From positions 896,001-960,000 of the forward strand of contig CAWDSK010000006.1 of NCBI GenBank assembly GCA_963804995.1: 64,000 nucleotides of DNA, in the 5' to 3' direction. Below, piece after piece: positions 1-64,000 of the stretch. The DNA is from an uncultured Acidobacteriota bacterium (GTDB taxonomy: Bacteria > Acidobacteriota > Terriglobia > UBA7540). A program made the translations under genes and the position numbers. Every line of letters starts with the position of its first letter. Position 1 is the first letter of the stretch. The notes under the pieces are model-generated. The model searched no databases and was not told the DNA's origin. It was given only the letters and a program-made list of their open reading frames with translations.

Positions 1-167
1 AAAAGTACAGGACGGACAGGAATGATTCAAACTAATTTCGGTTCATCGCGTCGCGAAGAACACGTCAAAAGGCAAAGCCGGGACCAAAGATTGCCAGGTC
101 CGGCGAAAGCGGTTTTTGGGTTTCTACTTTTGCCTTTTGCATTTTGCACTTTGCCTTTTGACTTCGC
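1..167. repeat. Heptamer-repeat element, copy A (TTTTGCC/TTTTGCA/TTTTGAC arm); homologous to 4107-4317
   Basis: AAAAGTACAGGACGGACAGGAATGATTCAAACT...GGGTTTCTACTTTTGCCTTTTGC aligns by eye with AAAAGTAAGGGACGGACGGCAATGATTCATACT...GGGTTTCTACTTTTGCCTTTTGC near 4154-4300. Confidence 0.8.
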
Positions 168-203
168 ACTTCCTACCGCCCATCACCGGGAAGTAAGGAA
201 CTA

Positions 204-1880
204 ATGAATCTTTCTCTCGCTCGACAAATCGTTATGGCGGTCCTGGCCGCCACCCTGCTCTGGGCGAATCTGCGTACGCCTGCCCAGGGACCGGCGCCAA
301 AGCCTCTCCCGCCCGCATCGCGCGTGACCTACGAGGACGTCACGGCGAAATCCGGCATTAACTTCCAGCATTCCTTCGGCGAGCAAAAGCTCAGTTCCAT
401 CATGGAGGCCACCGGTTCCGGCTGTGCCTGGATCGACTACAACAACGACGGGCTGCTGGATCTTTACGTCGTGAGCGGTCGCTACCTGGATGGGGTCACC
501 AAGTTTTCGAAGCCCCAGGGCATGGACGCAACGAACCATCTCTACCGCAACAACGGCGACGGCACGTTTACAGACGTCACGGCGCAGGCCGGTGTGGGCG
601 GCAAAGGCTTCGGCATGGGCGTCACCGTCGGCGACTACGACAACGATGGCTACGAAGACATCTTTGTGACCAACTGGAATTCCTCGATTCTTTACCACAA
701 CAACGGCAATGGAACCTTTACCGACGTCACCGCCAAGGCCGGAGTTGAGAACCCTCACTTTGGCACGGGCGCGGCATGGGTGGACTACGACCGCGACGGC
801 AAGCTCGATCTCTTCGTAGGCAACTACCTGAAGTTTGACCCCAATGCCAAGCGCGAGTACTTCACCGCAGAGGCTTTCCCCGGCCCACTCGATTACGAGG
901 GCACCGCCAATCGACTCTTCCACAACAATGGCGACGGCACGTTTACGGATGTCTCGCACCAGGCGGGCATTGACAACCCTCTGGGCCGCGCCATGGGACT
1001 GACCGTGGGTGATTACGACAACGACGGCTGGCCCGACATCTATATCGCCAACGACACGATGGAAAGCTACCTGTACCACAACAATCACGACGGCACGTTC
1101 ACCAATGTCGCGCCGGACGTGAACACCGCTTTCGGGGCCAATGGCGAAGCGACCTCCGCCATGAATCCCATCTTTGGAGATTACGACAACGACGGCTGGC
1201 AGGATCTGTTTGTCTCCGACATGCGCTACCACCGGTTGTTTCACAACCCCGGCGACAAGGGTTTTTGGCTCGACACAACGGTTGAGACGGGTGTGGCGGC
1301 GGTTTCCGGCCAATACGTGGCCTGGGGCGATGGCTTCTTCGATTTCGATAACGACGGCTGGAAAGACATCTTCATTGTGAATGGCGGCCTGCACTGGCTG
1401 ATCCCCATGGAGGATTCCCTCCTCCGCAATAACGGTGATTCAACGTTCACGGATGTGTCATCCCAAGCGGGCGACTATTTCAAGACGAAGAAAGTCGGCC
1501 GCGGCGCTTGCTTCGCAGATTACGACAACGACGGCTACATGGATGCCTTCATTGTGGTGCTGGGCGGCAAAGGTATTCTGCTGCATGCCAAGCCCCCCGT
1601 GTCAGGCCCGCGCAATCATTGGCTAACCATCAAGTTAGTGGGCACCAAGAGCAATCGCGATGGATTCGGCGCGCGCTTGGAAGCTATCGCCGGCGACTTG
1701 CACCAGTATGTTGAGGCGGTTTCTGAGAATGGCTATCTCTCCCAAGGCGACCCGCGCCCGCACTTCGGCCTGGCGCAGCACACAGAAGTCGACAAGCTCA
1801 TTATTCATTGGCCCAGCGGAACCAACCAAGTGCTCGAGCACGTTAAGGCGGACCAGATTTTGACAGTCAAGGAACAGTGA
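204..1880 (+). CDS. Secreted CRTAC1-family protein (FG-GAP/VCBS repeats + C-terminal ASPIC/UnbV domain)
   Basis: Signal peptide; many DYDNDGxxDL/I and NNGDGTFTDV repeats; C-terminal NRDGFGAR...GYLSQ...HFGL...WPSG; RBS AAGGAA. Confidence 0.9.
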   Translation: MNLSLARQIVMAVLAATLLWANLRTPAQGPAPKPLPPASRVTYEDVTAKSGINFQHSFGEQKLSSIMEATGSGCAWIDYNNDGLLDLYVVSGRYLDGVTKFSKPQGMDATNHLYRNNGDGTFTDVTAQAGVGGKGFGMGVTVGDYDNDGYEDIFVTNWNSSILYHNNGNGTFTDVTAKAGVENPHFGTGAAWVDYDRDGKLDLFVGNYLKFDPNAKREYFTAEAFPGPLDYEGTANRLFHNNGDGTFTDVSHQAGIDNPLGRAMGLTVGDYDNDGWPDIYIANDTMESYLYHNNHDGTFTNVAPDVNTAFGANGEATSAMNPIFGDYDNDGWQDLFVSDMRYHRLFHNPGDKGFWLDTTVETGVAAVSGQYVAWGDGFFDFDNDGWKDIFIVNGGLHWLIPMEDSLLRNNGDSTFTDVSSQAGDYFKTKKVGRGACFADYDNDGYMDAFIVVLGGKGILLHAKPPVSGPRNHWLTIKLVGTKSNRDGFGARLEAIAGDLHQYVEAVSENGYLSQGDPRPHFGLAQHTEVDKLIIHWPSGTNQVLEHVKADQILTVKEQ

Positions 1881-1887
1881 CGCATTT

Positions 1888-2088
1888 CGAGCAAAGAGCA
1901 AGGCAAAAGGCAAAGCGCAAAAGTCAAAAGGCAAAGCCGGAAGAGCGAATTAGAAGTCAAAGGCAACGGTGGAGAGGGCAAAACCGGTGATTAGCGTTAG
2001 CGCCCCACAGTTACGCAGGATGTCCCCGAAGCGGTATTGGGGGAACAACTTTTGCCTTTTGACTTTTGCGCTTTGCCATTTGACTTGC
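1888..2088. repeat. Heptamer inverted-repeat element (GGCAAAA arm ~1890-1937; TTTTGCC arm ~2050-2088)
   Basis: CAAGGCAAAAGGCAAAGCGCAAAAGTCAAAAGGCAAAG is nearly the reverse complement of CTTTTGCCTTTTGACTTTTGCGCTTTGCCATTTGACTTG. Confidence 0.8.
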
Positions 2089-4007
2089 TTTCTGCCGTTG
2101 GCCGCCCCTCTCAATACACAGACGGCTGTCGCCGCCGAGCCCGAGTACCTCACACCCGGCGATATCAAACTCTCCGCGGACGGGAAGAAACTCTTCATCG
2201 CCTGCGAGGGCAATGATTCTGTGATCGCCCTCAACACGCAGACGAAAAAGGTTGCGTCGCGCGCCAAGGTCGGCCACAGGCCCCGAGGCATCGCCCTCTC
2301 TCCGGACGGCAAGACCCTCTACGTCTCAAACTCTTGGAGCGACACGGTCAGCGAAGTCGATGCCGCGACCTTCGAGGTTAAGCGCACGCTCAAAACCGGC
2401 TGGGGGCCGGTGGGCTTGACCACAGATCGCTCCGGCAAAACGCTCTACGTCGCCAACAGCATCGGGGATAGCGTCTCACTGCTTGACCTCGCCACCGGGA
2501 CTGAAATCAAGCGCTTCACCACTCATCGCTATCCTGAGCAGGTGGCGCTTTCGCGCGACGGCCGCCGTGTCTACGTTTCGAACATCTTGCCTCTGCTCGG
2601 ACCTTACGATCAGCCGCCGGTATCGGAATTACTGGTGCTCAACGCCACCAAGCAAGTGGTCGCTGAGCGCATTTTGATTCCCGGGGTGATCGAATTGCGT
2701 CACATCGCGGAAGCGCCGGCCCGGCTGGGTGGATATTTGCTGGTTCCCTTTCTGCGGCCGAAGAATCTTGGGCCGCTAGTCCAGGTGAGCCAGGGATGGA
2801 CGCTGACGCACGGGATGGCCGTGGTACGCCCCGCCTTGCGTGAAACTGTGGGTGAAGCAAGATCGAAGGTGACGGAAGTTCTGCTCGACAACATTGATTA
2901 TTACTTTGCCGGAAATGACGGCGTCGCCTTCACCCCGGACGGCCGCCGCGCAGTTGTTACTTCCGCGGAGGCCAACGTCGTATCAATCCTTGATACCGCT
3001 AAACTCGCCGAGCGCCTGCGGCAGGTCCCTGCGGAGGAACTCCCGGACCGCCTCAACTCCGCCGCCACCTTTGTCACCGCGCGTCTGGCAACGGGCCACA
3101 ATCCAGGCGCGGTCGTGGTCTCACCCGACAGCCGCTGGGCTTACGTCGCCAATCGACTGGACGATTCCATGACTGTCATCGATCTCGAATCGACTGTAGC
3201 GGCGGTCTCCGACCGCCGAAACGTCGATCGGAGATCAACGCTACAGCCGGCCGGTCGGAGATCGGCGCTACAGACCCTTGACCTTGGCGGGCCGAAGGTA
3301 ATCACACCGATGCGGCGGGGCGAGCAGTTGTTCCATGCGGCGAAGTATTGCTTCCAGGGCCAGTTCGCGTGTGGGACCTGCCACCCCAATTCTCACCTGG
3401 ATGGTTTGGCATGGAACCTGGAAACGCCGCAACTTGGGCGCGACCGTGTGGCCAACCGCACGCTACGGGGGATTCGCGAACGGCGCCCTACAAGTGGAAT
3501 GGCCACAATCCGGACCTCGCCACGCAGTGTGGTCCCCGCATCGCCAAGTTCCTTTTCCGTTCGGAGGGCTTCAACGCTCAGGAATTGGAGGCTCTGCTTA
3601 CCTACATCAACGACATTCCGCTCGCACCCAACCGCCATCTCGCGCCCGACGGGCAGTTGACCGAATCCCAGGAGCGCGGCAAGACCATTTTCTATCGCGA
3701 ATACACGAACCAGGGGGGCGCGATTCCCGTCCAGAATCGTTGCTACACCTGCCACCCGGCGGAGACGCACTACACCAATCGCATCAGTACGCAGGTGGGC
3801 TCCGCCACCCGGTACGACACCAGCGGATTGTTCGACACCCCGCAGCTTGATCGCGTCTACGAAGACGCGCCGTACCTGCATAACGGCGAGGCGCTGACGC
3901 TCGAAGAAATCTGGACGGTGTTCAACAACCAGGACACGCACGGGATTACGTCGGACATGAGCAAGGAGCAGTTGAATGACCTTATTGAGTTCTTGAAGAC
4001 GCTTTAG
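2020..4007 (+). CDS. YVTN-type beta-propeller fused to di-heme c domain (CCP/MauG-like); single frameshift near 3479
   Basis: YVTN-like repeats (LSPDGKTLYVSN, LYVANS, WAYVAN); CxxCH motifs CGTCH (3370-3384) and CYTCH (3741-3755); C-terminal APYLHNG; adding one A at GAA^CG joins ORFs 1969-3660 and 3348-4007 as GIRETAPYKW. Start ATG 2020 or GTG 1969. Confidence 0.8.
3196..3271. repeat. GTAG-type REP cluster inserted in frame in the cytochrome gene
   Basis: GTAGCGGCGGTCTCCGACCGCCG followed by two inverted copies ending CGCTAC (GATCGGAGATCAACGCTAC; GGTCGGAGATCGGCGCTAC). Confidence 0.75.
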
Positions 4008-4106
4008 CCATTGGTGATTGGTGATTGGTGATTTGCGATTTTAGTTGATCTTTTGTAGCACTGAACTTTAGTTCAGCCCTTAAAGACATTGTAGAGACGG
4101 CGAAGA

Positions 4107-4317
4107 ACAAGGCAAAAGGCATCGCTGGACGAGCAAAGTGCAAGGCAAAAGGCAAAAGTAAGGGACGGACGGCAATGATTCATACTGATTTTGGATTCCC
4201 GCATCGGGAGAAACAAATCAAAAGCCAAGGCCAGGACAAACACTGCCAGGCTCGGGGGAAGCGGTTTTCGGGTTTCTACTTTTGCCTTTTGCCTTTTGCC
4301 TTATGCCTTTTGACTTG
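4107..4317. repeat. Heptamer inverted-repeat element, copy B, overlapping the start of CDS 4175
   Basis: CAAGGCAAAAGGCAAAAG arm and (TTTTGCC)n arm; homologous to 1-167. Confidence 0.8.
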
Positions 4318-5440
4318 TTCTTCCTCCTTTGCCGCTCCGCGTCCAACCCTTATCACCCGCTGGGAAAACTTCACCACCAAAAGCGGCATGCCCGACGCCA
4401 AGGTCTTCTGCGTGACCGTAGACGGCAGCCGCGTATGGGCGGGCACTGAAGACGGGCTGGCGCTCATCGAGAACGGCAAGGTCGCGAAAGTATACAAGCC
4501 CGCGGATGGCCTCGCGCACCGCGTCGTGATGGGCATTGCTGTGGACAAGAACACGGGCGACCTATGGATCGCGACGTTCGGCGGGGTCAGCCACTTCTCC
4601 GGCGGCCGTTTTGAGAATTTCAAAAATCTGACCAGCGGCCTGCTGAACGATATCTGTTACGGGATTGCCGTGCAGGACAAATTCGTTTGGGTGGCGACCA
4701 CGGCGGGCATCAGCCGCTATAACACGTACACGGGCGAGTGGAACAACTGGAGCGAAAAGAATGCGCCGTTCCACGAACCGTGGACTTACGGGATAGTCAT
4801 CGCCCCGGAGCTCGGCAAAGTGTACTTCGCTATGTGGGGCGCCGGCCTGATTGAATACGACAACCAACAGGGCTACATGAAGGCCTACACTGACCCCGAC
4901 GAGGAAATGGAAATCGTGCTGTTCAAAAATCAGGGCCTCGTCCACGTCATCGTCTCGAACGTCGCCTACGACCCCGACACCAGGATGGTCTGGGCTTCCA
5001 CCTATTTCGGCCTCAGCGGTTATGACGGCCGCGACTGGCACAACTATCTGACCAAGGACAGCGGCCTGGCCTCAGATTTTATCAACGCTCCCAAATCGCG
5101 CCGCAACCAAGTATGGGCCTGCACGGATAAAGGGCTTAGCCGGCTCGATTACGCCACCAACACCTGGGTCACCTATCGGCCCAGCAAACAGAAGGGCCAG
5201 GGCGAAATTGAAATCACCTGGCCGGACGGCAAGAAACAATTTCTATCCACACCCACAACCCTCGCGCACAACTACATCCTGAATATGGATTTTCAGGGTG
5301 AAGACATTTGGGTGGCTACAGCCCAAGGGCTGAGTCACGGAATTCGCGAACCTCAAAAGGAGTCTCAACTTTATGCCAATCCCGGAAACCATCACAACAC
5401 CGGAAACGTCGGATCAGGTCATCTCCAAAAAGGCGATTAG
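4175..5440 (+). CDS. Secreted beta-propeller protein (two-component-regulator propeller-like repeats)
   Basis: Repeats VWAGTEDGL, LWIATFGGV, VWVATTAGI, VWACTDKGL, IWVATAQGL with DGLAH/SGLL/SGLAS linkers. Confidence 0.8.
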   Translation: MIHTDFGFPHREKQIKSQGQDKHCQARGKRFSGFYFCLLPFALCLLTCSSSFAAPRPTLITRWENFTTKSGMPDAKVFCVTVDGSRVWAGTEDGLALIENGKVAKVYKPADGLAHRVVMGIAVDKNTGDLWIATFGGVSHFSGGRFENFKNLTSGLLNDICYGIAVQDKFVWVATTAGISRYNTYTGEWNNWSEKNAPFHEPWTYGIVIAPELGKVYFAMWGAGLIEYDNQQGYMKAYTDPDEEMEIVLFKNQGLVHVIVSNVAYDPDTRMVWASTYFGLSGYDGRDWHNYLTKDSGLASDFINAPKSRRNQVWACTDKGLSRLDYATNTWVTYRPSKQKGQGEIEITWPDGKKQFLSTPTTLAHNYILNMDFQGEDIWVATAQGLSHGIREPQKESQLYANPGNHHNTGNVGSGHLQKGD

Positions 5441-5897
5441 CGCCCCCGAGGTCCTGAACGAAGCCTTTCATTACCCCAAACCCTCGTCCTTCTCGCGCGG
5501 TCTGCGCCTGGATATCAAGGGCATCACCATCCTGCTGATCTCCGGCACTGCCAGCGTCGATGAGTACGGCAGAAGCATCCACGTAGGGGATTTCCGCGCC
5601 CAGACCTGGCGGACCTACCACAACATCACGAAGTTGCTGGAAGCCGAGGGCGCCACTTGGAAGGATATAATCAGGACCACCTGCTATCTGCGCGATATCG
5701 AGCGCGACTACGAAGTATTCAACGAGGTTCGGACGCACTTCTTCGAGGAGCAGGGACTCAACCCGCTGCCCGCCTCCACCGGCATCCAAGCCATTCTCTG
5801 CCGCCCCGACCTGCTGGTTGAGATTGAGGCCATGGCAATCTTCGACAGCGACCGCGGCACCGGCAAGGACGGCGGAGAACGAAAGGTCGCGGCGTGA
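5373..5897 (+). CDS. RidA/YjgF-superfamily protein (ISGTAS subtype, chorismatase-like motifs)
   Basis: LISGTAS, TTCYLRDI, PASTGIQA, CRPDLLVEIEAMA; RBS AAGGAG. Confidence 0.85.
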   Translation: MPIPETITTPETSDQVISKKAISAPEVLNEAFHYPKPSSFSRGLRLDIKGITILLISGTASVDEYGRSIHVGDFRAQTWRTYHNITKLLEAEGATWKDIIRTTCYLRDIERDYEVFNEVRTHFFEEQGLNPLPASTGIQAILCRPDLLVEIEAMAIFDSDRGTGKDGGERKVAA

Positions 5898-5973
5898 GAA
5901 GAGCAGTGGCTAGTGGTTAGTGGTCAGTGGCTAGTGGCAAGTAGTTAGTTTGTGCTTTTGAGAGACAAAAAAT

Positions 5974-8575
5974 ATGCACCACCAAGACACCAAGACACAA
6001 AGAAAGCAAGGGACCTGGCGCTGGGCAGACAAGAAACTCAAAAGGCCAAATTCGCGACTTTTGCCTTTTGCCTTTTGCAATTTGCCTTTTGACTTCGCTC
6101 TGACCACCTGCCTACTGCCCACTGCCTACTGCCTGCTTTGTGCCTTGGTGGGAATCCTGCTGGCGCTGCCCCTCCGCGCCCAGTCCGCTGACCCGGGCCA
6201 GGCCAAGCCTGCCTCCCCGCCCGTTCGAGCGGTACGCCAACATGCCGGATGAAGCGATCCCTTACCGCCGTTTCACCAAGCCCTACTACGACTGGTTCGT
6301 GCGCGATGATACCATCCAGTACCACGGCGCGGCGGACCTGCGCCCGGACGGCGATCCTGCGAAGCTGCAGGAAATCGCCATCGGATTTCTTTCCCCGGTC
6401 GAGAACAACCCCGAATCCATCTATGGCATTCCCGCCCTGCACGGCGCGCAACTAGCCATTGAGCAAGCGAACGCCGCGGGGGGATACAAGGGAAAACCTT
6501 TCGCGCTCAAGGTCCATAACGAGTCGGCGCTCTGGGGCGCTTCCTCCTCTGAGCTTGTCAAGATGCTCTTTGATGAAAACTGCTGGGCCATGGCGGGGTG
6601 TATCGACGGCCAGAACTGCCACATCGCGCTGCGCGTGACGCTGAAGTTGGAACTCCCCATCCTGGACACCGGCACGACCGACCGCACCGTCACCGAGACG
6701 CGTATCCAGTGGTTGCTGCATAACTTTCCGGATGATCGCCAGCAAGGCTATACGCTGGCCGACTACGTTTTTAAGACCCTCAAGTTGAAGCGCCTGGGCG
6801 TGTTGCGCACCCAGACGCGCTACGCCCGCATCGGCGTCGGAGAGTTCAACGACGAGGCGCGGCGGCTGGGGCATCAGCCGGTCTTGGAGGTAAAGTTTGA
6901 GCGGGGTGACCAGGATTTTTCAAACCAGCTCCGCATGCTGCGCGACGCGAAGGTTGAAGGTGTGATCATTTGGGCTGAGGCCGAGGATGGCGGCCACATC
7001 CTGAAACAGATGCGCGCCCTGGGCATGAACCAACCGGTCTTTGGGGGCAGCCGCCTGGCGTATCCGCAGTTGCTCGAGATTGCCGGACCCGCCGCGGAGG
7101 GTGTGGTCGTCACTTCGGCGCTAGACCCAACTCGCACGGACCCCAAGTGGCTGGCCTTTCGCGATGCTTACGTCCAGAAATTCCACGCAGAACCTATCGA
7201 CTATGCCGCTTATGCCTACGACGGCATCAACATTCTGATTGCAGCGATCGAGAAGACCGGCCTCAACCGCGGGCGCATCATGGATGTGCTGCGCGAGTAC
7301 GAGATGAAAACTTACGAGGGCGTTACCGGCACTGATTTCTTTGACTATACGCTCAACAACCTTGCGCCCGTCACCCTGGCCCGCGTTAAAGACGGCAAGT
7401 TTGAATATTGGCGCGCGCCGCGCCAGCGTGGCCACGAAGGCCCCGTCTCGGCCCTTACACCTGCGCCTTCCGCCCCTGTGCCGTACGCGGCCATCAATCG
7501 TGACGCGGTCAATTACCACGGGCCTGGACGCGATTCCAGCCACGATCTGAACGGCACAGAGATTCGCATCGGATTACTCGCGCCACTCGCCGGCCCACGC
7601 CAGGCTGAGGGCGAGGATTTGCGCCGCGCTGCGCAGATGGCGATCGATGAAGAGAATACCACTTCCCTACCCGGCGGCCGCCGGCTGACATTGACCACGC
7701 GCGATGAGAGTGGGCCGTGGGGGCAGGCCAGCACGGAAATCGTCCACTTGGTCTCCGACGATCAGGCCATGGCGCTCATCACCTCCGCTGAGGGCGTCTC
7801 CGCGCACCTGGCGGAACAAGTTGCGAACAAAGTCGGCGTGCCCATCCTCACGCTTTCCTCCGACCCAACGACGACTGAAATCAACTTGCCCTGGCTCTTC
7901 CGTCTGGGACCAACCGACGCCGCGCAGGCGCAGGCCTTTGTGCGCGATATCTATGGCAAGCGGGGATTCCAGCGCGTCGTGCTGGTAACCGAAGACAACC
8001 ACGACGGCCGCATTGGTGGCGAGGAATTTGAGCGAGCCGCGCGGGAAATGAATGCGCCCGCACCCACGCGAATCAGCATTGCGCCCGAGAAACTGCTGCT
8101 GGACGGATTGGTTAGGGAACTTCAGGGCGTGCAGGCTGTGGTCATTTGGGCAGATGCAGGGACAGCGAACCAGCTTGTCGAGCCAGTGCGCGCAACGTTG
8201 CCCTCTGTGCAACTCTACCTTTGTCGCAAGGCGGTGCGACGCGAGTCGGGCAACCCGCACGCCCCCCCCTGCGCGACGTGCGGTGGTGATAAGGCAGGAA
8301 CCTGGACCGCGAGTACGCCCCAGAATCAAGCAGCCTATTGGGCCTTCGAGCAGCGCTACTATCAGCGCTATGCCGTCGAGCCCGGCGTCGGTGCGGCACA
8401 GGCCTATGACGCGGTGCGGCTGCTGGCCGCCTCACTCCGTCAATCAGGTCCCAATCGCACGCGCCTCCGTGACGCTTTGGCCGGAGTTTCCGGCTACGCG
8501 GGCGCTTCAGGAATTATCTCCTTCGATCATGCCGGCAACGACCTTACAGCCGTTGCCTTGACCCGCCTTCCCTGA
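5974..8575 (+). CDS. Tandem two-domain type-1 periplasmic binding protein (LivJ/Peripla_BP_6-like); frameshift near 6220
   Basis: Two Liv-type domains (GAQLAIEQAN...AYAYDG; AAQMAIDEEN...AQAYDA...GASGIISFD); signal peptide lies in ORF 5974-6252 and joins ORF 6140-8575 if one C is removed near 6220. Confidence 0.8.
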
Positions 8576-8593
8576 GAATACCGATGTGGGTAT

Positions 8594-9901
8594 TTATAGT
8601 TCCGGCAATACCTTGCCGCGGGTTTCTTCCGCAAAGGGAAGGAGCAGCAATCCGATTCCGAAGGCCACCGCAGTAAATGCCACGGGTTTTCCGAGCGTCC
8701 CCATGTTATGAACCAGCGCCCCCAGCAGGAAGTTAACTCCGGCGCCGATGAAGCGTCCGAAGGAAGTCGCAAATGCGAAGGCGGTCGCCCGGACCGACGT
8801 GCCGTACTGCTCAGGTAACCAAAGACTGAACACGGCGAAATTGCCGCCAAAGAAACCCAGGAAGAACAACGCGGCGATAAAAGGATAGAGCCCGTGCGGC
8901 AGATAAAAGGCCCACCCGAAGCTGAGCAGAATACACGCGCCCATTCCCAGGAAGTAGATACCTAGTGTCGGCCGCCGACCCAGGCGCTCGGCTAAAGGTG
9001 GAACCAACAAACAGCCCAGTATCGTGCCGACGGAAAGCAGAGCGCTGCCCATCGATACCATCCGCGCCGCCTGGAGCGCTGTCATGCCCGCCTTGGTTGC
9101 GAGCGCGACAATGGCCGTCGGCTCGTAAACGGCGCCCGCCCAGAGACCGATGATCGCGACCGTAAGCAGGGCGGTATTGACCAGGGTACGCTGGCGATAT
9201 CGCCCACTGAAAATCATGCGGATCGGAGAATGCGCCGGAGTTCCCTGTGCGTGCGAGGTGCGTTGCCAACGCTCCGGTTCCTTAACGTGCCGCAGGATGA
9301 AGAGGGCCAGAATCACCGGCGCCAGGCCGCACCAGAACATGGCCCGCCACCCGTAACGCGCGCCGACGGTGAAGTTGAGGGCGGAAGCGAGGAAGAACCC
9401 CGCGTAGTATCCAGTTTGCAAATAGCCCGCACCCATTTTCCGCCGGTCCTCCGGCCACGCTTCCGCAACGTAGGTGCCCGCCAGGGCCCATTCGCCGCCG
9501 ATGCCAATACCTGCCAACAGGCGGAACAACGCAAGTTGCCACACGGTTTGCGACAAGGCTGCAACGCCGGTGAACACCGAATAAACAATGATGGTGCCCG
9601 CGAGCACAGGTGTGCGTCCAAAACGGTCGGCCAGCGGTCCCCAGATAAAAGACAGTCCCCAACCCACCAGGAAGAGGGCGAACAATATGGAGCCTGCAAG
9701 GCCCACGTTGCCCGGAGTGTTTGCTATGCCCGACTTGGGAAGAAGTTCGGTGAGCGCCGGGCTGAGGACTAGGGCGTAAATGAACGAACCCATGCCGTCC
9801 AGCGTCCACCCGGCCCAAGCGGCCCAGAAACCCAGGATCTGCTGCCGGTTTAGAGGAGTCGAGCGCGTAATCTTCGGGGGAGCTGTCGATTGTTCAGCCA
9901 A
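8594..9901 (-). CDS. MFS transporter (carboxylate/aromatic acid type)
   Basis: GWTLDGM, GPLADRFGR (motif A), GIGIGGEW, ~12 hydrophobic segments. Confidence 0.9.
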   Translation of the reverse strand: MAEQSTAPPKITRSTPLNRQQILGFWAAWAGWTLDGMGSFIYALVLSPALTELLPKSGIANTPGNVGLAGSILFALFLVGWGLSFIWGPLADRFGRTPVLAGTIIVYSVFTGVAALSQTVWQLALFRLLAGIGIGGEWALAGTYVAEAWPEDRRKMGAGYLQTGYYAGFFLASALNFTVGARYGWRAMFWCGLAPVILALFILRHVKEPERWQRTSHAQGTPAHSPIRMIFSGRYRQRTLVNTALLTVAIIGLWAGAVYEPTAIVALATKAGMTALQAARMVSMGSALLSVGTILGCLLVPPLAERLGRRPTLGIYFLGMGACILLSFGWAFYLPHGLYPFIAALFFLGFFGGNFAVFSLWLPEQYGTSVRATAFAFATSFGRFIGAGVNFLLGALVHNMGTLGKPVAFTAVAFGIGLLLLPFAEETRGKVLPEL

Positions 9902-9983
9902 AGCAATTCTCCTCGACTGGTAACGCCATGTTCGCAGGCCCAGCGGCTATGAGATCGCATTTCCAATCCCCTCGTCCGGATCA

Positions 9984-11534
9984 TCAGGACGCGCCGCTTT
10001 CCTCCCCTTTCGCCATGCGTTCCTTCCACATTGGAAGATAGCTTTCGCGTAGCACGTTCTTCTGCACTTTGCCCATGGTGTTGCGGGGCAACTCCTTTGC
10101 GATGGCAACCAATTTCGGAACTTTGTAATTCGCCAGGCTACGGCGCAAGCAGGATCTGATGGCTTCCGGGTCCACGGTCGAACCCGAGCGAGGCACGACA
10201 ATCGCCATCACAGCCTCGCCAAAGTCAGGATGAGGCATGCCGACCACCGCCGATTCCTCGACGCCCTCGAGACAGTTCAGGCAATCCTCAACTTCCTTCG
10301 GATAGACGTTATACCCTCCAGAGATAATCAAGTCCTTGGAACGGCCCACGATGGTTATATATCCCTGGTCATCCACGAGCCCCAAATCGCCAGTGCGGAA
10401 GAATCCATCAGGGGTAAAGCAAGCGTCGTACATCTCCGGCCGCCGCCAGTAGCCCACAAAGACGTTCGGACCTCGAACCTGGATTTCACCCACCGTGCCG
10501 GGCGCCAGCGCATGATCATCTGTGCCCGCGATGCGCACCTCAACTCCGGGAAGCGGCAAGCCGATGGAGCCGGCGCGACGCTCTCCCACGAGCGGGTTGC
10601 TGACGTTCATGTTGGTTTCAGTCAGGCCGTAGCGTTCCAGGATGCGGTGCCCGGTTCGCCGCTCGAATTGCTCGAAGGTGTCGGGCAGCAGCGGGGCCGA
10701 GCCCGATGTGAACAGACGCATTCCTCGGCAGTCTTCCCGGCCGAAATCGGGCAGCGCCAGGAGGCGCGTGTAATACGTGGGGACGCCCATGAACACCGTC
10801 ACCCGCGGCAGCAGCGAGCAGACCTGGGCGGCGTCGAAGCGCGGCAGAAAAAGCACACGCGCACGGCTTAGCAGAGCGCAATGCAAGGCCACGAACAATC
10901 CGTGAACATGGAAAATTGGCAGGGCGTGCAACAGCACATCGCGATCGGTAAAACCCCACGCTTCGACCAGCGTTTCGGCATTAGAGGAAAGGTTGCGCTG
11001 GGTCAGCATCACACCCTTGGGCTTCCCCGTGGTTCCCGAGCTATAGAGCATCGGTGCAAGGTTATCTCCCGACCTCGGCGCAGTCTCGAAGGCCGGGGGC
11101 GTGGCGCGGCATTTTTCGATTAGGTCTCCCTCCCCCTCAGGACCGAGAGTGAAGAGGTTCGGAATATCGTGCATGCGACTTAAATCTGCCATTTCCTTGT
11201 GCCGCTCGGGTGTACAGACCATCGCCCTCGGTTGGGCATCGCCCAGGAAATAATCCATCTCCTCACAGGTATAGGAAGTGTTTAGTGGGAGATAAACAGC
11301 CCCGGCGCGCAGGCAGGCAAGATAGAGGAAGACAGCCTGAGGAGATTTCTCCACTTGGACGGCGACACGATCTCCCGGTGCAATCCCGCATACGGCGAGT
11401 AGGTTTGCGAGACGAGCGGAGTGCTCATCGAGATCACCATACGTGAAGCTCTGCCCCGCCGGCGTTTCAATGCAAACGCGCGCGCGGTCGGTGGAGGTTC
11501 CACCCGCAAGGATGTCATACAGGTTCTGTCCCAT
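9984..11534 (-). CDS. matB: Malonate--CoA ligase-like acyl-CoA synthetase
   Basis: YSSGTTGKPKG, LPIFHVHGL, FMGVPTYY, ILERYGLTE, SKDLIISGGYNVYPKEVE, PRNTMGKVQK match MatB. Confidence 0.8.
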   Translation of the reverse strand: MGQNLYDILAGGTSTDRARVCIETPAGQSFTYGDLDEHSARLANLLAVCGIAPGDRVAVQVEKSPQAVFLYLACLRAGAVYLPLNTSYTCEEMDYFLGDAQPRAMVCTPERHKEMADLSRMHDIPNLFTLGPEGEGDLIEKCRATPPAFETAPRSGDNLAPMLYSSGTTGKPKGVMLTQRNLSSNAETLVEAWGFTDRDVLLHALPIFHVHGLFVALHCALLSRARVLFLPRFDAAQVCSLLPRVTVFMGVPTYYTRLLALPDFGREDCRGMRLFTSGSAPLLPDTFEQFERRTGHRILERYGLTETNMNVSNPLVGERRAGSIGLPLPGVEVRIAGTDDHALAPGTVGEIQVRGPNVFVGYWRRPEMYDACFTPDGFFRTGDLGLVDDQGYITIVGRSKDLIISGGYNVYPKEVEDCLNCLEGVEESAVVGMPHPDFGEAVMAIVVPRSGSTVDPEAIRSCLRRSLANYKVPKLVAIAKELPRNTMGKVQKNVLRESYLPMWKERMAKGEESGAS

Positions 11535-11690
11535 GACGTTTGTTTCAGGTGCAACGCCTTCGGTGCAAGTGGCTGATCTTCCCCCAGCCTAAATCTAAAT
11601 TCAAGCTTCGTTCCCGATCCTTGCTCATGACTGGAGGGTAAATCGACTCGCGCGGTCGCCTGGAATGATTCAACCCCCAAAAGCCCGTGC

Positions 11691-12788
11691 TTACATTCCC
11701 ACCAGCGGGCGAAGGGTTTCGACTTCTTCCATCGTGTTGACCATGATGTTCAGAAAGAGCCCGCGCGGTTCCAGCCCATCCATCAGGAGTCGTGCTTCTT
11801 CTGGATTGAATGAACCCCGGATCAGCAAGGGTCGCCTGGCCTGCTGAACTTTCTGGAAATGACCCACCATATCCTTGAGGGGTGGACCGCAGACATCGTT
11901 ATTGATTTCAAAACATCGAATCTCTTCGATCTCCAGGAAGGCATCCAGCAAGAACATCGAGGTGGAATGAAGATGCATGAAGCTGTTGGCGAACTGGCCG
12001 GCCAATTTACGGTCCACAGGCTGCACGAGTTTTCGATAAAGGTCCGGAGAGTATACTGCCGTAGCGTCTTCCTGCATGCGAATGATCGGACCGGGTGACC
12101 ACAAAGAATACTGACCATCGAAATATCCGCCGTGGAATAGCGGGAGGTGCTCCCAGAATGCCTGGGTGAACTCGTAGAAGATTTCCCCGAGGCGTCCGAG
12201 AAGTTCAGCGGACCGCTCCGGTTCATCGACGAGGTCAATAATGCTCTGGTTGTGGCCGCGCAGTACTGCGTGCAGATCGGTGGGACCGAGTTCGGCGCCG
12301 TGGCTTACCGGAAAGAGTCCTTGCGATTTCTCGACCAACGCCTGTCCGAAATCCAGATACTTTCTGAACCAGGGGTTTTGAGGATCAAAACGCAACGTGA
12401 GGGCCTGATCCCAGGTGAGGTTTTGCTCTTCACCCATCACGTTGTCGGGCAGGATACGTGCTTTGCACTCCAGCACGCCAGGCAGGAAGGGCACCGCCAC
12501 CTGCGTGGGGCCCGCACCTCGCAGCAGGTCGTCGTCAACCCTTTCCCCTTCCCGCAGCATGCGCAGGTGATCTTCCATAAAGGCTTCGGGAACGATCATC
12601 TCCGGCGTCAGGTATCGCGAAGAGCTCCACGCCTTACAGGCGGCAAACTCAGCGAAGGGAAACCAGCCGACAAAGCTGAAGCCCACGAGAGGCCGCCTCA
12701 CATCCTCCCGGCTCCAGAAGGCCTTATACCTTTTGATTTTTGCTGGATCGTTTCCATACGGCGCTTTGGACATGAATGCTTTCCTCAA
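11691..12788 (-). CDS. Uroporphyrinogen decarboxylase/methyltransferase-like TIM-barrel protein
   Basis: GPTDLHAVLRG, DLVDEPE, QEDATAVYSPDLY, FMHLHS pattern; real start may be the second Met. Confidence 0.55.
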   Translation of the reverse strand: MRKAFMSKAPYGNDPAKIKRYKAFWSREDVRRPLVGFSFVGWFPFAEFAACKAWSSSRYLTPEMIVPEAFMEDHLRMLREGERVDDDLLRGAGPTQVAVPFLPGVLECKARILPDNVMGEEQNLTWDQALTLRFDPQNPWFRKYLDFGQALVEKSQGLFPVSHGAELGPTDLHAVLRGHNQSIIDLVDEPERSAELLGRLGEIFYEFTQAFWEHLPLFHGGYFDGQYSLWSPGPIIRMQEDATAVYSPDLYRKLVQPVDRKLAGQFANSFMHLHSTSMFLLDAFLEIEEIRCFEINNDVCGPPLKDMVGHFQKVQQARRPLLIRGSFNPEEARLLMDGLEPRGLFLNIMVNTMEEVETLRPLVGM

Positions 12789-12978
12789 AGGGGACGTCGC
12801 TCGCGTGAAACTCTAATGCCTGGAAGTTCGGAATGGAAGCGCAAAAGTGCGCCGAGGCCATGGTGCCGGGCAGATTGGTGTCAATTTTGCATTTCAGATT
12901 AGATTAAGAGGTGTTATAACCCTGTGCATTATTCCGGCGATGGGATTGCTGCCGGGTATCGAATGGAGGCTTACTAAG

Positions 12979-15243
12979 ATGAAACGCAGAACGTTTCTGC
13001 AGAGAACCACAGCGGGATTAGGTGTCTTGGCGGGGTGGCCGCGCACGCGCGCGGGAATGGGGATAGCTTCGCCCGCCGTGGCGGCTCCCCTTGGTCAGGA
13101 TCCACCCGTGGATAATTTTCGAGTCCCGGACTGGCTGCGTTACTCGCGAACCATATATTTTGAGGGCTACGCCCCTCCAGTTTTCCCACGAGTGCGAGAC
13201 TTCGATGCCAAGCGTATTGTCGAACTTTCCCTGGAATTGGGCGGGGACACGTTGAGGTTTCAGCCCGTCGGCCACCGCGCTGCCTACCCGAGCAAGGTAT
13301 TTCCCACGTATGCAGAGTTGGGCAACCGCGACTTAATCGACGAAGTTTCCCGGGAATGCCGCCGGGCAGGCTTACATTTTTACTGTTACTGCGTTCTCTC
13401 CAACGAAATGGATGCCAGGCTGGTCAACGATCCTGTGCAGGGGATTTATGTGCTTCGTGATGTCAACGGCAAGCCTTACGGATTTGAGGCCGGTTACGGG
13501 AACGAGGAGGAGATCAAGACGTGTGCCACCGGGGACCCCTACCGGCAAATGATTCGAAAAGTGGTCCAGGAACTCTGCGAACATGACACCGATGGTGTTT
13601 ATTTCGATGGTCCGAGCGGCTATCGGGGTGTTTGCTTCTGCGATTCCTGCCGTAGCGGCTTCAAGAAATTCAGCGGCATGGATCTTGAACGCCTTCGCGA
13701 CGTGCGCGAGCCGGAGGACCCTCCGATAAACGCGGATATGAAAGCGTTGAGCGCATGGTTCGATTGGGCCAACAAACTGGTGGAGGAGGACCTGGTAGAC
13801 CTCCGCAAGATCATCCACGGGAGTGGGAAATTCATCCTTTGCCACAACGGCGCAACGTGGAGGCCCGGGGCATTTCATTTGCAGTACCGGTACTCCGACG
13901 GATTCATGGTGGAGTATAGCGAGCAATTTTATCAGCGCCTGCTGCGGGCGATGATGGGAGCGTCGATGGCCCGGCCCACCAAGAAGCTGGCGCAGACGTA
14001 TATGGGCAGTTACGACGTGGCCGCCATCGGGGAACCGCCTCACGACCAACCCTGGACGCCGCACGCCATGAACCTGGAGGACGGGGACGAGATCCGCATG
14101 GAGGGCTTCGCTGATCTGGCGGGTGGGAACATGCCCCTCTATGCCTCGGTCAACCGTCTGCTGTATGGAATCGGTGACGGCAGCGCGGAGCCGGCAAAGG
14201 AAGTCTTCGCCTTGGTCCGTCGTGCCGAACCCCTCTTCAAGGATAGTGTTCCCGTACCTTATGTGTCGATCGTCCTCACGGCGGAGTCGCTGGAGATGTT
14301 TCGAGCGCATCGCCGCAGTTGGAACATTATGATGAGCGAAGGGTTTGCGCTGGTCATGCTGGACGAGCGCATCAGCTTCGATGTTAATCCCAACACGGAG
14401 ATGAATGCGGATTGGCTCAGAGGCCAGCGGGCCATCGCGCTTTGCGGAGCCTCAGCGATTACGGACCATGACGCCCGCCTGCTGGCCGATTGGGTGAAAG
14501 AAGGCGGAGCGCTGCTGGCCACCTACGATTCGGGTCTTTACAAGGACAATGGCGAGTTGCGGCGAGATGGCGGAGCGCTACGGGAAATCCTGGGTGTGGA
14601 CATGAAGGGAGAACCTCCGGTAAGCGAAGCGGACAGCTATTATCGGATTACCAAATCTCATCCTGCGCTTGGTGATTATCAGGAGGGAAGGCTGGTGATG
14701 GGTGATGGCAAGCTGGTACCCATCACGCCTCGCCCGGGGGCGACCGTTCTGGCGGAATGCCTCAAGCTTGAGACCCAGGAAACTCGCGGTCCCGCAATCG
14801 TCGTCAATCAATACGGGCGAGGGCGGACCCTTTATGTAGCGGGTAGTTTGGAAGCCCAATACATCGCCACGCGCGTGCTTTCGCTCCAAAGAATGTTGGC
14901 GTCCATGATTCGTTACCTGAGGGCCGACGCCCCGCTGCCTTTCAGCCTCGCCGCTCCTCGAGGGGTTTACGGAATTCTCCGCAGTGCGCCCGGAGGAGAC
15001 TTGGTGCTCTGGATCTGCGCCAATGTGGGATTCAAAGACGATACGGTGGGCCGCATGCGGCAGGATTTTCTGCCGGTCCCTAACGTAGTGGCCAAGGTCC
15101 TGATACCGGAAGGGCGACAATTGAAATCGGTCGAGCTGTTTCGAGCGGGACAAACGGCTCCCTTTTCGATGGAAGGCGGATACGCCGTGGTTACGCTGCC
15201 CGTCGTGCACATTGCCGAGGTCGTGCATTTGAGTTTTGCCTAG
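12979..15243 (+). CDS. Tat-exported glycoside hydrolase-like protein (GH42/GHL-type TIM barrel + trimerisation-like domain)
   Basis: MKRRTFLQ Tat motif after RBS GGAGG; DGVYFDGP, CFCDSC, WVKEGGALLAT, NQYGRGRTLY. Confidence 0.7.
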   Translation: MKRRTFLQRTTAGLGVLAGWPRTRAGMGIASPAVAAPLGQDPPVDNFRVPDWLRYSRTIYFEGYAPPVFPRVRDFDAKRIVELSLELGGDTLRFQPVGHRAAYPSKVFPTYAELGNRDLIDEVSRECRRAGLHFYCYCVLSNEMDARLVNDPVQGIYVLRDVNGKPYGFEAGYGNEEEIKTCATGDPYRQMIRKVVQELCEHDTDGVYFDGPSGYRGVCFCDSCRSGFKKFSGMDLERLRDVREPEDPPINADMKALSAWFDWANKLVEEDLVDLRKIIHGSGKFILCHNGATWRPGAFHLQYRYSDGFMVEYSEQFYQRLLRAMMGASMARPTKKLAQTYMGSYDVAAIGEPPHDQPWTPHAMNLEDGDEIRMEGFADLAGGNMPLYASVNRLLYGIGDGSAEPAKEVFALVRRAEPLFKDSVPVPYVSIVLTAESLEMFRAHRRSWNIMMSEGFALVMLDERISFDVNPNTEMNADWLRGQRAIALCGASAITDHDARLLADWVKEGGALLATYDSGLYKDNGELRRDGGALREILGVDMKGEPPVSEADSYYRITKSHPALGDYQEGRLVMGDGKLVPITPRPGATVLAECLKLETQETRGPAIVVNQYGRGRTLYVAGSLEAQYIATRVLSLQRMLASMIRYLRADAPLPFSLAAPRGVYGILRSAPGGDLVLWICANVGFKDDTVGRMRQDFLPVPNVVAKVLIPEGRQLKSVELFRAGQTAPFSMEGGYAVVTLPVVHIAEVVHLSFA

Positions 15244-15423
15244 CGGGCTGGATACCGAACAGTTTTTGTTGTAACAGTGATATCCTGAGCAGGCCGGGCA
15301 GGCGACGCATCAACAGTGATGCCTGCGCAATAAGCGGGGAGGATTGTCGTTGCTTACCGCAGCGAACCGGGGAAATAACTGCGCTCGCATATTTATGAGC
15401 CACAGGGAGGAGGGAACGTAAAA

Positions 15424-16332
15424 ATGAATGCCAATCAAATCGGCGCCTCGGCTGGATACACATTCGCCTATTGGAGTTTGGACTCAACTCTCGAACGGTT
15501 TCTATGGAGCATCGAGCGGCTTAGCGAATTGGGTTACAAGCAATACTCGCTTGAAATCCTGGAACCGCCGCACGTGGCCATCTACGAGAGCAAGGCAAAT
15601 CTCCAGCGGCTGCTCGACAAGGGCCGTGAGAAAGGCGTGAAGTTTTACAATTTCATTCCCTACCACTGTTGTACGAATCTGACCAGCACCAGCAGAGAGC
15701 GGAGAAAACTGGGCGTCCAGCAATTTGCGGAGGGGGCGAAGATTGCCCAGGAAATGGGAATCTCCGTGCTGAACATCGCTTCTGATTGGCCGCCGGAGTG
15801 GGTTTCCAGTTACAGCCCGGAGTACGCCCACGCCCCGGCGGCGGAGTTCCAGGTGCCCTCGCGCGAGGAGTACGGCTGCGTATGGTCCGCCCACGTGGCG
15901 GCGGTATCGGAATGTCTCGATATTGCCCTGAAGCATAATATGCGATTCGGGTATGAGCCGCGTGCCAATTGCCTGGTGTCCGGCGCTGACGGTTTCCTGC
16001 GGTTGTGGGAGAAACTTCCCTCTGACGATTTCTTCTGCGCGCTGGACGTTATGCATTGCGCCTACCACCGTGAGGACCTGCCGGTCGCCATCAAAAAGCT
16101 CGGTTCGCGCCTGGGAGAGATACAGATCTGCGGGACCGACGGGCAGACCTTGAATCATCTTCCTCTGGCGGATGACCTCGCCACCCGGAAAAACCTGAAG
16201 GCCCTCGAGGAGGCGGATTTCAAGGGGATCATCTGCGTCGAGCTTTACGGGATGCCGAGCGAGCAGGTCGACGCGGCCTACCGCGGGGCCCGGGAAATCC
16301 TGGAGCGCCAAATCGCGGCACTGAAATCATGA
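15424..16332 (+). CDS. Sugar phosphate isomerase/epimerase (xylose isomerase-like TIM barrel)
   Basis: YEP, LDVMH, HLPL, ICVELY metal-site pattern; RBS GGAGG. Confidence 0.75.
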   Translation: MNANQIGASAGYTFAYWSLDSTLERFLWSIERLSELGYKQYSLEILEPPHVAIYESKANLQRLLDKGREKGVKFYNFIPYHCCTNLTSTSRERRKLGVQQFAEGAKIAQEMGISVLNIASDWPPEWVSSYSPEYAHAPAAEFQVPSREEYGCVWSAHVAAVSECLDIALKHNMRFGYEPRANCLVSGADGFLRLWEKLPSDDFFCALDVMHCAYHREDLPVAIKKLGSRLGEIQICGTDGQTLNHLPLADDLATRKNLKALEEADFKGIICVELYGMPSEQVDAAYRGAREILERQIAALKS

Positions 16333-17570
16333 AATACTTTCGCACAGCGCGCAGTGGAGAGATTGTGGTCCTGCTGCTGGCGGCGACGACGATCAACTAC
16401 ATCGATCGCCAGACGCTGTCGGTCCTGGCGCCCTTGCTCCAGAAAGAACTGCACATCTCCAGCCTGCAGTATTCCTACGCCGTCAATTCGTTTCTGATTG
16501 TTTACTCGCCCATGTATCTGCTGATGGGCCGGGTGCTGGATCGCCTCGGGTCGCGCCGGGGCATGGCGCTGGCGGTTATCTGGTGGTCGGTGGCGGAAAT
16601 CCTGCACGGCGCGGTGGTGGGAATCAAAACCCTGTGCCTCTTCCGGGCCATGCTGGCCATCGGCGAGGCCGCCATCATTCCGGGCGGGGTCAAGGCGGTG
16701 GCGGAGTGGTTCAGTCCCAAGCGACGCGGCGTGGCTATAGGCACTTTTGAAACCGGTCTGAGTTTAGGGCCCATCGTCGCCCCGCCGATGGTCGTCTGGA
16801 TTGCGCTGCACTATAGCTGGCGCGAAGCGTTTGTCTGGACGGGAATCATGGGCCTCGTTTGGACCATCCCCTGGATGATTCTTTACCGGCCTCCGGTGCC
16901 GGTGACAGCTGGGCCGGATTCACCCGCCACACTCCTTGCAGTGCCTGTGGCCTTGAAATGGGCTGATCTCTTCACTTCCAAAAAGGCTTGGGCTGTGGCG
17001 CTAGGGCGATTCTTTAGCGACCCGATCTGGTATTTCTACCTTTTCTGGCTCCCCAAATATATGGCCGACGCCAAGGGACTGAGCATCAAGGTCATTGGCG
17101 AACTAGCCTGGATTCCCTATGTCGCTTCCCTGCTCGGCAGCCTCACCGGTGGGGCATTTTCGAGTTGGCTGGTGAAGCGCGGTACCGACCCTGCCACCGC
17201 CCGGATGTGGGCGCTGTTCGTAGGGATGATCCTCGTGACGTTCGGCGTCTTCTCGATTTATTTGGATAACATGTTTCTGGTGATGGGTGTGATCAGCGTG
17301 GGGGCGTATGCCATGCAGTTCTGGGGCGGCAATCTGGATACCCTCCCCACAGACCTCTTCCCTTCCCATCACGTGGCCGAAGTCGTGGGCTTTGGAGGAT
17401 TGATGGGAGCGCTGGGTGGCATCCTCTTTACTGCCTCCACGGGTTACGTCGTAACGCACTACTCTTACACGCCGATTTGGATTGCGAGCGGCCTGACATA
17501 TCCCGTAGGGTTGCTACTCATGTATGTATTACTGCGGGAGGCTCCCAACGCAAGCCGGGGCGAGCCGTAG
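16329..17570 (+). CDS. MFS sugar-acid transporter (ExuT/ACS-like)
   Basis: INYIDRQTLSV, KAVAEWF, RFFSDPIWYFYLFWLP; ATGA overlap with the upstream gene. Confidence 0.85.
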   Translation: MKYFRTARSGEIVVLLLAATTINYIDRQTLSVLAPLLQKELHISSLQYSYAVNSFLIVYSPMYLLMGRVLDRLGSRRGMALAVIWWSVAEILHGAVVGIKTLCLFRAMLAIGEAAIIPGGVKAVAEWFSPKRRGVAIGTFETGLSLGPIVAPPMVVWIALHYSWREAFVWTGIMGLVWTIPWMILYRPPVPVTAGPDSPATLLAVPVALKWADLFTSKKAWAVALGRFFSDPIWYFYLFWLPKYMADAKGLSIKVIGELAWIPYVASLLGSLTGGAFSSWLVKRGTDPATARMWALFVGMILVTFGVFSIYLDNMFLVMGVISVGAYAMQFWGGNLDTLPTDLFPSHHVAEVVGFGGLMGALGGILFTASTGYVVTHYSYTPIWIASGLTYPVGLLLMYVLLREAPNASRGEP

Positions 17571-17582
17571 GCGGTAGCACTT

Positions 17583-17605
17583 GTAGCGCCGACCTTCAGG
17601 TCGGC
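17583..17605. repeat. GTAG-type REP palindrome
   Basis: GTAGC-GCCGACCT-TC-AGGTCGGC. Confidence 0.65.
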
Positions 17606-17674
17606 ATGTGCTTCGGGATCGTGGATTTGCTGACTGAGTAAGCGCGCGTGAATACTGCCGAACATATTGTAGCG

Positions 17675-19587
17675 GTTGCGGTAGGGATACCGGTTACCCG
17701 GTACCCCCCGCACGGATCCGTACGTGCGCTGGTTAGCGCATACGGCTCTTATCTCGGATGTGTGGCGGCGAACCGTTGGGATGGCCAAGGATGCACAACG
17801 TGCGGAGCAGGCAACCAGCAGGCCGCAAGCTTCCCCAGTCGGTCCCAGTTGAGGCGGTGGCGTTGACTGCGTTGACGCAGTTGTGTTCGCCACAGTCGGG
17901 TCAACCGTTCCCGAAAGATTCGCAGGCGGTCGAGGTTTCCCGGTACCGCGTGATAGTTGAAGTAGCCTTGCACGACCGACCGGAGCCATTTACCCGTATC
18001 CGCGATGGGATCGTGCCGACGCTGCCGGAGTTGTTGCTTGAGTTCCTGCAACTTCCCCCGCAGGCGCTTGCTGATCGTCTTCCGCTTCACGGTAAATTGC
18101 CCCCTCCGGTTCTTCCCGCTGATATGCGTGAAGCCCAGAAAGTCGAACGTCTCCGGCTTACCTTCTCCTCTCCGTTTCCGGTAAAGTTCGGCAAACGGCC
18201 CGAACTCGATCCGGCGCGTTTTGTCAGGATGCAGTTCCAATCCAAACTTCCCCACCCGCTCCCGGAAATCCTCCAGAAAGCGGTCGGCTTCCGTCTGCGA
18301 TTGGAATCCAAGGACCGTATCGTCGGCATACCGCACCACGACCACGTCTCCCCGGGCGTGCTTCTTGCGCCACGCCTGCACCCACAGGTCAAAGACGTAG
18401 TGCAGATAGATATTCGCCAGCAGGGGCGAGACCACCGCCCCTTGTGGCGTACCCATCTCCGTCTCCGACCATTCGCCTTCCTCCCTCACCCCGGCTTTCA
18501 GCCATTTCTGGATGAGCCGGAGAATCCGGGGGTCGGCGACGCGATGCTGCACGAACTTGAGCATCCATTCGTGGGATATCGAATCGAAAAATCCACGAAT
18601 GTCCGCGTCAAGAACGTAGTTCACGTGCTTCACCGTGAGCGCGTACGAGAGCGCGTCCAGCGCTTGATGCTGGCTGCATCCCGGTCGAAAGCCATACGAG
18701 AAGCCCAGAAAGTCTTCCTCGTAAATCGCCTTGAGGATGGTGACCACGGCCTGTTGGACGATCTTGTCCTCCAGTGCCGCAACCCCCAACGGACGTTGCC
18801 GCCCGTCGCCTTTCGGGATATACGCCCTTCGCGAGGGCTTCGCTCGGAATGCTCCACGGTGGACCCGGCTGTGCAGATCGACGAGTCGACCTTCCAGCCC
18901 GCTTTCATACTCCTGCCACGTCATGCCGTCTACTCCCGGTGCAGCTTTTCGCTTCAAGGCGTAAAAGCTTTCCCGCAGCAGATCGACCGTTAAGTGGTGG
19001 AGCAAGGCCGTGAACTTCATCTCCCTGTGTTCCTTCGCGGCTTTCCGCACACCCGCGAGTCCCTGGGACACGCGTGCCCCGCTCTGTGTCGGGTGCGTGT
19101 TAGGCCAACGGGTGTTCTCCTTGATCAGCGGCCTTCCCTCCTCATTCTCCGCCAACGGCTTCCCGTCTTTGTTCAAATGATTCATCGGTACTGTTCCGCT
19201 GTCCGACTCCTCGAAAGCGTGCAGGCGGGCTGTACGGCCATCGCCTTTTCCCGCCGTCCGGCCACGATCTACGGCGGCCGGCGCCTCCGAGGTCTCCCGG
19301 TTCTCGTGCAGAAAGTGTCTAGGCGTGTCTGGGGTCTACGACTACGCAGGACTGTGCCGGAACTCGCGTTGGCGTCCCGGCCTCATGTTGCCTTCCGTTT
19401 AGTCTGAAAACGTCGGCGTCCTGATTGGACATTTTCGAAGCTCAATACCCAGCCCACCTATTCCCCTGTTTACGCTTCACCGTGCGCCTCACGACGCCCA
19501 GCGCAAAACTCGGGGCCGAGTGGATCGCTGCTCCTTCCTCGTGAGAAATTTTCATTCTCTGCTTTCTGCCGGTTTATCCCGGCGCAC
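17675..19587 (-). mobile_element. Complete group II intron (endonuclease-less, class E-like), 1913 nt
   Basis: 5' end GTGCG at 19587; domain V GAGCCGTATGCGCTAACCAGCGCACGTACGGATC; domain VI GGGGGTACCGGGTAACCGGTATCCCTACC; 3' end ...GCAAC at 17675; removing it restores an intact REP. Confidence 0.9.
17749..19185 (-). CDS. ltrA: Group II intron reverse transcriptase/maturase
   Basis: APGVDG, RPLG, SYGFRP, GTPQG, RYADD, FDFLGF, domain X (GYFNYH); no HNH tail. Start uncertain. Confidence 0.95.
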   Translation of the reverse strand: MNHLNKDGKPLAENEEGRPLIKENTRWPNTHPTQSGARVSQGLAGVRKAAKEHREMKFTALLHHLTVDLLRESFYALKRKAAPGVDGMTWQEYESGLEGRLVDLHSRVHRGAFRAKPSRRAYIPKGDGRQRPLGVAALEDKIVQQAVVTILKAIYEEDFLGFSYGFRPGCSQHQALDALSYALTVKHVNYVLDADIRGFFDSISHEWMLKFVQHRVADPRILRLIQKWLKAGVREEGEWSETEMGTPQGAVVSPLLANIYLHYVFDLWVQAWRKKHARGDVVVVRYADDTVLGFQSQTEADRFLEDFRERVGKFGLELHPDKTRRIEFGPFAELYRKRRGEGKPETFDFLGFTHISGKNRRGQFTVKRKTISKRLRGKLQELKQQLRQRRHDPIADTGKWLRSVVQGYFNYHAVPGNLDRLRIFRERLTRLWRTQLRQRSQRHRLNWDRLGKLAACWLPAPHVVHPWPSQRFAATHPR

Positions 19588-19721
19588 CAGACCTCCGCCG
19601 TTGAGGTCTGCGTCTTTTCTTGCGAAATGCCGTAACCCTCAACGGGAGGAATCGGCATTCACAATCGGATGCGTGAATCAGAGTAAGAACCGCAGACCCC
19701 AAAGACGGGGGTCTGCGCTAC
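19588..19721. repeat. Remainder of the REP doublet (REPIN-like) interrupted by the intron; its first 6 bp (GTAGCG) lie at 17669-17674
   Basis: GTAGCG|CAGACCTCCGCCGTTGAGGTCTGCG...CGCAGACCCCAAAGACGGGGGTCTGCGCTAC. Confidence 0.85.
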
Positions 19722-19792
19722 CCTCTCTCCCAAACCATCGTGAAGACCTTACTCGCCAAAGTAATTAACTCCGATCCTCTGGAGGCAGAATC

Positions 19793-21787
19793 ATGTATCA
19801 GCGGTATGTCCTCATCATTTTAGTAAGCGTTGCCGTTGCGCATTCCCAGACTACGCCCCAATCGGTTGCGGGAGCGATCGAGGCCTCGATCCAGCCCGTC
19901 CCGGTCACGGCGTACCAGGTGCAGCGTTACCTGATGAACCGGATTCCAAAGCAGCAGCCGTCCGGGAGTCAGGAACTTTGGTCAGCGGAAGCAAACAAGT
20001 TACGCCAGTACATGCTCAATGACATTGCGTTCCATGGCTGGCCGCGCGAGTGGGTAGAGGCGCCACCGCGGTTTGAGGAAGCCGGACCGGTCGAGCACGG
20101 ACAAGGCTACCGCTGGCGGAAACTGCGTTTTGAAATCGTTCCCGGTTACCAGTCGACGGCGATTCTTTATGAACCGGAAAACGCCGGCGGCAAGACTCCG
20201 GCCATCTTGTACGTCGAGGGACATGAGCGCGTGGGTGGCAAGGCCGTGGAATACGCCCAGAAAGCGTGTATCAATTTCGCGAAACGCGGAATCGTGACTC
20301 TCAACCCCGAGTGGCTCGGGATGGGTGAGCTTTTTCAAAAAGAGGATGCGCACGATTACGGCACACACCTGGACCTGGTGGGCGCGAACGCCCTGGGGCT
20401 TTTTTATTTAGCGATGCGCCGCGGGCTCAACTATCTCGCCCAGCTTCCCCAGGTCGACGCCGAACGCCTGGGGGTCACAGGGCTCTCCGGGGGTGGCTGG
20501 CAAACGATTGTGCTCGGCGCACTTGACCCGCGTGTTGCGGTGATGGTGGAGGTGGCCGGGTTTGGCTCGCTCGAATCGAACCTCACTCACCCGGTCGACA
20601 CCGATGAAATCGAGGAGACGCCCACCGATTTCCTGGCGGGCCAGGACTACACGGACCTGGTCGCCCTGCGCGCCCCCCGCCCGACACTTCTGATTCACAA
20701 CGCTGAGGACGATTGCTGCTTCCGCGCAGCGCTGGTGAAGCCTTATATTTTCGACAATTTAAAGCCCTTCTTCCGAATCTTCGGGAAGGAGCAGAATCTG
20801 GCCTTCCATGAGAACCGCGATCCGGGCACGCACAACTACCAGCTCAACAACCGCCTTCAGGCTTACAAGTTCTTCGCCGAACATTTTCATTTGCCCGTGG
20901 TTACTGACGAGATTCCCAGTGGGGCAGAGTTGAAGACTTTCGATGAGCTAAGGGTGGGCTTGCCGGCCGATAACCTGACAACCGTGGGCCTGGCGAAGAG
21001 ATTCGCAGATCGCATCACCCGCCCTGCCATCCCCGCGGACTCCCCGACGCGGGAAACCTGGGCGGCAGCACAGCGACCAATTCTCAAGTCCGTCATTCGC
21101 TATAAGCCGGTGACGGTAGCCAACGCTTGGCGAATGTGGAACACCAAGGACAAGGGCCTCGAAACGCTTTCCTATCGGTTCGATTTCTCGAATGCCCTGA
21201 GCGCCACAGGTGTGTGGTTGAAAGGCATCGCCGCTCCCGCGAACGCGCCGGCGACCGTGGTCCTGAACGACAAAGGCCGCAAGGCGGCGGGGGAGGTTGT
21301 CTCCGACCGCGCCAACCGAGGTGAGCAGGTGCTCGCGCTGGACGTCATCTTCAATGGGGAAATACTGCCGCAAAGCCCCGACCCCACCGATTATGAATTC
21401 ATCGTGGCGAGTATGGGAGATCGGCCGCTGGGTCTCGAAGTGGGTCAACTGATTGGAGCCGCGAAGTGGCTGGCACATACTTCAGGGCAAACCCAGCTTC
21501 GGTTGGAGGTTGCAGGGATGCGCAGCCAGGTGGTTGCGCTCGTGGCCGCGGCGATCGAGCCCCAGTTGTTTTCAGAGGTTGTCGTCACAGGCGGTATGCG
21601 CAGCCTGGGATTTCTCCTGGACGCGGCGGTACCCATGCGCGCGGCACCGGAACTGTTCTGCCTGGATTTGTACAAAGATTTCGACCTCAACCAATTCCGG
21701 GCCATGGCCGCGCCAACGAAAATTACCGAAAAGGATTGGGTGAAGCCGGAGGCCATCACACCTCCCCCGCGCGGTGCCGGCAGGTAA
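19793..21787 (+). CDS. Secreted alpha/beta-hydrolase (acetyl-xylan-esterase-like)
   Basis: Signal peptide; GVTGLSGGG nucleophile elbow; APRPTLL, DDCCF, GTHNY; degenerate second domain. Confidence 0.75.
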   Translation: MYQRYVLIILVSVAVAHSQTTPQSVAGAIEASIQPVPVTAYQVQRYLMNRIPKQQPSGSQELWSAEANKLRQYMLNDIAFHGWPREWVEAPPRFEEAGPVEHGQGYRWRKLRFEIVPGYQSTAILYEPENAGGKTPAILYVEGHERVGGKAVEYAQKACINFAKRGIVTLNPEWLGMGELFQKEDAHDYGTHLDLVGANALGLFYLAMRRGLNYLAQLPQVDAERLGVTGLSGGGWQTIVLGALDPRVAVMVEVAGFGSLESNLTHPVDTDEIEETPTDFLAGQDYTDLVALRAPRPTLLIHNAEDDCCFRAALVKPYIFDNLKPFFRIFGKEQNLAFHENRDPGTHNYQLNNRLQAYKFFAEHFHLPVVTDEIPSGAELKTFDELRVGLPADNLTTVGLAKRFADRITRPAIPADSPTRETWAAAQRPILKSVIRYKPVTVANAWRMWNTKDKGLETLSYRFDFSNALSATGVWLKGIAAPANAPATVVLNDKGRKAAGEVVSDRANRGEQVLALDVIFNGEILPQSPDPTDYEFIVASMGDRPLGLEVGQLIGAAKWLAHTSGQTQLRLEVAGMRSQVVALVAAAIEPQLFSEVVVTGGMRSLGFLLDAAVPMRAAPELFCLDLYKDFDLNQFRAMAAPTKITEKDWVKPEAITPPPRGAGR

Positions 21788-21940
21788 GACCCTTGGATTG
21801 CGCCGCGGCCAACTCAACCACCCCCTAGCCCCAATACTGTTCACGTAAGGGGTTTGTTCCTTTGCAAGTCGTTGCTGGGATACCCCCTCACCCGTCCCGC
21901 ACTATTGCCGCGGAGCGGATTGAGGGCCTTCAGAAAGGCG

Positions 21941-22715
21941 TCACCCTTTCAGCAGCGCCTGGGCGTTCCCTTCAGAGCAACGCTTTCTCCTGATCCGCAG
22001 GCAGGCCAGCTTCCCGGACCTTGAGGTACGCGGATTCCCAGTAGAAAAAGGGAAAGTGCGAACCGAAGAGCACGCGCGTAGGAGAGATTTCCTCCATGAA
22101 CTTTGCCACGCCGCCCACTCCTTCCAGATAGGCAATGTCAAAGTAGACGTTCTCAAGCTTGCCGACTTCTGCCATGTGGCTGGTTCGAGGTCCGCCCCAA
22201 TAGCCGACGTTGAGCGCCTGAATGCGCAGGGTGGGATTCTGTTTCGCCAGATCGACGAGCGGCCCAGGATCCGTGGGCGGTACTTTCATCAGCGGGAACT
22301 GGGTGCGCGGGTCCTCCATGCAGAGCGCAATCTGGAGCAGCATTTTGCGTCCGGCCACGAGCGAGAACAGTTCGGCAGCCGCCGGATCATCCAGCCCGTA
22401 GCCATGATAGCTCGGGTAGAGGCGAATGCCTGGCATCTTGTGCACTTCCTGGCAACGCCGCAGGTCTTCCTGCCAGTCCGGCTCCTTGGGATTGACCGTC
22501 CCGAAGGGAACCAGGAAATTCGGCCCGTGCTGGCGGCAAGCGGCTGCCAGGCGGCTGTTCACACCGGCCACGTCCCGATGCAGCAGCCCCTCATAGCTCC
22601 CCGCCCAGGCTTGCGTTACACCCTTTTTGCGAAGCAGTGCTACAAGCTCAGCAGGATCATCACCCGGTATGCGGCGGAATGGCCAGCGGAACAGATCTAC
22701 GTTGGTGTCAATCAT
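21941..22715 (-). CDS. Amidohydrolase_2-family metal-dependent hydrolase (annotated stop 21972; probable frameshift, natural end 21941)
   Basis: MIDTN, GIRLYP, NVYFDI, RVLFGSHFP; the tail GNAQALL continues in another frame. Confidence 0.75.
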
Positions 22716-22900
22716 GCTGTTATCCCTTTCGTTTTCAAAATGGGTTGTACGAGGCGGCGCATATTCTCACGCAAGATCAGGCGGCGTGTGGAGTCAGGGA
22801 TGTCCGCCCCCATCACCTTCGGAATCGCCGAGGCAAAGCTGCGTTCTTGGATGTCACTGCCCATGCAGAACGCAGTCCGGTCCGAATTCCCGCACAGTCT
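22712..22900 (-). pseudogene. C-terminal remnant of a second amidohydrolase
   Basis: GSD...RSFAS..PKVMGADIPDSTRRLILRENMRRL resembles an amidohydrolase C-terminus; no N-terminal part present. Confidence 0.55.
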
Positions 22901-22975
22901 CCCGCGCGCTTCGCAAGATATTACCACTGATTGTTGGGGTCGGGCTGCCGTGATCTCCCAACTGCGGATCGGAGG

Positions 22976-23806
22976 TTAAGGAAGGCGAGCCGCCAGAGGC
23001 GCGGCCAGTTCAGCGGGATGAGTCCCCTCGGGCAGATTGGCGAAGCCGGCAATGGTGCGCCCTTTGCGGAAGAAGCACAGGCCCCCGAGGTAGGGGTCGC
23101 GGGTCACAAATGCCTCATCGGCCACCTGAACCTGCAAGGTCTGGTCAAATCGCTGGCGCAACTTGGCCATGATGGCGGCGGCGGATTCCGGTGAAGCTTC
23201 TACCACCACAAATGCTTTGCCCAATTCGTACTGAGCAACGTAGCCACGTTTCAGGAGGCGTATTCCCAATACGCTCTCCGGAACCAGCCGGACCGAGGTG
23301 AGCTTCGCTGCAGGAAACCAGCTTACTGCATCGGGAGGAGTACCGCGGCCACTGATCCGTTTCTCGATCGCAGCAACAAAGGTCTGAAGGGTGAGTGTGT
23401 GATCCTTATCAGAGGGGGCAGTCAGTTCAACGTAGTACTTGCCTTTCGAGAACATGGCGCGCCGCGATTGGATCTGGCCACCCATGCCGATTCGCGCAAT
23501 CGGCTGGCCCGGGTTCAGCCGATCCAGAAAGAGACCGTAGGCTCCCTCCGCATCGGACATTTCCGAGACATCAATCACCAGGGTGTCACTACCGGATTTA
23601 CAGGTAAGGTTTTGGAGTCGGAGGAAATCGTAGATCAGGAATCCTTCTGCATCTCCATCCAGATACTCAAAAAGATTGTCGGCCCCAAAGGTACGCGCTG
23701 CCCCGTCCTGCTCCCATCCGGGCACGAGGCGGCAGTCAGCCACCTCCCCTGCCGAGGCAGCGGAGGCCACAATGATAACGAAGAGAAAGCTTTTAAGAAT
23801 GTTCAC
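22976..23806 (-). CDS. Secreted protein (DUF6599-like)
   Basis: GTG start overlapping the upstream stop; signal peptide; NLFEYLDGDAE..L.Y.F, AYGLF, KGKYYVEL. Confidence 0.6.
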   Translation of the reverse strand: MNILKSFLFVIIVASAASAGEVADCRLVPGWEQDGAARTFGADNLFEYLDGDAEGFLIYDFLRLQNLTCKSGSDTLVIDVSEMSDAEGAYGLFLDRLNPGQPIARIGMGGQIQSRRAMFSKGKYYVELTAPSDKDHTLTLQTFVAAIEKRISGRGTPPDAVSWFPAAKLTSVRLVPESVLGIRLLKRGYVAQYELGKAFVVVEASPESAAAIMAKLRQRFDQTLQVQVADEAFVTRDPYLGGLCFFRKGRTIAGFANLPEGTHPAELAAPLAARLP

Positions 23807-24978
23807 CCGAACAATTCCTGTGCGCGGCTGAGCCGGCTCGAAACGCGCACGCCGAAGGGGCAAGTGACCGTGCAACTGGGGCACTCGGTGCACCGAACTG
23901 CCGCGATTTCCTTGGGTAACTGCCTAAATCCTTCCCGCCCAAGTGCAAACTGGCCATAGCCCTCGGAGTAGGTGAGGTACCGCAACATGTCTGCCACCGG
24001 CAAGCCCTTCGCACAGTTCCCATCACACTTCCCGCACATTCGGCAATAAAGCGGGCTGATGGATTCCAGATGCGCCGCCAGGAGTTTCTCCTCATGCGGC
24101 GTAAACGGTTCAGCCATGGCTTTCAGGTTCTCATCGAGTTGGTCCATGTCGGTCATGCTGGGAACGGTGGTTCGAATATGCGGATTCTTCACCACCCATT
24201 TCAAGGCGGCGAGCATCACGCCTTCCCGCTTGAGTTTCGGATACAGAGGGTCACCCGGCCTGACCTTGCGATAGCCTCCGGCCATGACCTTCATCGCCAC
24301 CACGCCCATGCCCATCTCACTGGCTTGCTGGATTGCCCCTGCGAGGGCAGGATCCATACTGAAATTGAAGGCGGTAAGCACCACGTCGACCGCGCCATTC
24401 TTTGCCAACCAGGGAATCAATTCCACCTGGCCGCCGTGCGTACTGACGCCGGCGAAGCGAGTTTTGCCTTGCATTTTGGCGAGCTGTTGGGCTTCGAGGA
24501 GATCATCCGTCACTTCGGCGGGGCTGCCCTTGCCGTGCAGATACCAGATGTCCACGTAATCGGTTCCCAGTTCGCGCAGGCTGGTCTCAAGGTCTTTCAG
24601 CGCTGCGTCTTTGTGGTCTGCCCCCGATTTCGTGGAGAGAAAAACGTCTTTACGTTTGCGTTTAAGCGCGCCGCCCACCATACGTTCGTTGTTGCCGTGC
24701 TGATAGCCGCGAGCCGTATCGAAATAGTTGATTCCCAGGTCAGCGGCGCGTTCAACCACGCTCGGGTCAGAGGTTACCATGCATCCAAATCCCACTGTCG
24801 TGACTTGCATGCCGGTCTTGCCCAGGGTGCGGTAGAAAAGCTGGGGTGTGGTGCGTGTAGACGATCTGGAAGTTGGATGTTCGGCCGTTTCGTGCACACC
24901 CAGAGAAGAGGCAAGATTCGCTACGGGCAATGCGAGTCCTGCCGATAAGAAGGCTCGACGTGATGCATCGATTCCCAT
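23803..24978 (-). CDS. Aldo/keto reductase with C-terminal 4Fe-4S motifs and Tat-like leader
   Basis: SRRAFL; RTLGKTG, GINYFDTARGY, LSTK, AMK; CRMCGKCDGNC and CTECPSCTVTCP. Confidence 0.85.
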   Translation of the reverse strand: MGIDASRRAFLSAGLALPVANLASSLGVHETAEHPTSRSSTRTTPQLFYRTLGKTGMQVTTVGFGCMVTSDPSVVERAADLGINYFDTARGYQHGNNERMVGGALKRKRKDVFLSTKSGADHKDAALKDLETSLRELGTDYVDIWYLHGKGSPAEVTDDLLEAQQLAKMQGKTRFAGVSTHGGQVELIPWLAKNGAVDVVLTAFNFSMDPALAGAIQQASEMGMGVVAMKVMAGGYRKVRPGDPLYPKLKREGVMLAALKWVVKNPHIRTTVPSMTDMDQLDENLKAMAEPFTPHEEKLLAAHLESISPLYCRMCGKCDGNCAKGLPVADMLRYLTYSEGYGQFALGREGFRQLPKEIAAVRCTECPSCTVTCPFGVRVSSRLSRAQELFG

Positions 24979-25104
24979 ATGACCCTTTCCCTGCCCGGAT
25001 GTGCGGCCTTGCAGAATTTCATGCTTTAAGGCCACCGATGAGCCGGAGGGGCGAGCAGGGCTCACCCCGAGGCCGAACGCCATTCGGCCCTACACAAGAT
25101 GCTC

Positions 25105-26181
25105 TTAACCAACCTTAGGCGGCAGTGTTGTCATAGGGCCCATCCACTCGAGCTGCAGATTGAGGTCACCATGCAGTTGGTACTTCCTGCTCACGTCAGC
25201 GATGGCGGCGCCTTGCACATCGATTTTCGCGAGGTCGTACTGCCCCAAGCCAGCCTGTCCGCAATACTGCAAATACCCCACCCAGTCCGCCTTGATCCCC
25301 ATGGTTTCCAAAGCCACACGGTCGGCAGCCACAAAATCCGTGGAGGCCAGCGCGATTCGGGAAGGAACAGGCGTACCCTCCGTCGGGCCCTGTCCTTCCA
25401 TTCCTTCAAACCCGTCAATCACCGCCACACCCCAATGGGGCTGCAATTTTTGCGCGGTCATCAGCATGTTGTAATGGGTCTGGCGGATTCCCGTGTGGTA
25501 GTTCGACTTATCGCTCCATTCCGGCGTTTCTCCCGGAGCGTTGTGCAAGGGTGCGCCCAGCACCATGTTCTTCACCGACATGGTCGCCACCACCGTGTCG
25601 TGTGTCTTCAGAATCGCCGCGCAGATGACAAACCCTTCCGGATCGAGCAATCGCGCCGCCAGCCGCGTCCGCACCGGATGCAGGTCGTAGTCAACCAGTT
25701 GAATAGGTTCATAGCGGGCTTCCTGGTTGAGATCGACCAGGCTCACCTGCTGCGGCCGGTATTCAGGAATCACTTCTGCATAGTGGAAACTCTCAAAACC
25801 CTCCAGGGTTTTCTCCGCGGAAGATTCGGCGATTACCACCGGGCCTTTGAAGCGCGGCGCAAGGTAATCCAGAATGCCCCGCAGAGCATCAACGTGCGTC
25901 GACGCCAGTTGCTTCGAGGTCGAGACATTATTCGGCTTTATGATCACATACTTCTTGCCCATCAGTTTGGGTCGAATCTGGTCGTCGATGGCGGTAAGCG
26001 CATTCGTAATGTTCTTGCGGCGATCCTCCCCTTCGACCAAAGCCACTCGCGACCTGCCGACAGTTTGACTTGCGGTTGTCGGCGCCATGAAGGCGTGCAG
26101 CGGTGGGGTTTCGAGAAAACGGTTGGCTACAACCAAGCCAGTTCCTGCTACTTGTAAAAAGCGGCGGCGAGAACAACTCAT
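25105..26181 (-). CDS. Tat-exported DUF362 protein
   Basis: SRRRFL; IKPN, LKTH, SVKN, IDG..GMEGQGP, STDFVAAD; RBS GAGGAG. Confidence 0.85.
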   Translation of the reverse strand: MSCSRRRFLQVAGTGLVVANRFLETPPLHAFMAPTTASQTVGRSRVALVEGEDRRKNITNALTAIDDQIRPKLMGKKYVIIKPNNVSTSKQLASTHVDALRGILDYLAPRFKGPVVIAESSAEKTLEGFESFHYAEVIPEYRPQQVSLVDLNQEARYEPIQLVDYDLHPVRTRLAARLLDPEGFVICAAILKTHDTVVATMSVKNMVLGAPLHNAPGETPEWSDKSNYHTGIRQTHYNMLMTAQKLQPHWGVAVIDGFEGMEGQGPTEGTPVPSRIALASTDFVAADRVALETMGIKADWVGYLQYCGQAGLGQYDLAKIDVQGAAIADVSRKYQLHGDLNLQLEWMGPMTTLPPKVG

Positions 26182-27073
26182 AAGCGTGAACTCTCCTCGT
26201 GAAATTTGATAGATCGGTGACGAATCTTAAGGCGAGGACCTTCGAGGCGTGAGGGGCGTGAACACCAGCTCGGGGACGAAGCGAGCAGGACTAACATTCG
26301 AGGAGGACCATTGCCTGGTCCTGCCCCGCCCGGCTATCCCTGTTTCTCGGACAACGCCGAACCTGGGCTCACCGGGCACCCCCATTGTGCCTGCAAGGAA
26401 GTCCGTTGGCAAGGGGTATTGAACCACCAAGACACCAAGCCACGAAGAGAGCAAGGAAACCGAGGAATTTGCGCTGCAGGTCCCTGATGCTGCATTTGTG
26501 GTGCGAACGGCGCTCGCTGCCTACTACTTTCCGCCTTCTGCCTTCTATCTCCTGAATCCATCTGCGGCATCCTTCAATCCGCCCCTCGCCCTCTGTTCGG
26601 ACAATTTGATTGATTTATTTCATTTTTGGGCTACCGGTAGCCCAAACCTCTACATTGCCCATTGACATAGCCCAGGCGATCAAGAGCACAATAGAGGTGA
26701 GGCAGCGTTGCGCCATGATGTGTCCAGACAGCCCTTTCTACCGAACAACCACGGGTCCCCAAATCGGGGGTCTGCCATGCCATCCCGTGAATGCAGGTTG
26801 TGTTTGCAAACATTTTTCTGTGACCTCTGCATTCCGAAGAGCTTTCACACAGAGGTCACGGAGACGCTATGGGCGCACTGTGTTGAAGCTTGCGAGGCAC
26901 GGAGGACACGGAGAGTTTCGTTGCGGCCCCGCGGCGCTATTCGGTTCGCTCCCTCTGGAGTTTCGTATGTTCTTCCTCATGCGGCATCGGGTGAGTCTGG
27001 CGGCACGGGAGGCGTGGATTTGCCATTGCACCCGACGAACACGCCGACCAACGTCCAGGAAGGGGTACTGATC

Positions 27074-29018
27074 GGTTCTGTCAAAAGTTTTATGAAAGGT
27101 AATGAAGGGTCGGGAGGTGGGTAGAGCTGGGGGATTTGCCCCCAGACCCCCAGGATTTATCGCTTTGGTGCCAAGATGGGTCTGGACTGGGGGAGCGAGT
27201 GGGGCTCGCTCCCGACCGATCTCGGCCCCGGGGTCGGCGCTCAGGTCGCATCCCTGCGGAGCCCTATCCTCCGCCCCGGCCACCGCGAAGTTTACTCCCA
27301 CCGGGCTCAGGCCGCCAGGGCGAGAGCGAGGATCTTGTTCCACTGGCCTTGCAAGGTGGTGAGGGAACTCAACTCCGGCAAGGGGATGGGTACGCGGTAG
27401 CCCAGGGCCAGATGGGGGCGAAGGAAGTTGTAGTGGGTGACGAACAGGGTGGTGAGGGCCACGGCGCCGTTGCGCGTGGCAAAGCCGCAAGCCGGGCGGA
27501 CGTGGTATTTGTAGGTGCGATTGAGACGTTCGATGAGTTGCTTGAAGGGGCGGAATTCCTTGGAGACCGCGTCGAGGTTTTCCAGGCCGATGACCTGCCG
27601 CAAGGTATGGGGAGGTTGGGAAGCGGTGCGGTGAGCGTTGAGGAAGTGTACGCCGGCCTGATAAGCGGGGTTGCCGTCGGTGATGAAACGCAGGGCCTGA
27701 TCTTCGGGCAAGGTGCGCGCGGCCTCGCCCAGGGCCACGGTGGCGGCCAAGGCATCGCGCTCCGGCGCCACGTGATAGGACGTGATGCGATGCCCTTGGG
27801 GATCGAGAAAGAAGAACGTGTATGGGTGCTTCCCCGCGACGCGAATATAAGTCTCGTCGCCGGTGGCGGTGGCGCTGAGCGGGGCTTTGTAGCGGAGGTT
27901 GAAGGCGTGGCAGTAGTAAGCGGCGGCCTGGGCATAGTTGAGAACGGACTGGTAGCTGAGAGGCACGCCGAAGACTTGCCGCAGGACCTGGGCGGTCTTG
28001 CGGGCGGAGAGGGCGAAAGAGATGTGGAAGGCCAACACCAGGCCCAAGACATCGGAAGAACGATGCAGACGGGTGAGGTCGACGGTGGGCGGATCGGGAG
28101 CGGTGGGGGCCAGTTGGGCGGGTTGAAAGTGGTATTCGCGATACTGGTAACGCAGCTTGAACTGCGTGCGGCGCAGCTTCTGGAGCAACTTCTCGTTCCA
28201 GTGCAGGGCTTGCTGCTTCTGGAGATAGTGAGGACAACGCTCGCCAGGACATTTGTAGATGGTGCAATCGGCACGCTGCTTCCAGCGGAAGAGGGAGCTG
28301 CCGCAGTAGGGGCACCAGTAAGGAGTTTTCGTCGGGCGATGACAACGAGCGATTTGCGACAGCCGGCCACAGACTTTGCAGCGCAGTTGGCGGGCGTGAC
28401 GGCCATCGTTGAGGTAGAGGAAGTCGCGCGGTGCGCCGCAGTGGGCACAACGACAAGTGGGAGGCAGGGGGTGGGCGCCAGAACGCTGAATCGGAGCCAA
28501 CGGTCGGCGGTGCTGGCGCTGGTACTGAGCCAGCAACTGCCGCCAGTTCCAGGTGCGAGGTGCCGGAGGCGGCTGGGTCAAGGGAGCCAGAGGGTCAACG
28601 TAGAAGTCGCGATAGTGTGGATGCTGCTGGCGAAAGTCGTCGCGGGGTTGAGGCTCGGGCTGGCGCCCGGCGAGAATCTCTTGCAGTTGCTCGACCAGTT
28701 CCTGCAAATCCTGGCGGGTAAATTTCCTACAGAGCCAAAGCACCAATCGTGGTATCTTGCCCATGGCGGTGAGTCTCTCGGGAACCTGGCGGGTTCCCTA
28801 CAAGGTGGATTGGGAAAGAGAGACTTCACCGCCCTTTTTGTTTGCCGTCAAGCCCCACGACGCAGTTACGTCCAGGAACTTAAGCGCGGCAACCCGACCG
28901 CACCTCACGCCAACGTCCTAGTCAAGCGCACCCGGAGGGGGGAGAAAGCAGAAAATCCAGTTTCTCCCAGCAATTCAATGGGTTATCGCCTTAGGGGACA
29001 AAAATTCTTGACACAACC
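27074..29018 (-). mobile_element. IS6-like insertion sequence (~1945 bp)
   Basis: Imperfect terminal inverted repeats GGTTCTGTCAAAAGTTT / GGTTGTGTCAAGAATTT (GG-starting, IS6-like); flanks GTACTGATC / GCACAGATC are only a degenerate duplication. Confidence 0.75.
27307..28764 (-). CDS. DDE transposase (IS6/IS240-like catalytic domain) with N-terminal Cys clusters
   Basis: GDETY, ITDG..AY, LIERLNRTYK, HYNFLRPH; CAHC, CKVC, CPYC, C..ERC. Confidence 0.85.
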   Translation of the reverse strand: MGKIPRLVLWLCRKFTRQDLQELVEQLQEILAGRQPEPQPRDDFRQQHPHYRDFYVDPLAPLTQPPPAPRTWNWRQLLAQYQRQHRRPLAPIQRSGAHPLPPTCRCAHCGAPRDFLYLNDGRHARQLRCKVCGRLSQIARCHRPTKTPYWCPYCGSSLFRWKQRADCTIYKCPGERCPHYLQKQQALHWNEKLLQKLRRTQFKLRYQYREYHFQPAQLAPTAPDPPTVDLTRLHRSSDVLGLVLAFHISFALSARKTAQVLRQVFGVPLSYQSVLNYAQAAAYYCHAFNLRYKAPLSATATGDETYIRVAGKHPYTFFFLDPQGHRITSYHVAPERDALAATVALGEAARTLPEDQALRFITDGNPAYQAGVHFLNAHRTASQPPHTLRQVIGLENLDAVSKEFRPFKQLIERLNRTYKYHVRPACGFATRNGAVALTTLFVTHYNFLRPHLALGYRVPIPLPELSSLTTLQGQWNKILALALAA

Positions 29019-29037
29019 GCACAGATCGTAGAGATGT

Positions 29038-29816
29038 TAAAAATGAAGGTCGATCCGGGGATGTGTATGAAAACACAGGATAGGGGACAATTTGTCTGGC
29101 TATTATTCGACCTTTTTGCAGAAAATTCCGGAGTTTTGTGACAATCGACGGCAATCGAACGGGATTGTTGGCCGACAATGCACAGGTTATACGGAAATTC
29201 GGGGCGAATCAGCGCCGACCTTTAGAGCCCTCCCCGAACACTTCGCGGTTATGGGGGCGCCAGCCTGCCCCGGAATTGGGCAACCCCCGCCCCCCCGATC
29301 AGGTCCCGCAGAGGGGCGGAGAGCAGAGGGCAAAAATAGAGGGGTAGCGGCGGATTTACCTTGCCCAAGGAGGCGTCCCGATAGGATCGGGATGGATTCC
29401 GTCACGTCGGCATCCAGTTGGCTCGCCACCCTATGCCACGATGTTTCAGATAACAAAAGGAGTTAGCGAAGAGGAGCAAAAACTATCAAAATGTAACTCA
29501 TTGAAACAACAAGACTAATTCAATCTGCGGAAATTTACTCAACCCCCTAAGCCACGATGTTATAGAAAGCAAAAGGGGTTAGCAATGGAGAGAGGAAACG
29601 TGGCAAAAATCTATCTGATTGAAATAAGGAGAGTTAATCGATTCTGTTGCAAATGGGGTGAGGAAAAAAGGGGGATTAAAAATGAAGGAAGAACCCACGA
29701 TGTTGTTGAAAACAAAGAAAGAAGGAAGTGACATTGTGACTAATGCCACGATGTTGCTGAAAAATAAGGTAGTTATAATTGTAAAGCCACGATGTTTATG
29801 AAAATAAAGGGACTTA
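29038..29816. repeat. Cluster of degenerate A-rich repeats, consensus about CCACGATGTTnnnGAAAAnAAAGGnGTTA
   Basis: Copies at 29435, 29551, 29694, 29745, 29786; weaker copies near 29055, 29495, 29615. Confidence 0.75.
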
Positions 29817-30061
29817 CTGGATGTGATGGGGGAAAGGAAAGAACGAACCCTGCAGCGAGAAAAGGGCCGAAAGGTGCAATAGCCGTTGTACGGGGCGTCA
29901 AAAGCGGTGATGTCCGCTGCCCCAACCGACCCGCCGCGGCCCCCTACCTCGGCCACCGGTTGTCACTGCGAGGACAAATGACCGCGATGGCCCGGGGGAC
30001 CCTCGGCGAGCGACCAACGCCGCCGACCGAATGCCGCCCGCCCGTGAGACACTCCCCCCCT

Positions 30062-30500
30062 CGGTTATCGGTGGACTCGACGCTGACGATAGGGGAAATT
30101 GGGTGGCCCACAACAGCAGCTTACCCCCTCACCCGTCCCGCCCCGGCTGGTGAGAACGCCGGCGGCGGTCCACCCTCTCCCCCGAGAGAGGGCTATGAAC
30201 TTTCGCCATGGACCGATGATCAAATCACCCGATTGTCTGACGCGGCCGCCCCACACTTCCCCGCTTCGGTTATCGGCGGGTTCGACGCCAGGGATGAGGC
30301 AAATTCAGTGGCCCGTGACAAGCGGCTTGACCCCTCACCCGTCCCGCCCCGGCTGGTGAAAACGCCGGCGGCAGTCCACCCTCTCCCCTCGGAGAGGGCT
30401 ATGAATTTTCGCTTTGGGCTGATGAAGCGATCGCCCGATCTCCCGATCAACCGATCCCCTGACGCCGCCGGCCCACACTCCCTCATATCGGCTATCGGCA
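30062..30500. repeat. ~207-bp degenerate tandem duplication carrying the CCCTCACCC...CCCTCTCCC...GAGAGGG palindromic element
   Basis: Near-identical cores at 30124-30199 and 30331-30405; related start CCCCTCACCCGTCCCGC also near 21884. Confidence 0.75.
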
Positions 30501-30653
30501 GTGCCAGGTGAAAAGATGAATCGAATGCCGACTCCGAAAATCGCCAATTACCAATCGCCATTCGCAATTGAGCCGATCTCCCGATCGCCAAGTCCAATCC
30601 CCCTCTCGGCTTTGCTTGGCCAGTTCAGGATGCTACGAGGAGGAAGGATGATT

Positions 30654-31142
30654 TCAGCTTGCGGCTGGGGCGGGTGGAGACTGTCGCTTTTTGCGATACC
30701 AGGCGATCGCAGTGTCGAGGGAGAACCATCCGGGGCCGAAGAACAGGACAATGAACGAGGCAAACAGGAAAGTATATGGAGCCGCTGCATAGAACTTGTC
30801 CGGGTCGGAGATAATAGATCCCAGGGCTTCGCGATCCCCCACAAAGAACGCCACAATCATGTCAATCGTGAGTGGGAAAGCGATGAGCCGGGAGCCCAAC
30901 CCCAGGATCAGCAGGATGCCGCCGACCGCTTCCAGCCAGGCGATGAAATGAGCGTTCAGCGCCGGGGCGGGAACCCCCAGGCTCGTGAAGTAATCGACGA
31001 CTTTGGGGATATTCGACAGCTTTCCCGAACCGCTTTGCCAATATTGCCAGCCCCAATACAGCCGTACGGCGAGCAAGAAAACCGCTTGGCAGGAATTTGC
31101 CCCGCGCAGAAACCACTGATAGACCTGATCGATGAGCTTCAT
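30654..31142 (-). CDS. DoxX-family membrane protein (BufD-like)
   Basis: LAVRLYWG..YWQSG.GK, EAVGGILLILGLGSR, FGPGWFSLD. Confidence 0.9.
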   Translation of the reverse strand: MKLIDQVYQWFLRGANSCQAVFLLAVRLYWGWQYWQSGSGKLSNIPKVVDYFTSLGVPAPALNAHFIAWLEAVGGILLILGLGSRLIAFPLTIDMIVAFFVGDREALGSIISDPDKFYAAAPYTFLFASFIVLFFGPGWFSLDTAIAWYRKKRQSPPAPAAS

Positions 31143-31167
31143 CTTGGAACCTATGGCTTCGCAGCGG

Positions 31168-32047
31168 TTACGCTTGCCGGGCGAACCATCCGAGTGACGC
31201 CCAGTCCTCAAACCACTCGCGCAGTTGCTCGCGGTAAGAATCGAGGCTACGCCGCGTCTGCCGCCAGGGGACCTCAAGGGCTGCGGCGAGCGGCATGCCG
31301 TCGCCCAACGCCCGAAGCAGCGTGAAGGAAGGGCGCGTCAGGCGTTTGAAATAAACGGAACCATGCAAACGATAGACAGCAAGATACACTTTCCGGGGTT
31401 TGGGCAAAGAGACTCGCCGGGTTCGGGACTTCCGGGGAAACTCCAGCACCGCGTTGCTCACCATATGACTATCCGGTTCAGTCTGGCGGGTTCGGAAAAG
31501 CAGGTCATCCACCGGGTAGGACAGGTCCAACAGGTGCAGGTGGGGTTGCAGGCGGAACACCGTCTCGCCGCCCAATTTAGTGAGGTCGTCACGGTGGAAG
31601 CGGGGCAATTCCGGGCCATCAAAGGCGTCGATGTCAGCCCACTCCAGGCGCACCATATCGATGGCGAGCCGTTCCACCCCCGGAGCGAACTCGCGGTGGG
31701 CGCGCAGCCACGCTTCCAGCCGGGCGCCCAGGTTCCTCAAGGTAAAGGTTTCCGAGGGGCAATCATTCAGGTAGGCGGCAAGCAGCTTATCGAATTTCCG
31801 CTGCCCCAGGACAGCGCGCAGCCCCGGAAAATCCTCGGCCATACTGGCCAGGATTCTGAACCAATACTGCTGGCTGTAAATCTGCAAGCGCTCGAACCGA
31901 AGTCATCCGGGCGTTGGGTTTGATGAGGGCGTTGGCGATGTCGCGCGTCGACCGTCCGTCCGGAAGGCGCGGACGCATTTTTTCCGAAGGGGTGAGCGGC
32001 TGGCGAGTTACCTCAAAGACAGCCCGCTGAAGCTGCTCGAGGTTCAC
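31168..32047 (-). CDS. DUF2063 (BufC/HvfC-like) MNIO partner protein; frameshift near 31897
   Basis: N-terminal LEQLQ...; RL.IY..QYW.R....AEDFP, DMVRLEWA; removing one base restores SFERLQIY; GTGA overlap with DUF692. Confidence 0.8.
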
Positions 32048-32892
32048 GAGGCCTCCCGCAATTGTCCCGGGAAGTAGCGCTTGGCCTTCAAGGCTTCGCG
32101 GTGGACTTCCTGGAAAGAGGGAATACGATCATCCCACTCAAGCAACGTCGCCGTGGGGCCCGCCAATTCAAGGGCGCGCGCGTAGAGCGCCCAGACCGGA
32201 TCGATGACGGGATGGTCATGCGTATCGAGGATGAGTTTCTGGTACTTGGTATGCCCCGCAATATGGATTTGCGCCACGCGCTCGGCGGGAACGCTGTTGA
32301 GATATTCAAAGGGATCAAAATCGTGGTTCCGCGACGAAACGTAAATGTTGTTGACGTCCAGCAGGATTCCACAATCGGCGTCTTCCACCACTTCGTTCAG
32401 GAACTCCCATTCCGTCATCTCGGAAACGTGAAACTCCGCATAGCTACTCACGTTTTCAACCGCCATGGGAACTTCCAGGAAGTCACGTGCCTCGCGAATT
32501 TTCTGCGCGGTCCGCTTGGCAGCCTCAAAGGTGTAAGGCATGGGCATCAAGTCGTGCGTGTAACGCCCGTCCACACTTCCCCAGCAAAGATGGTCGGTCA
32601 GCCAGGGAGTCTTGGTGCGCTTCACCAGGGATTTGAGTCGTTTCAAGTGCTCGCGGTTCAAAGGCTCGGCAGAACCGAAATACATCGAGACGCCATGCTG
32701 GACTACCCGGTACCGCTCCAGAATCTGGTCGAGGACCTCCAGGGGGCGCCCCCCGTCCACCATGAAGTTCTCGGAAATGATCTCAAACCAATCGACCACC
32801 GGTTTCTTCTTGAAGATGTGCTGGTAATGGGGGACGCGCAGGCCGATGCCTACGCCATAGTCCGTGTTTCCGTTGAAACGATTCGCCGGCAT
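32044..32892 (-). CDS. DUF692 multinuclear non-heme iron oxidase (MNIO, BufB-like)
   Basis: GIGLR.PH, FEIISENF, HGVS, DHLCW, ENVSSY, LLDVNNIYV, QIHIAGH, DTHD, LEWD. Confidence 0.95.
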   Translation of the reverse strand: MPANRFNGNTDYGVGIGLRVPHYQHIFKKKPVVDWFEIISENFMVDGGRPLEVLDQILERYRVVQHGVSMYFGSAEPLNREHLKRLKSLVKRTKTPWLTDHLCWGSVDGRYTHDLMPMPYTFEAAKRTAQKIREARDFLEVPMAVENVSSYAEFHVSEMTEWEFLNEVVEDADCGILLDVNNIYVSSRNHDFDPFEYLNSVPAERVAQIHIAGHTKYQKLILDTHDHPVIDPVWALYARALELAGPTATLLEWDDRIPSFQEVHREALKAKRYFPGQLREAS

Positions 32893-32976
32893 GGAGGTCT
32901 TCCGCTGAGCGTTAAGCAAATGAGAGGACGGTGGGCCGGCGATTGCACCGCCAGCCCACGCGCCGAGAGTTCGCTT

Positions 32977-33255
32977 TTAACTAGCTGCTTTAGTATCTGT
33001 GCAGGGTTTGCCCTTACAACTGGTCTTTGTACTGCACCCACCCTGGCCGGAGCAGGCGTTCTTTCCCTTGTTGGCTCCGCAACCACCTTGACCCTTACAA
33101 GAGTTCTTTCCGGCACAACAGTGTTTCGCTGCCTTGGTGGACGATTTGGTGGTGTCATCGCCGGGTCTGGGCGCCGCGGTGGCGGAAACCGTCGTGCCCA
33201 CTACAAATCCCGTCAGAGCTGCACCGAGCAGAAGTTTTCGAGTTGTCTTGGTCAT
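32977..33255 (-). CDS. Secreted Cys-rich RiPP precursor (bufferin BufA2-like)
   Basis: Signal peptide; 8 Cys; GKNSCKGQGGC and GKNACSGQGGC repeats; RBS GAGGAGG; directly upstream of DUF692. Confidence 0.85.
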   Translation of the reverse strand: MTKTTRKLLLGAALTGFVVGTTVSATAAPRPGDDTTKSSTKAAKHCCAGKNSCKGQGGCGANKGKNACSGQGGCSTKTSCKGKPCTDTKAAS

Positions 33256-33401
33256 GTGTAAATCCTCCTCGTTTGACGATTGTCCACGCCTGACGAAAGC
33301 GGTGCGACCAGTGGCAGAGACTAAACAAGCGTTAACTGCGCGCTTTCGCCAGCCGCGGTGAAACCACTCGCAATGACCTTAATTTGAACTAGCCCATGGA
33401 G

Positions 33402-33431
33402 ATACTAATTCGAGTGCGGACATTTTGTCAA
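33402..33431 (-). promoter_or_regulatory. Candidate sigma70 promoter of the MNIO operon
   Basis: TTGACA-N18-TAGTAT on the minus strand. Confidence 0.4.
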
Positions 33432-33521
33432 TGGCGTTGAGCAGGTGGTAGTGGGTCCATTTGTAGAGGCGGCGGCATTCATCCCGATCTGATCGGGACG
33501 CCGCTATTTAGTTCCCGTCTC

Positions 33522-33594
33522 GTAGCGGCGGGTTTACCCCGCCATTTTCGAGGCAGCATTACGTCGCCTCATGGCGAGGTAAACTCGCCGCTAC
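33522..33594. repeat. GTAG-type REP doublet (REPIN-like)
   Basis: GTAGCGGCGGGTTTACCCCGCC...GGCGAGGTAAACTCGCCGCTAC. Confidence 0.8.
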
Positions 33595-33729
33595 ATTTGG
33601 GTGGCGCGGTAAACTCGAGTCTGTCCAAATTAGTCTTTTCGCATACACTGAATTGGACAAACAGAGTGGGGAACAGTAATTTTCGGGCCTCCCCGAAGGG
33701 GGGACAAAAAATCTAGCCTTGATGAACGC

Positions 33730-33758
33730 TTGACTTGCCCCTAGGACGAAAGTACTAT
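33730..33758 (+). promoter_or_regulatory. Candidate sigma70 promoter of the S53 protease gene
   Basis: TTGACT-N17-TACTAT. Confidence 0.5.
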
Positions 33759-33908
33759 TGCCTCAGCATTCGGCCAATTCTATACTTGTACGAGTTGTCG
33801 GAGAGGGCAGTTTCTCGTACTTAACCGCATTCCGGAAATCGAGGAAATTTTTAGCCCACCATTCTCAAGGGAAGTTTTCAGGTTCTCAAGGGCTACGGGG
33901 GCGAGCTT

Positions 33909-36497
33909 ATGAATCTACTATGGAAAAGAATTGAAGGGGTGGGGCGAGGACTGTTTGTGGTGCTGTGTTCGGCCATGCTCTTCTTCGCCATGGAAACGAC
34001 GGCGCAGGCGCAGTCCGCGCTGACGCGTCATACACGTAAAGCAGTAACCAGCGGGCAAGCGAAATTCTTCCACCGGCTGCCGGGAACGCAGACCTTGCGC
34101 ATCGACATTGTTCTGGCCTTGCGCGACGAAGCTGGGTTGGAGAAGTTCCTGCAAGAGGTCTACGATCCTGCCAGCCCCTATTTCCGCCACTTCCTCACGG
34201 TGCCGGAGTTCACGGCGCGGTTTGGTCCCAGCCAGGAAGATTATGAAACCGTGGTGGGTTACGCTCAATCCCACGGCCTGAAGGTGGTGGGGGGCTCCCG
34301 CGATGCCATGGACGTGCAACTGGAGGGCTCGGTGACATCCATCGAGAGTGCCTTCAATGTGAGCATGGGTGTCTACCAGCATCCCACGGAAGACCGTCAA
34401 TTCTATGCTCCGGACCGCGAGCCCTCGGTGTACCTGCCCTTCCCGGTGTGGCATATCTCCGGTTTGGATAACTATTCCATCCCGCATCCCGCCAGCTTGC
34501 ATAAGCGGCCTGCGGGGACGCCCATTGCCACGACGGGCTCCGGCCCTGGGTACTCCTTTTTAGGCAGTGACATGCGGGCGGCCTACTACGGGACAGGGTC
34601 TCTCACCGGAGCCGGCCAGAGCGTCGGATTGCTCGAATATGCCGGCACGGATCTGGCCGACGTGAACACCTACTACGGCAACATTGGCCAAACCAACACT
34701 GTGCCGATAACCCTGCTCTCAACCGATGGGACCAGCACCAGTTGTGTGGCTCCCGGTTGCGACGACACCGAACAGACGCTCGACATAACCCAGGCGCTCG
34801 GAATGGCTCCGGGACTTTCAAGTCTGGTGGTGTACATCGGGTCCAGCGATACCGCAATCATCAGCACCATGACCACGCACAACCCGCTGCCCACCAGCAT
34901 TGGCTGCTCGTGGGGGTGGACGCCGGTGGACCCCAGCACGCTTGACCCCTACTTCCAGAAGATGGCGGCTCAAGGCCAGACCTTCTTTGCCGCGTCTGGA
35001 GACAATGGCAACTGGGCGACGGCTAAATACGTGTGGCCGGCGGACGATGCGTATGTGGTTTCCGTCGGCGGCACGCAATTGTTCACCACCGGCGCGGGTG
35101 GCGGCTGGAGTTCGGAAACCGCCTGGGCAGATAGCGGCGGCGGCATCACCCGGAACGGAATCCCCATCCCCTCGTGGCAGCAGCTCTCCGGCGTGATCAA
35201 CTCGAGCAACCAGGGTTCGAAAACCCTTCGCAACGGCCCCGACGTATCGGCAAACGCGTATTGGTCCTTCTACGTCTGCTCCAACCAAACCACCTGCACG
35301 TCCAACAATTGGGGCGGCACCAGTTTTGCCGCGCCCATGTGGGCCGGCTACCTGGCGCTCGCCAATCAACAGGCGGTTGCCGGCGGCAGCTCGACGCTGG
35401 GCTCCATTAACTCGATCATCTATCCACTGGGGCTGGGGTCAGGGTATAGCGCTGACTTCCACGACATCACCAGCGGCAGTAACGGACTTCCGGCCGTAGC
35501 CGGCTACGATTTGGTCACGGGCTGGGGCAGTCCCAACGCGGGCTTGATCAGCGCACTGGTCACGGCAGGGACGGCGCCCACCTTCAGCCTTTCTGCCTCG
35601 CCCACCTCGGTCTCAGTGGCACAGGGTAACGCGGGAAATTCCACGATTACTTCCACCGTCGTGAACGGCTTTAACTCGGCGGTGGCCTTGAGTGCGAGTG
35701 GCCAGCCGGGAACCGTGACCGTGGGCTTCAATCCCACGTCCATCACGGGCACTGGCACCTCAATCATGACCATGACCGTGGGTTCGACCACAGCGGTCGG
35801 CACCTACACCATCACCGTTTCCGGCACCGGCAACGGCATTACGCAGACGACTACGGTTAAACTGACGGTGACCGGCCTGCCGCCTGACTTCACCATCGGT
35901 GCGTCGCCCAGTTCGGTCTCCGTGATGCAGGGCAAGAGTGGCCCTTCGACGATCACCACCGCTGCCTTGAACGGTTTTAGCTCGTCGATTGCTTTGTCCG
36001 CATCGGGTCTGCCGAAAGGCGTGACCGCCGGCTTCAGTCCCACGTCCATCCCCGCGCCGGGCTCCGGCACCTCAACCCTGACCTTGACAGTGTCCGCGAC
36101 CGCTGCTACCGGTACTCACACCATCACCATCACCGGCAAGGGCGGAGGCATTACGCACACGACCACGGTCAGTCTGACGGTGACCGCTGCACCGGTTGCT
36201 GACTTCACCATCAGTGCGAATCCGACGTTGGTCTCCGTGGCACGAGGCAGCAGTGGCACTTCGACTATCTCAACCGGTGTCATCAACGGCTTTAGCTCGT
36301 CGATCTCCTTGTCTGCGTCTGGCCTGCCGAAAGGCGTGAGCGCGAGCTTCACTCCCTCCTCCGTCGCCGCGGGCGCTTCATCGACTCTTAAGCTCACGGT
36401 GACCTCGCGTGCCAGCGCCGGGACCAAAACCATCACCATAACGGGCTCGGGGGGAGGCAAAACGCATACGACCACAATCTCTCTCACGGTCACGTAG
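33909..36497 (+). CDS. Secreted S53 (sedolisin/kumamolisin-like) peptidase with pro-domain and three Thr/Ser-rich Ig-like repeats
   Basis: Pro-kumamolisin-like region (FLTVPEFTARFGPS); EQTLD, AASGD, SVGGT, PDVS, GGTSFAAP, YDLVTGWGSP; 3x (D)FTISA.P.SVSV..G...GF.S.I.LSASG.P repeats. Confidence 0.9.
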   Translation: MNLLWKRIEGVGRGLFVVLCSAMLFFAMETTAQAQSALTRHTRKAVTSGQAKFFHRLPGTQTLRIDIVLALRDEAGLEKFLQEVYDPASPYFRHFLTVPEFTARFGPSQEDYETVVGYAQSHGLKVVGGSRDAMDVQLEGSVTSIESAFNVSMGVYQHPTEDRQFYAPDREPSVYLPFPVWHISGLDNYSIPHPASLHKRPAGTPIATTGSGPGYSFLGSDMRAAYYGTGSLTGAGQSVGLLEYAGTDLADVNTYYGNIGQTNTVPITLLSTDGTSTSCVAPGCDDTEQTLDITQALGMAPGLSSLVVYIGSSDTAIISTMTTHNPLPTSIGCSWGWTPVDPSTLDPYFQKMAAQGQTFFAASGDNGNWATAKYVWPADDAYVVSVGGTQLFTTGAGGGWSSETAWADSGGGITRNGIPIPSWQQLSGVINSSNQGSKTLRNGPDVSANAYWSFYVCSNQTTCTSNNWGGTSFAAPMWAGYLALANQQAVAGGSSTLGSINSIIYPLGLGSGYSADFHDITSGSNGLPAVAGYDLVTGWGSPNAGLISALVTAGTAPTFSLSASPTSVSVAQGNAGNSTITSTVVNGFNSAVALSASGQPGTVTVGFNPTSITGTGTSIMTMTVGSTTAVGTYTITVSGTGNGITQTTTVKLTVTGLPPDFTIGASPSSVSVMQGKSGPSTITTAALNGFSSSIALSASGLPKGVTAGFSPTSIPAPGSGTSTLTLTVSATAATGTHTITITGKGGGITHTTTVSLTVTAAPVADFTISANPTLVSVARGSSGTSTISTGVINGFSSSISLSASGLPKGVSASFTPSSVAAGASSTLKLTVTSRASAGTKTITITGSGGGKTHTTTISLTVT

Positions 36498-36554
36498 TGA
36501 TGATTTTGAAAGTGAGATAATTCGGTACTCAGTGCGGTAGATTTGGGTATTGAT

Positions 36555-36589
36555 TGGCCCGGATCAGTTGGTCCGGGCCATTCTTTTTT
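36555..36589 (+). terminator. Intrinsic terminator
   Basis: TGGCCCGGA-loop-TCCGGGCCA followed by TTCTTTTTT. Confidence 0.7.
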
Positions 36590-36852
36590 GCCGGGCGGGT
36601 TCGACCGCTTGCCGTGAAGGTCCTCAACGCAACCCAGCTTCAGGGTAGTGGTGCAGTTTGGTTGTAAGCGTCCGGGGGCTGGCGCCCCGACGAGTCGGGG
36701 CGATTCACGCATCTGCTCATGCTCCCCAAATTCTCGATTCATCGACGCCGCTTCGAGCCTGGACCTAATCACAGGATTGAGCTCGCCCTGCGCCAGCCGG
36801 CCGGGGATCGGTCGATGGGGGCTCCACACCGGGCGAGGCAAACTCCTGTTTC

Positions 36853-36925
36853 GTAGCGGCGGGTTTACCCCGCCGTTTTCAAGACGGCATTACGCCGCCA
36901 TAGGGCGGGGTAAACTCGCCACCAC
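36853..36925. repeat. GTAG-type REP doublet, same family as 33522-33594
   Basis: GTAGCGGCGGGTTTACCCCGCC...GGCGGGGTAAACTCGCCACCAC. Confidence 0.8.
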
Positions 36926-36969
36926 AACTTCGATCCTGAAATTTGAAATCAGGACAGCCCCGGCGAAGA

Positions 36970-38367
36970 TCACCGGTTATCGCCTGGCCTGGCACAGCGG
37001 AAGCCAAAGAAGTCGGACCGGGCATCAGGTTTGTAGAAGTAGCGGTCCGAAGCCCGCAGGAGCTTGGGGTCGTCAATCCACGACCCACCGCGCAAAACCC
37101 GCGCCTGACCACTGGCTGGCCCCGGCGGGTCTGCGGACGGGCTTTTCTGATAATAGTCCTGGCCGTACCAGTCGTTCACCCACTCCCACACATTTCCAAG
37201 GGTATCGAATAAACCAAACCCGTTAGGGCGCTTCCCGGCCACGCTATGTGTATGGTTTGTGCTGTTGGTTTTATTCCAGGCGATGTCATTTAGGTCGCCA
37301 TAGCGGGCCGCTGCACTCCCTCCCCGCGTCACATATTCATATTCCGCCTCGGTGGGCAGGCGTCCTCCAACCCAGGTACAGTAATCCTGCGCCTCATCCC
37401 AGGTCACGTCCACCATGGGCAGGCTATCATCCTTCCAGTCCCTATATCGCTTGGGAGATTCGGGCGGCATTTTCCGTTTTCCAGTCGCCACAAAACGTTT
37501 GTAGGCCCCCACGGGAACCTCACTCTGCCCAATCCACATGGATTTGCTGAGAGTAACCTGATGTGCAGGCTTCTCCGGGTCAGCGCAATCGTTATCTCCT
37601 GGCGAGCAACCCATCATGAAAGCCCCGGACGGTAACCAGACATACGGGAGTCCATCTGTGGGGTTTACCTGCAGGCTGTCGCGGAGCTTTATTTCGAGCT
37701 GCGACTCCGTTCCAGCAGTGACCACGACTGTTTGGAGCTCATCCACCTTGCCACGGGCTGAGACGCGCAAATCATGCGTCCCCGGGGGAACATCCGTAAA
37801 AACATAACCCCCGCTCGCATCGGCCGTTCCCGGGCGCGTATTGTCCAGTGACATGTTAGCTCCCGCCAGGGTTAACACCCGGACGGATTCCGGTGCGTCT
37901 ACAAGTGCTGCCCGGAACTTGTTGACTTGCCCTCCGGTAATGGTGATTATCTGCTCGAAGTCTTTTTTGCCGTCCAGCTCTACGGTCAGGGCGTGGGAGC
38001 CAGGTGTTACGCTCAGCGTGAGTTGGCCATGGGCATCGGCCTGGCCCTGAAGGACTCCATCCAGGTGGATGGTTGCCCCCGGCGAGGTTTCCACCACCAA
38101 CTGCGTCTTCACTGCGGCACTTGCCTCCTGGACGGCCGCGATCAGGGCTTTGTTGGCGCCAGCCTTTGCCAACGCCCGAAGATAGTTATCGTCTGCTTGA
38201 AAATCTATGCCGCGCTCCTTTACAAGTTCCGCCGCCCTCTGATTGGGAACGCCACCGGATATCAGTTCCAGCAACTGCTGTTTGGAGAGGGGCTTCTCAG
38301 CTTGGGGTGAGACGGCAGGCTGCCCCATGGCCGCAGCAAACAGAAGTAAGAGTAGAATGAATCTCAT
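36970..38367 (-). CDS. Secreted PEGA-like + FGE-sulfatase (SUMF1) domain protein
   Basis: FMMG, E.PAHQV, RLPTEAEYEY, PNGFGLFD.LGNVWEW, RGGSW, GFRC; the FGE catalytic Cys pair is absent. Confidence 0.85.
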   Translation of the reverse strand: MRFILLLLLFAAAMGQPAVSPQAEKPLSKQQLLELISGGVPNQRAAELVKERGIDFQADDNYLRALAKAGANKALIAAVQEASAAVKTQLVVETSPGATIHLDGVLQGQADAHGQLTLSVTPGSHALTVELDGKKDFEQIITITGGQVNKFRAALVDAPESVRVLTLAGANMSLDNTRPGTADASGGYVFTDVPPGTHDLRVSARGKVDELQTVVVTAGTESQLEIKLRDSLQVNPTDGLPYVWLPSGAFMMGCSPGDNDCADPEKPAHQVTLSKSMWIGQSEVPVGAYKRFVATGKRKMPPESPKRYRDWKDDSLPMVDVTWDEAQDYCTWVGGRLPTEAEYEYVTRGGSAAARYGDLNDIAWNKTNSTNHTHSVAGKRPNGFGLFDTLGNVWEWVNDWYGQDYYQKSPSADPPGPASGQARVLRGGSWIDDPKLLRASDRYFYKPDARSDFFGFRCARPGDNR

Positions 38368-38576
38368 TTTCCACCTGCCAGAGGGAAACCAACCGGACTG
38401 TCCTCTGAATGATAAGTTGCTTTTACCTGAAGGCTATACACCCTCCCAAAGAACAAGGCAAGGAAGAAATGCGCAGAATGGGAGCTGGCAAAAAACAAAG
38501 TCCGGCGATCGAGAAGGACAGGCGCGAGCCCCGGATGTGACGCAGCGGCAGGTTATAGGGTAGAATTCAGAACGCC

Positions 38577-38852
38577 ATGGACCCCGGCGATGAACCCGTG
38601 CGCATCCCCATTACCGACGTTTTCGACCTCCACACCGTGCAGCCGAAGGAGGTCCGCGAAGTTGTTGAAGCCTATCTTGAGGAAGCTAATCGCCTGGGAT
38701 TGAAAGCGCTACGCATCATTCATGGCCGGGGCATAGGCGTGCAGCGAGAGATCGTGCGTGCTGTTTTGGCCCGCACGCCGTTCGTTCACTCCTACCGGGA
38801 TGCGCCTCCCGCAGCCGGCGGCGGGGGAGCCACACTCGTGACCTTGCGTTAG
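38577..38852 (+). CDS. Stand-alone Smr domain protein
   Basis: DLH, RIIHGRG.G, GGGGAT.V.L. Confidence 0.85.
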   Translation: MDPGDEPVRIPITDVFDLHTVQPKEVREVVEAYLEEANRLGLKALRIIHGRGIGVQREIVRAVLARTPFVHSYRDAPPAAGGGGATLVTLR

Positions 38853-38986
38853 CGTCTTCCCTCTGCTTTGGAATCACTCAAGTTCTGGATTTCGAAGTCG
38901 CTGGTCGAGGCCGAAGCAAGGCCGTCCAACGGCATGGGTTGCGGCCTGACATCGACCGTGTGTTGGTCACGCGATTCCGAACAGAA

Positions 38987-39445
38987 TTATTTGGAGGGTA
39001 ACGGTTCAAGCACGCGCACCGGGGAGATTTCCAGTTGGTCACCAACCTTCGTCTCGGTGCGGAAGACCGTTTGGGTAGGAAGTTCCAAAACACTCTGGGC
39101 TTTGAGACGCACCTTGGATATTCGAAAAGGGCCCACGTGTTCTTCAACGTCCACCACCACGTGCTGGCGGTCGAGGAAAATCAGATCCAAGGCGTACAAC
39201 ATGCCGATCGTGTGGATTCCGTGCGAGGGCACGATCCACAAACCCTTGCCAGGCTGGGCCCATTGCCGGGTGGTGCCTAGCAAGCCGACGAGCCGGCTGA
39301 AGTAGCCGTCCGCCACTTGGGCCTGCGTTGCGACAAACGTCTCCCGAGTCTTGTTATAGACGTAGACGTACTTCCCACCCTTCAGGTCCGACACGTGCAC
39401 GGATCCCGCCTCACTCGTCAACGTCTCCGGCTGGCTACCCACCAA
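38987..39445 (-). CDS. DUF192 family protein
   Basis: ADGYFSRLVGLLG, GLWIVP..GIHT.GM...LD..FLD, VLELP; start uncertain. Confidence 0.8.
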   Translation of the reverse strand: MVGSQPETLTSEAGSVHVSDLKGGKYVYVYNKTRETFVATQAQVADGYFSRLVGLLGTTRQWAQPGKGLWIVPSHGIHTIGMLYALDLIFLDRQHVVVDVEEHVGPFRISKVRLKAQSVLELPTQTVFRTETKVGDQLEISPVRVLEPLPSK

Positions 39446-39450
39446 CGGCC

Positions 39451-39546
39451 CTACTTCGATGCCTTCTGCTTCCGGCGCCAGATGATGATAAATAGGACGA
39501 TGATCGCTGCTACCCCCGCGATGATCCGAATTGTAGTGGTATCCAT
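39451..39546 (-). CDS. 31-aa single-TM small protein (absent from the ORF track)
   Basis: MDTTTIRIIAGVAAIIVLFIIIWRRKQKASK with RBS AGAGGAG; co-directional with tad genes. Confidence 0.6.
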   Translation of the reverse strand: MDTTTIRIIAGVAAIIVLFIIIWRRKQKASK

Positions 39547-39618
39547 TAGTAGTCTCCTCTCTTCATGCCCGCAGGAATTCTTGCCAGAATGACCTTGGCC
39601 CTATCGAACGCGCCCAGA

Positions 39619-40530
39619 TCACCTGTGTGTCAGCATATTAAGGGTGTGCAACAAAGTAATCACGGCCGGGCCCAAGATCACCACAAACAGAGCCGGAAAG
39701 ATAAAGATCACCATGGGGAAGATCATCTTGACGGCAGTCTTGGCGGCCATTTCCTCCGCACGCTGCCGGCGTTTGGTGCGCAAATCATCAGAGTGGATGC
39801 GCAGGGCCTGCGCAATGCTGGTGCCGAAACGGTCGGTCTGAATCAGGGTGGCCACCAGCGCTTTGACGTCTTCAACGCCGGTCCGCGCGGATAGGGAACG
39901 TAACGCGTCGAGGCGACTCTTCCCCACGTTGACCTCGGCATTGACAATGTCGAATTCTTCCGACAATTCCGGATGGGCAATCCTCAACTCCTGGCTGACG
40001 TACAAAAGCGACTGATCCATCCCCAAGCCCGCCTCCACGCAAATCACCAAGAGATCGAGGGCGTCAGGCAACGCCAGTTGGATTGTCAATTGCCGTTTCG
40101 CCACACGCCGGGTCAGCCAATAGTCCGGCCCGAAGAATCCCACTATCGCCGCCATTAGAATAATGAACACGGGATTCTGCTTATAGAATCCCGTGATGAA
40201 GACCAAACCCTCCAGCACAACAATCGCCATAATCCGGGCGGCCCGCATGGCCATTGCCGCTTCCGGCTTCCTATAGCCGGCCCGTACCAGCAAGATGTTC
40301 GGCTCCGCAGTTCCGCTCGACGACGTCGGTATGATACTGCCCAAGATTCCGAGGATCCACGCCCCAAGTTCGTTGCGCTTTTCCGCAAAGTCCGCAGCTC
40401 GGGAGGTCGGTATGCGCCAGAGGCGGCCGAGACGTTCCGTGACGAGCAGACGGCCGCTAGAAAACGCGAAAGTCAACGCCATCATAACCACCATGACCGC
40501 CACGAAGATGATAACTACGGACCCGATCAT
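39619..40530 (-). CDS. tadC: Tad pilus platform protein TadC
   Basis: LPDALDLLVICVEAGLG, LIQTDRFGTSI, RAEEMAAK.AVKM.FP. Confidence 0.9.
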   Translation of the reverse strand: MIGSVVIIFVAVMVVMMALTFAFSSGRLLVTERLGRLWRIPTSRAADFAEKRNELGAWILGILGSIIPTSSSGTAEPNILLVRAGYRKPEAAMAMRAARIMAIVVLEGLVFITGFYKQNPVFIILMAAIVGFFGPDYWLTRRVAKRQLTIQLALPDALDLLVICVEAGLGMDQSLLYVSQELRIAHPELSEEFDIVNAEVNVGKSRLDALRSLSARTGVEDVKALVATLIQTDRFGTSIAQALRIHSDDLRTKRRQRAEEMAAKTAVKMIFPMVIFIFPALFVVILGPAVITLLHTLNMLTHR

Positions 40531-40554
40531 GACCCCACTATCTCCTCGTGATTC

Positions 40555-41526
40555 TCAGACGTTGATGCGGACGATCTTCCACAGCATGGTCGCCCCGATC
40601 AGTTGCATGCAAGCGGCCATGGCAAGCATATACTGTCCCCACCGGTCAGTGAACAGCACGTTGATGTATTCGGGATTGACTACCTTGAGGACCACCAGCA
40701 TGAAGATGGGCAACGCAATCAGGATTCCCGCGGTAAGTCGACCTTGGGCGGTCCGAACCCTCACCTCACCCCCAATTCGAAACCTCTCCCGAATAACATG
40801 CGACAGATTGTCCAGAATTTCTGCCAGGTTTCCTCCCGTTTCCTTCTGAACCAGAAGCGCAATCACAAAGAACCGCACGTCCACCAAGGGCACTCGTTCA
40901 CACAGATTCAGAAGCGCGTCACGGAGCGGCAAACCGAAGCGCTGTTCGTCAAACGTGGTGCGAAACTCTCCAGCGACCGGTTCCGCCAAATCCGTGGACA
41001 CGATTTCCAGTCCCGCCGTGAAGGAGTGCCCGGCGCGCACCGAACGAGACAGTAAATCGATAACTTCGGGGAATTGTCTTTCGAAAGCTTTCAACCTTTG
41101 CGAACGCTTAACGGCGATGTAACCCAGGGGAGCGAGGGCAACAGGGATGGCAACCAGTAACGCCAATAAGGGGTTGCTGTAGGCAATGTCGGTGACTTCG
41201 TAGGCCAAACCTCCCAGCACCCCACAGGTCAGCACCATTGTGCCTGGCCTCACCCGCATGCCCGCTTGGGAAATAAGGCCGCGGAGATGCGTCACCCACC
41301 CCCAGCGCAGAAGGAAGCGGTTCAGCGTGGGGATGCTACTGAGGAGTTCGTCACGGATCAACTGCGCGCCTGCTAAGGAGGCCTTGCCAAAAGCCGTACC
41401 CTTTTCGATGGCTTCGAGGCGTCCTTGCACAATGTTCCCTGGCCGGGCACCCCCCGCCAACAGAACAACTATCAGCAGGGCACCAAGAACCATGAAGAAG
41501 ATTAGACCCACCAAGAGCAATTGCAT
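40555..41526 (-). CDS. tadB: Tad pilus platform protein TadB
   Basis: QFPEVIDLL.RS.RAGHS, ETGGNLAEIL, RERF...GEVR..TAQG. Confidence 0.9.
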   Translation of the reverse strand: MQLLLVGLIFFMVLGALLIVVLLAGGARPGNIVQGRLEAIEKGTAFGKASLAGAQLIRDELLSSIPTLNRFLLRWGWVTHLRGLISQAGMRVRPGTMVLTCGVLGGLAYEVTDIAYSNPLLALLVAIPVALAPLGYIAVKRSQRLKAFERQFPEVIDLLSRSVRAGHSFTAGLEIVSTDLAEPVAGEFRTTFDEQRFGLPLRDALLNLCERVPLVDVRFFVIALLVQKETGGNLAEILDNLSHVIRERFRIGGEVRVRTAQGRLTAGILIALPIFMLVVLKVVNPEYINVLFTDRWGQYMLAMAACMQLIGATMLWKIVRINV

Positions 41527-41536
41527 CTTGTCATCC

Positions 41537-42832
41537 TTAGCTTTGATGGTGCCGGGGGGGTTCAAACATCGACACAGGCAAATTGACACCGGAGGCCACC
41601 AGTCGTTCTGTGAGCCGGGGTCGAATCCCGGTGGCAACAAACTCTCCCAAGACGGCGCCATTTTCTGCGAGGCCTATTTTCTTCCATCCGAAGATTTCCT
41701 GCATACTAATAACGTCGCCTTCCAGCCCGGTGATCTCCGAGATACTCACTACCTTGCGAGTGCCGTCACTCAAGCGGCTGACCTGCACGACCACGTCGAT
41801 GGCGGAGGCAATCTGGCGGCGCGTGGCCACCTCCGGCAGGTGCAAATTGGACATCGCCACCATGGTCTCCAAGCGTCCCAGAGCATCGCGAGCGGAGTTG
41901 GCGTGGATGGTGGTGAGGGAGCCGTCATGACCCGTATTCATCGCCTGGAGCATGTCGAGCGATTCCTCGCCCCGCACCTCACCCACGATGATTCGGTCGG
42001 GGCGCATCCGCAAGCTGTTAATCACGAGCTGCCTTTGCATGACCGCGCCCTTCCCCTCGATGTTGGGAGGACGCGTCTCCAGCCGCACCACGTGGTCCTG
42101 ATGAAGCTGCAATTCCGCCGCATCTTCAATGGAGATGATGCGCTCGCGATTCGAAATGAATGACGAGAGAACATTCAAGAGGGTCGTCTTTCCCGCCCCG
42201 GTGCCTCCCGAAATCAAAATGTTCAAGCGCGCGTAGACACTGCCGCGGAGCAGCGCCAGCATCCCGGAAGTGAGGGACTGAAAGCGCAGCAGATCATCCA
42301 CCGTCAAGGGGTCCCGCCCGAAACGGCGAATCGACAAGCAAGGCCCATCAATGGCCAGGGGGGGGATGATAGCGTTCACACGCGAGCCGTCGGCGAGCCG
42401 GGCGTCCACCATGGGCGAGGATTCATCCACCCTGCGTCCCACGGCGGAGACAATGCGGTCAATGATGGCGAGCAAGTGAGCTTCATCGCGAAATTGCACC
42501 GCGGTCCGTTCCAGCAACCCCTTTCGCTCCACATACACGCTCTTGTGCGAATTCACCAGGATATCGGAGATCGACGGATCCTTCAGCAGGGGTTCCAGAG
42601 GCCCGAGCCCGAACACCTCGTCGAGAACTTCCTGTGCGAGACGCTCTCTTTCCTGGAGCGTCATCGGGGTGTTCTCGGCGGTGGCCAAGCTTTCGACGAT
42701 TTGGCCCACCTCGGCGCGTACGGTGTCGCGGCCCAACTGGGTCACGCGATCCAAATTGAGCTTTTGGATCAACCGGCGGTGAATTGCCGCTTTCACCCTC
42801 CCGAAATCAGCTTGTTCTACCTGACGATCCAC
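41537..42832 (-). CDS. cpaF: Tad pilus assembly ATPase CpaF/TadA
   Basis: [48 protein letters not shown]. Confidence 0.95.
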
Positions 42833-42844
42833 TTGCTGCTCCTT

Positions 42845-44017
42845 TTATCTCTTCGAACCAAACAAGCTGAGGAATGCGCCGCGCTTTTCCTCAGAGGTCC
42901 GCTGGGCGCCCGCAATCTCCTCTGCCATGTTGCGGAACCGCTGCACTAATTGATCATTGTGATCACTGGAGATCGCCGTCCCCATGTTCACCGCCTTGCT
43001 TACCTGCCGGAAGTCATTCGGCAAACGCGCAAAAATGGGATACTTGACGCGCTTCTCAAAAGCCACCAGGGGTTCTTCGTCAGCACGGTGCCAGCGATTG
43101 ATGACAATCCGAAAGCGGCCCACGTCGAGGCCCAAGGAGCGAAGCAACGTGAGGTGGCGCTCCAGGCTCCATAAGCTGGGGACGTTGGTCTCCGCTACCA
43201 GGACGATGACCTTTGCCAGGCGCAGAACCGGCGCCCACTCTGACGAGCAACGGGTGCCCAGATCGGCCACCACAAAATCAAAACTGCTCTGCGCCACATT
43301 GATCACGCGGGCCAGGGCCAGCGGTGAGATTCGGTCCCATTCGTCCGCATGCGTAGCCCCGGCCATGACCTGGGCTCCACTCTTATGGACGGCCAGCAAG
43401 CCGCTCAGCAGATGGCTGTCGAGCCGGTCGATACTTTCCACTGCAGCCCGGAACGAAAAACGTGTCTCCAAGTCCAAGAGTAGCGCCGCATGACCCAAGG
43501 ACTGTGCAAAATCAAACAGCACGGTCCGTTTTCCGAGGGAGCGGGCGAACTGGACCGCCAGATTCACTGCCACCGTCGTGGTGCCTACACCGCCCTTCGA
43601 TCCGATGGTAACCACCAGCTTTTCAACTTCCGCCGCCGGCATGCCACGCTGCTGAATCAGCCGCTCCAGCAACTCGCGGAGGACCATAGGGTCGACCGGT
43701 TGGGGGAGAAACTCGCGTACTCCGCTGCGCATGGCTTGCATCAACAAGTCGGAGCCGGGATCTTGAAACGCCGAGCAGGCAATGATACAGGCCGCAGGAT
43801 TCAAGCGGTTCAGTCGCGAGGCAAAATTCAAGGGGGGATTGGGGTCACGTCCAACCTCCACCATGACCACATCCGGAACGGCAGCGCGTGAGGTTGGGCC
43901 CTCGCCCGCCATCAGGTCCCATTGCGCGATGGGCTCCACCAACCCCGTCTGCTGGAGCATGGCCAGCAGGGAGGAACTAGCCTTTGTATCCAAGCTCACC
44001 ACTCCAACGGTCAACAT
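42845..44017 (-). CDS. cpaE: CpaE/TadZ (receiver-like + MinD-like ATPase)
   Basis: AMRSGVREFL, KGGVGTTT.AVNLA. Confidence 0.9.
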   Translation of the reverse strand: MLTVGVVSLDTKASSSLLAMLQQTGLVEPIAQWDLMAGEGPTSRAAVPDVVMVEVGRDPNPPLNFASRLNRLNPAACIIACSAFQDPGSDLLMQAMRSGVREFLPQPVDPMVLRELLERLIQQRGMPAAEVEKLVVTIGSKGGVGTTTVAVNLAVQFARSLGKRTVLFDFAQSLGHAALLLDLETRFSFRAAVESIDRLDSHLLSGLLAVHKSGAQVMAGATHADEWDRISPLALARVINVAQSSFDFVVADLGTRCSSEWAPVLRLAKVIVLVAETNVPSLWSLERHLTLLRSLGLDVGRFRIVINRWHRADEEPLVAFEKRVKYPIFARLPNDFRQVSKAVNMGTAISSDHNDQLVQRFRNMAEEIAGAQRTSEEKRGAFLSLFGSKR

Positions 44018-44074
44018 ACTCCGAACCCTTTCATGCCTTGAGGAGCTTCTGCCTTAAGTTGAATCACGTCACCT

Positions 44075-45547
44075 CTATTTCGCACCCTTGGGTTTTTCTT
44101 TCTCCCGCGGCAGGGGGGGAAGGAAGCTGTCCGGGAACTGCGGGGGCGGGGGGGGTGCTGGAGTTGCCGCCACGTTTATAATGTGCGGGGTCACCATCAC
44201 CAGAAGCTCATCCTGGCTCTTGCTTATCGAACGACTCTTGAAGAGCTGCCCAAGAATGGGTATATCACCCAGGCCGGGGATTTTCGAAAATTGTTCCGTG
44301 ACTTGGTTGTTCATCAAACCAGCGATCACAAAGCTCTGTCCGTCCCTCAAGATCATTTGCGACTCCACGCGCCGGGACGTAACGGAGGGAATCGTGAATC
44401 CTTGAATGGTGAGTGCGTTGGTAAAGTCCAAGGAACTCACCTCCGGAGCTACCTTGAGGTGGACCAATCCGTCCGGAGTTATCATCGGGGTGAAAACCAA
44501 CTTCACTCCAAACTCCCGAAATTGGATGGTGACCACCGGCACGCCACCCGTCGCCCCCTGAACCACTGGAAACGGAAACTGGCCACCCGCCAGGAAGCTG
44601 GCCTCCTTGCCCGTCTCCGCCAGGACGTTCGGCTCAGCTAGGATTTGCAGAAGATTCTTCTCCTGCAGCGCCTGGATGACCGCACCAAAGTTAATGTCGG
44701 GGCGAAAGTAAAAGATATTCAACAACTGACCGAGGGTGACTGGAACCCCCGCCGCACTGACTGCGGTGGTGGTCGTGGTGGTCTGGCCCACCCCGACGGT
44801 TTGTCCGGTCTGAAGCGCAGGAGGCGAAAACTGCCCCGTACTCGTCGTAACAACGTTTTTCGATGGAGAGGTGCTCAGAAGGTTGGTACCAAATTGCCTT
44901 AAGATGGACCGGTCCACGTCCGCGAACTTAACCTCCAGCAATACCTCCCCAGTGGTAGGGGCGATTGGCACATCCAAAAGGCTCACCACTTGGTCCTTGC
45001 GGGGAACCATGGCCTGGGCGATAGCAACTACCCGATCCGCCACGACTTGGGAGGAGACCCGCCCTGAAAGCGTTACCAATCCCCCGCTCGCTTCCACCCG
45101 AATGGGTTCGTTAGGCAAGACCTGGTGGATTCTTGCCGCCATCTCGCCCACATCCAGGTCAATGAAAACATCAAAGGTCTGGCTCTGCCCGGATTCATCC
45201 CAGATCACCAGTGAAGCCGCGCCGGGCCCCTTACCGGTGATAAGAATCTGATTGGGATTCACCGCCAGGGCGTCCACTACGGCAGGGTCCGCCAGTGAAA
45301 CGCGCGTAATACGCGCCGGAGAGGTAATTACCAGGGATCGTCCGGCAAGCAAATGCAGAGCTTCTGCGGAGGGGTTGGCCGGGGTTTGCTGCGCCGCCGG
45401 GGCGCTCGCTTGGGCCGCTGACACGACACCGCGCCGTGGTCCCAAACCAACCAGCGTCAGCAGAATGGATGCCAGCGGCACTGCCGCCAGCATCAGCCAA
45501 ATGCTTCTGGTCTTTGACACGTTCATGGGGCCGCCTAATATTTGCAT
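44075..45547 (-). CDS. cpaC: Tad secretin CpaC/RcpA with BON domain
   Basis: LAEPN, SFLAGG.FP.P, EFGVKL.FTP, PEVSSLD, IPGLGDIPILG.LFKS. Confidence 0.9.
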   Translation of the reverse strand: MQILGGPMNVSKTRSIWLMLAAVPLASILLTLVGLGPRRGVVSAAQASAPAAQQTPANPSAEALHLLAGRSLVITSPARITRVSLADPAVVDALAVNPNQILITGKGPGAASLVIWDESGQSQTFDVFIDLDVGEMAARIHQVLPNEPIRVEASGGLVTLSGRVSSQVVADRVVAIAQAMVPRKDQVVSLLDVPIAPTTGEVLLEVKFADVDRSILRQFGTNLLSTSPSKNVVTTSTGQFSPPALQTGQTVGVGQTTTTTTAVSAAGVPVTLGQLLNIFYFRPDINFGAVIQALQEKNLLQILAEPNVLAETGKEASFLAGGQFPFPVVQGATGGVPVVTIQFREFGVKLVFTPMITPDGLVHLKVAPEVSSLDFTNALTIQGFTIPSVTSRRVESQMILRDGQSFVIAGLMNNQVTEQFSKIPGLGDIPILGQLFKSRSISKSQDELLVMVTPHIINVAATPAPPPPPQFPDSFLPPLPREKEKPKGAK

Positions 45548-46375
45548 TTAGTTGGGAAATGACTGAACGTCAACTTTGCCCCCCCGGATAACTTGTACCG
45601 GCCACTGAGGCGGCGGAGCGGGCGCCTGCTGCTGCACAACTTTCGTCACCACCTTGCGAGGCGCCTCTACGGGAGCCGAACCCGCGAAGAGAGCATTGCC
45701 ATAAGCCGGAGGCGGATTCACGTCTGCCGTGTCAGTTGTATTGCGCAGCATCAAGTGGATCCTGCCATTGGCCGAAGCCAGTGTCAGCTTCTCAGCCTGC
45801 TCCGGTGTCACCAACAAGGTCACCACCGGAACCGTCTGCGGCTTGCCGTTAGCGTCTGGTTGCACCTGCTGGCCTGCCGCCAGCACTGGAATGTGCTCGA
45901 GGATGGTGCGGGTCACAAACCCTCCCGGCCCTGTACCCGTCACCATGACATCCACGATCGTGCTCGGCGTTACGAAGCCCGCCACCGCCACCACGTCATC
46001 AACTCCCACGGACACGGCCCGCATACCCGGCGGAATGGCCACTTCGAGGCCTGCTCCACCCTCCCGTGGCTCCAGCTTTTGTTCCAGGATGTCTTCATTC
46101 TCCACCAGGGGGGTTATCACGGCCCGGCCGATGCAATCTTCTTTCCGCGAAAAGCTTCCCTTCGGCATTTGAGCCGACGGCCAGTCCACCACCTTCAGAT
46201 CTTCGGGCCCCAGACGTTGGCCTAGCTTCAGAGGAGCCGCTGCCACCACCACCTGGGTCCTCCTGATCTCGCCCCCCTTCTGGGCCTGTTGGAGCTGCGT
46301 ATAAACATAGCGGCTGGCCAGGAACGCCACCACAAGTGCCAAGCCCAACCCCAGCAACATTCGGTCTCTATTCAT
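45548..46375 (-). CDS. cpaB: Flp pilus assembly protein CpaB/RcpC
   Basis: SAF domain VVVAA; PGMRAVSV, VAGFV.P, VTLLVTPEQAE.L. Confidence 0.9.
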   Translation of the reverse strand: MNRDRMLLGLGLALVVAFLASRYVYTQLQQAQKGGEIRRTQVVVAAAPLKLGQRLGPEDLKVVDWPSAQMPKGSFSRKEDCIGRAVITPLVENEDILEQKLEPREGGAGLEVAIPPGMRAVSVGVDDVVAVAGFVTPSTIVDVMVTGTGPGGFVTRTILEHIPVLAAGQQVQPDANGKPQTVPVVTLLVTPEQAEKLTLASANGRIHLMLRNTTDTADVNPPPAYGNALFAGSAPVEAPRKVVTKVVQQQAPAPPPQWPVQVIRGGKVDVQSFPN

Positions 46376-46379
46376 GCTT

Positions 46380-46943
46380 TCATCCCAGTTTTGTGAATAA
46401 CCGAATTACGGATAGTCCCGCGAATAATAAGCCCGTTGCGAGCGCCGCCGCCACACCAAATGGAATCTTCAATAACCCCGGATTGTCCAGTGTGATCGCG
46501 CGAGCGTTGCCAACCTGAAAAGTAGAATACGCGACGAAGAGCACCCAGAGATTGGAAAGAGTTTCTCGCACTTTCCCCTGCCGCACGATCTCCACCACGG
46601 ACATCAAACCTGCAATCAGGACCGAGCCTAGGAGCACTACGATCATTCTCTGCGGCCCCAAAAAAGCCCCCAGCGCCCCCATCAATTTCCAATCACCCGC
46701 GCCCAAACCACGCATCACGACGAACGGTAGCAGCAACCCGAGGCTAATACCCGCACCTTCCAGGGCAACCTTAGCCCCCGGCCATCCGCCCAAGGCCCCC
46801 CGCAGAAACACGCCTACTAGCAGTGCAGGAACGGTGAGGCGGTTGGGGATTTTTCGTGAACGCCAATCAATCCAACCTGCCCACCCGGCCAAAGCCATCG
46901 CACTCACCGAAATTACAACCTCTTTCCACAAACTGCCAACCAC
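46380..46943 (-). CDS. cpaA: A24 prepilin peptidase CpaA/TadV
   Basis: D.RSRKIPN.L, GAGDWKL, IPFGVA. Confidence 0.85.
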   Translation of the reverse strand: MVGSLWKEVVISVSAMALAGWAGWIDWRSRKIPNRLTVPALLVGVFLRGALGGWPGAKVALEGAGISLGLLLPFVVMRGLGAGDWKLMGALGAFLGPQRMIVVLLGSVLIAGLMSVVEIVRQGKVRETLSNLWVLFVAYSTFQVGNARAITLDNPGLLKIPFGVAAALATGLLFAGLSVIRLFTKLG

Positions 46944-47403
46944 CTTGTCTCCGCCATGCCCTCCAGCTCACCCCCGGTTTCCCCGCGTAACACCGCCGGG
47001 ATCACTACGGAGGTCGTCCCTGCAGAGCAAGGCATCCACCCTCACCCTACCGGGAGCTGGCGATTTCCCGACTGATTCCGTGCCGCCAGCAACCGAATCT
47101 CATGAGCGCCTAATATTTAGGCAAAAACTAATGAGAAAGCTGCCGTGACAATCAGAAGCTCCACTACATCTCACTGCATCGAACTCAACCCGGCTGCACG
47201 AGTGAGCGCATGACCAAAGCGGCAAATGGAGTCCCCGCAGGTTGCGCGCGCCGGCCCGGCGTGTGCTTCTAGGCCTGCCGCCTCAGCGGCTTCATAAGAA
47301 TCCGCTGAGCACCGCTTGCCCCCCGCGGTCAAGCCTAAATTGGCGCCCCTTAATGCGAGCAACCAGTTTGCGGAGGGCATGCAGTGGCTTCGGGGACAGC
47401 ACA

Positions 47404-47577
47404 CTAACTCGTCCCCGTCAAGCTAGTCGAGGCGCTTTGAAAAATGGCGCTGATTGCGCTGGCCACTGTCTTCATCGAGACAATTGCGGCAAGGGCAATC
47501 AAGGTTACGAGCAAAGCGTATTCCACAAGGTCCTGGCCTTCTTCATCCCGCCAGAGTCGATTCAAGAGATTTTGCAT
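47404..47577 (-). CDS. flp: Flp pilin (57 aa, absent from the ORF track)
   Basis: MQNLLNRLWRDEEG|QDLVEYALLVTLIALAAIVSMKTVASAISAIFQSASTSLTGTS; G|xxxxEY motif; RBS GGAGG. Confidence 0.9.
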   Translation of the reverse strand: MQNLLNRLWRDEEGQDLVEYALLVTLIALAAIVSMKTVASAISAIFQSASTSLTGTS

Positions 47578-47769
47578 TCGCCTGTTCCTCCAAAGGGTTA
47601 ACGTTCTGCAACCACTTCACGGTAGCTTGGTATTCGATATATTCAGCTTGGCTGCCAAACTCTCACCGCGCCTGCATACATCAAATCGAACTGTAGTTAA
47701 AGGGGTTGTTGCCAGACTTTTCACGCACAGTCATATTATCTAACTGCGGTTTCGTTCTGTCGCCAGCTC

Positions 47770-47798
47770 ATACTGACAGGTAAACAACCTTCTGTCAA
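47770..47798 (-). promoter_or_regulatory. Candidate flp/tad promoter overlapped by an inverted repeat
   Basis: TTGACA-N17-CAGTAT on the minus strand; TGACAG-N12-CTGTCA at 47774-47797. Confidence 0.45.
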
Positions 47799-48221
47799 GT
47801 GCTCAATTCACCGGCGCGCAAGTGAATTTAGGCTACCTTCAGCCAATCCGTCCTATTTCGAGACGGCAGCATCTTACCATAGCTTCTATTATATTTACAG
47901 CGGGTTTAATGTGGTTTATGGCTTTAGCAATGCTAAGGGAGATATTCAGCCCACCAAGTCAGACCGACTCCTGAAGGCACCGAAGTGTGGATATACTATC
48001 CGTTTCTGAGAATTGCATGTCGGCGTACCTAAAGACCTCCGGATGGTGGGCTTGCATAACCGGGGCAGCCTCCCTTAGTATTCGATTGTTGTCATGGGAG
48101 CGGATGAAACAACCTGACTATGCTTTCGCCCACCGACGGGCTGTCTTGTGCAGCGGCGCCTCGAACATGCAAGCGAAAACAATAATCGCAAGAGGGTAAG
48201 AAGGACTGAGGAACACGCGTC

Positions 48222-49031
48222 GTGCTAAATGGAAAGAGAATCTTCGTCGTGATGCCAGCCTATAACGCCGCCCGGACGTTGCGCCAAACCTGTGCCGAAC
48301 TACCTCGGGAGATTGTGGACGAAGTGCTGTTGGTTGACGACCACAGTTCTGACTCAACCGTGGAGTTGGCGCGCGAGCTAGGCCTGACCACCTTCCTGCA
48401 TCACCGCAATCTTGGCTACGGCCGCAACCAGAAAACCTGTTACCGTGAAGCCCTGCGACGGGGCGCCGACCTGGTGGTGATGCTCCACCCCGATTACCAG
48501 TATTCTCCCAAGCTCGTCACGGCCATGGCGAGCCTGATTGCCTATGGTGAGTACGATGCCGTGCTGGGTTCGCGGATTCTGGGCCGTGGAGCGTTGAGCG
48601 GCGGCATGCCTCTCTATAAGTACATTTCCAACCGCTTTTTGACCCTCTTCGAAAACCTCCTGCTCAACTACAAACTCTCTGAATACCACACCGGCTATCG
48701 GGCTTTTTCGAGCGAAGTCCTTAGGGCCTTGCCCCTGGAAGAAAATTCCGATGATTTTGTTTTTGACAACCAGATGTTGGCGCAGGTCATATACCTGCGC
48801 TATCGCATCGGAGAGGTGTCTTGCCCCACTAAATATTTCCCCGAGGCGTCTTCGATCAATTTCTCCCGGAGCGTCAAGTATGGGTTGGGGGTGATGGTGA
48901 CTTCCCTGGAGTTTCGGTTGCAGAGAATGGGCCTGGGGCGATTCCGGTTTCTCGATCCGAACGGTCGAAGATTGGTGGAGGACTATTACCTGGAGATAAA
49001 GGATTCCCACCCCCAGGAAAGTCACACCTAA
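48222..49031 (+). CDS. GT2 glycosyltransferase (DPM1-like polyprenol-phosphate sugar synthase)
   Basis: VVMPAYN, VDD.S.D.T, NLGYG.NQK, HPDYQY, GSR, HTGYRA, FVFD. Confidence 0.85.
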
Positions 49032-49316
49032 CACCGTTCCAACTTTTTGGGACACATCTGCGTAAGCCGATAGCGGGACGATGCGGTGCGAGGCATTAGC
49101 GTATTGCATTGCGACAATGAGTTGGAACGGCCCTAGCATTCGCAGTTCCGCATGAAATTCAGGGTTGATCTTGCTTTGGTGCTCGCGCCTCCCTTCCGAG
49201 GGCGGCTTGGCTAATCGGCGGCCGAGGCTCGCGGGTCGCCTGGTCAGGATCGTGGTGTTGACCGTGGGCGCGGAAGGGCGGTGCAGCCACGGGGATCCCT
49301 GGGAGAAAAATTAAAC

Positions 49317-50765
49317 TTGCCTGAACTCAACGCCGCAAAGCGTGTGGTCATCATTGGCGCCGGCCCCGCGGGTCTAACGGCCGCACTGGAACTCTCGAAA
49401 CATGGCGTTCCGGTGGTGGTACTCGAATCCGACACGATGGTCGGCGGCCTGGCACGCACGGTTGATTATAAGGGCTACTTGTTCGACATCGGCGGGCACC
49501 GTTTCTTCACCAAATGGGAGGAGGTCAGCCGGATTTGGCGAGAGATCCTCGGCGAAAAGTTCCTGCTGCGTCCGCGGCTTTCGCGCATTTACTACCGCAA
49601 GAAATTCTTCTCCTATCCTTTGGACGCGAAAAACGCTCTCCTGGGGCTGGGGCTGATTGAAAGCCTCCGCATCATGGCGAGCTACGTTTACTCGCAGATT
49701 CATCCCTTCCCCAAGGAAGAAAACTTCGAGCAGTGGGTCTCGAATCGCTTCGGCCGGCGTCTCTACGAAATTTTCTTCAAAACCTACACGGAAAAAGTCT
49801 GGGGGGTGCCCTGCACGTCCCTGCGCGCCGAGTGGGCCGCACAGCGTATCCGGGGCTTGTCTTTAAGGACCATCGTTCTCAACGCGCTGTTCCCGCAGAA
49901 ACACCCCAAAGTGAAAACCCTGATCGATCGTTTCCATTACCCCGAGCGCGGCCCCGGTCAAATGTGGGAGACGCTGACCCAACGGCTGATGGCAGCGGGC
50001 CACCGCGTCCTGAGGGAGCGGCGGGTGGTTCGTATCTGCCACAGCCATGGCGTCGTCACACGCGTGATAACTTGCGGCACGAACGGCGAAGAGAGCTATG
50101 AGGGAACGCACTTCATCAGCTCGATGCCCATCCGGGATTTGATTAACGCGCTCGACCCGCCCCCGCCGGAAGCAATCTCCCAGGCAGCGCGCAATCTTCG
50201 TTATCGTGACTTCCTGATCGTCGGCTTGATTATCAACCGCAAGGAGGTCGTTCCGGACAATTGGATTTATATCCACGAGCCAAACGTCAGGGTGGGACGC
50301 ATTCAGAATTTCAAGAACTGGTCGCTCGCCATGGTTCCTGATCCTGACAAGACTTGCCTGGGCATGGAATACTTCGTGTTTGAGAACGACGAACTCTGGT
50401 CTAACTCCGATGAGGTCTTGATCAACCTGGCCCGGCGTGAGATTGTGCAGCTTGGGATCGTGAAAGAAGAAGAAATCGCTGACGGCACGGTGGTCCGGAT
50501 GCCCAAGGCCTACCCCATGTACGGTCCGGGATGGGCGGAACAGGTAGAACAAATCCGCGAGTACCTTCAGAGCAATCTGTCTAATTTGCAACTGGTCGGC
50601 CGTAACGGCATGCACAAGTACAACAATCAGGACCATTCGATGATGACGGCGCTGTGCGCTGCCCGGAACATTTTGGGGGCCAGCCACGATCTCTGGGCCA
50701 TCAATACCGAACCTGATTACCAGGAGGAAGGTGCCATCAAGCCTGCCGAGAAAGGAAGACGATGA
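49317..50765 (+). CDS. FAD-dependent oxidoreductase (UDP-galactopyranose mutase/HemY-like)
   Basis: GAGPAG, DIGGHRFF, YTEKVWG, WAAQRI, WIY, AYP.Y, GRNGMHKYNNQDHS; start TTG 49317 or GTG 49281. Confidence 0.8.
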   Translation: MPELNAAKRVVIIGAGPAGLTAALELSKHGVPVVVLESDTMVGGLARTVDYKGYLFDIGGHRFFTKWEEVSRIWREILGEKFLLRPRLSRIYYRKKFFSYPLDAKNALLGLGLIESLRIMASYVYSQIHPFPKEENFEQWVSNRFGRRLYEIFFKTYTEKVWGVPCTSLRAEWAAQRIRGLSLRTIVLNALFPQKHPKVKTLIDRFHYPERGPGQMWETLTQRLMAAGHRVLRERRVVRICHSHGVVTRVITCGTNGEESYEGTHFISSMPIRDLINALDPPPPEAISQAARNLRYRDFLIVGLIINRKEVVPDNWIYIHEPNVRVGRIQNFKNWSLAMVPDPDKTCLGMEYFVFENDELWSNSDEVLINLARREIVQLGIVKEEEIADGTVVRMPKAYPMYGPGWAEQVEQIREYLQSNLSNLQLVGRNGMHKYNNQDHSMMTALCAARNILGASHDLWAINTEPDYQEEGAIKPAEKGRR

Positions 50766-52264
50766 AGGCCCCGGCGAGCGGGTTGGTGTCGCCCCCCGTT
50801 TGCGCCGAAACACGCCATCCCAAGGTGAGGATCCTGTTTGCCATCCTGGTGCTGGCGATGGCTGGTTACTTCGCCGCAAAGCACATTGCCTCCTGGCCCC
50901 TCAGGCTCCGGTACCCAGGAGAATTGAATGTGACAGAAGGCCGGCAAATCAAAGACATGATCGATCTGCGCCAGGGCTTGCCGGTTTACGCGCCGGCCAC
51001 GCCGGAAAGATACAACTCCGTAGAGTACGGGCCGCTCTTCTACCTGCTGGGCTCCCGTCTGGTTGACCCGTCACGGCCGAGTTTTCTGCCGCTCCGGCTG
51101 CTCTCCATGTTCGCGACGCTGGCCCTTGCGGCGGGCTGCGCTTGGCTCGCCTACCACCTGGCTCGAAGCTACCTGGCGGCGGGCTTGGCTGCGCTGTTGC
51201 TGCTGGCCTATGCGTTGGTTACAGACTGGGGCGTTGCGGTCCATCCGGACACGGTGGCTTTGCTCTTCTGGTTCGTCGGTTTCTTGATCGCCCACCGCTT
51301 CCGTGAAAGCCCCAGAATTCTTTTCGCTGTCCCCCTTATGACCCTGGCCCTTTTTTATAAGGGTCAATATGTAACTTCTGCCCTCGCAGTCCTGCTCTTT
51401 CTCGTCCTGGAAAAACGTTTGCGGCTGGCCGCTCGTTTCGCCACACTCCTGGGCTTGGCAACCGTGAGTTTCTTCCTGGCCTTTCAATTTGTGTTCTTCC
51501 GACATCAGGCTTTCTATCTTCACTTCCTCTCGTATAACCTACTCCCGTACAGCCCAAAGAGGGGCCTGGACGCAGTTATTGTGGTGGGTGTCACCCTGAT
51601 TATTCCCATCCTCGCGGGACTAACATTCCTACGGGCTTACCCGGATAAGCTGCTGGCCTGTTACTTGGGCTGGGCAGTGATCTTGGTGCCTCTGGCGCTT
51701 GCCAAGCCAGGGAGCGGGCTGAACTACTGTCTCGACTTGCTTCTGGTACTCTGCCCTCTCTTCGCGGCGCTGCTGGCAAAGAGAATCAGTAAAATGTCCA
51801 GTGCTCTACTTTGGCTATTTCTGCTGGGAGTCGCGCTTTGGCTCGGCCAACTTCCGAAGGGCCCAACCAATCCTTCTCCCATGGACTTCGCTAGCGACCG
51901 AGCGGTGGAAACATTCCTCCGCGAAAATTTCCCCGCCCACTCGGCCGGCCTGGGCGTCTTTACGGGTGACCTCTTACGCGCCGGGCTGGACACGCCGATC
52001 CAGAATATTTACCAATACAGTTGGCTCATCTGCAAGGGCACTTTACCGCCGCAGTATCTGGTGACCCAGGTCCAGGGCCGTCGCTTTCGCGTCATTCTCC
52101 TGAACAGCGATTTCCTGAACGAGGAGGACGCGCATCAGCACGATTATCTGTGTCTGCCTGAACCCCTCCACCAAGCGATTGTCCAGAACTACAAGCCTGT
52201 TGCGAGCTTTGCCTTCGACTTGGCGGGCAAGAAGCATTATTACGTGTGGGTGCCACGCAATTAA
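50762..52264 (+). CDS. GT-C-like polytopic membrane glycosyltransferase
   Basis: N-terminal TM, EG then YGPLFY loop, many TM segments, C-terminal soluble domain. Confidence 0.6.
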   Translation: MKAPASGLVSPPVCAETRHPKVRILFAILVLAMAGYFAAKHIASWPLRLRYPGELNVTEGRQIKDMIDLRQGLPVYAPATPERYNSVEYGPLFYLLGSRLVDPSRPSFLPLRLLSMFATLALAAGCAWLAYHLARSYLAAGLAALLLLAYALVTDWGVAVHPDTVALLFWFVGFLIAHRFRESPRILFAVPLMTLALFYKGQYVTSALAVLLFLVLEKRLRLAARFATLLGLATVSFFLAFQFVFFRHQAFYLHFLSYNLLPYSPKRGLDAVIVVGVTLIIPILAGLTFLRAYPDKLLACYLGWAVILVPLALAKPGSGLNYCLDLLLVLCPLFAALLAKRISKMSSALLWLFLLGVALWLGQLPKGPTNPSPMDFASDRAVETFLRENFPAHSAGLGVFTGDLLRAGLDTPIQNIYQYSWLICKGTLPPQYLVTQVQGRRFRVILLNSDFLNEEDAHQHDYLCLPEPLHQAIVQNYKPVASFAFDLAGKKHYYVWVPRN

Positions 52265-52436
52265 AACCCCATGCTATCTGCTAAACTAAAAATGCTGAAG
52301 TCTTCTCCCCTCGCCGTGCAAGGAATGCCGCGCCTAGTCAAGGGAATGGCTGAACTTCCGAAAAGGGCGGCGGACGACTGAGGGTATTTGACCAGGCAGG
52401 TCAACCAAAACTTTCCGCTCAGGTCGGCGTCAAACT

Positions 52437-54026
52437 ATGCCTACGAGATTCTTGGCTTCTTGGTGTCAAATGAGAGGGCGGTCCCAACTTCTGGTGGCTG
52501 TGGGGTTGGCTTCTCTGCTGTACCTCGCGGGACTGGTGCATTTCTCGAACGTCCGGGTCATCGATGACGACGAGGGTTTCTATACCACAGCCGCCCGCTT
52601 GGTTTGGGAAGGGAAAACCCCCTATAGGGATTTCTTCTTTCATCAGGCGCCGTTGATTCCCTACTCGTATAGTTGGGTTTGGATGCTCCATCCTCAGTCC
52701 CTCATTGCCATGCGTCACTTGTCCGCGGTCCTGGGCGGTATGGCGGTGGCATTATGGGGCGTGTCCCTTCTATTCGCCAAGCGGCTCCCGACGAGAATCG
52801 CGCTTGCGACTTTTGCCACTGTCGTTCTGAACCCTTATTGGGTAGCGTGGAATTCTGTGGTGAAGACCTTCGCCCTGGCCAACCTCCTCATGTCCATCAC
52901 CCTGGTTTGCCTATACGCTGCCTTGCAGTCAGATCGACGCAGGTGGTACCTCCTAGGCGGGTTGGCGCTGGGTGCGTGCGCGTCAGCGCGCGCGCTTTAC
53001 GGCCCGGTCGTTCCACTGGTGGTGGCGTGGTTGGCATTTAGAGAGTGGCGGACATCGCGCTCATCTTACCCGAAGACCCTAGCGTTCGCCGTCGGAGCCG
53101 CCTGTGGGTTGCTGCCCCTCATGATCACCTTCACATGCGCTCCGCAAGCATTCATCTTCAGCAACATCCGTTACTATCAATGGATCGCGGGGTACCACTT
53201 GGAGAATGGCAGGGCGGTGGTTGGTTACCCCAGCTTTGGCGTTATCCTCTTGACCTACTTCGGCGACATCGTGATTCGCCTCGTGATCCTCCATCCATAC
53301 TTTGCCGCGCAATCGGCTCTGGCAGTTGTCGGGGGCCTGAGTTTCATCAGATTGCGCAAGACTCAAGGGGAGCCCTACACTCGCCAAGACCATCTCTACG
53401 CCGAGTTGGTGTTGGTCATGCTCATAACTTACAGCGCCGCGGCATTGATTAACTTTCCCACTTGGGATCAATACTTTGACGGCCCCCTGGTTCCCCTGCT
53501 GCTACCCTTTGTTGCTGAGGGCTTGCGTGTCAGCTTGGGATTGAAAAAGAAGCAGGTACTGGCGCTGGCTATGCTGGCTTCGGTCCTTGTCCTGGCGGAG
53601 GTCAGGCGCGACGCTAGAGTGTACTTGAAAGAAGGGGAATGGAGCTTGTCGTCATACCGACGGGTAACGGAAGCCATCGAGGCCAACAGCCGTCCTGGCG
53701 ATCTAGTACTTTCGTTCACACCGGGATACGTTTTTGAATCGGGCAGGCGTTACTCCCTGGGGTTGACCAACGACGTGGTGTACCGCATTATGAGTCGGAT
53801 AAACCCCGAGGAAAAATCCCGGTATCACGTGGTTTCAAAAGAGCAGATCCTACAGTCCATCGCTGCCCGGGCACCCAAAGTAATCGTAACGGGGCGCCGA
53901 AGGTGTATGGCCGAGTACTACGCCAATCTTTCGCCGGAAGACGTGCAAGCCCTTCACGCCGCTGTGAACGATAACTATTCGCAGGTCAGCGTGATTGATG
54001 CAGTTGAAGTGTACCGGCGCCGCTGA
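52437..54026 (+). CDS. GT-C (ArnT/PMT-like) glycosyltransferase
   Basis: DDDEG.Y after TM1, G..PYRDF...Q.PL, many TMs. Confidence 0.7.
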   Translation: MPTRFLASWCQMRGRSQLLVAVGLASLLYLAGLVHFSNVRVIDDDEGFYTTAARLVWEGKTPYRDFFFHQAPLIPYSYSWVWMLHPQSLIAMRHLSAVLGGMAVALWGVSLLFAKRLPTRIALATFATVVLNPYWVAWNSVVKTFALANLLMSITLVCLYAALQSDRRRWYLLGGLALGACASARALYGPVVPLVVAWLAFREWRTSRSSYPKTLAFAVGAACGLLPLMITFTCAPQAFIFSNIRYYQWIAGYHLENGRAVVGYPSFGVILLTYFGDIVIRLVILHPYFAAQSALAVVGGLSFIRLRKTQGEPYTRQDHLYAELVLVMLITYSAAALINFPTWDQYFDGPLVPLLLPFVAEGLRVSLGLKKKQVLALAMLASVLVLAEVRRDARVYLKEGEWSLSSYRRVTEAIEANSRPGDLVLSFTPGYVFESGRRYSLGLTNDVVYRIMSRINPEEKSRYHVVSKEQILQSIAARAPKVIVTGRRRCMAEYYANLSPEDVQALHAAVNDNYSQVSVIDAVEVYRRR

Positions 54027-54042
54027 CGACGTGGTGAGTTGA

Positions 54043-55767
54043 TTATCTCGCTGCCTCTTCGGAGTAGGGCACCAACTTCACCGGATCTTTGTCAGGCTCC
54101 ACCAGCCAAACGCGCCGGTCCTTGTAGTAATCAATCAGCTCTTGATTGCGGGCGGCGCCCATATCCTGTGCCCAAACCACCTTGGCGTGGTCGATATCAG
54201 CCCGGTTGTGAACCCACTCCGGCAAAGTCACGCGCAGCGCCTGGGTATGCGGTGCGTATCGCACGATGACCAACTGCCCTCCAGGGTACGCCTCTAACTG
54301 GGCCAGGATGCGGGCGCGGTCTGTAGGGTGGTTCGTCCAATTGTACCAAGTGAGTGGCCAGTCCGGGGTAAGCGGCAGGTGCAGGGGACCCGCAGCCGCG
54401 CGGAGCGCCAAAAGGAAGGCGCAACCCAGCGGCAGGACCCGGATCAAGAACTGTCCGGAGGGCCGGCCTTTTGAATGCCACTGGTATAGACGCCGCATGG
54501 CCGCGAGCAGTAAGGCGAGAAGGATGCACGTTAGAGGAGCCACGTAGTGGGGATAGAACCCCACCGCGCCAGCCAGGCCTAAGAATGAAACACAAGCAGC
54601 CACGAAAAGAAAACGCGTTGCTGGGGCGATGGCCCTCCATGAGAAACCCATGGGCAAAGTTCCTATCACCAGGACGAAGGGTAGGGTCAGCAAGGGGCCA
54701 AGAAAAAACATCCAAATATGGATGAGTTTCGCGCCAATGAGAGCGATGACGCCTATTGCCGATCGATTCTTCGTATAGAACTCAAGCTCGTTGTATTTAT
54801 AGAAGTCGTGCATCACCTGGTGGTGGTAAGCAGGCTCAGGCCGCGGAGGTAGCAGGATAAAAAAAGGCGCCACCGCGTAAGTTGCCCGGTCCACTTGGTA
54901 AGGCATGCGGAAGGGACTGCCCGTGACCCGCCAGAAGTAATAGCACGTGAACAATGCCCCCAAGCTCAGCACCAACCCCAAGGGCGCCAAGACTTGCCCC
55001 GCCACCAATCGCAGGGGGGGATGCGGCCTCCGCAGCAACCACGCGACCAGCGCGACCGCCACGGGCAAGCAGAAGATCAACCCCTCATAGGGACGGCTGT
55101 TGGCCAGAACCACCGCGCCCAAGCCCATCAACAAGGCGTCGCCCACGCGTTGTGACCTATTGATGCGCGGCAGCGCCCCCAGCACCAGTGCCCCGCCCAT
55201 CGCCGCCACGGCCCCGCCCCAATAGCTATTCGCCCAGTAACTGAACACCCCGAAATGCATCACTGCCAGGAGGCCCCCCAGCAGTGCCCAAGGGGGAGAA
55301 AACCATCCTTGCAACATCCAGCAGAGAGCCGCGCACAACAAGGCCACGCTCAGCCAGACTCCCACAAACGGGTGGCCCGTCACGACCTGTCCGAACGCCA
55401 TGACCATGCCCTGCCCCGGAGGGTACATGGAGGCATAAGTGGGTTGTTGGATTTCATGGAAAGTTTCGAAGTGAATCCACAAGGGGTGGGGGGAATTCGT
55501 CAGGCGGCCATGCGCAAAAGTGTCAGCGGCCAAGAGATGGCTGAACTCATCGTTGACGTAAGGTTGCGGTTCCGGAAGGATCGGCAAGACGGCCGCACGC
55601 GCGGCAAGCGCCACCACCGCTACGGTGAATACGGAGAGCACTCTTCGGTGGGCCAGCGCCACGAAGCGGCGCTCAACCGGAGCAAGCCACGAGGAACCCA
55701 GCCGGGGACACGTGAAGGCCATGCCCACCAAAAGCAGCGCCACGCCGAGTTCAATCCACATGAGCAT
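54043..55767 (-). CDS. GT-C-like membrane glycosyltransferase
   Basis: NDEFS.LL.ADTF, YPPG, SYWGG, NSRPYEG, many TMs. Confidence 0.65.
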   Translation of the reverse strand: MLMWIELGVALLLVGMAFTCPRLGSSWLAPVERRFVALAHRRVLSVFTVAVVALAARAAVLPILPEPQPYVNDEFSHLLAADTFAHGRLTNSPHPLWIHFETFHEIQQPTYASMYPPGQGMVMAFGQVVTGHPFVGVWLSVALLCAALCWMLQGWFSPPWALLGGLLAVMHFGVFSYWANSYWGGAVAAMGGALVLGALPRINRSQRVGDALLMGLGAVVLANSRPYEGLIFCLPVAVALVAWLLRRPHPPLRLVAGQVLAPLGLVLSLGALFTCYYFWRVTGSPFRMPYQVDRATYAVAPFFILLPPRPEPAYHHQVMHDFYKYNELEFYTKNRSAIGVIALIGAKLIHIWMFFLGPLLTLPFVLVIGTLPMGFSWRAIAPATRFLFVAACVSFLGLAGAVGFYPHYVAPLTCILLALLLAAMRRLYQWHSKGRPSGQFLIRVLPLGCAFLLALRAAAGPLHLPLTPDWPLTWYNWTNHPTDRARILAQLEAYPGGQLVIVRYAPHTQALRVTLPEWVHNRADIDHAKVVWAQDMGAARNQELIDYYKDRRVWLVEPDKDPVKLVPYSEEAAR

Positions 55768-57370
55768 CAGTGAAACCTGCCGGGCCCCGCGCCAGACCCG
55801 CTTTCCGCACGAACAGTATACTTAACCCGTCGTCGTAGGCCTTCTGCCATTCGGGTTGAGCACCGAGCAGCCCGGCCAATGCCGTGTTGCGCTTCACCAG
55901 GCAGGACTGGACGTTGTACCTCTTCAGCAGAAGTAGGGCCCGTGGGCTGGGCAAGATGATGCGCAGGTACTCAGCCAAGACTCCGGAATGCTCATAAATA
56001 TCGAGCCGGCCATCGATGAACACCTTGTGCGCCGGCCCCAGCGACTCGATCAAGTAGCCACCCCAATCAGAGTCGTTAAACATGGGCACTGGCACAGTGT
56101 GGGTACGTATGTACTGGACGGCTCCCTGCGGCAGTCGGTGCGGGAGCGCATTTTGCAACTCACGGGTGCGGGGCATGAAAGCCGCGATGCCGGCAGCTAT
56201 CCCTAGCATGAGGGCGGCGTTCAGAAGATACCGGTCGCTCCCCCCCCGACCCGCCGGGACCCAGCGCGCCAGAACTGTGGCGAGCAGCGGAGCGCATACT
56301 GGAACCAAAAGCACCAGGAGCCGGGCGTGGGCGGTGGTGGCATAGACAGCCAGAAGCAACAAGATGATATCTTCAACGCGCTGAACAGGCTTAAAGAGAA
56401 TCTGGGCAATCAATATGCCGAGCAGCAGAAGCAGCAACATGATTCCCAACCCTTGGGACCAATCCAGAGGCCGCCATTCCCGAATGACCGCGAAGTTAAG
56501 GGGCTGGGAGAGGGCCAACCGGAAGAGGTAGGACACCAGGCGGGTTCCGTACGGCGTAATCGTGAGCGCCAGTATGGACAGAAGGGAACAGACTTCAAGA
56601 TGCCGCCTTTGGCCGTCGGTCCAACGCACGGCCGCGATACCTGCCCATCTCCCCTTCATCAAGCCACACACCAAGTAAACTACGAGCGCCAGCAGCCCCA
56701 GGACAAAGGAACCATGCGTGTTCACCCAGAGCGCAAACACCACCGGAAGCGCCCAAATTGCTCGGGGATAGCCTTGGCGAAATCGTTCCAGGCATATCAG
56801 TGTAATCAGCAAATAGACGTAGCCGATTTGCTGCGGACGTAGTATGGAAAACAGCATCACCCCGGGCAACAGCACCCCAGCGGCTAGAAAGGCAGCCCGC
56901 GGATTCCCGCAACGCAGGTAGGCGTAAACGTAAATGAGCAGTATGATGCCGCCTTGCAGTACCAGGAAGAGAGCTGCCAAGGCACTCAGGCCGCCCGCGC
57001 GGGCCACCGCCGCCAGGATGACCTCTCCCAGCCATTCATAAGCAATCCATTCTGTACCCGCTGCGGTGTATGAGTACGTGTCGGATGTGGGCCAAGTGTG
57101 CGTGGCCAGGATTTGCTTGCCCACCGTGATATGCCACCACAGGTCCCCTTCCAGGAAAAACTGTGCGGGGCTGGCACCCTGCGCCGAGCGCACTTGGTCG
57201 ATATTGCCCCGGATAACCACGAAGGTGGCGGCGACCAGCAACGCCGCGAGGAACACGGGGAAGGAGAAGCATTTCCGCCACGTTGCCGCGGCCTCCGGAC
57301 CCGGGCCTTCAGACACCTTGCACACCCCCTGCGGGTTATTCCCTACCACCAACTCACCTCGTTCAGGCAT
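55751..57370 (-). CDS. GT-C-like membrane glycosyltransferase
   Basis: DLWWH..VG..I, W..YEWL, RPQ, LWVN.HG.F, EW, WGGYLI, FIDGR; start uncertain. Confidence 0.65.
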   Translation of the reverse strand: MPERGELVVGNNPQGVCKVSEGPGPEAAATWRKCFSFPVFLAALLVAATFVVIRGNIDQVRSAQGASPAQFFLEGDLWWHITVGKQILATHTWPTSDTYSYTAAGTEWIAYEWLGEVILAAVARAGGLSALAALFLVLQGGIILLIYVYAYLRCGNPRAAFLAAGVLLPGVMLFSILRPQQIGYVYLLITLICLERFRQGYPRAIWALPVVFALWVNTHGSFVLGLLALVVYLVCGLMKGRWAGIAAVRWTDGQRRHLEVCSLLSILALTITPYGTRLVSYLFRLALSQPLNFAVIREWRPLDWSQGLGIMLLLLLLGILIAQILFKPVQRVEDIILLLLAVYATTAHARLLVLLVPVCAPLLATVLARWVPAGRGGSDRYLLNAALMLGIAAGIAAFMPRTRELQNALPHRLPQGAVQYIRTHTVPVPMFNDSDWGGYLIESLGPAHKVFIDGRLDIYEHSGVLAEYLRIILPSPRALLLLKRYNVQSCLVKRNTALAGLLGAQPEWQKAYDDGLSILFVRKAGLARGPAGFTDAHVD

Positions 57371-57440
57371 TTCCAAATCTATCCATGGCCGATGTCCGGG
57401 CTGGGGGGCGGTCGATGCCGCTTGCCGTCCCCTCGCTCCC

Positions 57441-58670
57441 CTACCGGTCCGGAACCAAACCGCGTTCCCCTCCCTCAAGCTGCGATGCACTCCCCGCCAT
57501 CGCTGCCCATGCCAGCAACACAAGAGCCGGCGCAAGAAGGTACAACGGCTCCACTTGAAACGTCAGTAGGCACACTGGAACCACATAGAGTGCGGCGATG
57601 ACGACCGTCCGTGTCGCGCGCCAAGCGGATCCCTCTGCGTACCGGGCGGAACCAAGGATCAGCAGCACAGCCATCAGGGTCGGGCTGAGGTCATGAATCA
57701 AGAGATGATACGCAGTGACCTCAGAGACCACCAGCGCCGCAGCGAACATTAGGTCGAACGATGGGCCCTCCCCGGGGCCCTGAAGACGCCACCGCCAAGC
57801 CACATATCCGATCAAGACAACTGAAGCCAGCACTACCACACCGTTGACGACAGGTCCCGGAAGCACCGGCGCCAGAATCGCATGGAAGAAGCCGCGCAGA
57901 TTGGGCATCGCCGAAACCTGGATGGCATAGGGGGGATAGGTTGGCCGCTTCACCGTATCGAGCAGCAGGTGCACGTAACCGATCAAACCCGCTCGTCCGA
58001 CGGCGAGGAGCGACACCACGCCAAGCGTGCAACCTGTCCAGGTGAACCAAGCGGCGAGCCTCCACTTGCCCTTCAGCAGACAGATGAGGGCCAAAGGCGC
58101 CGCGACGGGAAACTTGCATAAACCGAGGCCCAGAAAAACTCCCGCCCACCCCTCACGGCGACGCTTCAAACAGACAAACACCAACGACAGCAAGACCAGG
58201 AGGAGAATCGACATCTGCCCCTGCATAAGTGCGATCCATACCGGGAAGAAGATGAAGCACAGCAAGAGATATTGCAGCGGCTGCCTTGGAGCCGGCGCGT
58301 AGGGACGCATGAGGTACACAAAAAATATCCACAACACGATGTTGATCGCTCCCCAGATTGCGTAAGCAACCGCGTAGGGAAGCCTCGAGAGCGGTGCGAA
58401 CATCCAAGCCTCAAAAGGTGGATGGTTGAACACAAACACGCCGCCCCAATGGAACACCGCCCGCTCGACCTGCGCCTGCTTCTCTAAGTCATAAAGCCTG
58501 GCTCCCTCCCCTTGACTCACGATTCGCGCGGCGGCGTAAACATTGGTGAAGTCATGGTTGAGCGTCGGAAGCCCCAGCGCGTTTACGAGCACGACACAGA
58601 AAAGTATCGTCGCGGAGATTCCCACGGCAATCTGCACCTGCCGCTTGTCCGGGACTTGCGTGGCTGGCAC
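57441..58670 (-). CDS. GT87 (DUF2029) glycosyltransferase
   Basis: DF...YAAA, LYD, F.HPP, GQ.S, K(F)P, HD. Confidence 0.75.
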   Translation of the reverse strand: MPATQVPDKRQVQIAVGISATILFCVVLVNALGLPTLNHDFTNVYAAARIVSQGEGARLYDLEKQAQVERAVFHWGGVFVFNHPPFEAWMFAPLSRLPYAVAYAIWGAINIVLWIFFVYLMRPYAPAPRQPLQYLLLCFIFFPVWIALMQGQMSILLLVLLSLVFVCLKRRREGWAGVFLGLGLCKFPVAAPLALICLLKGKWRLAAWFTWTGCTLGVVSLLAVGRAGLIGYVHLLLDTVKRPTYPPYAIQVSAMPNLRGFFHAILAPVLPGPVVNGVVVLASVVLIGYVAWRWRLQGPGEGPSFDLMFAAALVVSEVTAYHLLIHDLSPTLMAVLLILGSARYAEGSAWRATRTVVIAALYVVPVCLLTFQVEPLYLLAPALVLLAWAAMAGSASQLEGGERGLVPDR

Positions 58671-58673
58671 CGT

Positions 58674-60386
58674 TTACCTCAGCTCCGACTGCGTATATTT
58701 ACCGCTTTGCTCAATCTCCGGTGGCAGGCGCGAGGCGAATTGCCGAAGGTGAGCGATAAGCGCCCTCTCCTCGGAGCCATCGACCGCGTAAAAAGATACT
58801 GTGTCCTCGAAACACATGTAATTATCGAACAACTTCCAGCGGCCCACTTGAATCCACTGTACCGGAAGGCCACCGCGCCCGCCGTACCCGTTATAGAAGA
58901 TGGTGTCGGAGACGATGGCTATTTTAGTCCCCCGCAGCTTGGTTATCTGGTCGATTCGTTGGGGTGTGAGCCCACCCTCGATCCTCCCTCTTGCCGCCTC
59001 CAGGCTGCCCAGTCCCCACAAGTCCACCAGGTGCGGCTCTCCCAGGTAGCTCACTGATCCGATGTCGTTGGCGGCGATGGGGGCGCCACGGTAGAACTGC
59101 TGCAGAAACAATCCCATTTGGTACTGCTGTTCGTAAATGTTATGACATGCCTGGGTAATATGGCTTAGCGCATTGTATCCGCGCGAGCCCAGCACCAGGA
59201 GCGGCAGGAAAAGCGAATACCCCAGCCACACGCCCGCCAACTGGGTCTCAAGCTTGCTGCTGATGCGTCCCTGGCGGCCCGTCAAGTATTCGTAAACGCC
59301 GACGGCGAGAACCAGCAGGCTGAGAGCAATCAGATAAGCTTCGTACCTGAAAAACCAACCAAACCTGGCAAACCGAAGGTGCAACGCGGAAGCAAATATA
59401 ACCAGCGCCATCATGATGCTGCTCTTTCTCCAGAACGTTCCCTTTTGGTGGACAAGAAGTGGCAACAACATGAGGAGGGCGAGCACCGTCGCCCATACGT
59501 CCGCGGTCTTCGTCCACCCCTCCCAATTACCCATGAGCGACAATGTACGCAACTCCCCGATCGCATGGGGCAGGTTCGCTTTCAAGAGGACCGAGTTCGG
59601 CAGCCAATACCACCCGTGGCGCACCGAGATTGCTCCATAGATAGTGAGGGGAAGTGCGGCGATCACACCCAAACCCAAAGCCTCCATCCACCGCCGGCGC
59701 GCGAAAAAAAGCAGGCAGGCTGCGAAAACCAGAAACAGCTCCTCATAGCGAACCAACGGCAAGACTGCCGTAAGCACCCAGAGCCCAGAGGAGGCTCCAA
59801 CTCGTGACCCCTCGTCCCCTGCCAGCTCCTTGGCCACAACGTACACGAAGAGGATGGAGATGCCAATCTGCAGAGTGTGTTCCATGCCGGTGAAGATCAT
59901 GGCAGGAAGCGGGGCCAGGAATACAATCCCCAGAAGCGCCACAGCTTGATACCGTTGTGGTAGTCCCATTTCCCTCAGGATAATGTAAACCACCAGGAGC
60001 GTGGCGCCGGCCAATATCACGTTAAGGAACAAGGGGACCAACTCACTGGTTCCACCCAAGGCGTAGATCAAGGCGAGCAGAAGGGGCCAGAGGATTGTGG
60101 ACGTGGAGGAACTGAACTGGTACGGGGTTACTCCCCACACCCCATGCTCGGCAAAGTTCTTGGCCACCGACAGGATGATATAGATGTTGTCGACGGCATA
60201 GACAAACTTCCCTGCGTTGGCCCGTAGGCACAGGATAAAAGCGCCGGCTATGGCAGCGCACATTACCCCCAGCGCTGCCGCCAGGGGCCAATGCCGAGCC
60301 CATGCGTTCTTCAAAGATTTCCCCTCATCCGCGTCCTGGTTGGCCGGCCCTCGGTCCGCCCGGCCCATTGTACTCTTTCTCTCCAT
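58674..60386 (-). CDS. GT-C-like membrane glycosyltransferase (arabinofuranosyltransferase-like)
   Basis: D(N).YI...VAKN, STS.LW.LLL, GME, RYE, LPNS..LK, DIG, DLWGL. Confidence 0.65.
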   Translation of the reverse strand: MERKSTMGRADRGPANQDADEGKSLKNAWARHWPLAAALGVMCAAIAGAFILCLRANAGKFVYAVDNIYIILSVAKNFAEHGVWGVTPYQFSSSTSTILWPLLLALIYALGGTSELVPLFLNVILAGATLLVVYIILREMGLPQRYQAVALLGIVFLAPLPAMIFTGMEHTLQIGISILFVYVVAKELAGDEGSRVGASSGLWVLTAVLPLVRYEELFLVFAACLLFFARRRWMEALGLGVIAALPLTIYGAISVRHGWYWLPNSVLLKANLPHAIGELRTLSLMGNWEGWTKTADVWATVLALLMLLPLLVHQKGTFWRKSSIMMALVIFASALHLRFARFGWFFRYEAYLIALSLLVLAVGVYEYLTGRQGRISSKLETQLAGVWLGYSLFLPLLVLGSRGYNALSHITQACHNIYEQQYQMGLFLQQFYRGAPIAANDIGSVSYLGEPHLVDLWGLGSLEAARGRIEGGLTPQRIDQITKLRGTKIAIVSDTIFYNGYGGRGGLPVQWIQVGRWKLFDNYMCFEDTVSFYAVDGSEERALIAHLRQFASRLPPEIEQSGKYTQSELR

Positions 60387-60779
60387 GCCGTCGTGGCATT
60401 ACGCGTCCTGGGTAGGGGACGGTAGTGAGCCGGCAGCTTTCCCCTGACACGCAGTGCATCGTACTCCGCTTCATAAGTACGCTAATGTATTCGTGATTCA
60501 GGTTTGGTTGGCAACCACGGCTGTCCGGATTAGCGAACCCTTCGAGTGATCAAAGCGGCTCGGCCGTAAGTTACTACCCGCTCATTTGAGCGTAATTTGG
60601 ACAAGCTCGGTTGTCAACACGGCTCCGCCGCCTGCTGTGCGGAAAGCCTCTGGCTTTCCGGCGCAATCCGCTTGATTTCTCTTTCTCTGCGCCTCAGCGT
60701 CTCTGCGCGAGATTGTCTATTTCTTCACAGCTTCCGATTGGGGCCTTCGGTTCTCCCTGAGGGGAAATCCGAGGGCAGC

Positions 60780-61171
60780 AAGCGTAGCGCGGTCCCCCGG
60801 TTTTGGGGTCCGCGGCTCTTCGTTTGGTAAACTGCAAATCACAAATCGGGCCGTCCGCGCCACACCACGATACGTTCGCTCACACGTCACAGGAAGAGCC
60901 GCAGACCTCAACGACGGAGGTCTGCGCTACGATGTTTGCTCCCTCGGTATAGTTAGCATGAAGCGTAGCGCGGTCCCCCGGTTTTGGGGTCCGCGGCTCT
61001 TCGTTTGGTAAACTGCAAATCACAAATCGGGCCGTCCGCGCCACACCACGATACGTTCGCTCACACGTCACAGGAAGAGCCGCAGACCTCAACGACGGAG
61101 GTCTGCGCTACGATGTTTGCTCCCTCGGTATAGTTAGCATGAAGCGTAGCGCGGTCCCCCGGTTTTGGGGT
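60780..61171. repeat. Tandem array of a 181-bp unit, each carrying a GTAG-REP doublet (2 full copies + partial)
   Basis: Units start at 60780, 60961, 61142: GTAGCGCGGTCCCCCGGTTTTGGGGTCCGCG...CGCAGACCTCAACGACGGAGGTCTGCGCTAC. Confidence 0.9.
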
Positions 61172-61293
61172 TCTTCATTTGGAAAACCCGCAAATCTCTT
61201 GATCTGAACCTATAGCCCTGGGGCGCCGCGGCGACAGAGGGGCGGGGGTAAGGGGGTCGTAGGGTCCAGCGGAGAACCTCCGTGAGCAAGGAC

Positions 61294-61340
61294 TTTTCAC
61301 TTTTGCCTTTTGCATTTTGCATTTTGCCTTTTGACTTTCC
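61294..61340. repeat. Heptamer repeat arm (TTTTGCC/TTTTGCA)
   Basis: TTTTCAC TTTTGCC TTTTGCA TTTTGCA TTTTGCC TTTTGAC. Confidence 0.8.
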
Positions 61341-61558
61341 TTTGCGGCTCCGCCGCCCTGCGCTGCTCGCCGAGAAGCAAAACTCTCCGCTACCCCCTCA
61401 GGGTTTGGTGGTAATTTGTACGCGGGGAAGGAATGCCGGCACAACTCCCGGCTGCTGACGTTGGCGCCCTGAGCTACTCGGAAGCCTCCGTCACCCCCTG
61501 CACGTGAAACACCTGATTCCCACGAACGTCAGGAGAACCGAAGCCATAGGACAAACCC

Positions 61559-62737
61559 ATGATGAAGACCGCAGATGTCGTCGTAATTGGAGGAGGCATC
61601 AATGGAACGAGTACGGCTTACGCGCTTGCCCAACGCGGCGGTAAGAACATCCTGTTAATCGAGAAGGGTCATATCGCCTCGGGTCCGACCGGGCGTTCCA
61701 GCGGCGTGGTACGCCAACATTATTCCCACGAAACCCTGGCGTCCATGGCCCGGGACAGTGTCGAGGTCTGGAGGAATTTCGAGGAGAGGGTGGGGGGAGA
61801 TGCCGGCTTTGTCCCATGTGGGGTGGTCTTTTTCGCAGCCCAGGGAGAAAGCGCATCCTTGCGGAAAACCGCCGGCATGATGCAACGGATCGGGATTCAA
61901 ACCCAGCTCCTCTCCCGGGAGGACCTGGTAAAAATGGAGCCCGAGTTGTTTGCCGACGATATCGAGTGCGGCGCTTACGAACCGGAGGGAGGGTATGCAG
62001 ACCCGGCTCTTGCGGCTAACAGTTTTGCCGAGGCGGCGCGCCGGTGTGGAGTTGAGATCATGCAACGCACCAAGGTAGTCGGGTTGAAAGTGGAGAAAGG
62101 CTCGATCCAGGGTGTGGTAACCGATCGCGGCGAGATTTCAACCGGCTGCGTGGTTAACGTTGCCGGTCCCTGGGGAGCCGAAATCGCGGCGATGGCGGGA
62201 GTTCACATCCCGATGGCGCCCAGCAACCACCCCGTGGTGATTCTCGAACGGCCGCAACGTTGGTCGCAACCCACGCACGTCTGGGGAGACCTGGTCAACG
62301 GGTGGTACTTCAAGCCGGAGAGAGCCGCAGGAATTATGGTCGGCTCGATCCTGGATATCCACAACGAGGAACCCAAAGTCATCGAGGACTTCCCCACCAC
62401 TCCCAGCTTCGCGGAAGTCGAAGCCTATTCCGCCGGCATTCTGAAACGCTTTCCCATCATGAAAGACGGACTCCACCAAGGCGGCTGGTGCGGAGTCTAT
62501 GACGTTACCCCGGATTGGCAGCCCGTCATCGATAAGATTGCCGAGGCAAACGGTTTTTATTGTGCCGTGGGCTTTAGTGGGCATGGCTTTAAGATCGGGC
62601 CTGCCGTGGGCCAAATTGTTGCAGAGCTTGTTCTGGACGGGAAATGCAGCCGCTACGACATCCATCTGTTCCGGCACGGACGCTTCGCCGAGAAGCACTC
62701 CAGCCGCGGAAGCTATGCCTACGGAATTATCGGTTGA
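61559..62737 (+). CDS. FAD-dependent oxidoreductase (sarcosine oxidase beta/DadA family)
   Basis: VVIGGGING, TGRSSG, GYADP, VNVAGPW, YDVTPD..P.I, GFSGHGFK..PAVG. Confidence 0.9.
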   Translation: MMKTADVVVIGGGINGTSTAYALAQRGGKNILLIEKGHIASGPTGRSSGVVRQHYSHETLASMARDSVEVWRNFEERVGGDAGFVPCGVVFFAAQGESASLRKTAGMMQRIGIQTQLLSREDLVKMEPELFADDIECGAYEPEGGYADPALAANSFAEAARRCGVEIMQRTKVVGLKVEKGSIQGVVTDRGEISTGCVVNVAGPWGAEIAAMAGVHIPMAPSNHPVVILERPQRWSQPTHVWGDLVNGWYFKPERAAGIMVGSILDIHNEEPKVIEDFPTTPSFAEVEAYSAGILKRFPIMKDGLHQGGWCGVYDVTPDWQPVIDKIAEANGFYCAVGFSGHGFKIGPAVGQIVAELVLDGKCSRYDIHLFRHGRFAEKHSSRGSYAYGIIG

Positions 62738-63034
62738 ACCGTGGCCCTCATTTTGATGAACGTCCACTCGTGGGTTAGCCTGTGGACTTGAGGTTGTTGT
62801 GCGGATCTTGTCCTTCGCCAAACGTCACGCGTGGGGCTACCGCATGGGACCGGTTCCTCTCCCTGTTTCGTGCCAAATATGACAGGCAGCTCGCGACGGC
62901 TCAGTTCTTATTTGTCTGCTTAACTCCCATGCTCACGTGGGGCCGGCATAGAAACTCGAGGACTGATTCCCACTCGTCAAATAGGATGCCGTGGCCGACC
63001 TCGGGGCTGTACTGGATCTCAGCGCCTGCGACAC

Positions 63035-64000
63035 TCAACCCCTCGGGGGGAGAGGGGGAGTGGGTGATGAACCGGACCCGCTGGCGGGAGGATTTGTTGG
63101 TGGGGCGGCTGAACTGCGCCCTCCTCGACGACGGTAGGCCATCGAGATCAAGGTGCGTTGTGAAAAAGGCAGAAGCGCAAGGGCCGGTACGCCGAGAAGT
63201 ACGATGCCTCCTAATCTGAGGAAAAGCAGCAGCGGCGAAAAGGCCCAAGCCAAATCCAAAACCAGGACCAGCGGGAAAAGGTAATGAAACAGGGGGCCGA
63301 GGTCTTCGTAGTCGAAGGCCACAGCCGCAAGAAGGTACAGATGGATTGTTGCCGCTGCACACAACGCGATTAGGGTAAATGTGACGACCGAAGACGCGTA
63401 AGGCAGCAGAAAAAGCGGCAAGCGGTGAGCCTTCTCGGGCAGATAGAAAAACGCCGCGGCGTACATCGCGAGATAACCGACCTGAACTGCGCAAAATTGA
63501 GCGAGGTACGGCCACCGCGGCGACGAGAGGATTACGGGGCCGTGATTTGGCGAAGAAATCGGAAGCTTGCTGAGGTCCGCGAGCAGTTCGCTCATCGATG
63601 GGTACCGTTCATCGGGCTGCTTCGAAAGGCATTTGCGCAGAATGCGGTCAAGTTCGACATACTGCGGTCCGTTGGTAGTTAGATTAGGCAAAGGGGGAGT
63701 GGGCATTTCCAGGACGCGCCTGCGTGAGGAATTGGAATCTTTCCCCGCAAACGGATTAAAACCGGCAGCCATTTCATACAAAACGAGCCCCAAGGAGTAG
63801 ACGTCGGTGCGGAAATCCACCGGCTTGGGAAAGGCCTGCTCGGGAGACATGTAATCAGGTGTGCCAATAACCATCGCCGCCGACTTGGTGATGTCCGTGA
63901 TCGTCGTTTCACCGCCCTCAACTTGGGCCGATTGGGAAACGACCTTGGCTTTCTTCGCCAAACCAAAATCCAGAATCTTCACGTGGCGGGATCCATCCGG
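63035..64000 (-). CDS. Hanks-type Ser/Thr kinase with C-terminal TM bundle (5' part outside the window)
   Basis: VKILDFGLAK, GTPDYMSPEQ, DVYSLG..LYEM, KCL.K.P.ERY followed by ~4 hydrophobic helices. Confidence 0.9.
   Translation of the reverse strand, partial: PDGSRHVKILDFGLAKKAKVVSQSAQVEGGETTITDITKSAAMVIGTPDYMSPEQAFPKPVDFRTDVYSLGLVLYEMAAGFNPFAGKDSNSSRRRVLEMPTPPLPNLTTNGPQYVELDRILRKCLSKQPDERYPSMSELLADLSKLPISSPNHGPVILSSPRWPYLAQFCAVQVGYLAMYAAAFFYLPEKAHRLPLFLLPYASSVVTFTLIALCAAATIHLYLLAAVAFDYEDLGPLFHYLFPLVLVLDLAWAFSPLLLFLRLGGIVLLGVPALALLPFSQRTLISMAYRRRGGRSSAAPPTNPPASGSGSSPTPPLPPRG

Follow-up and report, generated by a model that had tools for sequence, protein, structure and literature searches.

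A class E group II intron that appears to home into one arm of RAYT-associated REP palindromes

How does a group II intron come to lie inside a REP palindrome, and is the palindrome its programmed target? One locus in the window (the whole 64,000-nt stretch of DNA analysed here) raises this question. Direct reading confirms that excision of 17675-19587 rejoins a REP. A single base, in the loop, sets it apart from the empty REPs that end at 60930 and 61111, and in the rejoined state the hairpin closes over the junction GGTCTG/CGCTAC. The same junction, described in the original prediction as empty at 19710-19721, is indeed unoccupied and forms part of a partner REP in inverted orientation. The features of the locus are as follows.

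17675..19587, minus strand: group II intron of 1913 nt, assigned to class E; its genome has 40 matches at 99.7-100% identity, this one included
17749..19185, minus strand: intron-encoded reverse transcriptase/maturase, 478 aa, YADD intact (TIGR04416, 342.5 bits, cut-off 300)
19332..19552, minus strand: domain I (Rfam RF02005, group-II-D1D4-6, 170 bits, cut-off 49)
19396..19412, minus strand: EBS1 stem-loop; the RF02005 alignment puts UUCAGACUA in the loop and the fold agrees
19401..19406, minus strand: EBS1, CAGACU, predicted from Rfam placement and covariation to pair with exon positions -1 to -6
19427..19431, minus strand: candidate short EBS2, UGUCC, suggested by covariation
19339, minus strand: candidate EBS3 (G), would pair with exon +1 (C); position counted from sequence
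17675..17752, minus strand: domains V and VI with a bulged branch adenosine (fold, z -4.8)
19588..19612, minus strand: 5' exon, consisting of the occupied REP's hairpin body; its last six bases are IBS1, GGTCTG (from the rejoined flanks)
17669..17674, minus strand: start of the 3' exon, CGCTAC: two final stem bases followed by the REP tetranucleotide GTAG in complement
19691..19721, plus strand: empty inverted partner REP, whose plus-strand junction is in the orientation unused on this contig
60900..60930, plus strand: empty REP of the same family as the occupied one
61081..61111, plus strand: empty REP of the same family as the occupied one

At 17580-17605, 70 nt into the 3' exon, the minus strand carries one more GTAG hairpin, which represents a different REP type.

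Anatomy and class of the intron

The group II hallmarks that we tested are all present: a GUGYG 5' end (GTGCG at 19587), domains V and VI (domain V from the fold) and an AY 3' end, which coincides with the end of domain VI at 17675. RF00029 gave no match to the window copy at its gathering score. The hairpin at 19396-19412 is present as predicted, and its CAGACU (19406-19401) pairs with exon positions -1 to -6 through five Watson-Crick pairs and one G-U. Loop placement in RF02005 and the covariation described below map this motif to EBS1, as had been proposed. In the candidate EBS2, base 1 would pair with exon position -9 and base 2 with a conserved C at -10.

The intron had also been described as endonuclease-less and unlike class C, and both parts hold. 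Pfam searched at E values up to 1 found only RVT_1 and a weak GIIM in the intron ORF, with no endonuclease domain, and sequence comparison places the intron in class E. On the S. meliloti GR4 plasmids pRmeGR4b and pSymB, the best match to its protein is a frameshifted ORF on pRmeGR4b at 57% identity (47% for the front piece), and the others are 32-37% identical. This ORF is the one class E reference; plasmid and disruption identify it with the class E intron that the available text of PMC5894124 reports as disrupted and locates on pRmeGR4b. The same text locates introns of classes C and D on pSymB. The pRmeGR4b protein groups with the clade of the window intron (SH-aLRT 99). RF02005 is common to the window intron and the class E reference; two other GR4 introns match D1D4-2 and a third D1D4-1/3. 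Other intron proteins with solved structures match only distantly (118-144 bits). Class C and class F were considered and do not fit the protein identities and the Rfam domain I models, and none of the tested class C marks (a class C protein, a short EBS1 with EBS2 lacking, an insertion point that follows a hairpin) was found. A literature search for the class of the Rfam domain I model gave nothing useful; the marks of class E named in the available text of PMC3753933 are alpha' at the tip of the DId3 stem-loop, an extra bulge and a 5-nt loop feature.

Copies and REP sites in the source genome

The genome of the window (G000; its contigs are numbered C1, C2 and so on) contains 40 near-identical intron matches (99.7-100%): 39 are full or nearly full, and the remaining one is truncated where its contig begins. 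Since four of the matches are at contig ends, the intron breaks the assembly, and the physical copy number may be 38-40. Contigs from four of 20 sequencing runs cover the intron and REP portions; neither the flanking genes nor a joint across the intron is represented in them. When we looked for copies in non-REP sequence, the REP body was found in all 38 readable 5' flanks and a CGCTA or CGCCA start in all 39 readable 3' flanks, and every copy with both flanks readable (37/37) sits at one and the same bond of the palindrome. The ORF is intact in all 37 ungapped copies, and copies differ from the majority at a mean of 2.2 positions, none of them in EBS1, which points to a recent burst of copying.

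Five extra 5'-end matches in the same genome (69-90% identity) are fragments of related introns with non-REP flanks, and ten further intron-type reverse transcriptase matches have candidate 5' junctions outside this REP. Other multicopy intron families with their own conserved junctions, not in this REP, were seen at C1:97964, C1:289876, C3:1126646 and C9:154739, and more of the same kind at C6:296931, C6:294975, C1:26515, C5:1086970, C5:1126120 and C4:161704.

Cataloguing sites that fit the REP family pattern, with the introns removed, gave 264 sites, so that the proposed count of occupied against empty sites stands at 37 filled of 264. The family has the REP marks that we tested (tetranucleotide plus stem-loop, high copy number, extragenic location) and occurs in two forms, with 90 GTAG and 37 CTGG perfect CGCAGACC hairpins. 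Since both forms are used (GTAG 23/210, CTGG 14/54), the idea of a GTAG-REP landing pad stands for GTAG but has to be widened to CTGG. The pad is as dispersed and abundant as had been proposed, but only one arm of it is used, and mostly in one replication orientation. Several further hairpin families of GTAG and CTGG type in G000 are not used by the intron.

The filled sites look intergenic: stop-to-stop frames hold three of them, two ahead of a likely start and the third in a frame leading into a RAYT gene. Among 14 Y1_Tnp matches in G000, two are closely flanked by target REPs, and both pass the RAYT model NF047646 (cut-off 80 bits):

G000:C5:58401-58922: RAYT gene, 111.9 bits, flanked by target REPs
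G000:C6:722276-722986: RAYT gene, 115.9 bits, flanked by target REPs

At each of these two genes one flanking REP is occupied by the intron. Further RAYT-like genes with related REP variants lie at C2:304770-305309 (which also passes NF047646), C2:467514 and C3:777593.

That two copies adjoin RAYT genes, and that four matches at contig ends blur the copy number, would suit a passive origin, in which one ancient REP insertion was multiplied through gene conversion, through REP movement driven by RAYT, or through errors of assembly. We consider this extremely improbable. The flanks are differing REP variants (GTAG and CTGG, 11- and 12-nt loops), which argues that the intron entered REPs separately, and the copies carry 20 variants, 9 of them common to subsets. 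Insertion also splits the GTAG or CTGG tetranucleotide from the REP hairpin, and both elements matter for RAYT recognition according to the available text of PMC8266576. Finally, passive multiplication leaves the strand bias and the independent genomes described below unexplained.

Guides and targets of related introns

Homologous loci were gathered from genomes of the species, from relatives and from metagenomes (the best 80 from each of two collection scans); G002, G005, G006 and G043 are same-genus genomes, and L numbers denote intron loci. With one tandem junction dropped and nine loci lacking a parsed EBS excluded, the covariation set comprised 131 distinct 5' junctions among the matches listed, with 69 guide types. 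Over these 69 guide types EBS1 pairs with exon positions -1 to -6 at 93%, compared to 46% for shuffles (maximum 53%; kinship among the homologues makes shuffle tests overstate covariation) and 34-44% for slid EBS1 controls. At registers -9 and -10 none of 1000 shuffles reaches the pairing of the short EBS2, and 43 of the 46 scored types have an EBS3 that pairs with +1, again among the matches listed. It is this covariation that supports programming of the target site by the guide.

At least 17 of the 131 junctions lie in the target REP family, at least 13 of these outside G000 (in G002, G005, G006, G043 and the Angelobacter record L012), and the REP-family junctions of relatives among the matches listed are all at the same bond as in G000. 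EBS1 at this bond reads CAGACU in G000, G002 and L012 and CAGACC in G043 and G006. Its third form, CGGACU, is found where the arm ends in CCG, in G005 and in a G006 copy that lacks the ORF. The remaining junctions, at least 114, lie outside this REP family; by rough patterns, a single recurrent site accounts for about 45 of them and a purine-rich repeat for 11, and 58 are unclassified. Judged from these junctions, the lineage is one that retargets readily. REP-inserted proteins all fall into one well-supported group of 15 rows that includes non-REP members, with 3 changes required on the tree. That they form a single clade is rejected (p-AU 0.005); as the label used in this test left out L172 and L208 in spite of their shared arm motif, the rejection does not demonstrate several origins.

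The recurrent site is an imperfect palindrome (about 45 of 131 junctions among the matches listed; L015-L088 and metagenome loci), entered from both directions by differing guide sets. Sister introns at the purine-rich TGAAAA repeat are L013, L014, L021 and L028, along with 5' remnants in G000 at C2:652257 and C1:206552. Nine relatives (L012, L022, L100, L118, L119, L130, L144, L208 and L256) start two bases early, with GAAAGCG or GTAAGCG in place of GTGCG, as judged by EBS1 pairing. ORF-less derivatives of about 650 nt were seen as well (L118 in G006, L144 in G005, L014 and L073); two of them lie at the same REP bond and would need protein in trans.

Site choice, replication and a probable route of homing

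GGTCTG/C heptamers number 1471 in G000, and the 1167 outside REP hairpins are all empty, including 16 that also have IBS2 and CGC, so chance does not account for the placement of the copies in REPs. Likewise, no hairpin-free site is used in G000 even though a matrix of positions -16 to +6 scores 32 uncatalogued sites, many of them degenerate REPs, at or above the weakest occupied site. Together with a perfect stem over -6 to +2 at 34 of the 37 occupied sites, this could suggest class C-like targeting guided by structure, in which the protein recognises the folded REP hairpin and pairing merely sets the register. This explanation seems unlikely to us: the share of perfect stems is the same among empty sites (209/227), hairpin energy does not differ between filled and empty sites within the best-matching class of G000 (p = 0.17), and the insertion point lies inside the stem, which hides IBS1. 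Moreover, the intron itself is assigned to class E, and its close relatives L172 and L208 (EBS1 CAGACC) are found at GGTCTG without a 5' arm. Full-length copies in G005 filled 5 of 11 stem-mismatched REPs versus 1 of 41 closed stems (p = 0.001, or 0.004 if two copies sharing a 5' flank are counted once), and the sites of five of the six show an EBS1 mismatch at -4. Site use in G005 hints that a closed hairpin hinders insertion; the preference for mismatched stems is absent in G000.

Arms matching EBS1 are preferred within the catalogue, the ratio of T to C at -2 being 33/4 where sites are occupied and 123/104 where they are empty (p = 4e-5), a preference that is confounded with REP stem strength. 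The IBS2 pairing score does not separate occupied from empty sites within the best-matching class of G000. REPs with 9-nt loops are unused (0/34), and so is the reverse arm (the second arm, on the opposite strand of each palindrome), where none of 134 perfect IBS1 plus IBS3 sites is filled. A C at -10 is present at 36 of 37 filled sites versus only 2 of these 134.

Occupancy also varies with strand. The junction lies on the leading-sequence strand, i.e. the lagging-strand template, at 31/32 filled and 81/198 empty sites (p = 4e-10, with contig-level calls made after the copies had been seen and with C1 and C9, which hold 5 of the 37 occupied sites, left out). Third-position skew and KOPS-like octamers served to assign the leading strand of each contig, with C2 split at dnaA; copies on C2 change strand at this gene. 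Calls made site by site from local skew gave a weaker bias (22/37 versus 94/227, p = 0.049; 25/37 versus 98/227, p = 0.007), local GC skew being too weak for such calls. The 15 copies on contig C6 all share one strand, which holds 18 of 59 empty sites (p = 6e-7). Of the GGTCTG sites whose loop has 11 or 12 nt, 27 of 49 are filled on the leading-sequence (usable) strand and 1 of 65 on the other; GGTCCG sites on the usable strand are filled in 3 of 32 cases and reverse-arm sites in 0 of 67. Orientation relative to the upstream gene showed no clear bias (21 sense and 13 antisense for occupied sites, 111 and 113 for empty ones). The single copy opposing the replication bias (C3:231098-233010) stands at the end of a tandem REP array.

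From the copies, the fixed junction, the REP/RAYT context, the guide-target covariation and the strand bias, all observed in the sequence, we infer that an active or recently active class E intron very probably spreads by endonuclease-independent retrohoming into the 3' arm of RAYT-associated REPs. By analogy with known introns, the excised intron RNA and its protein would reverse-splice into the single-stranded lagging-strand template at the replication fork, where EBS1 would pair with -1 to -6, EBS3 with +1 and the short EBS2 with positions -9 to -12, in the asymmetric loop of the REP. Additional bases (A at -14/-15, and +2 to +5) are probably read by the protein, and EBS2 and the protein contacts may choose one arm by reading the asymmetric loop and the 3' exon. 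As EBS1 nearly copies the REP's own 5' arm, it must displace this arm or act before the hairpin closes. The nascent lagging strand would then prime reverse transcription. RmInt1 and RmInt2 follow this pathway according to the available text of PMC5894124 and PMC4615759, and the selective site use is in line with ordinary fork-coupled retrohoming as in RmInt1.

A broader and rather doubtful possibility is a three-tier conflict, in which the intron parasitises the REP/RAYT replicator, EBS1 mimics the REP 5' arm and insertions destroy RAYT substrates, 27 of the 49 accessible sites being filled. Little-used REP variants (GGTCCG arms on the usable strand, 9-nt loops) would then be escape forms, and the EBS1 changes in sister genomes counter-adaptation. 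If this were true, REP diversification would be driven partly by intron pressure.

Class E introns (the disrupted S.me.I4 on pRmeGR4b, and Cl.be.I2; PMC5894124, PMC3753933) similarly lack an endonuclease and have EBS1 and EBS2, EBS2 being dispensable for splicing (PMC3753933), whereas the window intron has about 40 copies, all those with readable flanks being in a REP family; no REP target for class E introns was found in the available texts. Class E is moderately lagging-biased in PMC8919778, where the phrase 'inserted into rep' refers to replication forks. The class D introns RmInt1 and RmInt2 of Sinorhizobium meliloti also lack an endonuclease, home by EBS/IBS pairing into a multicopy repeat and show lagging-template bias, and RmInt2 shares a two-base linker and a relaxed EBS2 (PMC5894124, PMC4615759). 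Their targets, however, are insertion sequences (ISRm2011-2, ISRm17 inverted repeats) and their copies number 7-10, while the target here is a non-coding palindrome of roughly 30 nt with 264 sites and one arm in use. Class C introns at terminators and attC (PMC4424553, PMC7923331) resemble the window intron in dispersed intergenic hairpins, high copy number and strand bias; unlike them, it has a six-base EBS1 and an EBS2, enters inside the stem and not after the hairpin, and encodes a protein 33-37% identical to class C and D proteins.

REPs themselves are known targets of ISPpu9, ISPpu10, ISPa11 and ISPsy8, with 100% REP association in the available text of PMC1525189, but these are DNA transposases and not RNA-guided retroelements; a P. 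putida group II intron in the table of that paper is REP-associated in only 2 of 9 cases. The target family resembles GTAG REP/RAYT systems (REPtrons) in its dispersal, in the tetranucleotide directly before a perfect stem-loop and in flanking a RAYT gene (PMC3733652, PMC8266576), and differs in including a CTGG form; neither CTGG nor the word 'intron' occurs in the available text of PMC3733652. PMC4424553, in the text available, names three specificities (homing sites, terminators and attC). No REP-homing group II intron was described in the literature searched, which included PMC2936281, 10.64898/2026.09.22.753630, PMC8934634, PMC2873474 and PMC3552965; Toro 2002, Simon 2008 and intron database entries could mention such a target. 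The homing mechanism is known, and the REP target class appears undescribed in the literature searched.

REPs would thereby join the target classes of bacterial group II introns. One genome offers a natural selection experiment, with 264 variant targets scored by arm, strand, loop length and guide match, and two questions become testable: the role of EBS2 in class E, and the effect of a hairpin in the target on reverse splicing, be it favourable or not. The intron is also an example of an endonuclease-less element reaching about 40 copies, compared to 28 cited as high in the available text of PMC4615759 and over 100 in some cyanobacteria in that of PMC8919778. Finally, paired intron copies occur in adjacent REPs 69-264 nt apart (C6:2168574-2172663 and C7:1-3886 in G000), and L057 (2098-5922) holds a head-to-tail pair of intron copies.
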